Positions 1 to 42,963 of a stretch of DNA of 42,963 nucleotides are shown in pieces. The translations under genes were made by a program, and so were the position numbers. Source of the DNA: a virus. Taxonomy: Duplodnaviria; Heunggongvirae; Uroviricota; Caudoviricetes. A model generated the notes under the pieces. That model searched no databases, had not been told where the DNA came from, and was given only the letters and a program-made list of their open reading frames with translations. The stretch covers positions 1 through 42,963 of IMG/VR virus record IMGVR_UViG_2698536570_000009; one strand, written 5' to 3'. Numbering within the stretch: position 1 is the stretch's first letter; each line of letters opens with the position of its first letter.

Positions 1-1248
1 ATGGCACTGAATATTCCATTCAGAAATGCGTACTATCGTTTTGCATCCAGTTACTCATTTCTCTTTTTTATTTCCTGGTCGCTGTGGTGGTCGTTATACG
101 CTATTTGGCTGAAAGGACATCTAGGGTTGACAGGGACGGAATTAGGTACACTTTATTCGGTCAACCAGTTTACCAGCATTCTATTTATGATGTTCTACGG
201 CATCGTTCAGGATAAACTCGGTCTGAAGAATCCGCTCATCTGGTGTATGAGTTTCATCCTGGTCTTGACCGGACCGTTTATGATTTACGTTTATGAACCG
301 TTACTGCAAAGCAATTTTTCTGTAGGTCTAATTCTGGGGGCGCTCTTTTTTGGCCTGGGGTATCTGGCGGGATGCGGTTTGCTTGACAGTTTCACCGAAA
401 AAATGGCGCGAAATTTTCATTTCGAATATGGAACAGCGCGCGCCTGGGGATCTTTTGGCTATGCTATTGGCGCGTTCTTTGCCGGCATATTTTTTAGTAT
501 CAGTCCCCATATCAACTTCTGGTTGGTCTCGCTATTTGGCGCTGTATTTATGATGATCAATATGTGTTTTAAAGATAAGGATCACCAGTGCGTAGCGGCG
601 GATGCGGGAGGGGTAAAAAAAGAGGATTTTATCGCAGTTTTCAAGGATCGAAACTTCTGGGTTTTCGTCATATTTATTGTGGGGACGTGGTCTTTCTATA
701 ACATTTTTGATCAACAACTTTTTCCTGTCTTTTATGCAGGTTTATTCGAATCACACGATGTAGGAACGCGCCTGTATGGTTATCTCAACTCATTCCAGGT
801 GGTACTCGAAGCGCTATGCATGGCGATTATTCCTTTCTTTGTGAATCGGGTAGGGCCAAAAAATGCATTACTTATCGGTGTTGTGATTATGGCGTTGCGT
901 ATCCTTTCCTGCGCGCTGTTCGTTAACCCCTGGATTATTTCATTAGTGAAGCTGTTACATGCCATTGAGGTTCCACTTTGTGTCATATCCGTCTTCAAAT
1001 ACAGCGTGGCAAATTTTGATAAGCGCCTGTCGTCGACGATCTTTCTGATTGGTTTTCAAATTGCCAGTTCGCTTGGGATTGTGCTGCTTTCAACGCCGAC
1101 TGGGATACTCTTTGACCACGCAGGCTACCAGACAGTTTTCTTCGCAATTTCGGGTATTGTCTGCCTGATGTTGCTATTTGGCATTTTCTTCCTGAGTAAA
1201 AAACGCGAGCAAATAGTTATGGAAACGCCTGTACCTTCAGCAATATAG
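1..1248 (+). CDS. LacY-family (oligosaccharide:H+ symporter) MFS sugar permease, apparently complete (415 aa)
   Basis: Translation is hydrophobic with about 12 TM segments; recalled blocks shared with E. coli LacY (e.g. 'ARNFHFEYGTARAWGSFGYA' vs 'RRSNFEFGRARMFGCVGWA', 'FYNIFDQQ', 'GPKNALLIG', 'HAIEVP'). Substrate not assignable. Confidence 0.85.
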   Translation: MALNIPFRNAYYRFASSYSFLFFISWSLWWSLYAIWLKGHLGLTGTELGTLYSVNQFTSILFMMFYGIVQDKLGLKNPLIWCMSFILVLTGPFMIYVYEPLLQSNFSVGLILGALFFGLGYLAGCGLLDSFTEKMARNFHFEYGTARAWGSFGYAIGAFFAGIFFSISPHINFWLVSLFGAVFMMINMCFKDKDHQCVAADAGGVKKEDFIAVFKDRNFWVFVIFIVGTWSFYNIFDQQLFPVFYAGLFESHDVGTRLYGYLNSFQVVLEALCMAIIPFFVNRVGPKNALLIGVVIMALRILSCALFVNPWIISLVKLLHAIEVPLCVISVFKYSVANFDKRLSSTIFLIGFQIASSLGIVLLSTPTGILFDHAGYQTVFFAISGIVCLMLLFGIFFLSKKREQIVMETPVPSAI

Positions 1249-1776
1249 ACGTAAACTTTTCCGGTTGTTGTCGATATCTCCCTATCCCTCAACCGGAAAA
1301 TAATAATACTAAAGTGCTTAGCCCTGCTAATAATCACCTAATCTAAACGCCTCATTCATGTTCTGGTACAGTCGCTCAAATGTACTTCAGATGCGCGGTT
1401 CGCTGATTTCCAGGACATTGTCGTCATTCAGCGACCTGTCCCGTGTATCACGGTCCTGCGAATTCATCAAGGAATGCATTGCGGAGTGAAGTATCGAGTC
1501 ACGCCATATTTCGCTATCAGGATTCTGTGTGATGGTTACATCGCCCGGCCCAGGGCTGTTTAGTCATCAGCGCTTTCTGACAGTGCTGAGATTTCAACCT
1601 GTTGCAGTAAAAATGAGTAGATATAAGGCAAGTGTGCTGCCAAACCTATCTTTTACGGGGTGAAGGTAGATTTCGTTTGAAGGGTATCTGGTGTCCCCTG
1701 CAGACATCTACTTGAGGCGGCAGGGGATTGATTGGAATGGTGTTTTTTAGATGTGAAAAATATTTTACCCGCTATT

Positions 1777-1977
1777 TTACCCATTGGCGCGGCTTAAGAG
1801 CTTATTTTTGAATTCACAATGGTCACGATATAACCATCTTGCTCGTCCGTGGATAACTTTGGCTTTTGGCAGGTCGCCGGACTTAATCCGGTCGTAGATG
1901 AAGGTTTTACCAAAGCCAGTATCGGCCATGATGAATTTCAAATCAACCAGTGAATCAGGTTGTAGTTCGTGTTGCAT
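1777..1977 (-). CDS. AlpA-family prophage regulator / excisionase-like DNA-binding protein
   Basis: 66-aa ORF; 'FIMADTGFGKTFIYDRIKSGDLPKAKVIHGRARWLYRDHCEF' matches the AlpA/Xis-type HTH pattern recalled from CP4-57-type elements; last gene before the host junction. Confidence 0.7.
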   Translation of the reverse strand: MQHELQPDSLVDLKFIMADTGFGKTFIYDRIKSGDLPKAKVIHGRARWLYRDHCEFKNKLLSRANG

Positions 1978-2081
1978 GAGTGCTATCTCCGAATAGGGAA
2001 TCGAACCTGCAAATCAGGCAAGAAAAAGCCGCATTGATGCGGCGATGGTAGGTCTGGATATCATTGAGCAATGAACAGGCC

Positions 2082-2360
2082 TCATCGAGTGTGAGGCTGT
2101 ATGATTCCATGGTTACCTCTGCTTTTTGAACGCATGTCACGTAACTTCTTAATGTGTTCTGCCGTTTCGATCTCTTCTGCTATCCGATCTGCATCAGCTT
2201 TATTCACAGGTTCAAAGTCATGATTAAAGCGGAACATGCTGGCGATACATGTTCTGCCTTTTCGGATGTAGTGAACTTTGTTGTGGGTAGAACGCAGGAT
2301 TTTGCAGGGAGTGCCGTGGTGGTCGACGTACCAGGTGTTAGGAAAAATGATTCTGAACAT
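2082..2360 (-). CDS. hypothetical phage early protein
   Basis: 92-aa ORF with SD 'AGGTG' about 6 nt upstream of ATG on minus strand; co-oriented with neighbouring early genes; no firm family assignment. Confidence 0.5.
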   Translation of the reverse strand: MFRIIFPNTWYVDHHGTPCKILRSTHNKVHYIRKGRTCIASMFRFNHDFEPVNKADADRIAEEIETAEHIKKLRDMRSKSRGNHGIIQPHTR

Positions 2361-2407
2361 TTTTACACCTCAGTTGGACGATGTTGAAATTTGCTGCTTT
2401 GAGGCCA

Positions 2408-2626
2408 TCACAGTCCCCATTGTTTGTTCTTAAGTTCGATCTCCTCCTGGCAACTTGCACAAGTCCGACAACCCTGAACAGCCAGGCGTCTTCGCTCATC
2501 TATCGGATCGCCACACTCACAACAATGAGTTGCGGATACAGTCTGGTAGTTCAGACGACGTATTTTTATTGCTGTATTGCGCTGTAATTCTTCGATTTCT
2601 GATGCTGAATCAATGATGTCTGCCAT
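2408..2626 (-). CDS. TraR/DksA-family C4 zinc-finger protein
   Basis: 72 aa; paired CxxC motifs 'CCECGDPI ... CRTCASCQ' near the C-terminus, typical of phage/plasmid TraR-like proteins. Confidence 0.75.
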   Translation of the reverse strand: MADIIDSASEIEELQRNTAIKIRRLNYQTVSATHCCECGDPIDERRRLAVQGCRTCASCQEEIELKNKQWGL

Positions 2627-2724
2627 CTTTCATTAATCCCTGAATTGTTGGTTAATACGCTTGAGGGTAAATGCGAATAATAAAAAAGGAGCCTGTAGCT
2701 CCCTGATGATTTTGCTTTTCATGT

Positions 2725-2940
2725 TCATCGTTCCTTAAAGACGCCGTTCAACATGCCGATCGCCAGGCTTAAATGAGTCGGTGTGAATCCCATCAGCGTT
2801 ACCGTTTCGCGGTGCTTCTTTAGTACGCTACGGCAAATGTCATCGACGTTTTTATTCGGAAACTGCTGTCTGGCTTTTTTGATTTCAGAATTAGCCTGAC
2901 GGGCAATGCTGCGAAGGGCGTTTTCTTGCTGAGGTGTCAT
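2725..2940 (-). CDS. hypothetical phage protein (71 aa, start MTPQQEN)
   Basis: ATG at 2938-2940 overlaps the TGA of the upstream small ORF (ATGA coupling); the ORF-track 93-aa version (start 3006) is an N-terminal extension lacking an SD. Confidence 0.5.
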   Translation of the reverse strand: MTPQQENALRSIARQANSEIKKARQQFPNKNVDDICRSVLKKHRETVTLMGFTPTHLSLAIGMLNGVFKER

Positions 2941-3020
2941 TGAACAAGCCCCATGTCGGCAAGCATAAGCACACAGAATATGAAGCCCGCTGCCAGAAAA
3001 ATGCATTCAGTGGCTGTCAT
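2937..3020 (-). CDS. small hydrophobic peptide (27 aa, MTATECIFLAAGFIFCVLMLADMGLVQ), single predicted TM helix
   Basis: Below the ORF-track cutoff; found by hand translation. Start ATG overlaps the stop of the upstream gene and its stop overlaps the start of the downstream gene (ATGA at both ends). Confidence 0.35.
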   Translation of the reverse strand: MTATECIFLAAGFIFCVLMLADMGLVQ

Positions 3021-3208
3021 ACCTGGTCTCTCTCATCTGCTTCTGCTTTCGCCACCATCATTTCCAGCTTTTGTGAAAGGGATGTGGCTAACGTATGAAA
3101 TTCTTCGTCTGTTTCTACTGGTATTGGCACAAACCTGACTCCAATTTGAGCAAGGCTATGTGCCATCTCAATACTCGTTCTTAACTCAACAGGAGATGCT
3201 TTGTGCAT
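3017..3208 (-). CDS. hypothetical phage protein (63 aa)
   Basis: Strong SD 'GGGAGG' 4 nt upstream of the ATG at 3208 (minus strand); acidic C-terminus. Confidence 0.5.
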   Translation of the reverse strand: MHKASPVELRTSIEMAHSLAQIGVRFVPIPVETDEEFHTLATSLSQKLEMMVAKAEADERDQV

Positions 3209-3369
3209 ACCGCCTCCCGTTTATTATTTATCTTCTCAGCCAGCCGCTGTGCTTTCAGTGGATTTCTGATAACAGAAAGGCCGGGAAATACCCAGCCTCG
3301 CTTTGTAACGGAGTAGACGAAAGTGATCGTGCCTACCCGGATATTATCGTGAGGATGCTTCATCGCCAT
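3181..3369 (-). CDS. hypothetical small protein (62 aa), uncertain
   Basis: ORF immediately downstream of exo on the same strand; overlaps the 3017..3208 ORF by 28 nt and the exo stop by 10 nt; no recognisable motif. Confidence 0.3.
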
Positions 3370-4046
3370 TGCTCCCCAAATGCAAAACCAATTTCAGCCA
3401 GTGCCTCGTCCATTTTTTCGATGAACTCCGGCACCATCTCGTCAAAACTCGCCATGTACTTTTCATCCCGCTCAACCACGACATAATGCAGGCCTTCACG
3501 CTTCATACGCGGGTCATAGTTGGCAAAGAACCAGGCGTCTTTTCCGGTTACCCACATGCTGTACTGCACCTGGGCCATGTACTCGGACTTAATGGCTTCG
3601 AAACCGCCGAGGCGGAATTTCATAAAGTCGCGGGAGGTGAACGGGCATTTCAATTCGAGGCCGAAATCGTTACTGCAAAGGCCGTCAGGGGAGCATGCAG
3701 TGCGCATGCTCTCGTCACGGAACAGGATCGGAGACTCCGTGACTTTCACGTCAGTAGTGAACTCGAAGAGGGTGCGGGCGTCTTCCTCGTACTGCTTGCC
3801 CCAGGCCAGAGCCTTGGCGTTAACCTCTGGCGCGACGCCGGTGCATACCTCGGCGAGTAGGGTGTGGAAGTAGGACATCTTCATGCCCGTCCATTTGGTG
3901 CCGGAGCGCGGCTTGGAAATGACGTTGTGAGCGTCAGAGGCAGTAATAACTCCGAGTCTCGCCCTTGCCCATGTCTCGCTGCCTTGCTCAATTTGTGCAA
4001 TTGGCCCAAATATTTGCTCAAATTTAATGAGCCACCTGTTATCCAT
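3360..4046 (-). CDS. exo: lambda-type exonuclease (Red-alpha / YqaJ-like)
   Basis: Near-identical blocks to recalled lambda Exo ('LRLGVITAS', '[32 protein letters not shown]', 'CSPDGLC', '[25 protein letters not shown]', C-terminal 'EIGF.FGEQWR'). Start taken at internal ATG 4044-4046 with SD 'AGGAGAGGA'; ORF-track start 4109 would overlap the upstream gene. Confidence 0.9.
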
Positions 4047-4659
4047 ATTTCCTCTCCTTTCGGCAGTTGGCTCTTGGCGGGATGCTAATCCCTCTATTGT
4101 TGTAGCCATGACACCATTTGTGGATGGTTGCTGATTTCACGCCAAAATGATTCGCCGCGGCTCCGGCGCTTTCAAAACGCAACCCATCAACAAACCAGTA
4201 AAACGATGTACTTCTGTTTTCCGCCTGCTTGGTAACCGTTGCCCATCTGCAATTGTCTTTTGAATACGGGCCTTCATTGTTCTTCCGATCTAGCTGATGC
4301 TTAGGCGTAGGAGGTGGCCCCATATCTTCAAGAAATAGCTCGAACGTCAGCCATCTTTCGCAGATACCGCGCTTACTGTATTTTTCGAAGTCTTTGTTGT
4401 TCGGGTTCGTGCAGCGGTTTTTCATTCCGCTCCAAATCCTGTAAACGCGGGTATTTCGCTGGCCGTGAGTGGCGTTTTTTCCTGCCATGCATCCGCAGCT
4501 GCTTATTGAACTGTTTTTAAGCTGATTTGCGGCTCTATAGCAGGAATTACCGCACACACAAAGGCATAGATACATCCTTCTACCTCTCAGCATGTGCGAG
4601 CATTCTTTGACGGTTAAGTGCCCATATTTTTCACCGGGCATAAGTGGATTGGCGTTCAT
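4039..4659 (-). CDS. HNH-like (homing-endonuclease-type) protein inserted between the recombinase and exo
   Basis: 206 aa; Cys/His-rich; block '[42 protein letters not shown]' resembles a block I recall from phage free-standing HNH endonucleases (family not verified). Start overlaps the recombinase stop (ATGA); ends 2 nt before exo start. Confidence 0.55.
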
Positions 4660-5573
4660 GCTGCCGCCTTTTGCCTGAGGAACCCGAGAGCCTTAACACC
4701 TTCCATTTCTGTCAGGTCGGCTGGCTGCGAGATAGGGCGTTTGAAAATGCGTGAACAGAGAGGGAGAAGATCGGCATCCCATGTCTTATCCAAAGAGACA
4801 AGGAGGTCGTTTATCTCTTTCTGCGTGGCTTCGCTAAGCGGCGTTATATCGCGCTCAGGCTGACGCTCTGCTGTAAAGTTGATACCTTCTTCGCCCTCGG
4901 TGTTAACGTGGTCTATGGCGGCGTCCAGGCGCTCACGGCGAGGCCAGTATTTTGCTGCCTGCTTCACGACCGTCTTGAGGATCATCTGCTCTTCATCGGT
5001 GACCCATGGACACTTCTTGCTATTGTCGGATTTGTACTTCTTCCACGCTTCTGAGCGGTCACGGATGGAGTAGATGGCATCGATGCGCATCGTATGGGTG
5101 AGGTAATCACCATCGTCAGTTTTTACCGTTACATACGCGCCTACGATGTCCCCGCGCTGCTCTTCAGTATCGAAGTCGTTGTAGATGTGGATTGGCGGCT
5201 TATCGAGCCCCTCGCGGCGGAACTGGTCGTTTCTTCGAACAATAGCCGACTGGCACCACTTAATGGCGCCAGACTGCTGCGCGATGTGCATCAGGCCCAT
5301 GTAACTGATGTCTAGGCAAATAGCCCCTTTACGCGGAACCAGGTAAGCCAGCTTCTGAGCTGGGTTTAGCGAAATACCGATAGCCGCAACGTTGATGATT
5401 GCGTTCTGTGTGCTGGTCTGGTTCTGGAAAGCGACTTTCGCGAGGTAGTCGTTGTTCTGAAATAGTTGGATGGCAAACTGGCTTTCCTTCGCCCACACCA
5501 TCCGCTCGTCTGTGGCCGCCTTCATGAAAAGCGGCTCCTGTTGTTTGACGAAATCAACAAGGGTTAAGCTCAT
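4656..5573 (-). CDS. single-strand annealing recombinase, RecT-like core with lambda Bet-like C-terminal tail
   Basis: N-terminal 230 aa show RecT-like blocks ('[10 protein letters not shown]', '[16 protein letters not shown]', '[24 protein letters not shown]'); C-terminal about 70 aa ('[12 protein letters not shown]...LDKTWD.DLLPLCS.IF...VKALGFL.QKAA') closely match the recalled C-terminus of lambda Bet. SD 'GGAGGGG' upstream. Confidence 0.85.
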
Positions 5574-5582
5574 AGCCCCTCC

Positions 5583-5864
5583 TTAAAATGGGCAGGTTGG
5601 ATGAAGGCGATCCCACTCTTCTTCGGCGCGGTCGTAACAGATGCGTGTGACATAGTCGTTATAGGCTTCCTCTGCCTTTTCACCGACTAGTGCCATTTGC
5701 GCTTCTTTTGGGAGAAACAGGCTACTCATTTGCAGAGCATATTTCGGGAACATGGCGATCAGTTCTTTCGCCCGGTCGTCGATCCACTTCTCTTTCTCGT
5801 CGGTGAGTTGCTGCTCAACCCACCGCCGATCTTCGATGCGGTCGTAAGTGAGGTATGCGTTCAT
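5583..5864 (-). CDS. hypothetical phage early protein (93 aa)
   Basis: ORF co-oriented in the leftward early operon; acidic; no family recognised. Confidence 0.5.
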   Translation of the reverse strand: MNAYLTYDRIEDRRWVEQQLTDEKEKWIDDRAKELIAMFPKYALQMSSLFLPKEAQMALVGEKAEEAYNDYVTRICYDRAEEEWDRLHPTCPF

Positions 5865-5871
5865 GGTTGCC

Positions 5872-6843
5872 TCAGTAATGAATTTTCGCGCAGGGGATCA
5901 GGTCATCTTTCAGAGCGGTAAGCACTTCGATAGCCTGCTCTCGGGTTAAGCTGGTTTGGCTGGTGAGCGCGTTAACGATGTTGGTGCCGACCGTCTTGCG
6001 GTGCTTAACGTCAGCTTCACGCTTTGCCTGCTCATCGGCGAGGCGCTTCTCTTCGGCCAGGCGGGCATCTTCGGCCTGTTTGGCCTTCAGGCGCTCGGCT
6101 TCAACCGCCGCGGCTTTTTCGCGTTCCGCCCGGGCTTCCGCTTCCTGCTTCTCGCGAGCTGCACGCTGTTCCGCTTCGACGCGCTGGCGCTCCGCCAGTT
6201 CAGCGCGGGCTTTCTCTTCGGCTTCACGGCGCGCTGCGGCTTCAATCTCCGCTTTGTGCTTCGCTTCGGCATCGCAGCGGGCTTGTTCTGCCGCTTCCTG
6301 TTTCAGCCGCTCATCACGTTCACGCTGAGCCTGTTCCGCCAGACGGCGCTGCTCTTCGCGGTCACGGTCAAAATCCTTGTTCATCAGTAGAGCCATTTCG
6401 TGGTCCGCTTCGAACTTGGCAGCCAGCTCCTGATCGAACCTGATGTTCATCTCCAGCGCTTCGGCGTGCATCGCGTTCATGGCTTCTTCAGCCTTAATGC
6501 GTTCCTGCTCGGCTTCCCATTCGGTGAGTGGGCGGCGGGTCGCATCGCGCAGCTCGTCGCAGGCATCAACGAATCGCTTAATTTCGGCCTCGGCAGGGCG
6601 TACAGCCTCTTTCAGGCGCTTCAGGTACTCACGGCCCGGCTTTTCGATTGCCGTCTTGCTGCGGGACACCTGCGCTGCCAGAGAGGCAACACGGTCACGG
6701 CCTTTCTTCGTGGACAGGTCCGGCACTTCGTTTACAGCCTGGCGGATTTGCTCAAGGTACGCGTCAAGGCCGCCCGCTACGTAAAGCACTGGGGCCTGTT
6801 CCGGCTTGATTTCGATGACAGTTAAGTCCGTTACTTCGCTCAT
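5872..6843 (-). CDS. coiled-coil protein with long A/E/R/K-rich repetitive central region
   Basis: 323 aa; strong SD 'AGGAGA' before ATG; central about 150 aa of EAERAA/KQEAE-type repeats; the GC-rich repeat generates spurious antisense ORFs 5956..6443. Confidence 0.6.
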   Translation of the reverse strand: MSEVTDLTVIEIKPEQAPVLYVAGGLDAYLEQIRQAVNEVPDLSTKKGRDRVASLAAQVSRSKTAIEKPGREYLKRLKEAVRPAEAEIKRFVDACDELRDATRRPLTEWEAEQERIKAEEAMNAMHAEALEMNIRFDQELAAKFEADHEMALLMNKDFDRDREEQRRLAEQAQRERDERLKQEAAEQARCDAEAKHKAEIEAAARREAEEKARAELAERQRVEAEQRAAREKQEAEARAEREKAAAVEAERLKAKQAEDARLAEEKRLADEQAKREADVKHRKTVGTNIVNALTSQTSLTREQAIEVLTALKDDLIPCAKIHY

Positions 6844-6913
6844 GGTTTCTCCTGAAATTTGGATGTGCAGATCCCGCCCGCGTAATGCCAGGCCGATCGG
6901 TTGAATAGGGTGG

Positions 6914-7111
6914 TTACTGCTGCGCGATGGATTTCGCCGGGAACTCGCCGTTGCGGATGATGCTTTCTACCGGCCAGCACTCAGCTGACACTTTCTGCTC
7001 TGTAGCTGCCAGGCTGCATTCCTGCTGGCTGTCGTAAACGCCGAGAATGACATCCTGATAATCACCGTTGGTCATTGCCACGGTCAGGACGAGTGCGAAT
7101 AAAGTTTCCAT
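6914..7111 (-). CDS. small protein with signal-peptide-like N-terminus (65 aa from METLFALVLTVAMTNG)
   Basis: Start placed at the first ATG (7109-7111); the ORF-track start at 7165 is a GTG. Hydrophobic N-terminus and two Cys. Confidence 0.45.
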   Translation of the reverse strand: METLFALVLTVAMTNGDYQDVILGVYDSQQECSLAATEQKVSAECWPVESIIRNGEFPAKSIAQQ

Positions 7112-7401
7112 CAGTGAAGAGTCCTCCCGATGGCGACGGCGTAAAGGCGTTTTGCTTCTTCCCACGCCGGAGCATTGCGATGGAGCACCGCGAACGACGC
7201 GAGCCGTTGGGCCTCTCTGATCTGCTGCTGGTTTACCATGATTTCCTCTTGGCCTTATCGCGGCGAACGGAACGGTTAATACAAGACTTCAACGCATTTA
7301 TTCAGTGTTTCAATGGGCGGTGGATGGCCGCCGGTTGTCATAACTAAGCAACCTCTTTGAAGTTGCTGAGGTATGGCCGATAAAAAACCCGCCGGAGCGG
7401 G

Positions 7402-7851
7402 TTACTTAATTAGTGAAGCTGCGTATTCGAGGAGATACAGTTTTGGGGCCAGCCAGATTTTTAGCCACGTCAGGTCAGATAAAACGACGAAGGCGATGAC
7501 CGAATACAGGAACATAATGGTGCCAAAAAACACTGAGGAAGCACTGATAGTGCCGTCTTTGTCCCAGACCAATGTAGGTCTATATTTTGGCTTTCCGCGT
7601 TCCCATGAATATCCCTCGTCGCCATAAACTCCGTCCTGCTCGCGCTTCATCATTACCCTGAAGAATTTAATCGCAACCGGGATAGTCGCCAGAATAACCA
7701 GCGTGAGCATCATGCTTTTGGTAAATTTCCATACCAGCAACTGATGCACAACTTCCGGAATCTGCGCCTGGCTAAATGACACCGCAGCATCGATGCCATT
7801 CGCCGCTTTCTGTAACAGCTCAACGAGAATTTTGTTCGCTTGGTCGTTCAT
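7402..7851 (-). CDS. inner-membrane protein with two TM helices; possible superinfection-exclusion-type protein
   Basis: 149 aa; SD 'GAGGG' 6 nt upstream; two hydrophobic segments ('MMLTLVILATIPVAIKFF', 'VFFGTIMFLYSVIAFVVL'); position left of the immunity region is where lambda carries sieB. Function is inferred from position only. Confidence 0.55.
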   Translation of the reverse strand: MNDQANKILVELLQKAANGIDAAVSFSQAQIPEVVHQLLVWKFTKSMMLTLVILATIPVAIKFFRVMMKREQDGVYGDEGYSWERGKPKYRPTLVWDKDGTISASSVFFGTIMFLYSVIAFVVLSDLTWLKIWLAPKLYLLEYAASLIK

Positions 7852-7871
7852 GATTACCCTCTGTAATTACC

Positions 7872-7899
7872 CGCAAAAAAGGCCGCCATCAGGCAGCCT
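7872..7899 (-). terminator. rho-independent terminator on minus strand (tL1-like position)
   Basis: On the minus strand a near-perfect 7-bp stem (GGCTGCC / GGCGGCC, one mismatch) is followed by T6; lies between the N-position ORF and the membrane-protein gene. Confidence 0.5.
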
Positions 7900-7976
7900 C
7901 AGCTTGAATTAGTGCCGGGATTTTTAGCCACGCCCGGCGCGTGGTTTCCCGCTATTCCCCAACAGCAAGAAATCGC

Positions 7977-8318
7977 TTACTCTTTAATCTCCCCAACAGT
8001 AGAAAGGATATATTCATGCAAACCATGCGGACCGTGTGCCCTGACTGTGGAAGTGAGATGTTCAACCAGCCCGATGATTTTGACTTTGAGACAAATTTCA
8101 CCGGCGTCAGTTGTGCTGACTGTGGTCGCGAAATCACTAAGGACGATGTTGTCAATCAGGCCACGGACACGGTCAAAAAACAGCTCGACGACATGCTCAG
8201 GAATTCCCTCAAAGGAACTGGCTGGAAGTTCGACTAATTTCAAAAGCTCCCCGAACTGAGTAAGTACCTCGCTGGCGTCTACGTTAAGCAGTAGTGGCGC
8301 CGTTTTTTTATCTGCCAT
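7977..8318 (-). CDS. hypothetical acidic protein (113 aa) at the N-gene position of the pL operon; mutually exclusive with 8016..8237
   Basis: Strong SD 'GAGGAG' 5 nt before ATG (8316-8318); followed by the minus-strand terminator at 7872..7899. No Arg-rich motif, so not a classical N. Confidence 0.35.
   Translation of the reverse strand: MADKKTAPLLLNVDASEVLTQFGELLKLVELPASSFEGIPEHVVELFFDRVRGLIDNIVLSDFATTVSTTDAGEICLKVKIIGLVEHLTSTVRAHGPHGLHEYILSTVGEIKE
8016..8237 (+). CDS. small zinc-ribbon protein (73 aa, CPDCG...CADCG); mutually exclusive with 7977..8318
   Basis: Two CxDCG motifs 26 residues apart; SD 'AAGGA' about 8 nt upstream of ATG; codon usage looks typical. Fully antisense to the minus-strand ORF. 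Confidence 0.45.
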   Translation: MQTMRTVCPDCGSEMFNQPDDFDFETNFTGVSCADCGREITKDDVVNQATDTVKKQLDDMLRNSLKGTGWKFD

Positions 8319-8845
8319 ACACACTCCTCTTTTTGTTTACCGTCAGCCCCTCGCAAAGAGCTGCTGGTAAACTTCGCCACACTCTCGCAGTGGCCGCGCA
8401 CATGCCCTTGAGACCTTGTCGCTCATCGCCGCTCATAACCGGTGCGCGTCTGGCGTTCGCGCTGCTTTACCGGAGCTTGTTTTGATATAAGAACCTTGAC
8501 CCATCACTACACAGGCTCGCCATTCGGCGACTCAGGGCGGCATCATTACTGCTGCATTGCCTTTAGGCTGCGGTCTGTCCGCTTTAGTGCTTCATTGGAA
8601 TCACTCCTCTAATTTGATGGTTTATTTTTTTACCCTGCATCCGACATTGTCCGCCGCTTGCCCGTCGTGCCATTTTATGAACCTACCCCCATGAGGGCTG
8701 GGAATCGCCGGGGAACTGAGTTATGCGAATCTCTTCGCTCAACCTCGGATGCAATTTCTGATTTGTTAAAGAAGCAGGCGACTTGCTGTCCGCCGCTGGC
8801 TAACTTCGCTCAGCTGTCGATGTTTCGTTTCGATGAGTCAAAGAT

Positions 8846-8914
8846 ACAGATAAAACTGTATTTCCGTCAACAGACAAAACTGTAATTTGCGTTGTAATTT
8901 ACACATGTATCTGT
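8846..8914. promoter_or_regulatory. OL operator cluster (pL region): two clear plus one degenerate 14-bp ACAG-N6-CTGT site
   Basis: 'ACAGATAAAACTGT' (8846-8859), 'ACAGACAAAACTGT' (8870-8883), degenerate 'ACACATGTATCTGT' (8901-8914); same motif family as the three OR sites. Confidence 0.6.
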
Positions 8915-8944
8915 AATAGAAGGTTATTTATTTTTGTTGAGGCG

Positions 8945-8973
8945 AAAAAAAACCGGCAAATGCCGGTTTATTT
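8945..8973. terminator. bidirectional rho-independent terminator downstream of cI
   Basis: A8 - CCGGC AAAT GCCGG - TTTATTT: hairpin flanked by an A-run on one side and a T-run on the other. Confidence 0.7.
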
Positions 8974-8989
8974 GGATGGGGTAGGATGG

Positions 8990-9622
8990 TTAGCGCTTTC
9001 TGCGGTAAATTCGGTGCTCAATCATCACGCCGATGATAGTTAAATGCTGATGATCGCTATTGATAACCGGGTAATCATTATTGAGGGGGACAAGTTCGAA
9101 ATGCTGTCTTCCGTTATTGTCCGTATAAGTTGGACGATATTTTTTGAATGTCGCCTGATCTCCGCCGTTTTTGGCAACAACAAATTCACCAGGAGCGGGC
9201 TCAATCTCTGGATCAACAATAATCACATCGCCAGCTTTAAAATCAGGCTCCATCGAGTCGCCCTCAATACGCAAGGCAAAGCTGTGTTCTGATAAATCAA
9301 GATCAGTAAGAATGTATTCAAGACTGCCATCAAACGCCTCTATCGGGCTTTTTTCTGCAAGTGCCCCTGCTTGCACATAGCTTATCAACGGAACTCTCCT
9401 GCTGTTCACTTCTGCCAACGGCATAAATGCGCCGCCATTCATCAGCCAGTCTGCATCGCAGCGCAATGCTTTAGCTATGCCGATTATATTACGCGGCTTA
9501 AGCGTTTTCCCATCCTCAATGCTTTGCCAGGATTGCTGACGAATACCAGCCTTTTCTGCTGCTTCTGTTTGCGTCAGGCCAAGTTCAATCCTTTTCTGTT
9601 TTACGCGATCTGCAAGGCTCAT
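8990..9622 (-). CDS. cI: cI-type repressor (N-terminal XRE-family HTH plus C-terminal LexA-like S24 peptidase domain)
   Basis: 210 aa; HTH 'LGLTQTEAAEKAGIRQQSWQSIEDG'; C-terminal self-cleavage-domain blocks 'IEGDSMEPDFKAGDVIIVDP' and '...ATFKKY'; divergent from cro across the OR operators. Confidence 0.9.
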   Translation of the reverse strand: MSLADRVKQKRIELGLTQTEAAEKAGIRQQSWQSIEDGKTLKPRNIIGIAKALRCDADWLMNGGAFMPLAEVNSRRVPLISYVQAGALAEKSPIEAFDGSLEYILTDLDLSEHSFALRIEGDSMEPDFKAGDVIIVDPEIEPAPGEFVVAKNGGDQATFKKYRPTYTDNNGRQHFELVPLNNDYPVINSDHQHLTIIGVMIEHRIYRRKR

Positions 9623-9651
9623 AAATTCCTCTCTTCATATGCCCTGATGGT

Positions 9652-9711
9652 CACAGCAAAAACTGTATTTGACAAACAGAAATAGCTGTCAGAGAATACA
9701 GATAAAACTGT
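9652..9711. promoter_or_regulatory. OR operator cluster (OR1-3) with pR/pRM; candidate pR -35 TTGACA at 9669-9674
   Basis: Three 14-bp sites 'ACAGCAAAAACTGT' (9652-9665), 'ACAGAAATAGCTGT' (9676-9689), 'ACAGATAAAACTGT' (9698-9711) between cI start (9622) and cro start (9721); SD GGAGGG precedes cro. Confidence 0.7.
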
Positions 9712-9720
9712 GGAGGGCAT

Positions 9721-9942
9721 ATGGAAACAATTTCTCATCGCCTCAAACAAAAACGTGAAGAGATGAACCTTTCTCAATCCAAGCTGGCCGCTTTGGTTGG
9801 CATGAGTCAGCAATCTCTTCAGGCCATCGAGGCTGGTGCTACGAAGCGCCCACGTTTTTTGGTTGAGTTGGCTCGCGAGCTTAACTGCGAACCGGAATGG
9901 CTTCTTTTCGGAGACGCCAAAAATAAATCAACTGCCGCCTGA
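9721..9942 (+). CDS. cro: Cro-type XRE-family HTH regulator
   Basis: 73 aa; HTH 'MNLSQSKLAALVGMSQQSLQAIEAG'; first gene rightward from OR. Confidence 0.8.
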   Translation: METISHRLKQKREEMNLSQSKLAALVGMSQQSLQAIEAGATKRPRFLVELARELNCEPEWLLFGDAKNKSTAA

Positions 9943-9982
9943 CCGGCGGCCATAACCAATTAAATCAGAGGAATTATCGCAA

Positions 9983-10204
9983 ATGGAGACCTTAACGACA
10001 CGCAACAAAGCGGAGGCACGACGAATTGAGAGCTGGGTGCAGCGGCAAATCGCAGATCTTGGGACAACCAGGATCGCCGAAGTAGCTGGCGTGAACAAAT
10101 CAACCGTAAGCCGGTGGCGGGAGAACCTGGTGCCGAACATGTCGCTGCTGCTCGCCATCCTGATTTCTAGCAGGGATGGAGTGAAGGGAGATTTTGAAGC
10201 ATGA
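9983..10204 (+). CDS. cII: CII-like transcriptional activator
   Basis: 73 aa; 'RIESWVQRQIADLGTTRIAEVAGVNKSTVSRWRENLVPNMSLLLAIL' parallels recalled lambda CII 'RIESALLNKIAMLGTEKTAEAVGVDKSQISRWKRDWIPKFSMLLAVL'. Confidence 0.7.
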   Translation: METLTTRNKAEARRIESWVQRQIADLGTTRIAEVAGVNKSTVSRWRENLVPNMSLLLAILISSRDGVKGDFEA

Positions 10205-10286
10205 ACGCAGAAAGGGCAAAAGCCGCGGTGCTGGAACACCAACGGCTTTCAGGTGGAATTAACTGGATCAATTCACAGGAGCAATT

Positions 10287-11141
10287 ATGGCAAACACTGC
10301 CGAAGTAATCAATTTCCCTGTGCCTGACGTGGCACCTAAGGAGCCGCGCGTGGCAGATCTTGATGATGGCTATACGCGCATCGCCAATGAACTTCTGGAG
10401 GCTGTCATGCTGGCTGGATTGTCTCAGCATCAGCTGCTGGTCTTCATGGCAGTAATGCGCAAAACATACGGTTTCAACAAAAAGGCAGACTGGGTAAGCA
10501 ATGATCAGTTATCTGCCCTGACCGGCATCCTCCCACACAAATGCTCTGCTGCTAAAAGCGCGTTAGTTAAGCGCGGGGTATTTACCCAAATCGGGCGAAC
10601 TGTGGGGATTAACAAAGCGGTCAGCGAATGGGTGAAATTACCCAAATCAGGTAACGAAAATAAAGTTTACCTGAAAGAGGTAAATTTACCCGTATCAGGT
10701 AAGAAATGTTTACCCGAATCAGGTAACGACACTTACCCAAATCAGGTAAACACAAAAGACAAACATACAAAAGACAATAAAGACAATATTAATAAACCCC
10801 CTAAATCCCCCAAACCGGCTTCGTTCGATCCGGCCGGTGTTGACCTTCCTGAATGGCTGTCAGTTTCAGTCTGGAAGTCATGGGTCGATTATCGTCGCGA
10901 CCTGAAGAAACCGATCAAGTCTCAGCAGACGGTTACCCAGGCCATCAACCTGCTCGAGCGTTGCAAGTGCAGCGGATATCAGCCTGAAGAAATCATCAAC
11001 CAGAGCATTGCGAACGGCTGGCAGGGATTGTTTGAACCGAAAGGCATCAAGCAGCCAGCCCGCAATCAGACTCGCGTATCCGAGAACTTCGCTGGCAAGG
11101 ACTATGGCCAGACTGAAATCCCGTCATGGGCGAGGGACTGA
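10287..11141 (+). CDS. replication initiator O-like protein (origin-binding); ori iterons lie inside the gene
   Basis: 284 aa; position after cII; internal direct repeats encode a repetitive 'LPKSG/LPVSG/LPESG' peptide segment; SD AGGAG. Confidence 0.8.
   Translation: MANTAEVINFPVPDVAPKEPRVADLDDGYTRIANELLEAVMLAGLSQHQLLVFMAVMRKTYGFNKKADWVSNDQLSALTGILPHKCSAAKSALVKRGVFTQIGRTVGINKAVSEWVKLPKSGNENKVYLKEVNLPVSGKKCLPESGNDTYPNQVNTKDKHTKDNKDNINKPPKSPKPASFDPAGVDLPEWLSVSVWKSWVDYRRDLKKPIKSQQTVTQAINLLERCKCSGYQPEEIINQSIANGWQGLFEPKGIKQPARNQTRVSENFAGKDYGQTEIPSWARD
10638..10800. repeat. phage replication origin: 4-5 iterons (consensus TTACCC-N5-AGGTAA, about 24-bp spacing) followed by an A-rich tract
   Basis: Iterons at about 10638-10654, 10669-10686 (degenerate), 10685-10702, 10709-10726, 10733-10749; A-rich 'CACAAAAGACAAACATACAAAAGACAATAAAGACAATATTAATAAA' at 10750-10800. 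Confidence 0.7.
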
Positions 11142-11143
11142 GT

Positions 11144-11998
11144 ATGGAGCTGCTCGAAAAAATCGACGCTATCGAAAAAATGCTGGAAGTTCTCGGCAGG
11201 CCGCCAGAGCAACTCCCTAACTGCGAGACCGTCTTCGAAACGGTGCTTTGCGAGAAACACGGCGAATACGAACAGCGTAAACGCGTGCTTACCAGCAGCC
11301 TAATCAAGCTGCCGTCGCCGCCGACTCGTTGTCCGGGCTGCCTTCGCGATGAGCTGAGCTTCCTGTATGACGAGAAAAAGCGTTGGGAAGACCGCACTCG
11401 CCAGCAGAACATCGATCGCCTGCTGCGTCAGCTCGAAATCCCTGAGCGCTTTGTGACGTGCACGCTGGAAAACTATCAGCCGGTTGGCAAGGAGTCAGAA
11501 CGTGCGCTGCGGGTTTGTCAGGCGTATGCCGCGAAGTGGCCCGAGCGGCTGAAGCAGGGAGGTGGTCTGGTGATGTGCGGCAAGCCGGGAACCGGTAAAA
11601 ACCACCTTGCCCTGGCGATCGCCCGTGATGTCATCGAGAAACACCAGAGCCCGGTAATTTTTACCACCGCGCTGAAGATTGCCCGTGAGTTCAAATCAAC
11701 GTGGTCGAAAACTGCGACGCGCAGCGAGAACGACGTGATTGCGCACTTCACCACTCCGGACCTTTTGATCATCGACGAGGTTGGCGTCCAGTTCGGCAGC
11801 GAGGCCGAGAAGCTGATCATGTTCGAAATCATCAACACCCGGTACGAGCGGATGAAGCCGACCATCCTGATCAGCAACCAGACCAAAGAAGAGTTGGCAG
11901 CGTTCGTGAGTGAGCGTGTTATTGACCGCATGAGCGACGGCGGCGGGTGCACGCTGTCATTCACCTGGGATTCTTACCGTTCCAAGGGGGCAGCATGA
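11144..11998 (+). CDS. DnaC/IstB-like AAA+ helicase loader (lambda P functional analogue)
   Basis: Walker A 'GKPGTGKNHLALAIA', Walker B 'LLIIDEVG'; start ATG 11144 with SD GAGGGA just after the O stop. Confidence 0.8.
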   Translation: MELLEKIDAIEKMLEVLGRPPEQLPNCETVFETVLCEKHGEYEQRKRVLTSSLIKLPSPPTRCPGCLRDELSFLYDEKKRWEDRTRQQNIDRLLRQLEIPERFVTCTLENYQPVGKESERALRVCQAYAAKWPERLKQGGGLVMCGKPGTGKNHLALAIARDVIEKHQSPVIFTTALKIAREFKSTWSKTATRSENDVIAHFTTPDLLIIDEVGVQFGSEAEKLIMFEIINTRYERMKPTILISNQTKEELAAFVSERVIDRMSDGGGCTLSFTWDSYRSKGAA

Positions 11999-12336
11999 CC
12001 ATAACAATCCGTGAGCAGGTGCTGGCGGCCCTGCGCAATAACCCAGGGCTGAATAGTGCTCGTATTGCCAGCATGATCGGCATGACCACAAAAAAGATTT
12101 CCGGCCCGTTAAGCACGCTGCTGGCAGACGGCCTGATCGAGTTCGAAGGCAAGCACGGACAGCGGCTTTATCGGCTGACCGATTACGGCATGAAATACGC
12201 ACCAGAAACAATCCCGGCTATGCCGAAGGGAAATTCGAAGCTGGTGCAGCGTACAGAGGCAAACGTGATCTGCCAGGAGTGCCGCAACAGCGCGGCGATG
12301 AGAAGAATTTTAAGCGTATACGGGGTGAGAGCATGA
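11995..12336 (+). CDS. hypothetical protein, possible winged-helix DNA-binding protein (113 aa)
   Basis: Start MTITI with SD 'AAGGGGG'; N-terminal region resembles wHTH regulators; overlaps the loader stop by 4 nt. Confidence 0.45.
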   Translation: MTITIREQVLAALRNNPGLNSARIASMIGMTTKKISGPLSTLLADGLIEFEGKHGQRLYRLTDYGMKYAPETIPAMPKGNSKLVQRTEANVICQECRNSAAMRRILSVYGVRA

Positions 12337-13034
12337 AAAATAATACACAGCCAGCACTGAAAGAACGAATCGAAAAGGCACTTGAAGACTTCACCAAAGG
12401 CCGCGCCAGCATGCATGTTCCTCCGCTTGATACCGATGTTGATGTGGTGCTGGCGGAATGCAGTGACCGATTATCAGAGCTTAAAGCCAGATGCGCGGCG
12501 CTGGCTGCGGAGAGTGCGATGTTGAAGCAACGGACACAGCAACTTATCGACATCATTAGCAATACTGACAATAACTACTGCATGTGTGGTTCTGCTATGA
12601 AAAACCACGTGCACGGCGGATGTGGTTATCCTACTGGCATGTTCGATTATTACTACAACCAGTGGCTGGAGTCAGATAACAAAACCCCAGCCACCGATGC
12701 TTTTCTGGCTGAAGTGCGGGCGCAGGGTGTGACCGAATACTCCAGTAAGCGAGGGTTCTCATTCCAGCACGGAAGTATCCATGCACACTTCGGTACCGGC
12801 GATGTGATGGTGGGTTCGGTGACATTCGAAAACGGTGATGCCGGAATTAACTTCGCTCCAGTTCGCGAGAAAACTGGCGGCGTTGGCACTCATTACGAAT
12901 GGACTAAAGGCAAAACAGCGGAACAGGTCGATTCAGTTTTTGTCATTGCCAGCAGTAACGCCGAAGGCCTTGAAGTTATCCGAGACAAGCTATCAGAGGC
13001 TATCGCCCAGCTTCGCAAAGGAGTGCAGTCATGA
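12333..13034 (+). CDS. hypothetical nin-region protein (233 aa): N-terminal coiled coil plus Cys/His/Gly-rich C-terminal domain
   Basis: ATGA overlap with the upstream stop; motif 'CMCGSAMKNHVHGGCGYP' suggests metal binding; no family recognised. Confidence 0.5.
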   Translation: MKNNTQPALKERIEKALEDFTKGRASMHVPPLDTDVDVVLAECSDRLSELKARCAALAAESAMLKQRTQQLIDIISNTDNNYCMCGSAMKNHVHGGCGYPTGMFDYYYNQWLESDNKTPATDAFLAEVRAQGVTEYSSKRGFSFQHGSIHAHFGTGDVMVGSVTFENGDAGINFAPVREKTGGVGTHYEWTKGKTAEQVDSVFVIASSNAEGLEVIRDKLSEAIAQLRKGVQS

Positions 13035-13279
13035 GTACTCGTCGCAAAATTAACAAAATTCTGAAAGAGAAAGGCCTGACGGCTAATGTCGAGTACGACG
13101 GAAGCGGTGCCGGTAGAGATGAATATGGTTGGTGGACCGTTACTTTCGAACCGGCATCTGCTGATTTTATTCGTCTTAAGCTGAATGAGCCCGAATTCAC
13201 TGGCTCGATAGAATTTTGCGAACTCGAGGATGGGTTTGAGCAGCTTTCGGAGTTACCCGCAGTGGAGGCCGCCCAATGA
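13031..13279 (+). CDS. hypothetical small protein (82 aa)
   Basis: ATGA-coupled to the upstream gene; co-oriented. Confidence 0.45.
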   Translation: MSTRRKINKILKEKGLTANVEYDGSGAGRDEYGWWTVTFEPASADFIRLKLNEPEFTGSIEFCELEDGFEQLSELPAVEAAQ

Positions 13280-13515
13280 GCAACATCGACAAACAGGCGC
13301 TGCGCTTAACAGCAGAGAAGGCGAAAGATAACTTCATGCCTAACCTCATGGTTCCGACTCGCGACGTGCTGGCGCTGCTGGATGAGCTGGAAGCCAAGGA
13401 CAAGCGGATTGCTGATTACCACGATCTCATCAGTGGGCTGGTTGGTGTTTCGTCATCCATTCTGCGCGAAGTAGAGCACATCAATAACGCCGCCGCAGCC
13501 GGTAAAGGAGAGTGA
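13276..13515 (+). CDS. hypothetical small protein (79 aa)
   Basis: Overlapping start/stop with neighbours; co-oriented. Confidence 0.45.
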   Translation: MSNIDKQALRLTAEKAKDNFMPNLMVPTRDVLALLDELEAKDKRIADYHDLISGLVGVSSSILREVEHINNAAAAGKGE

Positions 13516-13517
13516 GC

Positions 13518-14273
13518 ATGATTCACTATCATGGCGGTCCAATAACGCCTGATACATGCGCTCTGAAGGCGTGGAAAGGACGCCATGCGTTTATCAGCTT
13601 TGCGCACTCCGGGCAGATCAATCTGGCGTCTGAATACTGCCAGTCCTTCGCACTGGACAATGGAGCATTCACTGCATGGAAAGCGGCTGGCCGGAACAAA
13701 ATCGACTGGAGCGACTACTACGAGTTTGTTGATCTCTGGAAGAATCACCCTGGCTTTGACTTCGCCATCATCCCTGACGTTATCGACGGGGGAGAAACAG
13801 AGAATGATGCGCTATTGCTCGAGTGGCCGCACGGTAAATTCTTCGGCGTTCCGGTCTGGCACATGAATGAACCTGATGAGCGATTTATCCGACTTTGCAA
13901 CGAATATCCCCGCGTGGCTATCGGAAGCTGCGGTGAGTACGACGTGAAGCGACCGAAGGAAGCAATAGCTAGGCTCCGTGATTTGATACGTCATGTTGTA
14001 AACGACCTTGGACAGCCGGTTGCCAAGTTACACGGGCTGAGAATGCTCAGGCCGCAAATATTTACAAGCATCCCGTTAGCTAGCGCCGACAGCACCAATG
14101 TCGCGAGAAACATTGGCATCGACAAAGCCTGGAAAGGCTCATATGCGCCAGCCAGCAAAGAGACACGCGCCGCACTAATGGTTGAGCGTATCGAGTCTCA
14201 TAACAGTCCTGGCTCGCTCAACTACTGCGCTGAAAAAGACAAGTTCAACATGCAACTGCAGTTAGCAGTTTAA
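13518..14273 (+). CDS. hypothetical nin-region protein of unknown function (251 aa), possibly enzymatic
   Basis: ATG 13518 with SD 'AAGGAG'; globular composition with His/Asp-rich blocks ('HYHGGPITP', 'IIPDVIDGGETEND'); I could not assign a family from memory. Confidence 0.55.
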   Translation: MIHYHGGPITPDTCALKAWKGRHAFISFAHSGQINLASEYCQSFALDNGAFTAWKAAGRNKIDWSDYYEFVDLWKNHPGFDFAIIPDVIDGGETENDALLLEWPHGKFFGVPVWHMNEPDERFIRLCNEYPRVAIGSCGEYDVKRPKEAIARLRDLIRHVVNDLGQPVAKLHGLRMLRPQIFTSIPLASADSTNVARNIGIDKAWKGSYAPASKETRAALMVERIESHNSPGSLNYCAEKDKFNMQLQLAV

Positions 14274-14283
14274 GGACTAACCC

Positions 14284-14591
14284 ATGAGCACTATTACCAA
14301 AGAATTCACCAAAGAGCGCCTCGAAGAAATTGCAGAGGACGGCTTCCTGAAGCACGGAGAAAGTAAGGAGTTGGCGCGTATCGCGCTGGCATCGCTCGAA
14401 GCGGAGGCTGTACATCAGTTCATTTACAACAATCCGTATGAAGAGGGTTATACGGAATGGCTGGACTGCAATGAAGACTATTTCAATGGCGTTCCTGAAG
14501 ACTGTCGACGAATTCTTTACACCGCCCCTCCAGCGCCGGTATCTGTGCCCGCTGCGATGGAAATTGATGATGACTTTGACAGCGCGTTTGA
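14284..14591 (+). CDS. hypothetical protein, 3' end lost in assembly gap (partial)
   Basis: ORF with good start runs into the N-run at 14592; frame continuity across the gap cannot be determined. Confidence 0.4.
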
Positions 14592-14641
14592 NNNNNNNNN
14601 NNNNNNNNNNNNNNNNNNNNNNNNNNNNNNNNNNNNNNNNN
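14592..14641. other. assembly gap (50 N)
   Basis: Run of exactly 50 'n' characters in the sequence. Confidence 0.97.
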
Positions 14642-14992
14642 CTGGAGTGGGCTGCACAATTGGCAGAAGCCAATCATCCGCAAACAGGTGACTGGTTGTA
14701 CGATGACCCAATCGATCTTGCCAGGGCGATTCGCAAAGGTCCTGATATGCCTACTGTTCAGGGTGGCAACTCTCCGGTAACTCCGGATGGTTGGATAAGC
14801 TGTAGTGAGCGAATGCCAGATGATGGTCAGCACGTAATTATTTTATGTGATGGCGCATTCGTTCTTTATGCGCAATATCGAGACAGTGAGTTTTTTGATG
14901 TTGTCCGCAATGGTGAGGAGTTCTTCGAAACACAGAGCCGCAATGTAACCCACTGGATGCCACTGCCAGCAGCACCGCAGCAGGAGGCATGA
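14642..14992 (+). CDS. DUF551-like phage protein C-terminal portion (partial; 5' end in gap)
   Basis: C-terminal block 'PDDGQHVIILCDGAFVLYAQYRDSEFFD...VTHWMPLPAAP' resembles the DUF551 signature I recall from lambdoid nin regions. Confidence 0.5.
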   Translation: MEWAAQLAEANHPQTGDWLYDDPIDLARAIRKGPDMPTVQGGNSPVTPDGWISCSERMPDDGQHVIILCDGAFVLYAQYRDSEFFDVVRNGEEFFETQSRNVTHWMPLPAAPQQEA

Positions 14993-15231
14993 TGTACGAC
15001 AAATATCACCTTAGCCGATGCGATGCCATGGAATGGCTTGCTGAGCACTATCCTGTATTTCCTGCGTCAATGCCTGATGTTCCGATGCGTATCGAATGGT
15101 GCAGCGAAAACCTGTTTAAGGGGTGGAGTTTCGTTATCTTGCTCGATGGTTCACTGGTCTTTGCTGACTGCCTGTCACCTCCCATCCGGGCAGAAGACAT
15201 GGCTGGCTTCAAACTGCCTGAGTTGACATAG
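14989..15231 (+). CDS. hypothetical small protein (80 aa)
   Basis: ATGA-type overlap with the upstream stop; co-oriented. Confidence 0.45.
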   Translation: MMYDKYHLSRCDAMEWLAEHYPVFPASMPDVPMRIEWCSENLFKGWSFVILLDGSLVFADCLSPPIRAEDMAGFKLPELT

Positions 15232-15275
15232 CTACCATACAAGCGATATGGGGATTCACATATCGACCCGCCCAG

Positions 15276-15299
15276 GGCCTCTTCGGAGGCCTTTCTCTT
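15276..15299 (+). terminator. rho-independent terminator
   Basis: GGCCTC-TTCG-GAGGCC hairpin (tetraloop) followed by TTTCTCTTG. Confidence 0.5.
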
Positions 15300-15481
15300 G
15301 AGTTGATTTTGTTGAATCAACCGTCCATACTTTCTTTGCTGACGGCCTGAACACCCGGCGGTGACTTCTGCGCATTTAAGGGGACTTAAATGCGACCACA
15401 ATCTGAACTCCTCACCTTGTCACAGATGCAGAAATGCACCTGCGATTTTCTGCATTCTACGTTACCTCTCGGAGGTGGCGT

Positions 15482-15919
15482 ATGAAACAGCCTGTTTTCT
15501 ACCTCCGCGACGAACGCGTTCGCGATAACCTCATCGACTACATCAGGAAGCTGCCCGTTAACGACGCTCTGCCGCTCGTGGTGAAGTTTTCTGAGGCTGA
15601 CCGCACTCTCGCCCAAAACGACCTCTTCCACGCTCTCTGTGGCGATACAGCGAAGCAATTGCAATGGGCTGGCAAGTCGCGCGACCTCGCTTCATGGAAA
15701 GTCCTGTATGTCTCAGGCCATGCCATTGCCACCGGTAAGCCTGGTGAAGTGGTGCCGGGTCTGGAAGGGGAGTTCTGCGCCATCCGGGAAAGCACTGCGA
15801 AGATGGGCATCCGTCGCATGACCAGTCTCATCGAATACAGCCAGGCATTTGCTGTGCAAAACGGCGTGCAACTCCGTGAAGTTCGCTACTCAGGTGATTA
15901 CTTCGGGAGGGTTGCGTAA
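15482..15919 (+). CDS. ninB: NinB (Orf-family recombination mediator)
   Basis: 145 aa from ATG 15482 (SD GGAGGTGG); blocks 'LAQNDLFHALCGD', 'WKVLY', 'MTSLIEYSQAFAVQNGV' parallel recalled lambda NinB. Confidence 0.8.
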   Translation: MKQPVFYLRDERVRDNLIDYIRKLPVNDALPLVVKFSEADRTLAQNDLFHALCGDTAKQLQWAGKSRDLASWKVLYVSGHAIATGKPGEVVPGLEGEFCAIRESTAKMGIRRMTSLIEYSQAFAVQNGVQLREVRYSGDYFGRVA

Positions 15920-16089
15920 TGGCTAGCCCTCTCGCTCGCATCATCACCAACGAAATCTACCGGGTCCGGACACGCACTAAGCGAAAGCCTGAACTCAAGC
16001 CATCCGAAATCCCATCACTGCTCGGCTACACCGCGCGACTGACCCAGGTGAAATGGGATCGCCTGAAAGCGCGGAGGTCACATGGCTAA
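15919..16089 (+). CDS. small basic hypothetical protein (56 aa)
   Basis: Hand-translated ORF (below track cutoff) filling the gap between NinB and the next gene; start overlaps the NinB stop. Confidence 0.3.
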   Translation: MASPLARIITNEIYRVRTRTKRKPELKPSEIPSLLGYTARLTQVKWDRLKARRSHG

Positions 16090-16372
16090 TTTATGCAAAG
16101 CGGCACGCGGCCGCGATTGTCAGGTGCGGATCCCCGGCGTATGCAACGGCAATCCTGAAACCTCAGTACTGGCTCACATACGTCTTGCTGGTCTATGCGG
16201 GACCGGAATCAAGCCGCCTGACCTGATCGCCACCATCGCATGCAGCAGTTGCCACGACGAGATTGATCGCCGCACCCGTCTGGTCGATGCGGAATTTGCA
16301 AAGGAGTGCGCGCTGGAAGGCATGGCTCGCACGCAGGTCATCTGGCTTAAAGAGGGGCTCGTGAAAGCATGA
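16082..16372 (+). CDS. Cys-rich zinc-binding nin-region protein (DUF1364-like)
   Basis: 96 aa with multiple Cys pairs ('[17 protein letters not shown]', '[11 protein letters not shown]'). Confidence 0.6.
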
Positions 16373-16731
16373 ATGAATACCGCATTAGCCTCCCGTGGCC
16401 GCCGAGCAACAACCGCTACTACCGGCATAACCGCGGGCGCACGCACATCAGCACAGAGGGGCAGGCGTACCGCGACAGTGTCGCCAGAATCATCAAAGAC
16501 TCAATGCTGGATATCGGCCTGGCTACACCCGTGAAAATCCGCATTGAGTGCCACATGCCGGATCGCCGTCGCCGTGACCTGGATAATCTGCAAAAGGCCG
16601 CTTTTGACGCACTCACCAAAGCAGGTTTCTGGCTGGACGATGCTCAGGTCGTTGATTATCGCGTTGTGAAGATGCCCGTTAACAAAGGTGGAAAGCTGGA
16701 ACTGACAATCACCGGGCTGGAGGCCGTATGA
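16369..16731 (+). CDS. rusA: RusA Holliday-junction resolvase
   Basis: Near-identical to recalled RusA sequence ('[21 protein letters not shown]', '[46 protein letters not shown]'). Confidence 0.9.
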
Positions 16732-16864
16732 CATTTGAATCCTGTTTTTCCGATCACCTCCGCGTTCGCTGGCAGCGGCTTCGCTTATACCACTTTCCCG
16801 GCTCTGTGCTAACGGACTACCGGATACTGAAGAATTACGTGAAAACTTATGCTGGAGAAGCGCT

Positions 16865-17959
16865 ATGAACCTTGAAAACACAGTGAAATACCACTTCGCT
16901 AAATCCACACTGATTAGCGATTCTCCGCGCGCTACCGCCTCCGATTCACTGACCGGTACCGACATAATGGCTGCCATGGGCATGACGCAGGAACGCGCCG
17001 CAATGGGTTACAGCGCCTTCCTCGGCAAGATGGGCATAAGCAATAACGACCGGGATCGGGCGATCGGTCTGCTGGCTGAGTACGCGATGACAAAATGCGA
17101 CAAGGTTGCCGCACTGCGTAAGCTCGGTGCCGCGGTTAAACCTCAGGTGATGCACCAGTTGGCCACCTTCGCTTTTGAGGACTATTCCCGCAGCGCTGCC
17201 AGCGTGAAGCAGTGCGATTGTTGTGACGGTCAGGGGGTCAGGACCTGTATTGCTTCTCTGGAGCTTAAACCAGGCAAAATGCTTGCCCGACTCACGCGGC
17301 AAACCATCTGCACCTCCTCACCGAAGCGTGAAGAAATCATTATGACCAACGAATGGTTTTCTGACCGCCTTTGGGTATTCAAACTTACCGGAACGGCCAA
17401 AGCAGACCGGCTTCTTGAGATTTTTGCCTATGCCCGGCGTCGCTATGGCATTGAGCTGTTCGTCATAGATAACCTGGCTAAATGTGGTTTAGACGAAGAA
17501 GACTACACAGGTCAGAAAGACTTCATCGATACCCTTTGCGACTTCAAGAACGAACATAACTGTCACGTCCTGCTGGTTACCCATGCCAGAAAAACAAACG
17601 ACTCCGCTCCAACCGGAAAGATGGACGTAAAAGGCACCGGTGCTTTAACGGATATGCCCGACAACGTGATGGCCGTCTGGCGCAACATTCCCCGTGAGCT
17701 GGCGCAGAGAAAAGCGGACCGTATGGGTTATGAGAGCCTCGACAAAGACGAACAGGCCGCAATCAATCTTCCTGCCTCAATGATTCGCTTGTTGAAGCAA
17801 CGAGAGGGCGAAGGGTGGATCGGTGACATCGGAGCTAATTTCGACTCTCGCTCTCACCAGTTCCTGGAAGGCGAGAAAAAACCATTTAACTACCTGGTCG
17901 GTAAGCCGCAAAGCGAGTTTGATCTCGAGTGGGAAGCCAGCAACGTAACGAGGGTTTGA
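16865..17959 (+). CDS. chimeric ORF: lambda-Q-like N-terminal region (about aa 1-135) fused in frame to the C-terminal half of a DnaB-like RecA-fold helicase (Walker B present, no Walker A)
   Basis: N-terminus 'KYHFAKSTLISDSPRATASDSLTGTDIMAAMGM...ATFAFEDYSRSAA...CDCCDGQG' parallels recalled lambda Q; C-terminal 'LFVIDNLAKCG...HVLLVTHARKT...DVKGTGALTDMPDNVMAVWRN' parallels DnaB motifs ('LIVIDYLQL', 'DLRESGSIEQDADLIMFIYR'). An intact, different Q allele follows immediately. Confidence 0.6.
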   Translation: MNLENTVKYHFAKSTLISDSPRATASDSLTGTDIMAAMGMTQERAAMGYSAFLGKMGISNNDRDRAIGLLAEYAMTKCDKVAALRKLGAAVKPQVMHQLATFAFEDYSRSAASVKQCDCCDGQGVRTCIASLELKPGKMLARLTRQTICTSSPKREEIIMTNEWFSDRLWVFKLTGTAKADRLLEIFAYARRRYGIELFVIDNLAKCGLDEEDYTGQKDFIDTLCDFKNEHNCHVLLVTHARKTNDSAPTGKMDVKGTGALTDMPDNVMAVWRNIPRELAQRKADRMGYESLDKDEQAAINLPASMIRLLKQREGEGWIGDIGANFDSRSHQFLEGEKKPFNYLVGKPQSEFDLEWEASNVTRV

Positions 17960-17962
17960 GAT

Positions 17963-18799
17963 ATGAAACTTGAAGCTTCACTAAAACACTTTAGCCCTCA
18001 GGGTATGCACATCAGCGACGACGTGAAAGGAACCTCTCCGGACCGCCTTACAGGAACAGATGTAATGGCGGCAATTGGCACCACCAGCAGCCGTGCGCGC
18101 TTCGGACTGGCGGCGTTCTTCGGTAAAGCGGGAATCAGCAAAACGGATGAACAGCTCGCAGTTCAGGAGCTGGCGCGATATGCGATGGATGTCGCACCGA
18201 AGAATGTTCGCAAAGCAGCTGGTGGGCAGTTCGGATGGTGCATGCAGATGTTGGCACAATTTGCCTTTGCTGATTATTCACGTTCGGCGGCTACAAGCGT
18301 GACGTGTCACAGCTGCAGTGGTACCGGACGAACAACCCGCGAACAGATTACCCGCAAGGTTTCGTACCCATGGGGTAAAGCTCCATACTGGGCCTGCCGC
18401 TCTCGTGCTGTTCGACCGTCTGACTGGGAGCAGTGGATGGAGGTAACAGAGGTTGTACCGGCGGTCTGTGATGCTTGCGAAGGCAAGGGAACGATCAGCG
18501 CCCGTTGTCGTTGCGGCGGTAAAGGCGAGGTTCTAGACCGCAAGGCCACAAGCGAGCGCGGCGCGCCGGTGTTTAAAACCTGCGAGCGCTGCAGCGGAAA
18601 TGGATTTTCTGCGGTGCCGTCTACCGCAGCCTATAAAGTGATACTGAAGCGCGTTCCGGATCTGCACGTCAGAACATGGACTCGCAACTGGAAACCGTTT
18701 CTTGAGGCGCTGGTAAGCATTTGTCAGCAGGAGGAGGGAAACGCTGCAAGAGAATTTCAATCTGCAACCAGTTTAGGCGAAGAAGGTGACGAAATTTAG
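17963..18799 (+). CDS. late antiterminator Q (intact, 278 aa, extended zinc-finger region)
   Basis: Q-family blocks ('LTGTDVMAAIG', 'AQFAFADYSRSAA', Cys clusters 'CHSCSGTG', 'CDACEGKG', 'CRCGGKG', 'CERCSGNG'); followed by the candidate pR'/tR' unit. Confidence 0.85.
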   Translation: MKLEASLKHFSPQGMHISDDVKGTSPDRLTGTDVMAAIGTTSSRARFGLAAFFGKAGISKTDEQLAVQELARYAMDVAPKNVRKAAGGQFGWCMQMLAQFAFADYSRSAATSVTCHSCSGTGRTTREQITRKVSYPWGKAPYWACRSRAVRPSDWEQWMEVTEVVPAVCDACEGKGTISARCRCGGKGEVLDRKATSERGAPVFKTCERCSGNGFSAVPSTAAYKVILKRVPDLHVRTWTRNWKPFLEALVSICQQEEGNAAREFQSATSLGEEGDEI

Positions 18800-18818
18800 C
18801 ATTATTACGACATAAGGC

Positions 18819-18848
18819 TTGATTTTGTCCGAAGTTGTCGTGTATGCT
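18819..18848 (+). promoter_or_regulatory. candidate late promoter pR' (-35 TTGATT, 18-nt spacer, -10 TATGCT)
   Basis: Sigma70-like hexamers directly downstream of Q and about 40 nt upstream of a terminator, as for lambdoid pR'/tR'. Confidence 0.35.
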
Positions 18849-18889
18849 TCTAATCATGCGGAGTAACGCCTGAAAGATTTCAACAATAA

Positions 18890-18909
18890 GCCCCTTGCGG
18901 GGCTTTTTT
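18890..18909. terminator. rho-independent terminator (tR'-like; also terminates the convergent minus-strand moron)
   Basis: GCCCC-TTGC-GGGGC hairpin followed by T6; an A-rich tract precedes it. Confidence 0.6.
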
Positions 18910-19321
18910 ATGGCAGCGAGTTAACGAAAGAACTGAAAAGGGCCTTATCTTTATTGCTAATTGATTTTTTCAAATGTAGTTGATGATTTAAAGGTTTAAA
19001 GTTTTCCTTTGTGAGATATATACATGCTTTCTCAAAACGATCCTGAAGGAATTGAAATCTTTCATTCAGCCTGGAAACTTTTAATCCTAATGACATGACC
19101 TTCTTCTCAGGAATATCGTCAGGATTGCAATTATTGAGTTCTTCCAGCACAAGGCGAATATCTCTTTCGAAGATTAGCGCTATGTTATAATCGTTGAGGA
19201 GGCATTCAGGATTACGAACAATGCCAATTACTTCGTCGATGAATTGTGGTTTTACATTATCCTCAGCATTTTCATCTTCGTTATCGGAAGGTTTTTGAGA
19301 CATAACATTCGACAACTGCAT
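18908..19321 (-). CDS. hypothetical moron protein in an AT-rich island, convergent with Q (137 aa from the SD-supported start; ORF-track version extends to 19528)
   Basis: AT-rich coding region; SD 'AGGAAG' 4-5 nt upstream of the ATG at 19319-19321; the longer 19528 start lacks an SD and overlaps the tRNA-like gene; acidic N-terminus, no family recognised. Confidence 0.45.
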   Translation of the reverse strand: MQLSNVMSQKPSDNEDENAEDNVKPQFIDEVIGIVRNPECLLNDYNIALIFERDIRLVLEELNNCNPDDIPEKKVMSLGLKVSRLNERFQFLQDRFEKACIYLTKENFKPLNHQLHLKKSISNKDKALFSSFVNSLP

Positions 19322-19506
19322 TTCTTCCTTGGTTTTCCTTCTGGGAAGTAAAACTTTTCCATCTCCTAAAGCAGCCATACGTTTCAAAGCTTGACTCCCG
19401 GCTCGGCCAACTACTATCGCAGGCTGAGAGGTCTGTAAAATGCAATCCCGAAACAGTTCGCAGGTAATAGTTAGAGCCTGCATAACGGTTTCGGGATTTT
19501 TTATTT

Positions 19507-19581
19507 GGGTCAGTCGTATAAAGGTCATTACGGAAGGCTGTTAACCTTCTTATCGTGGTTCGAGTCCACGCTGTCCCGCCA
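19507..19581 (+). tRNA. tRNA-like gene, Asn(GUU)-like anticodon arm, non-canonical 5' half (possible pseudo-tRNA)
   Basis: 3' half is canonical (T-arm CGTGG-TTCGAGT-CCACG, acceptor plus GCCA); anticodon stem-loop GAAGG-CUGUUAA-CCTTC; acceptor stem has one T-T mismatch and the D-stem is weak. Confidence 0.45.
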
Positions 19582-19584
19582 AAT

Positions 19585-19660
19585 TCGCCTGTAGCTCAGA
19601 GGAAAGAGCAACCGCCTTCTAAGCGGTTGGTCGCTGGTTCGAATCCAGCCAGACGAGCCA
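19585..19660 (+). tRNA. tRNA-Arg (anticodon UCU)
   Basis: Cloverleaf: D-arm GCTC-AGAGGAAA-GAGC, anticodon arm ACCGC-CTTCTAA-GCGGT, T-arm GCTGG-TTCGAAT-CCAGC, 3' CCA; one C-A mismatch in the acceptor stem. Confidence 0.7.
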
Positions 19661-20165
19661 AATTCTAATCTGGTGTAATTCCACCATTTCGAGGATGTCC
19701 TCGGTATGGTTACAATCCCGCCCCATCCCCTAGCTGTGTGGGATTTACCGCATTTGTGATGATGCCGATATGGTGCATAACTGACTCGCGATTAGGTTGT
19801 GTCGTCAGCTCCACGAAACGGAGTCCATAACAGCAAAAGCCACTACCATATTGCGCATAGTAACGGAATGACGCATACGGAATAGTGGAGTGGTTTTTGC
19901 GTTGTGGTGAATGTTCTGATGGCGTCGTAAAGCGATAGCCGTGAATGCCGGATAGCAGCACCGGCCACCACAAACCAAACCCACTACCTGGGACCCTTCG
20001 GCCAGAGAGCCGACATTGCCTTACCCTCATCTTCCTGGCTTGTCGCCAGGTTTTTTATCCCAGGCCCCGGGAACCATCATCGACACGCCTACTTGTTAAA
20101 TCGTCCCGAGGGCCTGCCCCCTTTCAAACACACAGCCCCCGCTTTTAAGCCGGAGGTTAGAGACT

Positions 20166-20507
20166 ATGAAAATGCATAACGATCCCCACTCCTGGACGGA
20201 GTTTATCGAACTACTCCACAGTTGGTGGCGTGGCGAAACGCCGATGGGTGCCGTATTGCTATCGGTTGTCATGGCCGCCATGCGAATCGCTTACGGCGGT
20301 GGCGGCTGGAAGAAAATGCTCCTTGAGGGGGCAATCTGCGGAGCTCTAACCCTTACCGCTGTGTCAGCTCTTGATTACTTTAACCTTCCACAGTCTCTGT
20401 CGATAGCTATCGGCGGCGCGCTAGGGTTTGTTGGCGTAGAGCAGGTTAAGGTTATGGCTTCCCGGGTGTTTAATTCTCGCTTTGGAGGCGGTGATGCAAA
20501 TCAGTGA
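20166..20507 (+). CDS. lambda-family holin (S-like) with dual-start Met1-Lys2-Met3
   Basis: 113 aa with three hydrophobic segments and a charged C-terminus; pattern parallels recalled lambda S; SD GGAGG upstream; first gene of the lysis cassette. Confidence 0.8.
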   Translation: MKMHNDPHSWTEFIELLHSWWRGETPMGAVLLSVVMAAMRIAYGGGGWKKMLLEGAICGALTLTAVSALDYFNLPQSLSIAIGGALGFVGVEQVKVMASRVFNSRFGGGDANQ

Positions 20508-20934
20508 TAAAGGCATTGCCCTGATCAAGCAATTCGAAGGCTGCAAACTCACCGCGTACCAGGACAGCGTCGGTGTATGGACGATCGGCTATGGCTGGAC
20601 TCAGCCTGTCGACGGGAAACCAATCCACGCCGGAATGGTGATTAAGCAGGAGACGGCGGAGCGATTGCTGAAGACCGGACTGGTCAGCTATGAAAGTGAC
20701 GTATCCCGCCTGGTTAAAGTTGGTCTGACTCAGGGGCAATTCGACGCCCTGGTGTCGTTCACGTATAACCTCGGAGCCCGATCTTTATCGACATCGACTC
20801 TCCTGCGAAAACTCAACGCCGGTGATTACGCTGGCGCAGCCGATGAGTTCCTGCGCTGGAATAAAGCTGGCGGTAAAGTCCTGAACGGACTGACCCGTCG
20901 GCGTGAGGCGGAGCGCGCTCTGTTCCTGCCGTGA
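20494..20934 (+). CDS. endolysin, T4-lysozyme-like (GH24) muramidase
   Basis: Catalytic E-x8-D-x5-T spacing in '[21 protein letters not shown]'; '[12 protein letters not shown]' block; SD GGAGG; no N-terminal SAR segment. Confidence 0.9.
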
Positions 20935-21401
20935 TTAGCGCACTGGTTAAGCGTTACTGGCTACAGTTGCTGGTGCTGGCGTTAATCGGCGTGCTGGCGT
21001 TCTTCGTTAACCACTACCGCGACAACGCCATCACTTACAGAGACCAGCGCGATAAGGCCACTGAGAAACTCCTCCTGGCGACCGCCACCATTAAAGACAT
21101 GCAGACCCGCCAGCGTGATGTCGCTGCACTGGATGCCAAATACACCGGAGAACTGGCTGATGCGAAAGAAACCATTGAGCGTCTGCATAGCGATGTCATT
21201 GCTGGCCGTAAGCGGCTGCAGCTCAACGCAAACTGTCCCGCGAACGGAACGACCAGCACCGGCGGCCTGGGCGATGTTACCGGCCCCCGACTTACTGACT
21301 CCGCTGAACGGGATTATTTCACCCTCAGAGAGCGAATCGTCACAGTGACGAAACAGGTTGGATATTTGCAGGAATACATCAAAGAGCAGTGCTTAAATTG
21401 A
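20931..21401 (+). CDS. Rz-like i-spanin
   Basis: GTG start overlapping the lysozyme stop; N-terminal TM ('[16 protein letters not shown]') then coiled-coil periplasmic domain; contains the embedded Rz1 frame. Confidence 0.8.
21160..21348 (+). CDS. Rz1-like o-spanin (lipoprotein) embedded in the +1 frame of Rz
   Basis: Lipobox 'LLAVSGC' after a short signal sequence; Pro-rich mature region; wholly within Rz. Confidence 0.7.
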
Positions 21402-21433
21402 TGTTAAATTAACCTTTTACATACGGAGGGGTT

Positions 21434-21838
21434 ATGCAAATAGATCAAGAATACCTTAAAGGTTTGCTCGAGGCTTTCGAGGCATCGGATTCACCTGATA
21501 CCGATATTATTCGATTAAATGATTTAGGGTTCAATTGTGAAACTGACACATTTGTGTTTCATATGCGTTTGCTTGAGGATAGAGGGCTGATTATCAGGAG
21601 TGATGGAGAGCCCGGCTTTGGTGCTATTCAGTCTTTAGACGGAATGACTCACTGGGCTGTAATGCCCTTGCGATTGACCGCGATGGGGCATGACTTCTTG
21701 GATGCTCTCCGTAACAAAGAGGTTTGGGCAACATTAAAAACCGGATTCAAAGATGCCAGTATGGGCACGCTGATGACAGTTTCGAAGGAGCTGTTTAACC
21801 GAGCTCTTGCTAAGCAACTTGATAAAATGTTCGACTAA
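21434..21838 (+). CDS. hypothetical moron protein after the lysis cassette (134 aa)
   Basis: AT-richer than neighbours; own terminator directly after the stop; no family recognised. Confidence 0.5.
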   Translation: MQIDQEYLKGLLEAFEASDSPDTDIIRLNDLGFNCETDTFVFHMRLLEDRGLIIRSDGEPGFGAIQSLDGMTHWAVMPLRLTAMGHDFLDALRNKEVWATLKTGFKDASMGTLMTVSKELFNRALAKQLDKMFD

Positions 21839-21859
21839 CCGCCTACGGGCGGTTTTTTA
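21839..21859 (+). terminator. rho-independent terminator
   Basis: CCGCC-TACG-GGCGG hairpin followed by TTTTTTATT immediately after the stop codon. Confidence 0.6.
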
Positions 21860-21914
21860 TTGTCAACTTTATGAGCAAACTGATCTTAATTACTGTAACT
21901 AGGTGGTCAATGAT

Positions 21915-22556
21915 ATGGCAACGCTTAAGGACCTTTCCAGTCAGTTAAGACAGCTGCAGAAGCAAATACCGTTTGCGACTGCCCAGGCTATGACTAAAGT
22001 GGTTCGCCAGATAGAAGCGGCCCAAAAAACAGCATTTGAGCGGAAGCTGGATAATCCAACACCTTTTACAGTTAAATCGGTAGGGTCAGTTGGTGCCAGG
22101 AAAAACAGCCTTCGTGCGAAGGTGTTTGTTCGTGATACTGCTGCTGGCTACCTTGAACCCTTCGAGTTCGGCGGAGCGCACAAGCTTAATGGTGGTGCTT
22201 TGCTTAACCCGAAAGACATAAAGCTTAATAAATACGGCAACCTGCCGCGTAATAAGCTCTCTCAGCTCAAAGCAAAGCCAAACGTATTTATTGGTGACGT
22301 TGGTGGCGTGAATGCCGTGTGGCAGAGAAAAAAGCCGAAAACCAAAAAAGGGAAGAAACGGGCAAAACGTTCTCCGAACGGCACGCGCAGAGACAAGATT
22401 AAGCAACCTGCACCAAAATTGCTTATTCGGTTTGGAGACGCGCTTCCAGTCAAACCAACGCTCGGCTATATGGACAGGGCAAACACCATGGCCAACGCAT
22501 TGTTACCCTCAGCGCTGCACCAGGCGATTGCTGAGGCGATCAGCTCGGCCAGATAG
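21915..22556 (+). CDS. hypothetical phage protein with Lys/Arg-rich segment (213 aa)
   Basis: ATG 21915 with SD AGGTGG (the ORF-track start 21903 is a GTG); basic stretch 'QRKKPKTKKGKKRAKRSPNGTRRDK'; sits just upstream of the terminase-site repeats. Confidence 0.5.
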   Translation: MATLKDLSSQLRQLQKQIPFATAQAMTKVVRQIEAAQKTAFERKLDNPTPFTVKSVGSVGARKNSLRAKVFVRDTAAGYLEPFEFGGAHKLNGGALLNPKDIKLNKYGNLPRNKLSQLKAKPNVFIGDVGGVNAVWQRKKPKTKKGKKRAKRSPNGTRRDKIKQPAPKLLIRFGDALPVKPTLGYMDRANTMANALLPSALHQAIAEAISSAR

Positions 22557-22644
22557 CCCCCCCAGGGATTTTGGGTCCTTCCTGAGCCTTTTGTAAGGCA
22601 CGGGCATTGCGCGCCGCGGTGTTTTCCTAGCTACAACTTTCAGA

Positions 22645-22796
22645 TTTGTGTCCCATGTCCCACCTCTGGCGATCATTACGGACACCTCGCCAGCTCTGGC
22701 TATTCCAGTTTATTCCAGTGGGACATTCTGGTGGGACATGGCAAAAATGTCCCAGGCGAATGTCCCACCCCAGAAAATGTCCCAGGTGATGTCCCA
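22645..22796. repeat. array of eight TGTCCCA / TGGGACA heptamer copies immediately upstream of terminase small subunit (candidate cosB-like binding sites)
   Basis: 'TGTCCCATGTCCCA', 'GTGGGACATTCTGGTGGGACATGG', 'ATGTCCCAGGCGAATGTCCCA', 'ATGTCCCAGGTGATGTCCCATG'; the last copy overlaps the small-subunit ATG. Confidence 0.5.
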
Positions 22797-23365
22797 TGAC
22801 CACGATGAACCAGAGTCAGTACGCACAACATTCAGGTGTGGATCGCAAAACAATTGGCCGGTGGATTAAAGCCGGGCGCTTCATTGTGATGGACGGAGAC
22901 CTGATTGACGTAGAGGCCAGCGATGCGGCATTGAAGAAAAACCGCGATGGCAAAGACCCGCGCGCCTCGAACGCGAAGAAAAAGAAAACTCCCGTCGTTA
23001 GCGATAACGATGATGACGGTGATGAAATCAATAAAACTGTCCGCCAGATAATGCTCACTGAAGGGGCAGATCTTTCGAGAGAGGAAGCGGGACGTATCCG
23101 CGAGAATTACATGGCCCTGCAGGCAAAGCTGCAGTATGAAAAAGACAGCGGCCAGCTTATTGAGCTGACAGCAGCCGAGGAGGTTTTATTCAACGCCTTT
23201 CGCCAACAGCGTGATGCCTGGCTTAACTGGCCGTCCAGGGTGGCGCCGCTAATGGCTGCTGATCTGGATGTACCGGCGGACAGGATGACAGAGGTGCTGA
23301 TTGAACATGTCCACAAACACATCTCAGTCCTCGGAGAGCCAGAGTTTAACCCGGCAGAAGATTGA
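22796..23365 (+). CDS. terminase small subunit (Nu1-like, N-terminal HTH)
   Basis: 189 aa; N-terminal 'NQSQYAQHSGVDRKTIGRWIKAG' HTH resembles recalled Nu1 'NKKQLADIFGASIRTIQNWQEQG'; directly precedes and overlaps the large subunit. Confidence 0.7.
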   Translation: MTTMNQSQYAQHSGVDRKTIGRWIKAGRFIVMDGDLIDVEASDAALKKNRDGKDPRASNAKKKKTPVVSDNDDDGDEINKTVRQIMLTEGADLSREEAGRIRENYMALQAKLQYEKDSGQLIELTAAEEVLFNAFRQQRDAWLNWPSRVAPLMAADLDVPADRMTEVLIEHVHKHISVLGEPEFNPAED

Positions 23366-25430
23366 GCGTCTTGAATTAAGCGTCCGCAAAGGCTGGACAC
23401 CCCCGCCGCGTATCAGTGTGCCGCAGTGGGCAGATGACTATCGTAAGCTGGCAAAAGAGGCTGGGAGCACTTCGGGAAACTGGGAAACATCGACGGTAGA
23501 AATTGCCCGCGGACCGATGCTTGCCGCGACGGAGTCCGGGGTTCATATCATCACTGTAATGTGCTGTACCCAGTTGATGAAGACAGCACTGCTGGAAAAC
23601 CTTTTTGGCTATTTTGCCCACCTCGATCCTTGTCCGATACTGCTGCTGCAGCCGAAAGAAGAAGCCGCTGAACAGTTTTCGAAAGAGCGTATTAGCCCGC
23701 TGGTAAGGGTGACGCCGGTACTGCGTAAAATCATCGGTGATTCGAAACAGAAAAGCTCGAAAGAAACCATTCTTTACAAGGCATTCACTGGCGGATTTCT
23801 GGCGCTGGCGGGTGCTGGTAGCCCTGATAACCTTGCGCGTCGTCCGATTCGTGTCCTGCTGGCGGATGAAGTGGACAAGTACCCGATAACCCGCGAAGGC
23901 GATCCAATTGCGCTGGCCGAAGAGCGTACAGCGACATTTGGCCTGACCTGGCTGTCTGTACGCGCCTGTTCGCCGACGGTGGAGGATGAGAGCCGCATTG
24001 CTGACAGCTACGCCGACTCCGATCAGCGCCGGGCATCTGTGGTTTGCCCGCACTGTGGCCACCGCCAGTTCCCCGACTTTTTCAAACACGTTCAGTGGCC
24101 GAAAGAGGGAGATAAACACCTGACTAAATCGGCGATGCTCTATTGCGAATGCTGTGGTAGTGGCTGGTCCGAAGGACAGCGCCTCAGAGCTCTGCACACT
24201 ATTCGATGGCATCAGACGCGCCCATTTGAGTGCTGCGGGGAGCGGCACTCACCGCTGATGGATTATGACCTTGCCTGGCGGGCGGCAGACGAGGGCAGCG
24301 TTGAAAAGGTCTGGCAATGGTCAGAGTCGGAACGGCATGCGGTCTATCGCGCAATCTGCCCCTCCTGTGGAAAGGAGGCAGTCGATAACCACCACGCGGG
24401 GTACCAGGCATCCAAGCTTTTCAGCCCCTGGCAAAAAGATAAGCCGTCGGATATTGCGAAAAAATATATCGATGCGAAGGGCGATCCGGATAAGGAACAG
24501 GCGTGGTGGAATACCCAGATGGGGCTTCCGCACCGACCTAATCATGGGAAACAGCTCCCTGTTGATGTTCTGCTGGCGCGCCGGGAAATATTTCCGGCCG
24601 TCGTTCCGGACGGGGTGGCATTGTTAACAGCTGGAGTTGATACCCAGGACGATCGCTTCGAAATTACGATCACCGGCTGGGGGAGAGATGAAGAATCGTG
24701 GTCGGTCGCGCATGACGTTATTTATGGTGACCTTGAGACGGAAGAACCCTGGAAGCGACTGGATGCATACCTGAAACAGATCTGGCGACGTGGTGACGGG
24801 CGCGGCCTGAATATCATGGCAACGTGCATGGACTCCGGTGGCCACCATACGCAGAAGGTATACGAATTCGCCAAAGAGCGTCTTGGCCGTCGTGTCTGGG
24901 CAATTAAGGGGGAGTCTGCACAGGGAGGTAAACGCAATCCTGTCTGGCCGACCAAACGACCATCATCGAAAAGCAAAGCCAGTTTCCGCCCTGTCATTCT
25001 GGGGGTTAACTCAGCGAAAGACGTGATACGCGGTCGCCTGCATCTTGAGCCACCCAAACCTGGCGCCGCCGCTGCGGGTTATATGCATTTTCCTGACGAT
25101 CGCGATCTCGGGTACTTCAATCAGCTGCTGGCGGAGCGACTGGTTTACAAAGTCATTTCCGGGCAGCGGTACAGTATCTGGGAAGCAATACCAGGACGAG
25201 CTAACGAAGCGCTTGACTGCCTCGTTTACAGCTATGCCGCGCTGTGCGGTCTCAAACATATGGGGTTAAAACTCAACGTCCGGGCCGCCAACCTCGAAGC
25301 CGATCCGGATAAGTTCCTGCCAGCGCCAGTTGGACAGGAAGAAAAAATCAATTACGAGCTGCCGGGTGCGGTTATTGAAGAACCAGCGCCGGTCAAACGT
25401 AAGCGAATATCGCAACTCCTGCCGAAATAA
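23301..25430 (+). CDS. terminase large subunit (lambda GpA family)
   Basis: 709 aa; GpA-like blocks ('VPQWADDY', 'LTAGVDTQDDRFEITITGWG', 'NEALDCLVYSYAA'); Cys-rich zinc-finger region. Confidence 0.9.
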   Translation: MNMSTNTSQSSESQSLTRQKIERLELSVRKGWTPPPRISVPQWADDYRKLAKEAGSTSGNWETSTVEIARGPMLAATESGVHIITVMCCTQLMKTALLENLFGYFAHLDPCPILLLQPKEEAAEQFSKERISPLVRVTPVLRKIIGDSKQKSSKETILYKAFTGGFLALAGAGSPDNLARRPIRVLLADEVDKYPITREGDPIALAEERTATFGLTWLSVRACSPTVEDESRIADSYADSDQRRASVVCPHCGHRQFPDFFKHVQWPKEGDKHLTKSAMLYCECCGSGWSEGQRLRALHTIRWHQTRPFECCGERHSPLMDYDLAWRAADEGSVEKVWQWSESERHAVYRAICPSCGKEAVDNHHAGYQASKLFSPWQKDKPSDIAKKYIDAKGDPDKEQAWWNTQMGLPHRPNHGKQLPVDVLLARREIFPAVVPDGVALLTAGVDTQDDRFEITITGWGRDEESWSVAHDVIYGDLETEEPWKRLDAYLKQIWRRGDGRGLNIMATCMDSGGHHTQKVYEFAKERLGRRVWAIKGESAQGGKRNPVWPTKRPSSKSKASFRPVILGVNSAKDVIRGRLHLEPPKPGAAAAGYMHFPDDRDLGYFNQLLAERLVYKVISGQRYSIWEAIPGRANEALDCLVYSYAALCGLKHMGLKLNVRAANLEADPDKFLPAPVGQEEKINYELPGAVIEEPAPVKRKRISQLLPK

Positions 25431-25438
25431 GGAAAATC

Positions 25439-25702
25439 ATGTTCAACCGGAACACCAGCCTGCTTGCCGGCGCAATGACTGACGATCAGCTCAGGGATGC
25501 GCTTGCGAAAGCTCAGCAGGCGTACATTGATTTAGCAACCGGGAGCCACGGTGTTTCGTTTTCCTATACGCAGGGAGACGGGACGCGATCAGTGTCCTAT
25601 CAGCAAAGCACCCTGGCTGATCTGCTGGCCCTGATTCAACTTCTGCAGGCGCAACTGGGGATTATCTCTCGTCCCCGGAAACCAGCGAGGTTTAGATTCT
25701 GA
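25439..25702 (+). CDS. head-tail joining protein, lambda gpW-like
   Basis: 87 aa; pattern 'A..AL.DL.TG...Q.DG..V......DL...I..L..Q.G' parallels recalled lambda W; SD AAGGA. Confidence 0.6.
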   Translation: MFNRNTSLLAGAMTDDQLRDALAKAQQAYIDLATGSHGVSFSYTQGDGTRSVSYQQSTLADLLALIQLLQAQLGIISRPRKPARFRF

Positions 25703-27339
25703 TGAATAAAGTACAGATACTGGGCTCTGATGGGCAGCCGTTGCGACAGCAGCGTCCCTCTATGCTGGTGGGGGGGAGCCGCGTACCTTATGACGCAGCT
25801 GACTCTTTCAGCGATCAACTGGCGAACTGGCAACCCGCGCTGTGGTCCCCGGACAATGAAATTAACATTTACCGGGATCGCATCGTGTCCCGCGCACGCG
25901 ATCTGGTCCGTAATGACGGCTGGGCAAACGGTGCAGTCACACGTCTGCTGGATAATGCGGTTGGTGCCAACTTCCGCCCCATCATGAAACCCGATTACCG
26001 TGTTCTCAGAATGATCACCGGAAACAAGGCGTTTGATGCATCCTGGGCGGAAGAGTACGGAAAAGCACTGGACGGGCACTGGCGGACCTGGAGTAACGAT
26101 CCTGGCCGGTATTGTGATGTTGAACGAAAACTCACCGTGTCGCAGATGTTACGCCTGGGATTTCGTCATAAGCTTATTGACGGGGATGCTCTGGCCATTC
26201 TCCAGTACAGAACTGACAGGCTTGGTCCCGGAAGAGGGCGTTACGCCACCACGGTACAGATTGTCGATCCTGACCGCCTCAGTAATCCTCAGCAGAATTT
26301 CGATATGCCAAATGTCCGTGGTGGCGTTGAAATTGATGCGGACGGTGCGCCGGTTGCTTACCACATCAGGGAGGCCCATATCGGTGACTGGTGGAGCGGG
26401 GCTAAAACCATGACGTGGCAGCGTATCCCGCGTGAAACTGACTGGGGCCGCCCGCATGTGGTTCACGATTTTGATCATGAGCGTGGCGCGCAGCACCGCG
26501 GTAACGGCATCCTGACTCCGGTTATTCAGCGTCTGAAAATGCTGGTGAAGTATGACCAGAGTGAGCTTGAGGCAGCAATTCTTAATGCCATATTCGCCGC
26601 TTACATTGAGTCACCCTATGACCCTGCGATGGTTCAGTCTGCCCTGGGCGAGACCTATGACGAGTCGGAGTTAGGCACTTATCAGGACGGGCGTGTTGAG
26701 TTCCATAACGATCGGCGTCTGACACTTCAGAATGGTGCCCGAATGCCCATTCTTTATCCTGGTGAGAAAATCACGACGGTTAACGCGGCGCGGCCCTACA
26801 GCAATTTTGAAGTCTTCGAATCTGCTGTTCTCCGTAATTTTTCTTCAGGAACAGGGTTGTCCCCACAGCAGGTCACCCAGGACTGGTCTGACGTTAATTA
26901 CAGTTCTGCACGCTCCTCGTTGCTGGAGGCATGGAAAACACTGACTCGCCGCCGGGACGATTTTTCTACCGGCTTCGCTCAGCCCATTCTCACCGCCTTT
27001 GTTGAAGAAGTTCACGACAATGAGGATTTACCCCTGCCCGCAGGCGCACCTGATTTTGTTGACGCCAGAGCCGCGTATTCTCGCGCGCGCTGGATGGGGC
27101 CAGGGCGCGGCTGGGTGGATCCGGTTGCAGAGAAAAAAGGCGCCATTCTTGGTCTGGATGCCGGACTTTCCACCCTCGAGATTGAGGTGGGTGAAAACGT
27201 CGGTGAAGACTGGGAAGAAGTGCTTGATCAGCGCCAGAGAGAAATTGAGTCATGTCTTAAACGCGGATTACCGCTTCCGAGCTGGGCACAGGCTGACCAG
27301 TTTGCGAGCCAGACCATTACCGATCCGGAGGAAAAGTGA
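25702..27339 (+). CDS. portal protein (lambda gpB family)
   Basis: 545 aa; position W-portal-protease identical to lambda W-B-C; ATG overlaps the W stop. Confidence 0.85.
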   Translation: MNKVQILGSDGQPLRQQRPSMLVGGSRVPYDAADSFSDQLANWQPALWSPDNEINIYRDRIVSRARDLVRNDGWANGAVTRLLDNAVGANFRPIMKPDYRVLRMITGNKAFDASWAEEYGKALDGHWRTWSNDPGRYCDVERKLTVSQMLRLGFRHKLIDGDALAILQYRTDRLGPGRGRYATTVQIVDPDRLSNPQQNFDMPNVRGGVEIDADGAPVAYHIREAHIGDWWSGAKTMTWQRIPRETDWGRPHVVHDFDHERGAQHRGNGILTPVIQRLKMLVKYDQSELEAAILNAIFAAYIESPYDPAMVQSALGETYDESELGTYQDGRVEFHNDRRLTLQNGARMPILYPGEKITTVNAARPYSNFEVFESAVLRNFSSGTGLSPQQVTQDWSDVNYSSARSSLLEAWKTLTRRRDDFSTGFAQPILTAFVEEVHDNEDLPLPAGAPDFVDARAAYSRARWMGPGRGWVDPVAEKKGAILGLDAGLSTLEIEVGENVGEDWEEVLDQRQREIESCLKRGLPLPSWAQADQFASQTITDPEEK

Positions 27340-28202
27340 ATCTACCCCATCTGGCCCAGCGATTATTTAACACCCCGCTGGCGCTGCACCCGAGTAAAGC
27401 CGAAGTCATCATGGCATCCGTAATGGACCGATTTGGTATCAGTAAAATCGAATCTTCTCTTGCCATGGAGGATGACTGGTACGGATATGACGATAACCGG
27501 GGACGTGAATCCCGTAGTGATCCGGGTTATGACAATGTGCTGGGTGTCGCCGTCATCCCGATATGCGGAACGCTGGTGCAAAAACTGGGCAGTCTGCGTC
27601 CGTACAGTGGAATGACAGGGTATGACGGCATTCGTCAGGCGTTTCTTACTGCGATGGAAGATCCCGACATTTCGGGCATTTGCCTGGATATCGACTCACC
27701 TGGCGGCGAGGTCGCTGGATGCTTCGATCTGGTTGATGTCATTTACGGCTCCCGGGGGAAAAAGCCTATCCATGCCATTCTGACGGAAAGCGCTTATTCC
27801 GCTGCGTATGCCATTGCCAGTGCAGCGGACCGGATTTCTGTTCCGCGCACCGGCGGAGTGGGTTCTGTGGGTGTGATCACCATGCACCTTGACTGGACGC
27901 AGCGGATTAAAGATGACGGTCTTAAAGTTACGATCATCACCTATGGATCCCGCAAGGCTGAAGGTTCGCCGCTGAGAGAGTTGTCAGATGAAGCGCTGGC
28001 CGCCATCCAGCAGGACATTAACACCATGGGCGAATTGTTTGTGAACACTGTTGCCAGAAACCGGGGGATTAGCGCAAAGGTTATAAAAAGTACCCAGGCC
28101 GCCTGTTTTATGGCTGCTGATGGCGTTGAAATTGGACTGGCTGATGAGGTGTGTCCTCCTGATGCTGCGTTCAAAAACTTACTTGAAAAAACAGGAGCCT
28201 GA
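27336..28202 (+). CDS. head maturation protease (S49/ClpP-like, lambda gpC-type)
   Basis: GTG start with SD GGAGGA overlapping the portal stop; S49-like blocks ('CLDIDSPGGEVAGCFDL', 'TESAYSAAYAIASAADRI'). Confidence 0.8.
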   Translation: MNLPHLAQRLFNTPLALHPSKAEVIMASVMDRFGISKIESSLAMEDDWYGYDDNRGRESRSDPGYDNVLGVAVIPICGTLVQKLGSLRPYSGMTGYDGIRQAFLTAMEDPDISGICLDIDSPGGEVAGCFDLVDVIYGSRGKKPIHAILTESAYSAAYAIASAADRISVPRTGGVGSVGVITMHLDWTQRIKDDGLKVTIITYGSRKAEGSPLRELSDEALAAIQQDINTMGELFVNTVARNRGISAKVIKSTQAACFMAADGVEIGLADEVCPPDAAFKNLLEKTGA

Positions 28203-28203
28203 A

Positions 28204-28794
28204 ATGGCAAAGAAAAAGACGTTTAGTTTTGCTCACCTCATTGGTCTTGGCCCTTCCGCTTCTGAGGAAGAAGAGGATAAAAAAGCCAAAAAAGCGAAAG
28301 CCCGTCGCGCGGAAGAGGACGAGCGCGAAGATGATGCCGATGATGATGAGCGCGACGACGACGCGGAAGAAGACGAACGCGACGATGATGCTGAAGATGA
28401 CGGCGATGATCCGGATGCGTCAGAAGATGATGATTCTGAAGACGACGGCGACGACGATCGCAAAGAGAGTAAGGCGGTAAAAAATGCACGCGCTGCTGAG
28501 CGTAAACGCTGCGCCCGTATTTTCGGCAGTAAGCATGCAGCTGCGAATCCTTCACTGGCCGCGTCACTGGCTTTCAATACCGGGATGAGTTCTGCGGCAG
28601 CAATTAATGTCCTAGCCTCTTCGGCTCCGGCCGCAGCCGCATCTCAGCCATCCCGTAAACGCTCTCTCGATCAGCGTATGCAGGAAAGCCACCAGGTCCG
28701 GCTTAATCCGGATAGCGGACAGAAAGAGACCGGAAAGTCTGCGCTGGTAAGTAAAATGACCGGCCTCTACAACTCCACAAGAGGAGAGAAATAA
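28204..28794 (+). CDS. scaffolding protein with highly acidic D/E repeat region
   Basis: ATG 1 nt after the protease stop; about 70-aa run of 'DDDERDDDAEEDERDDDAEDDGDD'; position matches lambda Nu3. Confidence 0.6.
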   Translation: MAKKKTFSFAHLIGLGPSASEEEEDKKAKKAKARRAEEDEREDDADDDERDDDAEEDERDDDAEDDGDDPDASEDDDSEDDGDDDRKESKAVKNARAAERKRCARIFGSKHAAANPSLAASLAFNTGMSSAAAINVLASSAPAAAASQPSRKRSLDQRMQESHQVRLNPDSGQKETGKSALVSKMTGLYNSTRGEK

Positions 28795-29198
28795 TGGATC
28801 AGTTTGGTCAGAATGCGTTTGCGCCTGGCATGAAGAGCGCGCTGTTTGTTCCGGATCAGCTTGTCGCTGGCACGCTCCAGCTGGTGACTGACACCGGGAT
28901 CATTACGGGCGGTGCCTTTAAGCGTGGTACTGTCCTGGGCCTGGTGGCTGCCAGCGGGAAATACACGCAATGTGTGAAAACGGCTGAAGATGGCAGTCAG
29001 TTACCCGTTGCTATTCTGGTTGATGATGTTGATGCATCGTCTTCCGATCAGAACGGCGGCCTGTATCTGATGGGGGAATTCAACCAGCACCGAATTATTT
29101 TTGATAACTCCTGGACGACCGCTGACCTGAAAAAAGCGCTCCGACCGCTGGCTATCTTCCTGAAAGACAGTGACCAGGCACCTGTAACCACCTCCTGA
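28794..29198 (+). CDS. head decoration protein (gpD-like), tentative
   Basis: 134 aa, Gly/Thr-rich, between scaffold and major capsid as in lambda; similarity to gpD not verified at motif level. Confidence 0.5.
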   Translation: MDQFGQNAFAPGMKSALFVPDQLVAGTLQLVTDTGIITGGAFKRGTVLGLVAASGKYTQCVKTAEDGSQLPVAILVDDVDASSSDQNGGLYLMGEFNQHRIIFDNSWTTADLKKALRPLAIFLKDSDQAPVTTS

Positions 29199-29295
29199 TT
29201 TCCCCCACGGCTCTCCTGACGAATGCTTTAACCGGCAGGGGCTGGCTCGTTTAAATTTTTTGCCAGCTGCGGCTGGCACTATCAAGAGACTGAAT

Positions 29296-30345
29296 ATGGA
29301 AAATATTTTTGATACCAGCGTGCTGGTGCAGGTTGTTCCTAACCTGAAAACCAGTCAGAACTGGCTGCTCGATCGCTTCTTCCCGAATGTCGTGACTTAC
29401 GAGACTGAAGAAGTGGCGATTGATGTTGATGTCGGCCTGCGTCGTATGGCGCCGTTCGTCTCCCCGCTGGTGGAAGGTAAGCTGGTCGAGTCCCGTAAAT
29501 ACCAGACCAATACGTTCAAACCGGCATACATCAAAGATAAGCGCGCGCCGGACCTGCGCAAACCTATCCGCCGCCAGATTGGTGAGCGTATTGGCGGGGA
29601 ATATACCGCTGCCGAGCGCGAAATGCTGAACCTTCAGTTTGAAATGACTGACCAGATTGACATGATCAACCGTCGTCTGGAATGGATGGCGGCGAGTGCG
29701 CTGGTGTCCGGTACCGTCACGGTTGCCGGGGAAGGCTATGAAACCAAAGTGGTGGATTTCGGGCGCTCTCCGGATCTGACTATTACCCTGAGTGGTTCCG
29801 ATAAGTGGCCGCTGACGGTTGCCGCTGGTGCCACCAATACCCAGCCCTCTGATGATATTGAAATCTGGCAGACACTTTTCCTGAAAGAATCCGGTTCCGT
29901 CGCAACGGATCTGGTGTTCACAAGCAAATCATGGCGGGCGTTCCGACTAGATACCACCATCAAAGATAACGCCATCACGTTCCCGGCGCTGAGCCCGTTT
30001 GGCAACCAGATCAACGCTGGCCCACAGGCGATGAAGGGCGCTATCTATAAAGGACGCTGGGGTAACTTTGACCTCTGGTTATATAACGACTGGTTTATTG
30101 ACCCACTTGATAATGTTGAGAAGCCGATGATCCCCGACGGGGCCGTTATTATGTCTGGCGCTGATCTGATGGGTACCCGCGCTTTTGGCGTTATCCTGGA
30201 CCCGGCATTTAACTACGGTCCCCTGGCCTATGCGCCAAAATCCTGGGTGAAAGAAGATCCGGCCCAGCGTCTTATCCTGATGCAATCCTCTCCGCTGGTT
30301 ATTCCGAGCCGGGTAAACGCATCCCTCTGTGCGACGGTGGTCTGA
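29296..30345 (+). CDS. major capsid protein (lambda gpE family)
   Basis: Blocks shared with recalled lambda E ('MAPFVSPLVEGKL' vs 'MALYVSPIVSGEV', 'DDIE', 'MQSSPLVIP' vs 'MIQSAPLML'); start at ATG 29296 (MENIFD). Confidence 0.85.
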   Translation: MENIFDTSVLVQVVPNLKTSQNWLLDRFFPNVVTYETEEVAIDVDVGLRRMAPFVSPLVEGKLVESRKYQTNTFKPAYIKDKRAPDLRKPIRRQIGERIGGEYTAAEREMLNLQFEMTDQIDMINRRLEWMAASALVSGTVTVAGEGYETKVVDFGRSPDLTITLSGSDKWPLTVAAGATNTQPSDDIEIWQTLFLKESGSVATDLVFTSKSWRAFRLDTTIKDNAITFPALSPFGNQINAGPQAMKGAIYKGRWGNFDLWLYNDWFIDPLDNVEKPMIPDGAVIMSGADLMGTRAFGVILDPAFNYGPLAYAPKSWVKEDPAQRLILMQSSPLVIPSRVNASLCATVV

Positions 30346-30346
30346 T

Positions 30347-30727
30347 ATGGCTAAAACAACCAAAACTGTACTGGGCGATGATCTGAATGCGGAAGGATCT
30401 GCCAAAGACGGCCTGAGCGTTGACGACCTGAATGCTGGCGATAACACCCAGGAAAAACAGCCTTTGAGCAAAACAGATGATGCCGAATTGTCTGTTGATG
30501 ACGATGGTGGTGACGAAAAATCCGGAGACACTGAATCGCAGGAGTATGTGGTGTTGAAAGGGAATTGCATTCGTCATGACGGGGAGATGTACCGCGAAAA
30601 TATGCGCATCCCTGTAACCGGCAAAGATGCTGAGCGTCTTCTGCAGTCCGGCGTTATTGCTGATGTTGATGTGCTTCGTAAGCGAGTTCTTGCTTCTCAG
30701 CCATCAGTTTCAGTTACGACAGGGTAA
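30347..30727 (+). CDS. FI-like DNA-packaging / head accessory protein, tentative
   Basis: 126 aa, acidic middle region; lambda FI position directly after the capsid gene. Confidence 0.45.
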   Translation: MAKTTKTVLGDDLNAEGSAKDGLSVDDLNAGDNTQEKQPLSKTDDAELSVDDDGGDEKSGDTESQEYVVLKGNCIRHDGEMYRENMRIPVTGKDAERLLQSGVIADVDVLRKRVLASQPSVSVTTG

Positions 30728-30731
30728 TGAC

Positions 30732-31091
30732 ATGGGCGTGGACTGGGATTCTCATCTTCTGAGTCCGCTGCATGATGTCTTTGGCGATGAGCACGAGTAC
30801 CGTCCACGTAACGGTACTCCTTTTACAATTAACGGGATTTTTGACCGTGGTTATGCGCAGGTTGCTGAAAACCTTGATGGCGATTCAGAAATTAACACCT
30901 CCAGCCCGATGTTGGGTGTGCGCGATGCTGAATTTCGCAAGCTGGGTAAATCGCAACCTGCTGTATCTGACCGGGTATTTATAAAGACGGTCGGTGGTCA
31001 CATCATCAATCAGTTATTTGTTGTGTCAAACGTCGAACCCGACAGTCATGGCGGATCTCGTCTTGTCCTCAATGTGGTAAAACCGCGATGA
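30732..31091 (+). CDS. FII-like head-tail connector protein
   Basis: 119 aa; C-terminal 'SHGGSRLVLNVVKPR' parallels recalled lambda FII 'GGSCHLWLGRGVPPA...'; ATG follows the FI stop. Confidence 0.55.
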   Translation: MGVDWDSHLLSPLHDVFGDEHEYRPRNGTPFTINGIFDRGYAQVAENLDGDSEINTSSPMLGVRDAEFRKLGKSQPAVSDRVFIKTVGGHIINQLFVVSNVEPDSHGGSRLVLNVVKPR

Positions 31092-31633
31092 ATTCAGCAG
31101 CGATACGGCAAATGGTTGTCACTGCACTAACCGGGACAACCAGCGCGGGCGACCGCGTATTCTCTCCACGCGACTGGTCAACTTCACCAGATATGTATCC
31201 TGTGTTGTTGGTTCAGACGCCTTTTGAACAGAAAAAATCACAGGGGCGTAATACCCCTGCTTTTACCACCCTCACCACTGTCAGGATCACTGGGCGCGTT
31301 CAGGAGTATGACGGCGATACAGTAGATGATGGAGCCATGCGGGCAGAGCTGGCGCTTGAAAGCCTTCGCGAGCAGGTGGAGCGCGCGGTGATCAACAGCT
31401 ACGAACTGACGCGGAATATTCAGAAATACGCGGAAGTTCGTTCAACCATCAATGTTGATTCAGAAGGAGAGGCCCATATGGGGCAGCTTCTTTTCGAGAT
31501 CGACATAGAGCATTACCAGGGGCCGGAAGATTTTTATCCTGTCCAGTCGGTTCCCCTTGAGGGCATGGATATTGCGGTCGACATGCCAGACGGCACAGTT
31601 AAACCGGGTATCAGCCTCAATCTTCAGGAGTAA
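31088..31633 (+). CDS. head-tail adaptor / tail completion protein (lambda Z-like or Mu gp37-like)
   Basis: 181 aa; ATGA-coupled; last gene before the Mu-type tail block. Confidence 0.5.
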   Translation: MNSAAIRQMVVTALTGTTSAGDRVFSPRDWSTSPDMYPVLLVQTPFEQKKSQGRNTPAFTTLTTVRITGRVQEYDGDTVDDGAMRAELALESLREQVERAVINSYELTRNIQKYAEVRSTINVDSEGEAHMGQLLFEIDIEHYQGPEDFYPVQSVPLEGMDIAVDMPDGTVKPGISLNLQE

Positions 31634-31636
31634 TCC

Positions 31637-31834
31637 ATGTTTGTTAAGCCGAACAACGGGCTCAGCGTTCGCTGCCCCGTCAAGGGCATCCCATTGCCTA
31701 AAGAGGGTGCTGAAGTACCTGACAATATTTTCTGGCGTCGCCGTCTGAGCGATGGGGACGTGATCCTCTCTAAAAAGGATGAGGGCGCGCCAGAGAAACA
31801 ATCATTACCTAAAAAAGCGGGAGAAAATGAATGA
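31637..31834 (+). CDS. small hypothetical tail-module protein (65 aa)
   Basis: Between adaptor and sheath; Mu carries a small gene at this position. Confidence 0.4.
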   Translation: MFVKPNNGLSVRCPVKGIPLPKEGAEVPDNIFWRRRLSDGDVILSKKDEGAPEKQSLPKKAGENE

Positions 31835-33333
31835 CCGTACCTTTCGCTCGTGTTCCCGATAACCTGCGGGTAGGGCTTTTCTTCGTTGAGTTTGATAACT
31901 CAATGGCGAATAACGCCACTGCCACGCAGCGCACCCTGCTTATCGGTGGGATGCTCAGTACCGGCTCAACCCTCCCTGGTATTCCGCAGCGAGTTTCCTC
32001 TTCGGATACCGTCGGTGAGCTGACAGGAAAAGGGGGAATTCTGCAGGCCATGATGGCGGCGTATCAGAAAAATGATACCGCAGCCGAAGTCTGGATCCTG
32101 CCGCTGGAGGAAGACTCCGATTCCATGGTGGCTGCAACCGGCACCATTAAAGTGAGCAGCGCACCGACGGCAACCGGAGTGATCTCCCTTTATATTGCTG
32201 GTGAGCGCATTCAGTTGACCGTTGTAGCAACAGATACGGTGGCAGCGATCGCCACCTCTCTGGCCGCGGCGATTAACGCAAAAACCACGCTACCTGTAAC
32301 CGCCAGTGCTACTACGGATACCGTAACCCTGACCGCGAAGAATCTTGGTGCTACGGGTAATGGGATCGACATTCGCCTGAACTTCCTCGGCTTACCTGGA
32401 GGCGAGTCCACACCTGCAGGCCTGGAACTGACGATTACTGCTATGTCTAACGGAGTCGGGGCTCCGGATATTACCGGCGCGCTGGCAAACCTGCAGGATC
32501 GGACATTCGATTTCATCATCAACCCTTACGACGATACAACCTCGTTGAATGTGATGAAGGAGTTCCTGTCAGACACTGGCGGTCGCTGGGCATGGGACAA
32601 GCAGCTTTATGGCCATTCCTTTGGTACCACCACCGGGACTTACGCCCAGCTCGGTACCAAAGGTGAGCTGCGCAATAACCAGCATGAGACCCTGCTGGGC
32701 GTAAATAAATCGCCGTCCCCTTCCTGGGCATGGTCTGCAGCTTACACCGGCGCAGCTGCGGTGAGTCTGCGTAATGACCCCGGCCGCCCGCTACAGTCGC
32801 TCGCTGTTCAGGGGGTGCTTGCGCCAGAACTGCAGGATCGCTTTGAGCTGACCGAGCGTAACAATCTGCTGTACAGCGGCATTTCGACATTTACGGTCGA
32901 TGACGATGGCACGGTGCGCATTGAAAACCTGATCACCACCTACCAGAAAAACAGCTATGGCGATGCAGATGACAGTTATCTGGAAGTGGAGACGCTGTTC
33001 AGCCTGATGTTTGTGACCCGCTACCTGCGCACAGCGGTGACCAGCAAGTTTGGCCGTATGAAGCTTGCTGCGGATGGAACCCGATTTGCACCTGGCGCGG
33101 CGATCGTCACGCCAAACATTATCAAGGCCGATCAGATTGCCGAGTACCAGACTCTGGTATGGAACGGTTATGCGCAGGATGCGGAGGCATTCGCAAAAAA
33201 TATCATCGTCGAGCAGAACGCCAAAAATCCGAACCGCGTCGATGTGCTGTGGCCGGGAACCCTCATGAACCAGTTGCGCATTTTCGCGCTGCTCAATCAG
33301 TTCCGCACTCGGGCTGAATCAACAGGAGCTTAA
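31831..33333 (+). CDS. contractile tail sheath protein (Mu gpL-like)
   Basis: 500 aa; followed by tube, chaperone and tape-measure genes in Mu order; Thr/Ala-rich central region. Confidence 0.8.
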   Translation: MTVPFARVPDNLRVGLFFVEFDNSMANNATATQRTLLIGGMLSTGSTLPGIPQRVSSSDTVGELTGKGGILQAMMAAYQKNDTAAEVWILPLEEDSDSMVAATGTIKVSSAPTATGVISLYIAGERIQLTVVATDTVAAIATSLAAAINAKTTLPVTASATTDTVTLTAKNLGATGNGIDIRLNFLGLPGGESTPAGLELTITAMSNGVGAPDITGALANLQDRTFDFIINPYDDTTSLNVMKEFLSDTGGRWAWDKQLYGHSFGTTTGTYAQLGTKGELRNNQHETLLGVNKSPSPSWAWSAAYTGAAAVSLRNDPGRPLQSLAVQGVLAPELQDRFELTERNNLLYSGISTFTVDDDGTVRIENLITTYQKNSYGDADDSYLEVETLFSLMFVTRYLRTAVTSKFGRMKLAADGTRFAPGAAIVTPNIIKADQIAEYQTLVWNGYAQDAEAFAKNIIVEQNAKNPNRVDVLWPGTLMNQLRIFALLNQFRTRAESTGA

Positions 33334-33336
33334 ACG

Positions 33337-33708
33337 ATGGCAGGTGATACTACTAACCGCCTGGCGGGAACCGCCTATGTCACTGTTAACGGTGTGACGG
33401 TAATGGTGGAGGGCTCGTTTAAATACCAGGCTGCCACCGTAAACCGTACCACCCTGACAGGGATGGATGGTGTGCACGGATATAAGGAAAAACCTGTGGC
33501 GCCATACATTTCTGCCCGACTGCGTGACAGTGGCGGAACGAATGTGCAGGGCTTTAACCAGCAGACGAACGTCAACGTGATCGCCGAGCTGGCTAACGGG
33601 AAAACTATCATTGGCCGTTCACTCTGGACGGTCAACGTCCAGGAAGTGGAAAGCGAAGATGCAGTATTTGATGTTCGCTGGGAAGGCCGCGACGTAACGG
33701 AGAACTAA
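33337..33708 (+). CDS. tail tube protein (Mu gpM-like)
   Basis: 123 aa immediately after sheath. Confidence 0.7.
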   Translation: MAGDTTNRLAGTAYVTVNGVTVMVEGSFKYQAATVNRTTLTGMDGVHGYKEKPVAPYISARLRDSGGTNVQGFNQQTNVNVIAELANGKTIIGRSLWTVNVQEVESEDAVFDVRWEGRDVTEN

Positions 33709-33709
33709 G

Positions 33710-33988
33710 ATGGCTGAGATTGAACGCGTTAAAACCATTCCATTAACCGTAGCGCTGGATGATGCTGCGGAGAAGACCACTTATACGCAGCTGGAGCTGA
33801 AAGCACCCACGCTAAGCCAGGCTGAGCAGTTTTACGAGAAACAGGCTGCGTCAACGTCGCTCGCGGCGATGCGCCTGCTTATTGCGCTGGTTTCCGGTAC
33901 GCGTGAAAGCGTACTGCAGCCGATGGATTTTCTCGACTTCCGTAAGTGTGAGGAGTATCTGCTCAGTTTTTTGACCTGGAAGCCCTGA
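33710..33988 (+). CDS. tail assembly chaperone (zero-frame product)
   Basis: 92 aa directly upstream of the tape measure gene; contains slippery heptamer T_TTT_TTG about 15 nt before its stop. Confidence 0.55.
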   Translation: MAEIERVKTIPLTVALDDAAEKTTYTQLELKAPTLSQAEQFYEKQAASTSLAAMRLLIALVSGTRESVLQPMDFLDFRKCEEYLLSFLTWKP

Positions 33989-34002
33989 CAACCTGGCAGG
34001 AA

Positions 34003-34137
34003 ATGGCCGCTGACGTCACCTTCTATTTCCGCTGGTCTGAGGACAGGGCGTGGGGAATGACCCGCGCCCGGCTGAAATGGTGGGTGGCGCAGGCATCCCG
34101 GATAAACAAGCTTAGGAAACCTGAAGACGATGAGTAA
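34003..34137 (+). CDS. -1 frame extension ORF of the tail assembly chaperone
   Basis: The -1 frame is open from the slippery site through a 44-codon ORF that overlaps the tape-measure start by 8 nt. Confidence 0.4.
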   Translation: MAADVTFYFRWSEDRAWGMTRARLKWWVAQASRINKLRKPEDDE

Positions 34138-36067
34138 TTCTTTTGATTTTGAGCTGGTGGCCAGCGACCAGGTTAGCGAGGCTATAGACCGCATTAATGA
34201 GGCTGTCCGTGACCTGGAGCCGAAGCTAGATAAAACTAAAGAAGGGCTCAAGTTAGGCGGTCAGGAAACAGCCGACGGACTGAGCGGTTTTATTTCTCGC
34301 CTCGAGAATATGTCGAAGAGCGCGCGGGATAACGTGCAGTTTATTGGCGACATGGTTCCCCCACTGAAAATGGTGGGGGAGCTATCTGGTAAGTTGGGTT
34401 TACTCGGTATTGCTGGTGCTGCAGGGTACGGGCTTAAACAGGTCGCCTACGGTTTTCGCGAAGCGTCCAGGGAAGCGTATAACCTGGACGTTTCATCAAA
34501 AAATGCAGGTATGCGTGTAGGCGATTTTTCCCGTCTTGCTGGAGCTATGCGCATCCTTGGCGCTGATAGTGAAAGTGCAAATGCTTCTATTGGTGGCATG
34601 GCGAAAACGCTGAAAGAAGCCGCCAGTGGCGCGAATGGGCAGGTACTTGGTGCGCTCGCACAGATCGGTGTTCAGATACAGAAAAATAATGATGGTTCTG
34701 TTGATACGCTAAAAACATTACAGGAGATAGCTCGAGTCTTCCCTTCGTTGCGGCCTGAGCAACAAAAGTCCGTAGCCGATGCTCTTGGGATGACGCCAGA
34801 AATGTTGGCGTTAATGCGTGAAGGTGAGCGCATGAAAACGCTGCTGGCTAAATCTGACGAGTTTGGGCTAACAATTGATCCTGAACTTAATAAAGAACTA
34901 AGCGACATCAATGGAACGATGAATGAACTTAGCGCCTCCTGGGATGGGCTGTGGCAACGTTCAAAAAATAAAGCGCTAAAGACATTACTCTCTGATGGAT
35001 CAGTTAAAGATGGGTTGGAAGGTGTTACCGATCTGTTCACTAATGGTGATTTTACTGGGCTGTCTCATGCTCTCGGTTTTATCAACAGCAATGATGCTGA
35101 GAAACTACGGCGCATTCAGAACGATAAGGAACTTTATAACAGCTTACCCCGCAGTGAACGTGGGCAGGTTGACGCGGGTTTCATGACTGATGCTGTAAGA
35201 AAGCGGTACGATGCGAATTACCGCGCGACCGATTCTGCGATTCAATTGCAGAATGACTTATCCGCTATCAGCCAGCCACAATCCAACGTTGCACGCGGCA
35301 ATGTTCCTTACGGGGAAACAAGGAATAACGCAATTGGCTTCAGAAATAATAATCCCGGTAATTTGAGGGTTGCAGCAAACGCAACGGGTAAAAATGGCGG
35401 ATTTTCTACCTTTGCGAATGATGCCGACGGAAGAACTGCAATGGCGAGACAGCTGATGTTGTATGGTGACAGGGGGAATAATACTCTGGATGGGATTATT
35501 CATACCTATGCTCCGCAATCAGAGAATAATACTCGTGCATATATTGACTCCGTCTCAAAAGCCACTGGATATGGAGCCAAAGAGCAAGTAAATCTGCACG
35601 ATCCGGAAACATTAAAAACGATAATGGCAGCCATGATTAAACATGAGAATGGCGCACAACCTTATACTGAGGAACAACTGCTAAACGCCATCCAGACCGC
35701 CATTACTGATGATCGGTGGTCAGGGAAGAGAAATCCGGATGTGCTGGCCCAGCAGCGGTATGACATTATCTCTGGATCACGCGGCGTGGATCAAGAACCC
35801 ACGATACTCAGAACACAACAAGGGAAAAGTGATGCTTTCCCTGACAGTCCGGTGAACGAACAATCCTCTGGAGACGGAATCATTCAGCCAGAGTTGCAGC
35901 GTTCGGGACCAGATAAGACCCTTACCGATAATATTACGCGCTCCTTCATGAGTGCGATGGCTGAGCAAAAATTGAAACTTGAGATCACCATGATCGACGG
36001 GAAGGGAGGGCGAAGGGAATACAGCGCCGAAGATGGCGGAAGAATAACGTTACCCATGTCTTACTGA
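34130..36067 (+). CDS. tail tape measure protein
   Basis: 645 aa; helical Ala/Leu/Gly-rich N-terminal two-thirds; position after chaperone; C-terminal region with distinct motif 'GFRNNNPGNLR'. Confidence 0.8.
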   Translation: MSNSFDFELVASDQVSEAIDRINEAVRDLEPKLDKTKEGLKLGGQETADGLSGFISRLENMSKSARDNVQFIGDMVPPLKMVGELSGKLGLLGIAGAAGYGLKQVAYGFREASREAYNLDVSSKNAGMRVGDFSRLAGAMRILGADSESANASIGGMAKTLKEAASGANGQVLGALAQIGVQIQKNNDGSVDTLKTLQEIARVFPSLRPEQQKSVADALGMTPEMLALMREGERMKTLLAKSDEFGLTIDPELNKELSDINGTMNELSASWDGLWQRSKNKALKTLLSDGSVKDGLEGVTDLFTNGDFTGLSHALGFINSNDAEKLRRIQNDKELYNSLPRSERGQVDAGFMTDAVRKRYDANYRATDSAIQLQNDLSAISQPQSNVARGNVPYGETRNNAIGFRNNNPGNLRVAANATGKNGGFSTFANDADGRTAMARQLMLYGDRGNNTLDGIIHTYAPQSENNTRAYIDSVSKATGYGAKEQVNLHDPETLKTIMAAMIKHENGAQPYTEEQLLNAIQTAITDDRWSGKRNPDVLAQQRYDIISGSRGVDQEPTILRTQQGKSDAFPDSPVNEQSSGDGIIQPELQRSGPDKTLTDNITRSFMSAMAEQKLKLEITMIDGKGGRREYSAEDGGRITLPMSY

Positions 36068-36097
36068 TCATTTTCAACTGTCATTGTATATACGGTA

Positions 36098-36120
36098 ACC
36101 GCCGACATGGCGGTTTTTTT
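36098..36120 (+). terminator. intra-operon rho-independent terminator or attenuator
   Basis: ACCGCC-GACA-TGGCGGT hairpin followed by T7, between tape measure and the next gene. Confidence 0.5.
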
Positions 36121-36135
36121 ATTTCCGGAGGCGTG

Positions 36136-37539
36136 ATGCCGTCAATTATCCAGGACGCAATAACTTCTCTTTTGGGGGGAGATGCCAGCGATGACTGGCA
36201 GGGGCAGTTACGGCCCAGCTCATTCAGAGGCGTGCCATTTGCAATTGTTGCTGAGGAAGGGAGCCACGGTCGACGCCAGGCGGTACATGAATATCCCTAC
36301 CGTGATACAGCCTGGATAGAGGATATCGGGCGAGCAACGCGGCGATTTGTTATTCGCGGTTTCTTGATCCAGAACAGCCAGGTTTACGGCGGCGGCGATG
36401 CTATCACACAGCGCCAGTCACTGATTGAAGCCTGTGAACAAAAAGGTAGCGGTACGCTTGTCCATCCGACACTGGGCGAATTAACGGTTTCCATCCCTGA
36501 GAATGGTTTGCGTATTTCCGGGTCGATGGAGAACGGGCGAGTATTTGAATTTACCCTGATGGCAATTGAATCAGGGCTTAAAGTGTTTGCTGTCACGGGC
36601 AGTACCGTTGCAGGCGCCACGGTGAAAACCAACTATCTGAAACTGGTCAGCACTGCTGTGCTGAGCACGATTGCCAGGGTTAAGAGTGAAATCCGCGGTG
36701 TCACACAGGCTATAAACACCATCAGAGGCACGGTCACGTTCTGGACTAACATGGTTGACAGCACCATCAGTCAGGTCACGAATCTCAGCAATGTCCTGAA
36801 CTCCACGTTCGGGAATACCCGGTACGGACGTTACAGTAAAGGCTCTGTGGGCGGTAGTTCCTCTGCTGTTGCTGGCAAATCGTCAGTTGCTGATGTGGAT
36901 GATGAGAGAGCACTGGCTGACAAGGTAACAGCCCAGTCGGTAATGGACCGGAAAAATGTTACCGACAGGTCGAGCCAGCTTAGCAGCTCCAACACACCTG
37001 ATGAGTTTGTCCAGGGCGTCGCCGACGTGGTAAACGCAATTCTTAACAGCGCCGGCAGCGTTAATGACCGAATCACAGCGCTGGAAAAACTGGCTAATTC
37101 AATCAGCACGGAGTACCAGCAGTCCGACAGCAGCAAAGCGATTTCGGCGACCATGAACACGCTGATTGTTGTGCTATGTACTGGTGCCATGACCAGTGCC
37201 GCTGCGGACTCCAGACCAGCCAGTACAGACGAGGCAGAAGAGTTAACTCAACGAGTTTCTGTGCAACTTGATACGGCGCTGGTTCTGGCTGGAGACCGCG
37301 CGGACGATGATATGTATAACGCGCTTCTCGCCGTCAGATCGGCATTCCTTTCTACGATGAGTGAGCGTGCTTCTGGTCTGAGCGAGATTCTGCAGGTTAC
37401 TACCGCTCAGCCGCTTCCGGCGCTGACGCTGGCAAACCGATTATACCAGGATGCCACCCGTGCAGATGAACTGGTACAGGAAGCGCGCGTACCGCATCCG
37501 GCGTTTATGCCGACAACCATGAAGGTACTGAGGCAATGA
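36136..37539 (+). CDS. DNA circulation protein (Mu gpN-like)
   Basis: 467 aa; SD GGAGG; order after tape measure as in Mu. Confidence 0.75.
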   Translation: MPSIIQDAITSLLGGDASDDWQGQLRPSSFRGVPFAIVAEEGSHGRRQAVHEYPYRDTAWIEDIGRATRRFVIRGFLIQNSQVYGGGDAITQRQSLIEACEQKGSGTLVHPTLGELTVSIPENGLRISGSMENGRVFEFTLMAIESGLKVFAVTGSTVAGATVKTNYLKLVSTAVLSTIARVKSEIRGVTQAINTIRGTVTFWTNMVDSTISQVTNLSNVLNSTFGNTRYGRYSKGSVGGSSSAVAGKSSVADVDDERALADKVTAQSVMDRKNVTDRSSQLSSSNTPDEFVQGVADVVNAILNSAGSVNDRITALEKLANSISTEYQQSDSSKAISATMNTLIVVLCTGAMTSAAADSRPASTDEAEELTQRVSVQLDTALVLAGDRADDDMYNALLAVRSAFLSTMSERASGLSEILQVTTAQPLPALTLANRLYQDATRADELVQEARVPHPAFMPTTMKVLRQ

Positions 37540-38621
37540 ATGCAGACAGCGATCTGGATGTTGTTTCTTTGACGGTCGACGGCAAAATCATCGAGGGGTG
37601 GGATTCTGTCCGGGTAACGCGGGGTATTGAGCGTTTTCCCTCTGATTTCGATCTTGGGCTAATGGATTACTTCCCTGGCAACGAAGATCTTCAACTCGTT
37701 GAAGAGGGAATGTCTTGTGAAGTTCGTATCGGAGATGATCTGACACTGACGGGATATGTTGATGACTGGGAACCAGCGATATCACGCTCTCGGCATGAAG
37801 TAAGAGCCACGGGGCGCAGTAAATGTCAGGACCTTGTGGATTGTTCTGCGGAGTGGCCCAATAACGTTATTAATGCCAGTAATGCGCTTGAAATTGCTCA
37901 GCGCCTGGCATCGTACTATGACATTCAGGTTTCGACTGATGTCGATGACTTGATTAAGGTACCTCAATTCACAATTAACTGGGGTGAATCACCACAGGAA
38001 ATTATTGAAAGGGTGGCCCGTTGGTCAGCATTGCTCTATTACGACCAGCCTGATGGAAATTTGCTTCTGACTCGTGTTGGTACACGACGGGCCGCAAGCG
38101 GTATTGCAGAAGGCGTAAATGTTGAACAGGCATACTATCGTAGGTCAATGGCGGATCGGTTCTCGGACTATGTTGGCGTGTCTATGGGAATATCACCGAT
38201 AGCCGGATTTTCACCTGATACAGCATATGACGCGGTAACGCTGGCGACGGCAAGGGACCCTGAAGCTGCCAAAATGCGTTATAGAAAGCATATTTCTATT
38301 ATCGAAAGTACGTTGATGGCCTCGCATCAGGCACAGCGTGCAATAGATTGGGAAATGAATCGTCGATATGGCCGCTCAAAACAATTATCTGTAACCATCG
38401 ACTCCTGGCGGGACAGGGATGGGAAACTTTGGGAGCCCAATACTCTGATCCCGGTTGACCTTCCAACACTGCAACTTCCTGATACTGAATTACTCATTGC
38501 TGAAGTCACTTATATGCGAGACGACAACGGCACACATGCGCGTCTATCGCTGATGCCGCCGGAAGCTTTCGCCGTTCAGCCATATGCCTTCTACCAGAAC
38601 CTGGCGGGATTCAATACATGA
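37536..38621 (+). CDS. baseplate hub protein (Mu gpP-like)
   Basis: 361 aa; ATGA-coupled; Mu order. Confidence 0.7.
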   Translation: MNADSDLDVVSLTVDGKIIEGWDSVRVTRGIERFPSDFDLGLMDYFPGNEDLQLVEEGMSCEVRIGDDLTLTGYVDDWEPAISRSRHEVRATGRSKCQDLVDCSAEWPNNVINASNALEIAQRLASYYDIQVSTDVDDLIKVPQFTINWGESPQEIIERVARWSALLYYDQPDGNLLLTRVGTRRAASGIAEGVNVEQAYYRRSMADRFSDYVGVSMGISPIAGFSPDTAYDAVTLATARDPEAAKMRYRKHISIIESTLMASHQAQRAIDWEMNRRYGRSKQLSVTIDSWRDRDGKLWEPNTLIPVDLPTLQLPDTELLIAEVTYMRDDNGTHARLSLMPPEAFAVQPYAFYQNLAGFNT

Positions 38622-39202
38622 AGAAACTATTTAAACATGCAGCGACTAGGATCGCCGGCATGCTGGGGATTGGCCGGATCACGGCTATGAAAGATGGTGG
38701 GGTGGTGCAGTCAATCCAGTACCAGACTCCGCTGGAGGTGGCCAGCGCACCGCGGATGGCTGAATTTGGCTTTTCATCCGGCCTGCCGTCAGGGACTGAC
38801 GTGGTTCTGGCTTTTATTGGCGGTGATCGTTCCAGCGCGGTGGTAATTGCGTCCAACCATCAGGGGTTCCGTCATACAGGCCTGAAAGCGGGCGAAACGG
38901 TCATGTATAACCAGTGGGGCCTTAATATTCTCCTGACGGAGAAGGGGATCTTCCTGGATGCAAAGGGCCAGAATGTTGAGGTCAATAACGCCACTAACGT
39001 GACCATCAATGCCAGCCAGGGGATCCTTGCAAATACCCCGATCCTGAGGTGCACGGGTGACATTGTTGATAACTGTGAAACCAATACCCGAACACTGAAA
39101 GAGCTGCGGGATGCACATAATGACCATGATCATGTGGTTAAAAATGCCCAGAGTGGCAATGACAATATCCGCAGCCAAAAAACAGAGGATCAGGTGACAT
39201 GA
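38618..39202 (+). CDS. baseplate spike / assembly protein V-like (Mu gp45-like)
   Basis: 194 aa; C-terminal His-rich 'AHNDHDH' typical of spike apex regions. Confidence 0.65.
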   Translation: MKKLFKHAATRIAGMLGIGRITAMKDGGVVQSIQYQTPLEVASAPRMAEFGFSSGLPSGTDVVLAFIGGDRSSAVVIASNHQGFRHTGLKAGETVMYNQWGLNILLTEKGIFLDAKGQNVEVNNATNVTINASQGILANTPILRCTGDIVDNCETNTRTLKELRDAHNDHDHVVKNAQSGNDNIRSQKTEDQVT

Positions 39203-39636
39203 GTGACATCGCTTCATTCTGGAATGTGGATGAGATGTTTGCTGACTGGCAGAAAGGGCTGGGTGAACTCACCACGGGGAACGATTTACAGACTGCAATA
39301 CTGGACAGCCTGTTTACCGACAGGCTGGCGCGCGCTGACGATGATTATGAAGATAGCGATCGCCGCGGCTGGTGGGGGGATTCCGGGGAGGAATCCCAAC
39401 TGGGATCCCGGCTGTGGCTGCTACGGCGGAAAAAACTGACCCCGGATGTAGCAAAAAAAGCGGAGGAATACTCGAGTGAAGCGCTCAACTGGTTAAAGGT
39501 TGATGGCGTTGTCAGCGAGGTTATTCCTGTTGCAAGGATCGTCCTGCCTGACCGGCTCAATCTCATTATCCGCTATCAGGCACCGGGGAAGGACTGGCAG
39601 GAATTCAGGTTTTACTGGATATGGGAGCAACGTTAA
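39199..39636 (+). CDS. baseplate protein (Mu gp46-like)
   Basis: 145 aa; ATGA-coupled; Mu order. Confidence 0.6.
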   Translation: MSDIASFWNVDEMFADWQKGLGELTTGNDLQTAILDSLFTDRLARADDDYEDSDRRGWWGDSGEESQLGSRLWLLRRKKLTPDVAKKAEEYSSEALNWLKVDGVVSEVIPVARIVLPDRLNLIIRYQAPGKDWQEFRFYWIWEQR

Positions 39637-39637
39637 T

Positions 39638-40780
39638 ATGCCGTTTAAACGACCGACGCTGAGCGAACTCCGCGACGGAAACCGGAAATTTATGCAGGCG
39701 GAGCTTGAGGATGTTGGTGCGCTCCTGCGCTTCGCGAACCTGAAGGTACTGGCTGACATGGATGCGGGGATGGGGCATCTGCATTACGCCTACCTTGACT
39801 ATATTGCCCTGCAGACAAACCCGTTTACCTCTACCGATGAGTATCTCGCCGGGTGGATGGCCCTTAAGCAGGTATTCAGAAAACCAGCTGCAGCGGCGAA
39901 GTCGCCTGCGGTACAGGCTAGTGGCAGTGTTGACTGTATTATCCCTGTTGGCTCGATCATTAACCGCGGGGACGGATACCAGTACCGGACGGATGCAGAT
40001 CTTAAAATTCAGGCAGATGGATTTGGTATCGTCGCGGTGACGGCCATACTGCCGGATATTACCAGTGATGTAACGGGTGGAGGCGCGCGCGGTAACGCTG
40101 ATGCCGGGACCATAATGACCCTGGACGCGAATATTGCTGGCGTGGATCCACAGGTAACGTTACTGTCCGCTGCGACCGGCGGAGCCGATATTGAAACGGA
40201 AGAGGATTTTCGCAGTCGTGGCTTGCTGGCATGGCAGAATCCGCCTCAGGGTGGAAGCGACGCCGATTATAAAAAATGGGCGCTTGAGGTTTCGGGCGTC
40301 ACCCGCGCGTGGGTAAAGCGGCGTCTGAACGGGGCCGGGACCGTTGGCGTGTATATCATGTGTGATCGGAATGACAATGGTGGGTTTCCGGTCGGTACCG
40401 ACGGAATATCCCAACTTGAGGACTGGGGGGCTGTTAAAGCCACCGGAGACCAGCTCGCTGTCGCCGACCACATCTATCCGCAGCAGACAGACACTGCCAT
40501 TGTTTTCGTATGTTCCCCGATCAAGAAAGTCATCAATATTGAAATCTCTGGGATCAAAAATGCCGACAGCACCACAGTTCAGGGGATAAAAGACGCGCTG
40601 ACGGCGCTGTTTTTTGATGAAGCTAACCCTGATGGTTCCGGGAAAGTTTACCTCTCTGATATTAACGGGAGTATCGGCGGTGTTAGCGGCACGACGGGCT
40701 ATATTCTTAACTCTCCGACGGCCAATATCACCTTTGCTGTTGGCGAAATTCCGGTGCTTGGCGGGGTGAATTTTGTATGA
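39638..40780 (+). CDS. baseplate J-like protein (Mu gp47-like)
   Basis: 380 aa from ATG 39638 (1 nt after the previous stop). Confidence 0.75.
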   Translation: MPFKRPTLSELRDGNRKFMQAELEDVGALLRFANLKVLADMDAGMGHLHYAYLDYIALQTNPFTSTDEYLAGWMALKQVFRKPAAAAKSPAVQASGSVDCIIPVGSIINRGDGYQYRTDADLKIQADGFGIVAVTAILPDITSDVTGGGARGNADAGTIMTLDANIAGVDPQVTLLSAATGGADIETEEDFRSRGLLAWQNPPQGGSDADYKKWALEVSGVTRAWVKRRLNGAGTVGVYIMCDRNDNGGFPVGTDGISQLEDWGAVKATGDQLAVADHIYPQQTDTAIVFVCSPIKKVINIEISGIKNADSTTVQGIKDALTALFFDEANPDGSGKVYLSDINGSIGGVSGTTGYILNSPTANITFAVGEIPVLGGVNFV

Positions 40781-41370
40781 GCCTCTTTTCAAAAAATGAT
40801 TATGCCGGTGCGCTTGGTGCGCTGCTACCGACGGGCAGGGCGTGGCCCCGGTCGCAAAGAACGGTACAGGCTGCGGTATTACGGGCACTGGGCAGCGCGT
40901 TTCAGCGTTCTGACAACGATGCGCAAAGCCTGATTACTGGTGCTTTTCCCCCTACAGCGACGGTAATGTTGTCAGAATGGGAAAGCTCTCTGGGGTTACC
41001 AGATGATTGTGCGATTGGTGAATCCGGTGGCGTCAGCGATCGCCAGCGCGCCGTGGTGGCAAAGTTAATCAGCACCGGCGGCCTGAACCGCGATTATTAC
41101 ATCCGGGTGGCTGCAGCTCTTGGTTATACCATCACTATCACACAGTTCCGGCCCGCTATGAGTGGCATGTCAGTATGCGGTGATGCGCTTAACGGTGACG
41201 AGTGGCCATTTACCTGGCGGATAAATGCGCCACAAACAACGATCAAGTATTCGCTTGCTGGCGCGTCCTACTGCGGAGATCCGCTCGCATCGTGGGGCAA
41301 TAAACAACTGGAGTGTTCAATCAACAAAATTGCCCCATCCCATCTGAACATCATTTTCAATTATTCATAA
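40777..41370 (+). CDS. tail protein (Mu gp48 / YmfQ-like)
   Basis: 197 aa; N-terminal 'LLPTGRAWPR' block I recall from YmfQ-type proteins upstream of tail fibers. Confidence 0.6.
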   Translation: MSLFSKNDYAGALGALLPTGRAWPRSQRTVQAAVLRALGSAFQRSDNDAQSLITGAFPPTATVMLSEWESSLGLPDDCAIGESGGVSDRQRAVVAKLISTGGLNRDYYIRVAAALGYTITITQFRPAMSGMSVCGDALNGDEWPFTWRINAPQTTIKYSLAGASYCGDPLASWGNKQLECSINKIAPSHLNIIFNYS

Positions 41371-41421
41371 CTGATATTTCCCCCTCTGATTTTATCGCTT
41401 AACACTAAGTGAGGATTAACT

Positions 41422-42522
41422 ATGCTCCGAATCGGGCAAGTCGAAGCCACTGCAACGCAGGATGGCAAATATACTGATGGAAGTGTTGCTGGTGGTATTG
41501 CCGCAACGAGGCTGCGGGCAGCAGCGTTTAATGCCATGCAGGAAGAGTTAGCGCATATCGTAGAGTCAGCAGGATTGGCGCTCGACATTAACGATATGAC
41601 TCAGGTTTTAAAAGCCATTCAAAAACTCACACTGAGCCGTGCAAACCCATTTGCCGATATCAAATCAGATGGTGCAGCGGCGATTTCTACGGCTCTCACA
41701 AACCTTGGTCTTATAGAAGCGCTAAAAAACAAACAACCCCTCAGCGATACGCTGACAAAACTTTCCACGCTGGGGCCGCAAACTAACGCTGATCAGGTTC
41801 TGTTTTTTTCTGGTAAAAATGTTCCGGCAGTATCAGCGCTGACGCTCGCTGGCCGTCAATTTATCAGTAAAGAAAATGTTCCTGATATGCTTCAGTATCT
41901 GACACTGGGGGACGGCTCAGGACGTTTACTTGGAGTGCAGGTATTCGGTACTTCGGGGATGTACTACAAATCGCCGGGCGTAAAAAAAATTATTGTGGAA
42001 GCCGTTGGCGGTGGTGGTGCCAGTGGCAATTTATCAGCAACAGCCCAAAATAACTGTGGCGTCAGCCCAGCTGGTTCTCCTGGAGCCTACGGGAAGGCTT
42101 TTTATTACCAGAATATACCGGAGTCTGTACCTGTAACGATTGGCTCCGGTGGTGTTGGTGGTGCGGGGTCAGGTGGTTCAGGTGGTGATGGCGGTCAGAC
42201 AAGTTTTGGTTCATTACTAGTTTGTCCTGGCGGAAAAGGCTCACAACAACGTCAGCAGGTTCCTCCGTTCTCGGGTGGAAGTGCCACCGAAGCCTCACCA
42301 CCAACAGGGTCCGGAATTCTGTTTCACTCTGTTTCACGATCAAATTTATGTGGGACACTTGGACTTGGTGATGATCAGGCGATTGGCATTGAAAGCACCA
42401 TAACAACGAATCTCGGGATATATGGGACAGGTGGGACAGGGAAATACAATCCAGCAAACAGTGGACCGTCAAGAGGCAATGACGGTTCTCAGGGTTATAT
42501 TATTGTGTGGGAGTATCAGTGA
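41422..42522 (+). CDS. tail fiber protein with Gly-rich C-terminal domain
   Basis: Conserved fiber N-terminus 'MLRIGQVEATATQDGKYTDGSVAGG'; C-terminal glycine-rich repeats 'GGGGASG...SGGVGGAGSGGSGGDGG'. Confidence 0.75.
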   Translation: MLRIGQVEATATQDGKYTDGSVAGGIAATRLRAAAFNAMQEELAHIVESAGLALDINDMTQVLKAIQKLTLSRANPFADIKSDGAAAISTALTNLGLIEALKNKQPLSDTLTKLSTLGPQTNADQVLFFSGKNVPAVSALTLAGRQFISKENVPDMLQYLTLGDGSGRLLGVQVFGTSGMYYKSPGVKKIIVEAVGGGGASGNLSATAQNNCGVSPAGSPGAYGKAFYYQNIPESVPVTIGSGGVGGAGSGGSGGDGGQTSFGSLLVCPGGKGSQQRQQVPPFSGGSATEASPPTGSGILFHSVSRSNLCGTLGLGDDQAIGIESTITTNLGIYGTGGTGKYNPANSGPSRGNDGSQGYIIVWEYQ

Positions 42523-42734
42523 TGAATAAAAATCAAATTTATGCGGTTGTAAATAATGGTGTTGTCGTCAATATCGCCGTGTGGGATGGGGAATATGAGT
42601 GGAAGCCAACGGATGGCATTGCTGTACTGGCTGAAGGAGGTGTTGGTATCGGCTGGTTATATGATGGTGAAAAATTCATTAAGCCTTCCTTAAAACAAGA
42701 CGACGTTATACTTACTGAGGGGAGAGCCAGTTAA
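42522..42734 (+). CDS. small protein downstream of tail fiber (70 aa), possible fiber accessory protein
   Basis: ATG overlaps the fiber stop; too short for a typical Tfa chaperone; followed by a terminator. Confidence 0.4.
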   Translation: MNKNQIYAVVNNGVVVNIAVWDGEYEWKPTDGIAVLAEGGVGIGWLYDGEKFIKPSLKQDDVILTEGRAS

Positions 42735-42747
42735 TACACAGAGTGCC

Positions 42748-42775
42748 GGAGGGGGCAAACACCCTCCCATCTTTT
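42748..42775 (+). terminator. rho-independent terminator (moderate)
   Basis: GGAGGG - loop - CCCTCC hairpin followed by ATCTTTT. Confidence 0.45.
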
Positions 42776-42924
42776 AATTTCTGCATAAAAAACAAATAAA
42801 TATGTAATAACTTAACGTTTCTATAACTATAGTTAGTAATAAAATAATGATGACTTTTTGATGCGTTTAGAGATAAGATAATTACACATTTTTCTTCGAG
42901 TTTCTGAGGAGTTAAGTTGAAATG

Positions 42925-42963
42925 AAGCCCTGCAAAGCCCTGCAAAGCCCTGCAAAGCCCTGC
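42925..42963 (+). repeat. tandem decamer repeat (AAGCCCTGCA, about 3.9 copies) immediately after a start codon; truncated by window end
   Basis: ATG at 42922 preceded by SD GAGGAG (about 10-nt spacing); repeats continue to the last base of the window. Confidence 0.8.

Follow-up and report, generated by a model that had tools for sequence, protein, structure and literature searches.

A DUF2513 gene between the lysis and packaging genes of an Escherichia coli prophage is probably the cargo of a swappable accessory cassette

Results and Discussion

The viral DNA analysed here (a stretch of 42,963 nt, hereafter the window) carries, between its lysis and packaging genes, a gene for a 134-aa protein of the DUF2513 family. 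Taken as a whole, the reading that we favour, and consider probable, is that an exchangeable accessory cassette (a moron) carries this gene as its cargo and that the product is a winged-helix binder engaged in conflict. The parts of this reading differ in strength. That the cassette is accessory, and belongs to neither the lysis nor the packaging machinery, is held with high confidence; that the protein is a winged-helix binder is quite likely; and it is proposed tentatively, at somewhat less than an even chance, that the protein is no housekeeping regulator but takes part, as a regulator or sensor, in conflicts of phages with their hosts or with one another, in the manner of superinfection immunity.

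Prophage Setting and the DUF2513 Gene

Over the stretch tested, the E. coli AW1.7 chromosome (NZ_CP073624.1) contains a prophage with 100% identity to the window. The first part of this prophage comprises lambdoid early genes, a Q-type antiterminator, two tRNA genes and the lysis cassette, after which a lambda-like head module and then a Mu-like contractile tail module are found. The order of the genes is Q-type antiterminator, holin, lysozyme, Rz and then the DUF2513 gene (Table 1). Since a tR'-like terminator (20034–20050) precedes the holin gene, a Q-dependent lysis operon is plausible. On the right, the DUF2513 gene is separated from the terminase genes by a single 217-aa gene, which is conserved together with the packaging/head module and is also present in relatives that have no DUF2513 gene. 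The large terminase was named after the RefSeq annotation of close relatives, and we take it, in part on our own reading, to be of the GpA type. When phage records were searched with the window DNA, the match was limited to the Rz part, and the packaging side matched none of them.

Table 1. Features of the window around the DUF2513 gene.
Feature	Position	Strand	Remarks
Holin	20166–20507		PF05106
Lysozyme	20482–20934		PF00959
Rz spanin gene	20931–21401	+	PF03245, E-value 1.3e-42; last gene of the lysis cassette
Rz1 ORF	21115–21348		embedded in Rz; LAVSGC lipobox
Candidate extended −10 promoter	21402–21410	+	TGtTAAATT, directly after the Rz stop codon
Leader with inverted repeat	21411–21433	+	AACCUUUU...GGAGGGGUU; 3' arm holds Shine-Dalgarno GGAGGGG
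Cargo gene, 134-aa DUF2513 protein	21434–21838	+	ATG start
Intrinsic terminator (predicted)	21837–21862	+	AACCGCC-TACG-GGCGGTT then TTTTATTG; right boundary of the cargo slot
217-aa gene	21903–22556	+	PHROG 1924 'minor tail protein', E-value 1.2e-60; right flank of the cargo
Putative small terminase, 189 aa	22796–23365		
Large terminase, presumably GpA-type	23301–25430		RefSeq annotation of close relatives

The cargo gene starts 32 nt past the Rz stop codon, and its Shine-Dalgarno sequence GGAGGGG (21425–21431) lies 3–9 nt upstream of the start. An earlier note on this DNA, made from the sequence alone, had described a 134-aa gene in AT-richer DNA right after the spanin genes, and the composition bears this out: the GC content is 0.40–0.46 over 21300–21900, compared with 0.56–0.58 in the lysis genes and 0.54–0.56 from 22300 on. 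Relative to homologues at 87–97% amino-acid identity, the dN/dS of the gene is 0.02–0.05. This ratio indicates that strong purifying selection acts on the gene and, together with an AlphaFold2 pLDDT of 90, argues that the gene is real.

Protein Family and Predicted Fold

The earlier note had taken the family of the protein to be unrecognised, which proved incorrect. The protein matches Pfam DUF2513 (PF10711) with 41.1 bits against a cut-off of 29.6 (E-value 2.5e-10; protein residues 5–110, model positions 4–99 of 100) and PHROG 585 ('unknown function'; E-value 3.4e-28 over residues 1–131), and its RefSeq name is 'DUF2513 domain-containing protein' (WP_001165319.1). At E ≤ 0.1, DUF2513 is its only match in Pfam, and PADLOC (PADLOC-DB v2) gives none; no match was found in NCBIfam. 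Holin, endolysin, spanin, terminase and HNH families of Pfam, PHROG and NCBIfam were not matched, so that the HMM search assigned no lysis or packaging function, the assignment against which the earlier note had set its moron reading. Sequence searches of the PDB, with the single sequence or the family profile, returned no relative. A literature search on the DUF2513 family found no study, its name appearing once, in an unrelated marker list, and searches for PF10711, IPR019650, phrog_585 and WP_001165319 found nothing.

The search for close homologues returned 115, mainly from Enterobacterales. A profile built from 53 homologues retrieved 1998 representative proteins (304 at E ≤ 1e-10), nearly all of which are stand-alone proteins of 130–140 aa. 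The residues invariant in the 53 homologues (44–90% identity) are Y7, F40, H43, L79-R80-L81-T82, G85-H86 and W98. In the AlphaFold2 model of the window protein (pLDDT 90.1, pTM 0.80), a winged helix-turn-helix is predicted, with helices at residues 5–17, 25–30 and 38–49 and a four-strand wing at 53–81, followed by a C-terminal part of three extra helices (residues 83–133). Within this model, H43 sits in the third helix, and the L79-R80-L81-T82...G85-H86 residues lie at the junction of the wing and the following helix.

A Foldseek search with the model revealed generic winged-helix regulators, MarR and HosA, while the search of the BFVD viral models gave solely uncharacterised and YjcQ-like winged helices, with phage YjcQ models among the best matches. 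As these matches are generic, the fold leaves the target of the protein unspecified. The prophage-associated family YjcQ (PF09639) is also the nearest Pfam neighbour, and several DUF2513 homologues match it, although the window protein itself falls short of YjcQ at E ≤ 0.1. The relation to YjcQ gives no function because that family is equally uncharacterised.

According to the model, the winged helix-turn-helix is shared with PadR and MarR proteins, and the gene could encode an ordinary PadR/MarR-like dimeric transcription factor that reprograms host or prophage genes in the lysogen, and so achieves lysogenic conversion, by binding a palindromic operator via the recognition helix (38–49) and R80 of the wing. 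However, at E ≤ 0.1 the protein belongs to none of the PadR, MarR or HxlR families of Pfam and NCBIfam, and only 70–90 residues superpose on such regulators, its three conserved C-terminal helices remaining unmatched. It is also acidic (pI 4.77; family median, 5.19). The winged-helix part contains 15 acidic as against 6 basic residues, and its only invariant basic residue is R80, in the wing. Being acidic, with few conserved basic residues in the elements that would read DNA, the protein is atypical for a DNA binder. Moreover, no operator or target gene was found, no conserved divergent target gene or neighbour is present, and the only conserved inverted repeat is that of the promoter element of the slot (see below), which also stands before unrelated cargo genes and which does not occur in the window above chance. 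A transcription factor of this type is accordingly regarded as a less likely, though serious, alternative to a binder acting in conflict.

Boundaries of the Cassette

Directly after the gene, where the earlier note had reported a strong terminator, a hairpin was indeed found. It has a 7-bp stem (AACCGCC/GGCGGTT, five G–C pairs), a 4-nt loop and a T-rich tail, and the stem overlaps the TAA stop codon of the cargo gene. The predicted folding energy is −13.9 kcal/mol (z = −2.84), with one of 200 shuffled sequences folding equally well. A terminator stands after the homologue in 68 of 79 loci, compared with 138 of the 1029 other genes (13%) in the same loci, and at least eight different hairpin sequences occur among the terminators behind homologues. 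The predicted terminator is a property of the slot.

The left boundary is formed by a promoter-like element, which the earlier note had not mentioned. Alignment of 35 non-redundant upstream regions revealed the motif TGnTAnnnT, in which TG, TA and the final T are 90–100% conserved and positions 3–5 of the hexamer vary, a pattern that points to an extended −10 promoter. Of 34 regions, 32 have the motif 16–30 nt ahead of the start codon, and it is found upstream of 33 of the 45 unique DUF2513 genes, compared with 33 of 1007 other ORFs; the window has one such site (0.22 expected). Upstream of most homologues stands a conserved non-coding element, GGCATTACAG-CAGGCA-TTCACT-GAG-TGCCTG-TGATAATGcTAAATTA, in whose full form the inverted repeat CAGGCA-N9-TGCCTG brackets the −35-like TTCACT.

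No acceptable −35 is present in the window, the region 16–18 nt upstream being Rz coding sequence. The consensus sigma-70 scan found no promoter on the + strand, because it requires both hexamers and the window has Rz coding sequence at the place of the −35 and the inverted repeat. Given this result, lysogenic expression would depend solely on the extended −10. With the −35 and the inverted repeat of the full element missing, the cassette's own promoter is probably weak in the window, and read-through from the late operon is at least as likely a source of the transcript. The chances that this candidate promoter is functional here appear to be about even.

The inverted repeat was also considered as an autoregulatory operator bound by the winged-helix protein. 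This was rejected because the same full element precedes at least seven unrelated cargo genes; in the window, the repeat is not above chance (five matches with two mismatches, 2.45 expected). Comparison of the element by eye with the consensus sites of Fur, LexA and CRP gave misfits in spacing or half-sites, and the relevant bases were unconserved; these candidates were set aside.

The leader between the extended −10 and the start codon is predicted to form a hairpin of −5.7 kcal/mol in the window and of −6 to −13 kcal/mol in relatives (median z = −2.6). The leader arms pair better with their own partners (−9.49 kcal/mol) than with arms swapped between sequences (−8.04 kcal/mol), and none of 5000 permutations reached the observed value. 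No Rfam match was detected near the upstream element or the leader.

Distribution and Mosaic Transfer among Relatives

Comparison with relatives for presence and absence, as suggested in the earlier note, revealed a patchy distribution. Of 5426 complete E. coli genomes, 22 contain the gene, searched as a 451-bp region, and its identity is 99.3–100% in all of them, compared with 60 genomes that have the downstream packaging region in common. In prophages with the same 217-aa and terminase genes (loci L005–L008), the slot is occupied by other small genes, namely two hypothetical genes, DUF1378 plus one hypothetical gene, KilA-N plus two hypothetical genes, or one 99-aa hypothetical gene. In Enterobacter phage ENT1, the Rz gene is 85% identical and the DUF2513 gene is absent.

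Two prophages are informative about how the cassette changes hands. In E. coli ECCWS199, the cassette (21402–21870) is 99.8% identical to that of the window, as against 76% for Rz and 85.5% for the following gene. In E. coli MLI104K1, a different cargo gene of 92 aa is found, with TTGCAA-17-TGgTATAAT before it and the same terminator as in the window after it; the homology to the window resumes at 21836, that is, at the stop codon/terminator. These comparisons indicate that the cargo ORF has been swapped between the left promoter and the right terminator. Judging by the alignments, the cassette (21402–21862) moves as a unit between otherwise diverged prophages.

The Slot across Viral Contigs

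The position of homologues was surveyed in 80 IMG/VR contigs, the encoded proteins being 49–100% identical to the window protein. The homologue is on the late strand in every contig. In 72 of the 80, it is preceded by lysis genes and/or followed by packaging genes (both in 52), and in 27 loci it follows Rz at a spacing of ~33 nt. Such regularity would also be expected of an ordinary late-operon gene that serves the lytic cycle of the phage itself. In that case, the Q-dependent late transcript would be the sole source of the product, which would act late in infection, for example in tuning lysis or packaging or in protecting the progeny or its DNA, and the terminator and the AT-richness would be incidental. 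The layout of the window is consistent with this: the gene shares the strand of Rz and begins 32 nt after it, no terminator-like site was found in the gap between the two, and a −35 is missing.

On the other hand, the gene is absent from most relatives that have the same Rz or packaging module, and its position is retained across unrelated lysis and terminase families. The Pfam-checked representatives of the flanking genes include three holin families, GH19 lysozyme, a Terminase_4 small subunit with TerL, a Terminase_2 small subunit and HNH, and the remaining terminase-sized flank clusters were labelled by length and sequence. Since the position is kept across these families, the gene appears to have no cognate lysis or packaging partner. 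Some homologues lie in early regions, near xis/int (phage Chlobot; a prophage on an F plasmid) or in a nin-like region (loci L153–L156). The promoter motif and the terminator conserved around the gene, as well as the failure of the protein to match any lysis or packaging family, are also at odds with a lytic-cycle gene, which we therefore consider improbable.

The reading as cassette cargo is strengthened by what else the slot contains. An exact scan for the full upstream element recovered 53 viral contigs, and only in 19 of them is a DUF2513 gene behind it. In the other contigs, the element is followed by at least seven unrelated cargo genes, again located between lysis and terminase genes; they encode a BamE-like lipoprotein, a 98–103-aa family, several proteins of 163–187 aa with an N-terminal membrane helix, a CoiA-nuclease-like protein, a DUF6236 protein and a 158-aa protein. 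As these unrelated genes are preceded by the same element, the full promoter element belongs to the slot. In 25 of 30 cases, the first cargo gene behind the full element is followed by a terminator.

Comparison with Lambdoid Morons

The moron concept is reportedly due to Juhala, Hendrix and colleagues, and morons of lambdoid phages include, for example, lambda bor and HK97 gp15. The cassette of the window resembles them in being an extra gene between genes that are adjacent in related phages, and in having a promoter-like element. Presence/absence among relatives, mosaic transfer, a terminator of its own and a deviant base composition were all observed as well, and the moron reading put forward in the earlier note is thereby upheld. 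Unlike in lambdoid morons, only an extended −10 remains of the candidate promoter in the window.

The comparison with lambda bor, which the earlier note had drawn, holds for the position alone. As in lambdoid morons, the gene stands after Rz/Rz1 and before the packaging genes. In contrast, no homology was found: the window protein is unrelated to Bor in sequence, its only Pfam match is DUF2513, and its sequence contains neither a signal peptide nor a lipobox. The product is predicted to be a cytoplasmic winged-helix protein instead of a lipoprotein or membrane protein. In addition, lambda bor is located on the strand opposite to the late operon, whereas the window gene is on the late-operon strand.

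Neighbours, Fusions and a Possible Link to Conflict

Across 60 species-level genomes, neither a partner gene nor an operon proved to be conserved, and no conserved partner was detected by Pfam and PADLOC scans among 150 neighbours in 49 non-enterobacterial genomes. These 150 neighbours span 109 Pfam families and are heterogeneous, often housekeeping genes; the matches to defence models among them are few, each occurring once. Three further contexts that were inspected individually had no conserved partner gene either. Among the individual contexts are a Dcm/Vsr island and, in one genome, an island in which a stand-alone DUF2513 copy has a TIR_2 gene and PIN/VapC genes beside it. The plasmid copies inspected are all located in a prophage or on phage-plasmids, and chromosomes likewise carry stand-alone copies outside phages. 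The Gifsy defence gene gipd474 encodes an unrelated ATPase-domain protein (PMC12724215).

The only recurrent association of DUF2513 is fusion to C-terminal domains that match defence models. Protein P0124 matches TIR models of the CAP12/Pycsar type (PycTIR) and PDC-S35, P0195 matches PDC-S66 (E-value 1.8e-57) and ThsB (E-value 1.8e-35), P0201 matches PDC-S60 (E-value 2e-28), and P0186, P0120 and P0169 match AbiTi and PDC-M14B. In P0124 and P0120, the DUF2513 module aligns over residues 1–131 or 1–133, the C-terminal helices included. The combination of DUF2513 with an AbiT-like part occurs in ~20 clusters, and the same C-terminal module is also found behind N-termini of the AbiTii type; one protein joins AbiEi_4 with DUF2513. 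Such fusions are rare (~7 of the best 150 representatives, 1998 proteins having been matched in total), come mostly from environmental metagenomes, and none was seen in Enterobacterales. In the longer homologues, the matches to defence models are confined to the C-terminal effector parts. These architectures suggest that DUF2513 can act as a recognition or regulatory module of abortive-infection proteins.

The window protein shares the DUF2513 module with these defence candidates (PDC-S66/ThsB, PDC-S35/PycTIR, PDC-S60 and AbiTi). It differs from them in having no effector, since it ends where the effector domain would begin, and the fusions belong mostly to environmental bacteria. The shared module could mean that the protein is a decoy or anti-defence protein that disarms bacterial abortive-infection proteins of the DUF2513-TIR or DUF2513-AbiT-like kind, by capturing the trigger of these proteins or by joining them in mixed oligomers that are inactive. 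The occurrence of DUF2513 as the N-terminal module of several effector fusions matching defence models, and of stand-alone copies on phages and phage-plasmids, agrees with such a function. A product made last in the late operon, or from a promoter active in the lysogen, would, however, be poorly timed for counter-defence at infection. Together with the mostly environmental origin of the fusions, their absence from the Enterobacterales proteins seen, and the existence of chromosomal stand-alone copies outside phages, this makes a decoy function highly improbable.

Proposed Role and Significance

For the favoured reading, in which the gene is the cargo of an accessory cassette, the following course may be envisaged. 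During lytic growth, the Q-antiterminated late transcript would extend from Rz into the gene, as the lack of a terminator between Rz and the cargo gene suggests. In the lysogen, transcription could start at the extended −10 promoter of the cassette itself, TGtTAAATT. The terminator would keep transcription of the cassette out of the structural genes. The protein, which has no enzymatic domain, would most likely act purely by binding a nucleic-acid or protein target via its winged helix and conserved C-terminal helices. We infer that a role related to conflict is slightly favoured over ordinary regulation of host genes.

A broader version of this proposal, which we regard as unlikely but worth stating, is that DUF2513 is the sensing or targeting module of abortive-infection immunity, that the stand-alone copy of enterobacterial prophages and phage-plasmids is a superinfection-exclusion protein or a decoy, and that the slot is a hotspot of conflict genes. 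The effector-less copy would then bind and block a component of incoming phages, or disarm defences of the DUF2513-effector type. If this were true, the slot, with its shared promoter/inverted repeat, its terminators and at least eight unrelated and mostly uncharacterised cargo genes, would be an unmined conflict-gene hotspot.

The cassette described here is a moron of the textbook type with a cargo of the DUF class, and it changes no concept. The slot of enterobacterial temperate phages is bounded on its left side by a promoter element with inverted repeat and extended −10, and on its right side by an intrinsic terminator; these conserved boundaries may be used to harvest more cargo genes, most of those in the slot matching nothing known. 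The inverted repeat of the promoter element points to a common regulator of moron expression. As for the family itself, DUF2513 was already catalogued, yet uncharacterised; with the present analysis, these ~2000 proteins gain a confidently predicted fold, the context of a mobile cassette, and a testable link to effectors of the TIR and AbiT types.

Probable Promoter Elements and Leader of the Post-Lysis Cargo Slot

The post-lysis cargo slot is marked by a conserved, roughly 50-bp element with the consensus GGCATTACAGCAGGCATTCACTGAGTGCCTGTGATAATGCTAAATTA, which was found to precede at least eight unrelated cargo genes in the 53 IMG/VR viral contigs recovered by an exact scan for the full upstream promoter element (L164–L216). 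The element consists of an inverted repeat, CAGGCA-N9-TGCCTG, placed around a −35-like TTCACT, with two extended −10 motifs that overlap each other downstream of it. Only a short remnant of it is kept in the window (see the table below). In L007, a relative with the packaging module of the window and a different cargo gene, and in L133, this slot has a promoter of a second type, TTGCAA-17-TGgTATAAT.

The stretch from the −10 to the start codon of the DUF2513 gene holds another inverted repeat, and the equivalent leaders of the relatives are built likewise. The Shine-Dalgarno sequence forms the 3' arm of this repeat, and the two arms co-vary from cassette to cassette. Since the 5' arm begins right behind the −10, the hairpin can form only in read-through (late) transcripts. 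In these transcripts the leader hairpin may mask translation; alternatively, the repeat may act at the DNA level.

Features of the window around the cargo slot
Feature	Positions	Strand	Description
Truncated antitermination and AAA ATPase genes	~16865–17959		RefSeq annotation; directly upstream of the intact antiterminator
Antiterminator gene	17963–18799		Q-type, intact, 278 aa
AT-rich gene	18908–19528	−	GC 0.35–0.40; between antiterminator and tRNA genes; PHROG 7003, function unknown
tRNA-Asn and tRNA-Arg genes	~19507–19660		RefSeq annotation; between Q and holin
Terminator-like hairpin	20034–20060		CCTGGC...GCCAGG, then T6; ~115 nt ahead of the holin start
Remnant of slot element	21402–21410
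Leader inverted repeat	21411–21433
DUF2513 cargo gene	21434–21838	+	134 aa
217-aa gene	21903–22556	+	PHROG 1924 "minor tail protein", E-value 1e-60
Non-coding gap	22557–22795		239 bp; from 217-aa gene to putative small terminase

Alternative Cargo Genes

Judged from the first ORF after the element in L164–L216, the alternative cargo is mostly of unknown kind. It includes a BamE-like lipoprotein (101 aa), a CoiA-nuclease-like protein (177 aa), a DUF6236 protein (214 aa), a family of 98–103 aa, and several proteins of 163–187 aa with an N-terminal transmembrane helix. Comparison of this cargo with PADLOC gave no matches except for a faint one to a 2TM effector model.

Neighboring Regions of the Window

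The 217-aa gene has no match in Pfam or NCBIfam. It goes along with the packaging module and is located ahead of the terminase genes, which is an odd place for a tail protein. The gap that follows it may represent another variable slot, and possibly the cos region; at the same position, several relatives (L006, L007, L008 and L217) carry an opposite-strand gene for a 167-aa protein (WP_001472855.1).

Ahead of the lysis genes, the two truncated genes look like a scar left in the Q region by recombination or insertion, and the AT-rich gene is another moron candidate within the window. The terminator-like hairpin occupies the position of lambda tR'.

DUF2513 Genes on Plasmids

More distant DUF2513 genes were also observed on plasmids. 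E. coli plasmid pABWA45_1 (L219) is an F plasmid with an inserted prophage, in which such a gene adjoins xis/int. Others are carried by Klebsiella IncFIB plasmids of about 110 kb (L220), which, based on their size and gene content, look like phage-plasmids. With one prophage copy and one plasmid copy, strain ABWA45 thus harbors two DUF2513 genes.

Follow-up and report, generated by a model that had tools for sequence, protein, structure and literature searches.

A TGTCCCA heptamer array before the small terminase gene as the probable cosB of a lambda-type cos site in an enterobacterial prophage group

What does an array of one short repeat do when it is packed into the gap before a small terminase subunit gene (terS)? 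We addressed this question for an E. coli prophage contained in a 42,963-bp window, by which we mean the whole stretch of DNA analysed. The initial annotation had placed eight heptamers of both orientations at 22645-22796 and had proposed that they form a cosB- or pac-like recognition array for the small subunit. By exact-match search, TGTCCCA was found on the plus strand at 22649, 22656, 22748, 22761, 22778, and 22790, and its minus-strand form TGGGACA at 22719 and 22732; these eight copies lie within 148 bp (22649-22796), and the coordinates given earlier deviate by no more than 4 bp. Every copy matches the heptamer exactly, none having even one mismatch, and in seven of them the preceding base is A, which gives ATGTCCCA. 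The predicted overlap with the start codon also held, the final A of the last copy (22790-22796) being the first base of the TerS ATG at 22796 (1-base overlap). The whole window contains 14 heptamers against 5.0 ± 2.2 expected, a count reached in none of 100 shuffles. No other 7-mer is packed as densely into 150 bp anywhere in the window, and in 30 shuffled windows the maximum was 3-4 copies. Three TGGGACA copies at 42351-42438 were rejected as array members and attributed to codon coincidence within a tail-fibre-like ORF.

We concluded that the array is probably (at a rough probability of 0.85) the TerS-recognised cosB of a lambda-type cos site, in which cosQ would occupy 22573-22579, cosN ∼22598-22621, and cosB 22649-22796; the eight TGTCCCA copies very probably serve as docking sites that direct the packaging enzyme to the DNA for cutting and packaging. 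We favor this reading because the array occupies the interval from a cosN whose 12-nt end is that of Serratia phage vB_SspM_BZS1 to the start of terS, because a tandem heptamer pair sits at the position of lambda R3 and the orientation of the copies is lambda-like, because TerS helix-turn-helix (HTH) class and heptamer covary and are exchanged together on one backbone, and because TerL, gpW, and the portal belong to lambda families and the TerS N-terminus aligns with the winged HTH (wHTH) of Nu1. The features are collected in Table 1.

Table 1. Features of the predicted cos site and the adjoining terminase genes (window coordinates; distances with a plus sign are counted from the predicted left end).
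Feature	Sequence	Coordinates	Strand	Remarks
cosQ	GGGTCCT	22573..22579	+	Identical to lambda cosQ (lambda 48473-48479)
Predicted 12-nt 5' cohesive end (cosN core)	GCATTGCGCGCC	22604..22615	+	Same as annotated cosL of Serratia phage BZS1
cosN-to-cosB segment	CGCGGTGTTTTCCTAGCTACAACTTTCAGATTTG	22616..22648	+	Position of lambda I2; resembles lambda CGCGGGTTTTCGCTA...
Tandem heptamer pair	TGTCCCATGTCCCA	22649..22662	+	+46 to +59; positional equivalent of lambda R3
Variable 56-bp spacer		22663..22718	.	Position of lambda I1; poorly conserved
Inverted heptamers (22719-22725, 22732-22738)	TGGGACA	22719..22738	-	13 bp apart; equivalent to lambda R2 (opposite orientation)
Four direct heptamers (22748, 22761, 22778, 22790)	TGTCCCA	22748..22796	+	Spacing 13, 17, 12 bp; equivalent to lambda R1, multiplied
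Shine-Dalgarno-like motif	AGGTGA	22784..22789	+	6 nt before ATG 22796; last heptamer between AGGTGA and ATG
terS, small terminase subunit		22796..23365	+	189 aa; PHROG 57 "terminase small subunit", E = 4.6e-36
terL, large terminase subunit, lambda gpA family		23301..25430	+	Pfam GpA_ATPase E = 2.8e-64, GpA_nuclease E = 2.2e-78

A cosN had been expected just upstream of the array, and the sequence there agrees: the putative cohesive end lies 33 bp before the first heptamer and matches the end determined on BZS1 virions, and the exact lambda cosQ heptamer precedes the predicted left end by 24 nt (23 nt in lambda). The 5' cohesive end of BZS1 was established by PhageTerm analysis of virion reads and by sequencing of the ends in comparison with a prophage PCR product (PMC7556043); a term search of that paper, which reports the ends, found no reference to a cosB array. 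For this prophage the nick positions are predicted to within ±1 nt. An earlier candidate end in the lambda register, GGCATTGCGCGC (22603-22614), was dropped in favor of the BZS1-determined GCATTGCGCGCC. Among 40 unique cos regions of relatives that carry TGTCCCA (class 1), cosQ is 100% conserved, the cosN block 94%, and the cosN-to-cosB segment 78%. The same cosQ occurs exactly in the loci that carry GGTAACA (class 2) and in many beta-proteobacterial relatives. It lies 28-29 nt upstream of the cosN 15-mer in 60 of the 120 viral contigs that carry this 15-mer, and only these 60 were used, about 100 chance matches being possible in such a scan. Similarity between class-1 and class-2 Escherichia coli prophages stops within the cosN-to-cosB segment, at ∼22645.

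Relative to the left end the heptamers stand at +46 and +53 (>), +116 and +129 (<), and +145, +158, +175, and +187 (>), in the pattern > > ... < < > > > >. The tandem pair is the invariant core of the array: without exception, members of all classes have its copies at +46 to +48 and +53 to +55, and this holds also for the "simple" arrays of BZS1, Citrobacter phage phiNP, and beta-proteobacterial loci. The following spacer, which relatives replace by other sequences, holds an inverted repeat CTGGCGA-N14-TCGCCAG (22666-22693) and two copies of TATTCCAGT (22701-22719). An inverted pair with its copies 12-14 bp apart is shared by class-1 and class-2 complex arrays, and here it forms with the first two direct copies a two-fold symmetric unit (22718-22768) with 22-nt arms that are 86% complementary. 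The order AGGTGA-heptamer-ATG is present in class-2 loci too. No match to the IHF consensus WATCAANNNNTTR at one mismatch or fewer was found from +1 to +197 of cosB, a search that recovered lambda I1 at +79 as a control; a lambda-style IHF hairpin is thus not supported for this cosB. N15-type cosBs also lack I1, and an IHF site is not universal.

The 189-aa TerS is predicted to carry a wHTH at residues 1-45, a disordered linker at residues 44-72, and a conserved helical C-terminal half that we take to serve in oligomerization and TerL binding. Its residues 4-35 pair with residues 3-34 of lambda Nu1 in an hhalign comparison (probability 73%, E = 3.2e-5, over 32 residues only). The AF2 model, a single-sequence prediction with a mean pLDDT of 62, has helices at residues 6-13 and 17-25 and a beta-hairpin at 29-38 (pLDDT 70-78), followed by long helices. 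Searches of structures and of Pfam and NCBIfam gave no significant match: every Foldseek match had E > 0.1, the best PDB profile match was RppC at E = 0.17, and Pfam returned nothing at E ≤ 0.01, with Phage_Nu1 (PF07471) absent even at E ≤ 10; at relaxed Pfam and NCBIfam thresholds only sub-threshold generic HTH matches appeared. The best local fold and HMM matches of the N-domain, all of them sub-threshold, are to BldC- and Xis-type proteins (Foldseek probability 0.96 for BldC and 0.89 for Pukovnik Xis; NCBIfam HTH_BldC, E = 0.01; Pfam HTH_17, E = 0.03; PHROG 66 excisionase, E = 8e-5). BldC and Xis wHTH proteins bind direct repeats as head-to-tail multimers, and direct copies in the array stand 12-13 bp apart; we treat this likeness as a lead only. 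TerL is 29% identical to lambda gpA over its full length, and the genes downstream include lambda-family gpW (E = 1.3e-14) and Phage_portal_2 (E = 6.6e-100) by Pfam. A DUF2513 gene lies near the array. Among sequenced phages, megablast found nothing that matches the region, and tblastn with TerS gave matches only at ≤33% identity, so the locus has no characterized close relative.

In the upstream regions of 89 non-redundant relatives, which fall into five specificity classes, TGTCCCA accompanies the HTH class GV[DN]RKT in 40 of 40 cases (class 1) and GGTAACA accompanies VSRKT.T in 32 of 32 (class 2); TGTTCGC goes with GC[SD]..VRRA (10/12), GGTTTCA with GVSHTAV (2/2), and CTTGACA with GVSRQAV (2/3). 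No off-diagonal pairing was found among the 89, even where the flanking DNA has diverged, while the number of copies ranges from 2 to 9. The GGTAACA/class-2 pairing recurs in three independent contexts, namely the complex arrays of Enterobacterales, the 3-copy arrays of BZS1 and phiNP with an unrelated TerS C-domain, and Paraburkholderia and Pandoraea prophages with a diverged cosN. Comparison of the window with L168, a prophage on the same E. coli backbone, gave 95-100% identity up to ∼22640, 25-55% from 22645 to ∼23140, and 85-97% beyond; the module swapped between such same-backbone prophages is exactly the array plus ∼115 TerS codons. Genes upstream of the array show no covariation with heptamer class, the DUF2513 gene and the phrog_1924 gene being ≥95% identical between class-1 and class-2 E. 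coli prophages. TerS residues G21 and K25, which differ between heptamer classes, align with Q20 and E24 of Nu1, the residues that determine lambda/21 packaging specificity (PMC4669245). Part of the covariation could reflect linkage, as the array lies next to the sequence for the TerS N-domain, a concern mitigated by the independent recombinant contexts. Conservation across the 40 unique class-1 cos regions is 89% in the heptamer columns and 61% in the columns between them, which, together with the exactness of all eight copies, argues for selection on the heptamers. The proposal of a cosB-like TerS recognition array is supported by the one-to-one pairing and the column conservation.

Further support came from a terminase-less island in E. 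coli EC12, which carries cosQ, cosN, and seven TGTCCCA copies, with no terS- or rpp-like ORF behind the array; its arrangement supports a cis-acting role for the repeats. The Gram-negative PICIs described so far (EcCICFT073 type) reuse the cosQ and cosN of their helper (PMC9026076), and the EC12 island resembles them in carrying those of the present phage family. The described PICIs, however, are without R repeats and depend on Rpp for the retargeting of TerS, whereas this island has a full helper-type TGTCCCA array and no rpp-like ORF.

The resemblance to lambda is one of layout. Both have a three-part cos upstream of terS with the identical cosQ, a GC-rich 12-nt end followed by CGCGG..TTTTC.CTA, and a terS ATG at nearly the same distance (+191 in lambda and +193 here). 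The first candidate TerS site, at about +46 to +59, corresponds to lambda R3 at bp 50-65 (PMC9026076), and the orientation logic of lambda (R3 > R2 < R1 >) is common to both. They also share a gpA-family TerL, gpW, a lambda-type portal, and a TerS built from an N-terminal wHTH (predicted here) and a C-terminal half that in our protein presumably binds TerL. The differences lie in the recognition elements. Here the unit is an exact 7-mer, and in lambda a ∼16-bp R sequence; there are eight copies instead of three, each lambda R being replaced by a pair or a quartet, and the R3 equivalent is an abutting tandem pair, unlike that of lambda. Lambda has the IHF site I1, whereas the present cosB lacks the consensus, and this TerS falls outside Pfam Phage_Nu1, unlike gpNu1. 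The predicted end GCATTGCGCGCC is identical to the lambda end GGGCGGCGACCT at 5 of 12 positions, and a generic local alignment of the two cos regions was non-significant (score 27 against 21 ± 3 for shuffles, maximum 32). Judged by its sequence, this cos is a separate cos group that has cosQ in common with lambda.

A similar division between shared and exchanged parts separates lambda from phage 21, which have the same cosQ and cosN and differ in their R sites and Nu1 recognition helix. Likewise, the one-backbone E. coli prophages share cosQ, cosN, the TerS C-terminus, and TerL, and differ in heptamer (TGTCCCA or GGTAACA) and TerS N-domain, but here at least five natural classes exist against two or three in the lambda/21 case. 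N15 and Monarch combine one specificity with two architectures, a "simple" and a "complex" cosB, respectively (PMC4669245). The GGTAACA class offers a parallel, being found as a simple 3-copy array in BZS1 and phiNP (ATG at +75) and as complex arrays of 6-8 copies with an inverted pair; unlike N15, the simple form here keeps the tandem pair plus one further copy and not a single R3. BZS1 and phiNP agree with the present locus in cosQ, the 12-nt end GCATTGCGCGCC, and the position of the tandem pair, and their TerS belongs to the same family by tblastn (33% identity). They differ in having the class-2 heptamer and HTH and only three copies, and the TerS C-domain of BZS1 is unrelated.

Could the heptamers instead be operators at which a non-TerS factor of phage or host controls terS or the late/packaging operon, their closeness to cos being incidental? 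The array does lie in the terS 5' leader with its last copy between AGGTGA and the ATG, short repeats in direct and inverted orientation are typical of operators, and a DUF2513 gene is nearby. We nevertheless consider this improbable: a scan of 22300-23000 for sigma-70-like promoters and terminators found none, the heptamer tracks the TerS HTH and not the upstream genes, the EC12 island retains the array where there is no terS to regulate, and the tandem pair is fixed relative to cosN and not to the ATG, which is at +75 where the array is simple and at about +193 to +215 where it is complex. Still less probable is a nucleic-acid structure, such as a late-mRNA leader hairpin, a cruciform, or an ssDNA hairpin, in which TGGGACA copies would pair with the TGTCCCA copies that face them. 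One would be permitted by the 22-nt inverted repeat whose arms, 22718-22739 and 22747-22768, are 86% complementary, and folding of the 22640-22800 RNA gave z = -2.4, a stability reached by 4 of 200 shuffles. This modest z-score is, however, fully accounted for by oppositely oriented protein sites; the tandem-pair core, and likewise each simple array in its entirety (BZS1, phiNP, beta-proteobacterial loci), consists of direct copies only and is unable to pair; the region matched no Rfam family, apart from a spurious miRNA match at E = 0.16; and the apparently compensatory changes between classes are automatic for inverted copies of one site.

The pac-like option offered by the initial annotation, a pac site of a headful-packaging phage, has the merit that small terminases of pac phages also recognize repeated short sites near or within terS. 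It is not supported and we give it very little credence, since TerL, gpW, and the portal are of the lambda cos type, cosQ is accompanied by a cosN that matches a determined 12-nt cohesive end exactly, and 5' cohesive ends were shown for the relative BZS1 (PMC7556043). That the repeats arose in a non-coding gap by slipped replication or local duplication and have no function appears least credible of all. Longer repeated units such as AAAATGTCCCAGG(C/T)GA and the variation in copy number from 2 to 9 indicate that duplication and deletion do occur, but exact heptamers are kept across genera while the spacers diverge (89% vs 61%), other classes carry a different heptamer in the same layout, and the association with HTH class is perfect.

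For the favored cosB, we propose the following working model. During late growth, the N-terminal wHTH domains of TerS would bind the TGTCCCA heptamers, and the tandem pair (+46 to +59) would anchor the gpA-family TerL over cosN, ∼34 bp to the left. Staggered nicks by TerL would leave the 12-nt 5' end GCATTGCGCGCC, after which TerL would translocate the DNA. The inverted pair and the direct copies, spaced by about a helical turn, may admit further TerS domains, with the 56-bp spacer bent or looped. The outcome would be a stable, sequence-specific initiation complex that remains at the left end and engages the portal, and cosQ at the downstream cos would end packaging. Packaging specificity would be set jointly by the heptamer sequence and the TerS recognition helix, and prophages with the same cosQ, cosN, and TerL but another heptamer and TerS N-domain would not cross-package. 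The layout of the site, its conservation, the covariation, and the match to the experimentally determined cohesive end of a relative are observations; TerS binding, the nick positions in this prophage, bending or looping, and mutual exclusion between classes are inferred.

A further and more speculative reading, which we hold only tentatively and think rather doubtful as a whole, is that this multi-heptamer cosB works by polymerization: Xis/BldC-like TerS N-domains would assemble head-to-tail on 7-mers that abut or stand a helical turn apart, and across the symmetric four-site unit, without IHF, where lambda uses a Nu1 dimer on IHF-bent DNA. Copy number (2-9 in a single specificity class) might then tune efficiency or competition, satellites might parasitize the system by the array alone without Rpp, and the HTH-heptamer pairs, at least five in number, might amount to a readable recognition code.

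No description of a TGTCCCA version of a lambda-type cosB was found in the literature. As read from its sequence, the site is a lambda-type cos whose R-site specificity is new and whose cosB is built from multiple heptamers; it extends an established mechanism to a new sequence family, and nothing here overturns the current understanding of packaging. The analysis locates the cos site and predicts the cohesive end for a widespread enterobacterial prophage group, which occurs in ∼1% of complete E. coli genomes and also in Kluyvera, Citrobacter, Raoultella, Salmonella, Hafnia, and others. This may be of use in annotating prophages, in orienting genomes, and in designing cosmid-like or transduction tools. 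The natural TerS-HTH/heptamer pairs, at least five on one conserved machinery, would allow packaging specificity to be studied on a wider and cleaner set than the classical lambda/21/N15 trio offers, and the cos-only island hints at a satellite strategy unlike that of the Rpp-dependent PICIs.

Within 148 bp of the window we located eight exact heptamers, TGTCCCA or its complement, seven of which read ATGTCCCA; no one-mismatch copies were found within the array. The whole window holds 14 TGTCCCA/TGGGACA heptamers, vs 5.0 ± 2.2 expected, a count reached in 0/100 shuffles, and the density of the array was matched by no other 7-mer in any 150-bp stretch of the window (shuffled windows gave a maximum of 3-4). 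The array overlaps the start codon of the small terminase subunit (TerS), as the initial annotation had noted: the final A of the last heptamer is the A of the ATG at 22796, and the 189-aa ORF opening there matches PHROG 57 'terminase small subunit' (E = 4.6e-36). One-mismatch variants of TGTCCCA were rarer in the window (84) than in shuffles (114 ± 10; at least 84 in 100/100), a scarcity that may reflect avoidance of stray TerS sites or a mere composition effect. Three further TGGGACA copies at 42351-42438 lie in a coding stretch, ending ...YGTGGTGKYNPANSGPSRGNDGSQGYIIVWEYQ and a stop, which resembles a tail-fibre C-terminus; they are Gly-Thr codons outside the packaging signal.

Heptamers of the array and the surrounding genes (window positions)
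Feature	Position	Strand	Method
TGTCCCA	22649, 22656, 22748, 22761, 22778, 22790	+	exact-pattern search
TGGGACA (complement)	22719, 22732	-	exact-pattern search
Holin, endolysin and Rz-like lysis genes	20166-21401		
DUF2513 gene (134 aa), then PHROG 1924 'minor tail protein' gene (217 aa)	21434-22556		
Non-coding gap, 239 bp	22557-22795		
After the gap, in order: TerS, gpA-family large terminase (TerL), gpW, lambda-family portal			

Lambdoid phages keep cos in such a gene arrangement. The window is 100% identical to a prophage of E. coli AW1.7, and the region is carried by about 60 of 5,426 complete E. coli genomes; a DNA-level search of sequenced phages gave no close match to it. The PHROG 1924 gene, whose product had no NCBIfam match, sits between the lysis cassette and cos, an odd place for a tail gene. 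Elsewhere, five iterons resembling TTTACCCAAATCAGGTAA (TTACC-N6-GGTAA) and then an AT-rich stretch occupy 10620-10800 within the ORF 10287-11141, the same layout as lambda ori inside gene O, and this segment is therefore probably the prophage replication origin. A 50-N run at 14592-14641 in the early region is masked sequence or an assembly gap, and a tandem repeat, AAGCCCTGC in four copies, at 42924-42963 runs past the window end.

The genome ends of lambda itself were taken as the cos comparison. The lambda cosQ GGGTCCT (lambda 48473-48479) occurs exactly at 22573-22579, followed by a GC-rich stretch and a lambda-like CGCGG..TTTTC.CTA block, a resemblance that is only a lead because generic alignment of the window cos with lambda cos was not significant. 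Serratia phage vB_SspM_BZS1 (BZS1) has a TerS related to that of the window and a linear GenBank record that marks 'cosL' at bases 1-12, with the right end ...GGGTCCTTCC...GTAAAGCACGG and the left end GCATTGCGCGCC followed by GCG... Its 5′ overhang GCATTGCGCGCC was determined by PhageTerm on virion reads and by comparison of phage-end sequences with a PCR product over the prophage junction (PMC7556043). The same 12-mer is present at 22604-22615, 24 nt past cosQ (23 nt in lambda), and 33 bp separate the predicted end from the first heptamer, in agreement with the earlier proposal that cosN lies just upstream of the array. We regard BZS1 as the decisive anchor for the putative cosN of the window, in which the nick positions are predicted to ±1 nt. 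Conservation among 40 non-redundant relatives was 100% for cosQ and 94% for the cosN block. The 15-mer GGGCATTGCGCGCCG was found in 120 viral contigs, 60 of them with GGGTCCT 28-29 nt upstream; the other contigs are consistent with chance matches or diverged sites.

A scan for relatives, limited to one genome per species, yielded 42 loci whose TerS ranged between 100% and 27% identical. All loci with TerS at least 65% identical (Kluyvera, Citrobacter, Raoultella, Salmonella, Ewingella, Rahnella, and Hafnia) kept 7-8 TGTCCCA while the bases between heptamers drifted; column conservation was 89% in heptamers vs 61% between them (Mann-Whitney p 5e-16, no more than indicative given the relatedness of the sequences). 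TGTCCCA was absent from loci with TerS 54-60% identical (Raoultella scottii, Edwardsiella, Providencia, and Xenorhabdus), which carry 6-8 GGTAACA in the same layout and a TerS N-terminus of ...DFARLHGVSRKTVTMWKSRGWL... vs ...QYAQHSGVDRKTIGRWIKAGRF... in TGTCCCA loci, with a nearly identical C-terminal half. We compared the TerS helix-turn-helix (HTH) with the heptamer in 89 non-redundant upstream regions, counting loci with at least two heptamer copies. GV[DN]RKT was paired with TGTCCCA (class 1, including the window) in 40/40 loci and VSRKT.T with GGTAACA (class 2) in 32/32; the other pairs were GC[SD]..VRRA with TGTTCGC (10/12), GVSHTAV with GGTTTCA (2/2), and GVSRQAV with CTTGACA (2/3), with no off-diagonal combinations among the 89 regions. 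Linkage alone could produce part of this covariation, since array and HTH are adjacent. Against linkage as the sole cause, the GGTAACA/VSRKT pairing recurs in three independent settings: complex arrays in Enterobacterales; arrays of three copies in BZS1 and Citrobacter phiNP, which have an unrelated TerS C-domain; and Paraburkholderia, Pandoraea, and Burkholderia prophages, where cosN has diverged and an exact tttgGGTAACAGGTAACA stands in the same position. One locus (NZ_JBQPOM010000071.1), labelled as the Gram-positive 'Vagococcus sp. WN89Y', has an enterobacterial-type prophage cos and a TerS 89% identical; its assembly is probably contaminated or mislabelled.

Two class-2 E. coli prophages (L168 and L169) have the upstream genes, cosQ, cosN, TerS C-terminus, and TerL in common with the window, and carry seven GGTAACA and the class-2 TerS N-domain. 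Sliding identity is 95-100% to about 22640, 25-55% at about 22645-23140, and 85-97% beyond; the swapped module is therefore exactly the array together with about 115 codons at the start of terS. In the account of Feiss and colleagues, phages lambda and 21 likewise have identical cosQ and cosN and differ in the R sites (Nu1-binding sites) and the Nu1 recognition helix (PMC4669245). Packaging is predicted to be mutually exclusive between classes.

In TerS, a class-specific N-domain (~45 aa) is joined through a variable linker to a C-terminal half that is conserved. By hhalign, residues 4-35 paired with the winged HTH of lambda Nu1 (3-34; 73% probability, E = 3.2e-5). Lambda Q20 and E24 determine lambda/21 discrimination (PMC4669245); in this register they correspond to TerS G21 and K25, and to T and S/A/E in class 2. 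A single-sequence AlphaFold model (mean pLDDT 62; 70-78 for residues 1-40) has helices at 6-13 and 17-25 followed by a beta-hairpin (29-38); beyond it lie a disordered linker and long helices. Foldseek with this model gave no significant match (best local matches BldC, mycobacteriophage Xis, and the RppC/TerS complex), and Pfam/NCBIfam searches returned only sub-threshold HTH_17, MerR, and BldC-type matches and no Phage_Nu1. TerS is thus outside the Pfam Nu1 family, while the alignment and model topology suggest that it would act like Nu1, with a DNA-binding winged HTH and a TerL-binding tail.

Counted from the left end (22604 = +1), direct sites lie at +46, +53, +145, +158, +175, and +187, inverted sites at +116 and +129, and the ATG at +193. 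All members of all classes have a tandem pair, with its copies at +46 to +48 and at +53 to +55; the tandem-to-inverted spacer measures 63-84 bp between starts, the two inverted copies are spaced by 12-14 bp, and direct copies mostly by 12-13 bp. In lambda, R3 spans bp 50-65 with TerS contacts at bp 55-63, and the R3-cosN distance is critical (PMC9026076); in the lambda sequence R2 is inverted, R1 is direct, and Nu1 starts at bp 191. In position and orientation the window array is therefore an analogue of the complex cosB. In 'simple' arrays, found in BZS1, phiNP, and many viral contigs, the sites are limited to direct copies at +48, +55, and +67, with the ATG at +75; the BZS1-type array is the analogue of the simple cosB of phage N15 (PMC4669245). 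Unlike lambda, the window has an exact 7-mer as recognition unit, an abutting tandem pair as R3-equivalent, and a two-fold symmetric unit of the central four sites (22718-22768). No IHF consensus was found in the window spacer by a scan that recovers the lambda IHF site I1, and this spacer, which may bend or loop, is not conserved among relatives. The spacer is replaced wholesale among relatives (L009, L011, L012, L015-L017): the window has CTGGCGA-N14-TCGCCAG and two TATTCCAGT at 22666-22719, the palindrome GTGCATAnnTATGCAC occurs in Ewingella, Rahnella, and Hafnia, and in Providencia and Xenorhabdus the spacer is A-tract DNA of very high AT content; these could be different bending solutions. 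One inverted GGTAACA at +218, ~150 bp into terS, in the 'simple' class-2 cos sites (BZS1 and L081) recalls the N15 accessory rR2 site but may be chance.

An island in E. coli EC12 (L170 about 1518-1790; L171 1-15300; NZ_CP070229 about 3672883-3688173, at tRNA-Ile/mug) carries Icd-like, DUF4222, primase, SSB, ProQ/FinO, PerC, and KilA-N genes and lacks capsid and terminase genes. It ends with cosQ, the cosN variant GCATTGCGCGAG, and 7 TGTCCCA, with no TerS- or Rpp-like ORF past the array; of 5,426 E. coli genomes, just 2 contained a full-length match. Described PICIs are Rpp-dependent and without R repeats (PMC9026076), unlike this island, which may be a satellite making direct use of class-1 packaging specificity.

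We concluded, with a probability of about 0.85, that the array is the TerS recognition site. An operator for another regulator is quite unlikely: promoter-like or terminator-like sites were not found in 22300-23000, the heptamer class is not tracked by the neighbouring DUF2513 and PHROG 1924 genes, the tandem pair is fixed relative to cosN and not to the ATG, and the EC12 island retains the array with no terS to regulate, as expected of a packaging signal. An RNA or DNA hairpin is very unlikely, as the fold reaches a z-score of just -2.4, which stems from the facing sites, direct repeats alone make up the conserved core and every simple array, and Rfam gave no match. The initial annotation had called the array cosB/pac-like; conservation and covariation with the TerS HTH support the cosB-like part, whereas lambda-type machinery and the BZS1 cohesive ends were counted as excluding a pac site, which is left a very slim chance. 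Conservation and covariation likewise exclude, in our assessment, a functionless slippage product, the chance of which is close to nil.

In a full-text literature search, whose incomplete coverage leaves absence unproven, the cohesive-end sequence appeared in phage context only in the BZS1 paper (the sole other match was an unrelated RNA-interaction software paper), and no phage paper with tandem heptamer pairs was found. Judged from its sequence, the element appears to be a cos site of the lambda type, in which the R-site specificity is new and cosB is built from multiple heptamers. The mechanism is an expected one; the family supplies at least five HTH-heptamer pairs as a natural series, and it offers the abutting tandem pair as an invariant core and a possible Rpp-independent satellite.

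Follow-up and report, generated by a model that had tools for sequence, protein, structure and literature searches.

A decanucleotide repeat behind the start codon of a prophage-borne SGNH esterase gene in Escherichia coli: a candidate contingency locus resembling neuO in architecture

The right end of the prophage sequence

The window analysed here is the whole stretch of 42,963 nucleotides of the IMG/VR record IMGVR_UViG_2698536570_000009, which is 100% identical to Escherichia coli AW1.7. All features described in this section are located on the plus strand. Close to the right end lies the tail-fibre gene (41422..42522), which encodes a protein of 366 amino acids with a glycine-rich C-terminal domain according to the ORF list, Pfam (Gly_rich_2) and the PHROG tail-fibre families, among which phrog_863 gave the best match (4.8e-52). 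It is the final large gene of the virion operon. Its stop codon is overlapped by a 70-aa ORF (42522..42734), an annotated CDS in AW1.7, that matches phrog_14370 (function unknown) at 1.5e-18; an ORF of 68-70 aa precedes the esterase gene described below in all E. coli and Citrobacter loci extending that far. The tail-fibre operon ends with an intrinsic terminator (42748..42780), which consists of GGAGGGGGCAAACACCCTCC followed by a T-run. It was identified from the sequence and by a terminator scan, which placed the hairpin at 6349-6368 of the extended locus L001, i.e. at 42748-42767 of the window (L001 coordinates + 36399).

An earlier, sequence-only reading of the window had noticed an AT-rich island behind this terminator, and this was confirmed by a GC content of 24% between 42776 and 42921 compared to 51.5% for the whole window. 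From composition and alignment A3, positions 42776..42905 are presumed to contain the promoter and 5' UTR of a cargo gene, and the last ~90 nt of the intergenic region are conserved to ~92% between E. coli and Citrobacter. A conserved column block in the same alignment includes a putative -10-like hexamer, GATAAT (42877..42882), which reads CATAAT in E. coli WS4437A-1 and TATAAT in Citrobacter and lacks a good -35 element, since TTGATG is situated just 13 nt upstream. A sigma-70 consensus scan of the AT-rich region gave no site at threshold, hence the promoter is only inferred from conservation. The Shine-Dalgarno motif GAGGAG, which the earlier reading had named and placed only loosely, is present at 42906..42911, ends 10 nt before the start codon and is unchanged across all E. 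coli and Citrobacter loci.

The start codon ATG (42922..42924) corresponds to the start of the PGAP CDS WP_211046107.1 (L001 6523) and is consistent with the translation. In AW1.7 the gene comprises 780 bp, of which the window contains just the first 42 bp. Beginning with the base after the ATG, all remaining positions (42925..42963) are occupied by the decanucleotide tract, namely three copies of AAGCCCTGCA followed by AAGCCCTGC. The ~3.9 tandem copies claimed for this place were verified by sequence and by TRF (period 10, 3.9 copies, 100% matches, score 78), and every copy is perfect. The tract corresponds to a period-10 self-match of 29 bases, whereas 20 shuffled versions of the window gave longest runs of 8-12 bases; the analytic expectation for such a match is ~1e-12 per window, far beyond chance. 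The extension in L001, the copy-number census and the frame simulation described below define the tract further. In the source genome it has ~8 units (7.9), the first 3.9 of which are in the window. As single-stranded DNA it can be folded into hairpins at -12 and -17 kcal/mol for 80 nt, which we set aside as evidence, because any quasi-palindromic repeat would fold likewise.

Repeat number, reading frame and variation among isolates

The sequence-only reading had regarded a repeat unit not divisible by three directly behind a start codon as the signature of slipped-strand phase variation in a gene that lies mostly beyond the window. Both parts of this proposal are supported, and neither of the two outcomes named there as refuting it, an invariant repeat number or the lack of an ORF behind the repeats, was observed. 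In AW1.7, 8 units place the ATG in frame with an ORF that continues past the repeats and encodes a 259-aa GDSL/SGNH esterase. Given a unit of 10 nt, the frame changes whenever one unit is added or deleted. In a simulation of n = 1-14 the full-length product was obtained only at n = 2, 5, 8, 11 and 14, i.e. at n = 2 mod 3, and the remaining two frames terminate 2 or 11 codons past the tract.

The repeat number also differs among isolates. In 32 related loci we found n = 2, 3, 4, 5, 6, 7, 8, 9, 10, 12 and 13, every unit being perfect, and the in-frame values among these observed loci are n = 2, 5 and 8 only. Each of the three frame classes is represented in natural sequences whose DNA is otherwise almost identical. 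The tract evolves faster than its flanks: seven locus pairs (five distinct comparisons) differ by 1-3 units and show 0-3 mismatches in 1.7-3 kb of flanking sequence. Loci L009 and L010 (5 units) have 0 mismatches to L030 (3 units) over 1957 nt, and the same is true for L016 and L017 (2 units) compared with L026 (5 units) over 1666 nt. L007 (9 units) differs by 1 mismatch over 2343 nt from L004 (10 units) and likewise from L005 (7 units), and L021 (12 units) by 3 mismatches over 3000 nt from L028 (10 units).

This copy-number evidence is a comparison between isolates, in which counts taken from short-read assemblies may be imperfect. Many draft contigs indeed break at the tract, at least 20 of them begin exactly at its right edge and one IMG/VR contig terminates inside it; moreover, the n = 2 alleles L016-L018 lie near the ends of their contigs, and two of these alleles come from Logan assemblies. 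One could therefore suppose that short-read assembly, by collapsing or expanding the repeat, has produced the copy-number differences artificially. However, different values were also obtained from closed genomes (n = 8, n = 4 and n = 6), among them the complete genomes of AW1.7, where n = 8 (ON) was found in two independent assemblies, and of WS4437A-1 with n = 6 (OFF). Furthermore, tracts of 19-129 nt fit within the read length, and differing n values also come from long contigs in which unique sequence flanks the tract at either end, which makes such artefacts extremely improbable as the explanation. The contig breaks at the tract also count in favour of the switch. Nonetheless, short-read assemblies are interrupted there and annotation pipelines predict truncated or partial products, hence the gene is systematically mis-annotated; in WS4437A-1, for instance, PGAP picks an internal ATG. 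In line with the variable repeat number, the protein cluster contains forms of 239, 249 and 259 aa together with N-truncated calls of 198 and 229 aa.

The frame census yielded 16 ON and 13 OFF loci with an intact 232-codon frame and 3 OFF loci with an extra frameshift, i.e. the downstream frame is intact in 13 of 16 OFF loci; it must be mentioned that the allele sample was retrieved via particular protein forms, which by construction biases both the ratio of ON to OFF and the share of OFF alleles that look intact. Some decay does occur, since the n = 4 lineage carries an additional A8-to-A7 frameshift within the gene and is a true pseudogene. Moreover, just 2 strains in a set of 5,426 complete E. 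coli genomes carry this rare gene, and the commonest lineage (M4I/I37V/D80N/N84D) is OFF in all 5 of its 5 resolved alleles. These observations would be compatible with a hypervariable VNTR that does not serve adaptive switching, in a dispensable cargo gene that drifts to a pseudogene and whose out-of-frame alleles are simply broken. We consider this unlikely, because apart from the frame the OFF alleles are undamaged and match ON alleles exactly or nearly so, the 5' region and the Shine-Dalgarno motif are conserved, and all units are perfect, whereas an unselected decaying tract is expected to gather interruptions. According to sequence comparison, the protein is under purifying selection (dN/dS 0.17, E. 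coli versus Citrobacter). In addition, about half of the resolved contigs are ON (cluster contig counts) against one-third expected from random n, and the neuO gene, which has the same architecture, is a proven switch. Hence, the tract is best read as a switch, in which not every allele has to be equally mobile: n = 5 is the commonest value, with 12 of 32 loci, and a tract of just two units is probably rather stable, therefore some alleles may be effectively locked ON.

A switch with three states was considered as well. At n = 1 mod 3 the stop codon overlaps an in-frame ATG (TAATG), which might permit re-initiation. This was rejected as a general feature, because the re-initiation ATG reads ATA in the commonest lineage. 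A re-initiation product from TAATG would be without the Lys-rich N-terminal flank.

Outside E. coli, the Citrobacter orthologues possess just an imperfect 2-unit proto-repeat. When the 5' ends of ~100 distant homologues (IMG/VR and GTDB genomes) were inspected, they showed no multi-base repeats, only four A9/T9 runs; the tract is therefore confined to the E. coli lineage. Neither the edge region nor the whole gene matched anything in the phage collection at the nucleotide level (near and distant modes), and a scan of JGI metagenomes for the junction of Shine-Dalgarno motif, ATG and repeat was likewise negative. With the repeat string, literature searches retrieved nothing but unrelated primer-like matches, and we found no earlier description of the locus.

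The encoded SGNH esterase

The gene product begins with the repeat-encoded N-terminal tail, in which three units encode the decapeptide KPCKALQSPA. The tail leads into one hydrophobic transmembrane helix, behind which an entire SGNH (GDSL) hydrolase domain follows. The hydrophobic segment (KD 2.33) is preceded by five Lys and zero acidic residues and looks like an uncleaved anchor, to which the prediction adds a helical linker of ~45 residues; the N-terminus of a homologue in a P22-like phage resembles a signal peptide. The catalytic domain was assigned to Lipase_GDSL_2 in Pfam (4e-15) and passed the family profiles PF13472 (57.1 bits, cut-off 32.9) and PF00657 (41.4 bits, cut-off 23.6). The four SGNH blocks keep their Ser, Gly, Asn, Asp and His in all of 28 homologues, and in this set G77, D78, S79, G99, G128, N130, D216 and H219 show no or almost no variation; the domain also has two invariant Cys. 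Searches of the esterase against NCBIfam assigned it to no family and against PADLOC to no known defence protein model, and the best PHROG was phrog_14008 (function unknown).

The AF2 model (pLDDT 91.9) predicts a flavodoxin-like alpha/beta/alpha fold. There were 115 PDB matches at E <= 1e-3, and the best 50 of these 115 are nearly all SGNH/GDSL-type esterases or acylhydrolases. The top matches are sialate O-acetylesterases of Bacteroides and Phocaeicola (phmmer 1e-20, Foldseek 4e-15, TM 0.87, rmsd 1.8 A, 30% identity). An identity of 30% to the sialate esterases 6NJC and 7PZG leaves the specificity unfixed. With such EstA-type enzymes (PDB 6NJC, 6XPM, 7PZG) the protein shares the same Ser-Gly-Asn-His blocks, but the PDB chains have ~200 residues and the phage-encoded protein adds the transmembrane anchor, the linker and the repeat-encoded tail.

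The SGNH fold is not confined to hydrolases. The SGNH domains of OafA/OafB, OatA and PatB are transferases that receive the acetyl group from an AT3 or MBOAT membrane partner, and a membrane anchor as predicted here would hold the domain close to such a partner. The C-terminal domain of OatA was also among the fold matches (E 2e-7), yet with TM 0.53 it is far behind the esterase-type relatives (E 4e-15, TM 0.87). Since, moreover, the cassette has no AT3/MBOAT gene and the members of known function in the stand-alone PAF-AH-like subgroup are hydrolases, an O-acetyltransferase is in our opinion a very improbable assignment and we continue to refer to an esterase.

The same fold also occurs in SGNH deacetylase domains of phage tail fibres and tailspikes (BFVD matches), with which the protein shares the idea of a phage enzyme that edits acetyl groups of a receptor glycan. 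However, those virion domains are parts of structural proteins of 400-1300 aa, whereas the esterase is a stand-alone membrane protein of 239-259 aa, presumably expressed from the prophage. A virion-associated tail-fibre esterase was rejected as a candidate, because the gene follows the terminator of the operon and encodes a small transmembrane-anchored protein.

Position in the prophage and comparison with known systems

In AW1.7 the gene order is tail fibre, 70-aa ORF, terminator, esterase gene, intS (minus strand) and tRNA-Arg, i.e. the esterase gene is located between the tail fibre and the IntS integrase at argW. The intS gene is at the DNA level 96.8% identical to int of CUS-3 and 97.4% to int of Sf6. 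In CUS-3 the order is tailspike, neuO (19 x AAGACTC) and int, in Sf6 tailspike, oac and int, and in phage vB_EcoP-683R2 the slot between tailspike and int is filled by an SGNH homologue with 38% identity. The carrier phages of the esterase gene are of the myovirus type with a sheath and a Mu/T4-like baseplate. The gene has a GC content of 31.5% compared to 51.5% for the window and represents its own terminator-bounded unit, like a typical moron. Judged from its sequence context, it is an independent transcription unit beside int, the location of lysogenic-conversion cargo of IntS/argW prophages. The sequence-only reading had guessed at phase-variable cargo for surface modification or restriction-modification. 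The former fits a membrane-anchored protein resembling SGNH carbohydrate esterases in the slot of neuO and oac; the latter is unsupported and was rejected, because the gene encodes an SGNH esterase.

The closest parallel is NeuO, the cytoplasmic polysialic acid O-acetyltransferase of E. coli K1, whose gene on prophage CUS-3 is known as the 'mobile contingency locus'. Both loci are cargo at the argW hotspot (PMC9659370), flanked by a tail(spike) gene on one side and an IntS-type integrase on the other. The neuO gene has a heptanucleotide VNTR at its 5' end and is ON at copy numbers that are multiples of three (PMC3046976, PMC13001214). In both genes a perfect repeat, not divisible by three, is situated 0-2 nt from the start codon, full-length translation is obtained in one of three repeat-number classes and the DNA repeat gives rise to a peptide repeat at the protein's N-terminus (for neuO: PMC3046976). 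Furthermore, both enzymes handle O-acetyl groups on carbohydrates, which for the esterase is a prediction. The differences are equally clear. The unit has 10 nt (AAGCCCTGCA) in the esterase gene and 7 nt (AAGACTC) in neuO, copy numbers of 2-13 were observed here compared to 2-93 for neuO, and the carriers are myovirus-type phages instead of P22-like ones. The esterase belongs to the SGNH hydrolases, carries a transmembrane anchor and has a predicted periplasmic location, whereas NeuO is an acetyl-CoA-dependent transferase of the LβH family (PMC3046976), and there is no homology. A left-handed beta-helix acyltransferase domain of the NeuO type is absent from the esterase, for which Pfam gives only GDSL families and the model an alpha/beta SGNH structure; the likeness to neuO is confined to the layout of the locus and the logic of the switch. 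The reaction is likely the removal of acetyl groups in contrast to their addition by NeuO. Finally, switching and phenotype are proven for neuO, whereas the switch of the esterase gene is read from the comparison of sequences.

Other phages use the same slot by different means. The oac gene of Sf6 and gtrABC of P22 resemble the esterase gene as independent low-GC morons between tail(spike) and integrase/attP that act, or in the case of the esterase are predicted to act, on a surface glycan. However, Oac is an AT3 membrane acetyltransferase and the Gtr proteins are glucosyltransferases and flippases; neither is an SGNH esterase. The gtr genes of P22 are phase-variable, but epigenetically via Dam/OxyR and not via repeats.

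Repeats in the 5' coding region that shift the frame by slipped-strand mispairing, as proposed for the esterase gene, are well known from Haemophilus and Neisseria. Examples are the tetranucleotide repeats of lic1A, lic2A, lgtC and oafA and the CTCTT repeats of opa in the region coding for the leader peptide; the opa repeat, like the one described here, encodes the N-terminus of an export or anchor segment. The switched targets in these genera include surface carbohydrate modifications such as O-acetylation. Those genes are chromosomal, occur at many loci in competent mucosal pathogens and have units of 1-7 nt, whereas the esterase locus is prophage-borne with a unit of 10 nt. E. coli is generally held to rely on switches by inversion and Dam methylation, and repeat-driven contingency genes are regarded as rare in this species with neuO as the standard repeat-based exception. 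A review on phase variation from 2025 illustrates E. coli only by inversion and methylation switches and leaves neuO unmentioned (PMC11868660).

Proposed mechanism and meaning of the switch

Taken from sequence, the locus is probably a contingency gene that encodes a periplasmic carbohydrate de-O-acetylase and is turned ON and OFF at the level of translation by slipped-strand changes, with the tract as switch. Units would be gained or lost by slipped-strand mispairing in replication. Loops of 10 nt exceed the size handled by MutS-dependent mismatch repair of E. coli, and from slippage together with such loops it would follow that ON and OFF cells always coexist in a population of lysogens. In ON cells, the enzyme would sit in the inner membrane by its anchor and expose its catalytic domain to the periplasm, where it most likely would strip O-acetyl groups from a carbohydrate. 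The preferred candidate substrate is a surface glycan in transit, i.e. O-antigen, ECA or capsule, and its de-acetylation would alter the receptor or epitope seen by phages and host. On the other side, the O128 O-antigen of AW1.7 is not known to carry O-acetyl groups.

A real switch does not necessarily control a surface structure. Bacteroides EstA, E. coli NanS and the NanS-p esterases of EHEC prophages serve the use of O-acetylated host sugars, and the nearest solved structures and sequences are indeed sialate O-acetylesterases from gut Bacteroides and Phocaeicola. The esterase could thus be a nutritional enzyme, i.e. a periplasmic sialate or glycan O-acetylesterase which opens O-acetylated host sugars such as Neu5,9Ac2 to the lysogen, and the predicted periplasmic site would suit deacetylation ahead of uptake. 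To us this function seems rather doubtful. The identity of 30% is insufficient to establish the specificity, and E. coli already possesses NanS. Moreover, the slot beside tail-fibre/tailspike and int is the classical one for receptor modification (neuO, oac), also used by gtr, and stochastic ON/OFF expression is typical of surface structures, not of catabolic enzymes. Hence, we prefer a surface glycan as substrate of the switched de-O-acetylase.

By analogy, the locus is likely the counterpart of neuO/CUS-3 in architecture and logic, with an unrelated enzyme, a likely opposite reaction and a different repeat unit. A more far-reaching scenario, which is conceivable but put forward tentatively, regards it as another mobile contingency locus of E. 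coli, the second one and of independent origin, such that IntS-type prophages would have recruited a 5' repeat twice. In this scenario, repeats of 7 nt in neuO and 10 nt here would randomise the acetylation of a surface glycan, and the periplasmic de-O-acetylase would act as an antagonist that erases the marks set by acetyltransferases of the host or of rival prophages such as NeuO, Oac and WecH. The lysogen population would then be mixed in its phage-receptor and antigenic state.

If a second case is true, stochastic control of surface-glycan acetylation would be a recurring strategy of these temperate phages. The esterase gene uses the prophage slot of neuO beside a near-identical integrase, yet encodes an unrelated enzyme of probably opposite activity. 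The membrane-anchored SGNH esterase family, which is uncharacterised, occurs at the tail-fibre/integrase junction of Enterobacterales prophages, and the cultured strain AW1.7, being ON at n = 8, would provide a handle on it. Finally, ON alleles encode 1, 2, 3 or more Lys-rich decapeptides, which might modulate the activity of the esterase or its insertion into the membrane, comparable to the poly-psi heptads of NeuO.

A repeat-bearing gene at the prophage end

The window matches the chromosome of E. coli AW1.7 with 100% identity (two independent complete assemblies) and carries a contractile-tailed prophage whose terminase and portal are of the lambda type and whose baseplate is Mu/T4-like. 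Its first ORF (1-1248) encodes a host LacY-family permease (sugar/proton symporter) of 415 aa (Pfam LacY_symp, 1.8e-192), so that the window spans the left prophage junction. The gene is probably cscB, part of the sucrose locus known from the same argW (argW/dsdC) hotspot (PMC9659370).

On the right, a 70-aa ORF (42522-42734, plus strand; sequence and AW1.7 annotation) forms the end of the tail-fibre operon, which is closed by a hairpin terminator with a T-run (42748-42780, plus strand; sequence and terminator scan), after which the GC content is 24%, compared with a window average of 51.5%. There follow, on the same strand, the SD sequence GAGGAG (42906-42911), the start codon ATG (42922-42924) and 3.9 perfect copies of AAGCCCTGCA (42925-42963, the final base; TRF score 78). 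The tandem self-match comprises 29 bases, whereas the longest in 20 shuffles of the window had 8-12 bases; hence, the repeat is no chance feature. The sequence-only reading had rendered these last 188 bases correctly as AT-rich DNA followed by an SD, an ATG and 3.9 repeat copies, and the gene it placed beyond the edge exists. In AW1.7, the ORF runs on past the repeats, and ATG 42922 opens a 780-bp gene named GDSL-type esterase/lipase family protein by PGAP, with a tract of 8 units (7 full plus 9 nt) at argW. Since intS (opposite strand), tRNA-Arg (argW) and yfdC come downstream of it, the esterase gene is the last cargo gene of the prophage, adjoining the integrase and attachment site.

AW1.7 has a second copy of the cassette, i.e. 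the distal part of the 70-aa ORF, the AT-rich region and the esterase gene, in another prophage adjoining dacD (fetched locus L052, 4610-5345; CP072539, ~2.054 Mb; also L051 and L053-L055). The right end of the window falls after exactly 39 repeat bases, and the two gene copies (8 units at argW; 4 near dacD, L052 4610-4648) diverge at the same point, so the edge may reflect an assembly-graph fork at the repeat instead of an arbitrary cut.

Copy number and reading frame

When the number n of 10-nt units was varied from 1 to 14 by simulation, the full-length protein resulted solely at n=2, 5, 8, 11 and 14 (ON), and the two other frames (OFF) ended 2 codons (…CYY*) or 11 codons (…AIINVFNGVLGSRIC*) past the tract. 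The protein cluster of the AW1.7 product has 59 members, among them forms of 239, 249 and 259 aa, i.e. 10-aa steps of three units each, as well as 198- and 229-aa forms, for which the gene caller started at internal ATGs, and 'partial' forms at contig ends. DNA fetched via these protein forms provided 32 loci with a complete tract, all units being perfect copies. The most frequent tract was n=5 (12 loci), followed by n=2, 4, 7 and 10 (3 each), n=3 and 9 (2 each) and n=6, 8, 12 and 13 (1 each). Phase variation, as suspected in the sequence-only reading, should not leave the repeat number invariant across isolates, and the observed range of n=2-13 among the 32 loci agrees with it. The closed genome of WS4437A-1, for example, has n=6, and PGAP calls a 198-aa N-truncated protein there.

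All three frame classes are found in nature on near-identical backgrounds. Tracts of 5 and 3 units (L009/L010 and L030) are flanked by 1957 nt without mismatch, and those of 2 and 5 units (L016/L017 and L026) by 1666 nt without mismatch. One mismatch in 2343 nt separates the flanks of L004 (10 units) and likewise of L005 (7 units) from those of L007 (9 units), and three in 3000 nt separate L021 (12 units) and L028 (10 units). Because such pairs with identical or near-identical flanks differ in n, the tract evolves much faster than its surroundings. E. coli mismatch repair does not recognise loops of 10 nt, hence slippage in tracts with 10-nt units stays uncorrected. At least 20 draft contigs start exactly one base past the tract, and one IMG/VR contig ends within it, like the window itself; these breaks are consistent with, but do not prove, great length or heterogeneity of the tract in the reads. 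Altogether, we consider genuine ON/OFF control of the gene by its repeat likely.

Maintenance of the gene

Between the orthologues of E. coli and Citrobacter, which are 89% identical in amino acids, dN/dS was 0.17. The 232-codon frame downstream of the tract is whole in 13 of 16 OFF loci, with 0-4 substitutions relative to ON alleles, in a sample biased by retrieval through intact protein forms. Moreover, the 90 nt 5' of the ATG are ~92% conserved between E. coli and Citrobacter, far above synonymous sites (gene dS 0.63), and include a -10-like (G/C/T)ATAAT hexamer; a simple sigma-70 scan gave no promoter at threshold. These comparisons suggest that the esterase gene is maintained and not decaying.

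In one truly broken lineage, n=4 coincides with a further frameshift within the gene, from A8 to A7. The dacD copy of AW1.7 belongs here, being out of frame, shortened to A7 and annotated as two pieces (83 and 114 aa). In other isolates, this double-hit allele is also present at argW. The coding homopolymer (6943-6950 of L001, the AW1.7 argW locus, outside the window), which has the A8 form in 36 loci and the A7 form in 5, may be another slippage site of lower frequency or a mere mutational hotspot.

The encoded esterase

The AW1.7 product of 259 aa consists of a repeat-encoded N-terminal tail (MKPC-KALQSPAKPC-KALQSPAKPC-KAL...), a single strongly hydrophobic segment (LLLMFLMAFWVLGFV; mean Kyte-Doolittle 2.33), preceded by five Lys and zero acidic residues, and a complete SGNH domain. 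Pfam Lipase_GDSL_2 and Lipase_GDSL both exceed their curated cut-offs, and across 28 homologues the residues that characterise the four SGNH blocks (Ser, Gly, Asn and Asp-x-x-His) do not vary. Two Cys are invariant among the six closest homologues, which would fit an oxidising periplasmic compartment. In the confident AlphaFold model of the n=2 allele (pLDDT 91.9), the SGNH core is accompanied by a long helix at the N-terminus and a helical linker.

Among solved proteins, the sialate O-acetylesterases of Bacteroides/Phocaeicola vulgatus come closest in both sequence (phmmer 1e-20) and structure (Foldseek 4e-15, TM 0.87, rmsd 1.8 A, 30% identity), followed by PAF-acetylhydrolase-like acylhydrolases. 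OatA-type SGNH acetyltransferase domains match much more poorly. From these comparisons, we infer a carbohydrate O-acetylesterase, presumably membrane-anchored and facing the periplasm. Its substrate could be a surface glycan or another compound, such as free O-acetylated sialic acid serving as a nutrient; for the former we would give slightly less than even chances.

The esterase cassette, its cargo slot and relatives

The cassette (GC 31.5%) was found behind different tail fibres and in different prophage types, integrated at argW/yfdC, purK, dacD, thrS and other sites. Homology between the AW1.7 and WS4437A-1 (L002) prophages starts in the middle of the 70-aa ORF, from window position 42636 onward (query base 237), which marks the left recombination boundary of the mobile esterase cassette. 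The right boundary lies ~50 nt beyond the stop codon, at the start of CUS-3-like int sequence. The intS gene adjoining the cassette in AW1.7 and in many further isolates shares 96.8% identity with the CUS-3 integrase and 97.4% with that of Sf6. The CUS-3 record has the order endosialidase tailspike, neuO (19 x AAGACTC), int and attL, and Sf6 the order tailspike, oac and int. In the P22-like Escherichia phage vB_EcoP-683R2 (ON470594), the slot between tailspike and int, here a CPS-53-type integrase, holds a 38%-identical SGNH homologue (L156, 2049-2663) without a repeat and with a signal-peptide-like N-terminus (…FFSFA/SD); the deposited annotation places the CDS start 3' of this signal sequence.

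Citrobacter orthologues occupy the same place at the prophage end, behind tail fibre and 70-aa ORF, and begin with ATG AAGCCATACA AAGCCCTACA AATT…; this imperfect proto-repeat of two units did not differ among the 8 loci fetched. Homologues from Pectobacterium (51% identity) and Providencia (40% identity) are without such a repeat, and a multi-base 5' repeat occurred in none of ~100 more distant homologues. Because Citrobacter has only the proto-repeat and remoter homologues have none, the expandable tract arose within the E. coli lineage, where a pre-existing duplication was perfected and amplified. The Providencia gene, which adjoins a prophage tailspike, starts with TTG and A9 (Providencia sp. 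Je.9.19, L049/L076 4001-4012; two identical sequences seen), which could be a different slippage switch. In Pectobacterium atrosepticum (L045-L048), the homologue is not in an intact prophage but in a decayed island, together with fragments of integrases and with IS4/DDE transposases; the gene may have been kept after loss of the phage.

Proposed switch and its precedent

Given the observed tract position, the dependence of the frame on n, the intact and conserved SGNH domain and the cargo slot, we propose that within a clone, slipped-strand mispairing would change n at high frequency. In ON cells, the enzyme would be inserted such that its domain lies in the periplasm, where it would strip O-acetyl groups from a glycan and thereby may change the phage receptor or antigenic state.

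Repeat-driven switching is a well-known mechanism, for which the same prophage slot already offers a direct precedent. neuO is the established 'mobile contingency locus' of E. coli with a heptanucleotide VNTR two nucleotides past the start codon, is fully translated only at copy numbers that are multiples of three, switches within cultures and influences K1 phage susceptibility (PMC3046976; PMC13001214; PMC9659370). The esterase locus shares this architecture and logic; however, it has an unrelated enzyme of probably opposite activity, a 10-nt unit and different carrier phages. In the literature we found no description of this repeat or of a phase-variable prophage esterase in E. coli, and a 2025 review illustrates phase variation in this species solely by inversion and methylation switches (PMC11868660). 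The locus suggests that IntS-type prophages have recruited 5' repeats convergently, which would randomise surface-glycan acetylation. As AW1.7 is a cultured strain, the ON/OFF reading is readily testable.

Other features of the window

A run of 50 N at 14592-14641 in the early region of the prophage is a masked stretch or scaffold gap, and ORFs listed across it are unreliable. An imperfect 27-bp tandem repeat (28312-28410; 3.4 copies, TRF score 112) with many GAAGATGAC/GAT codons sits within ORF 28120-28794 of the head-gene region and would encode an acidic Asp/Glu-rich repeat.
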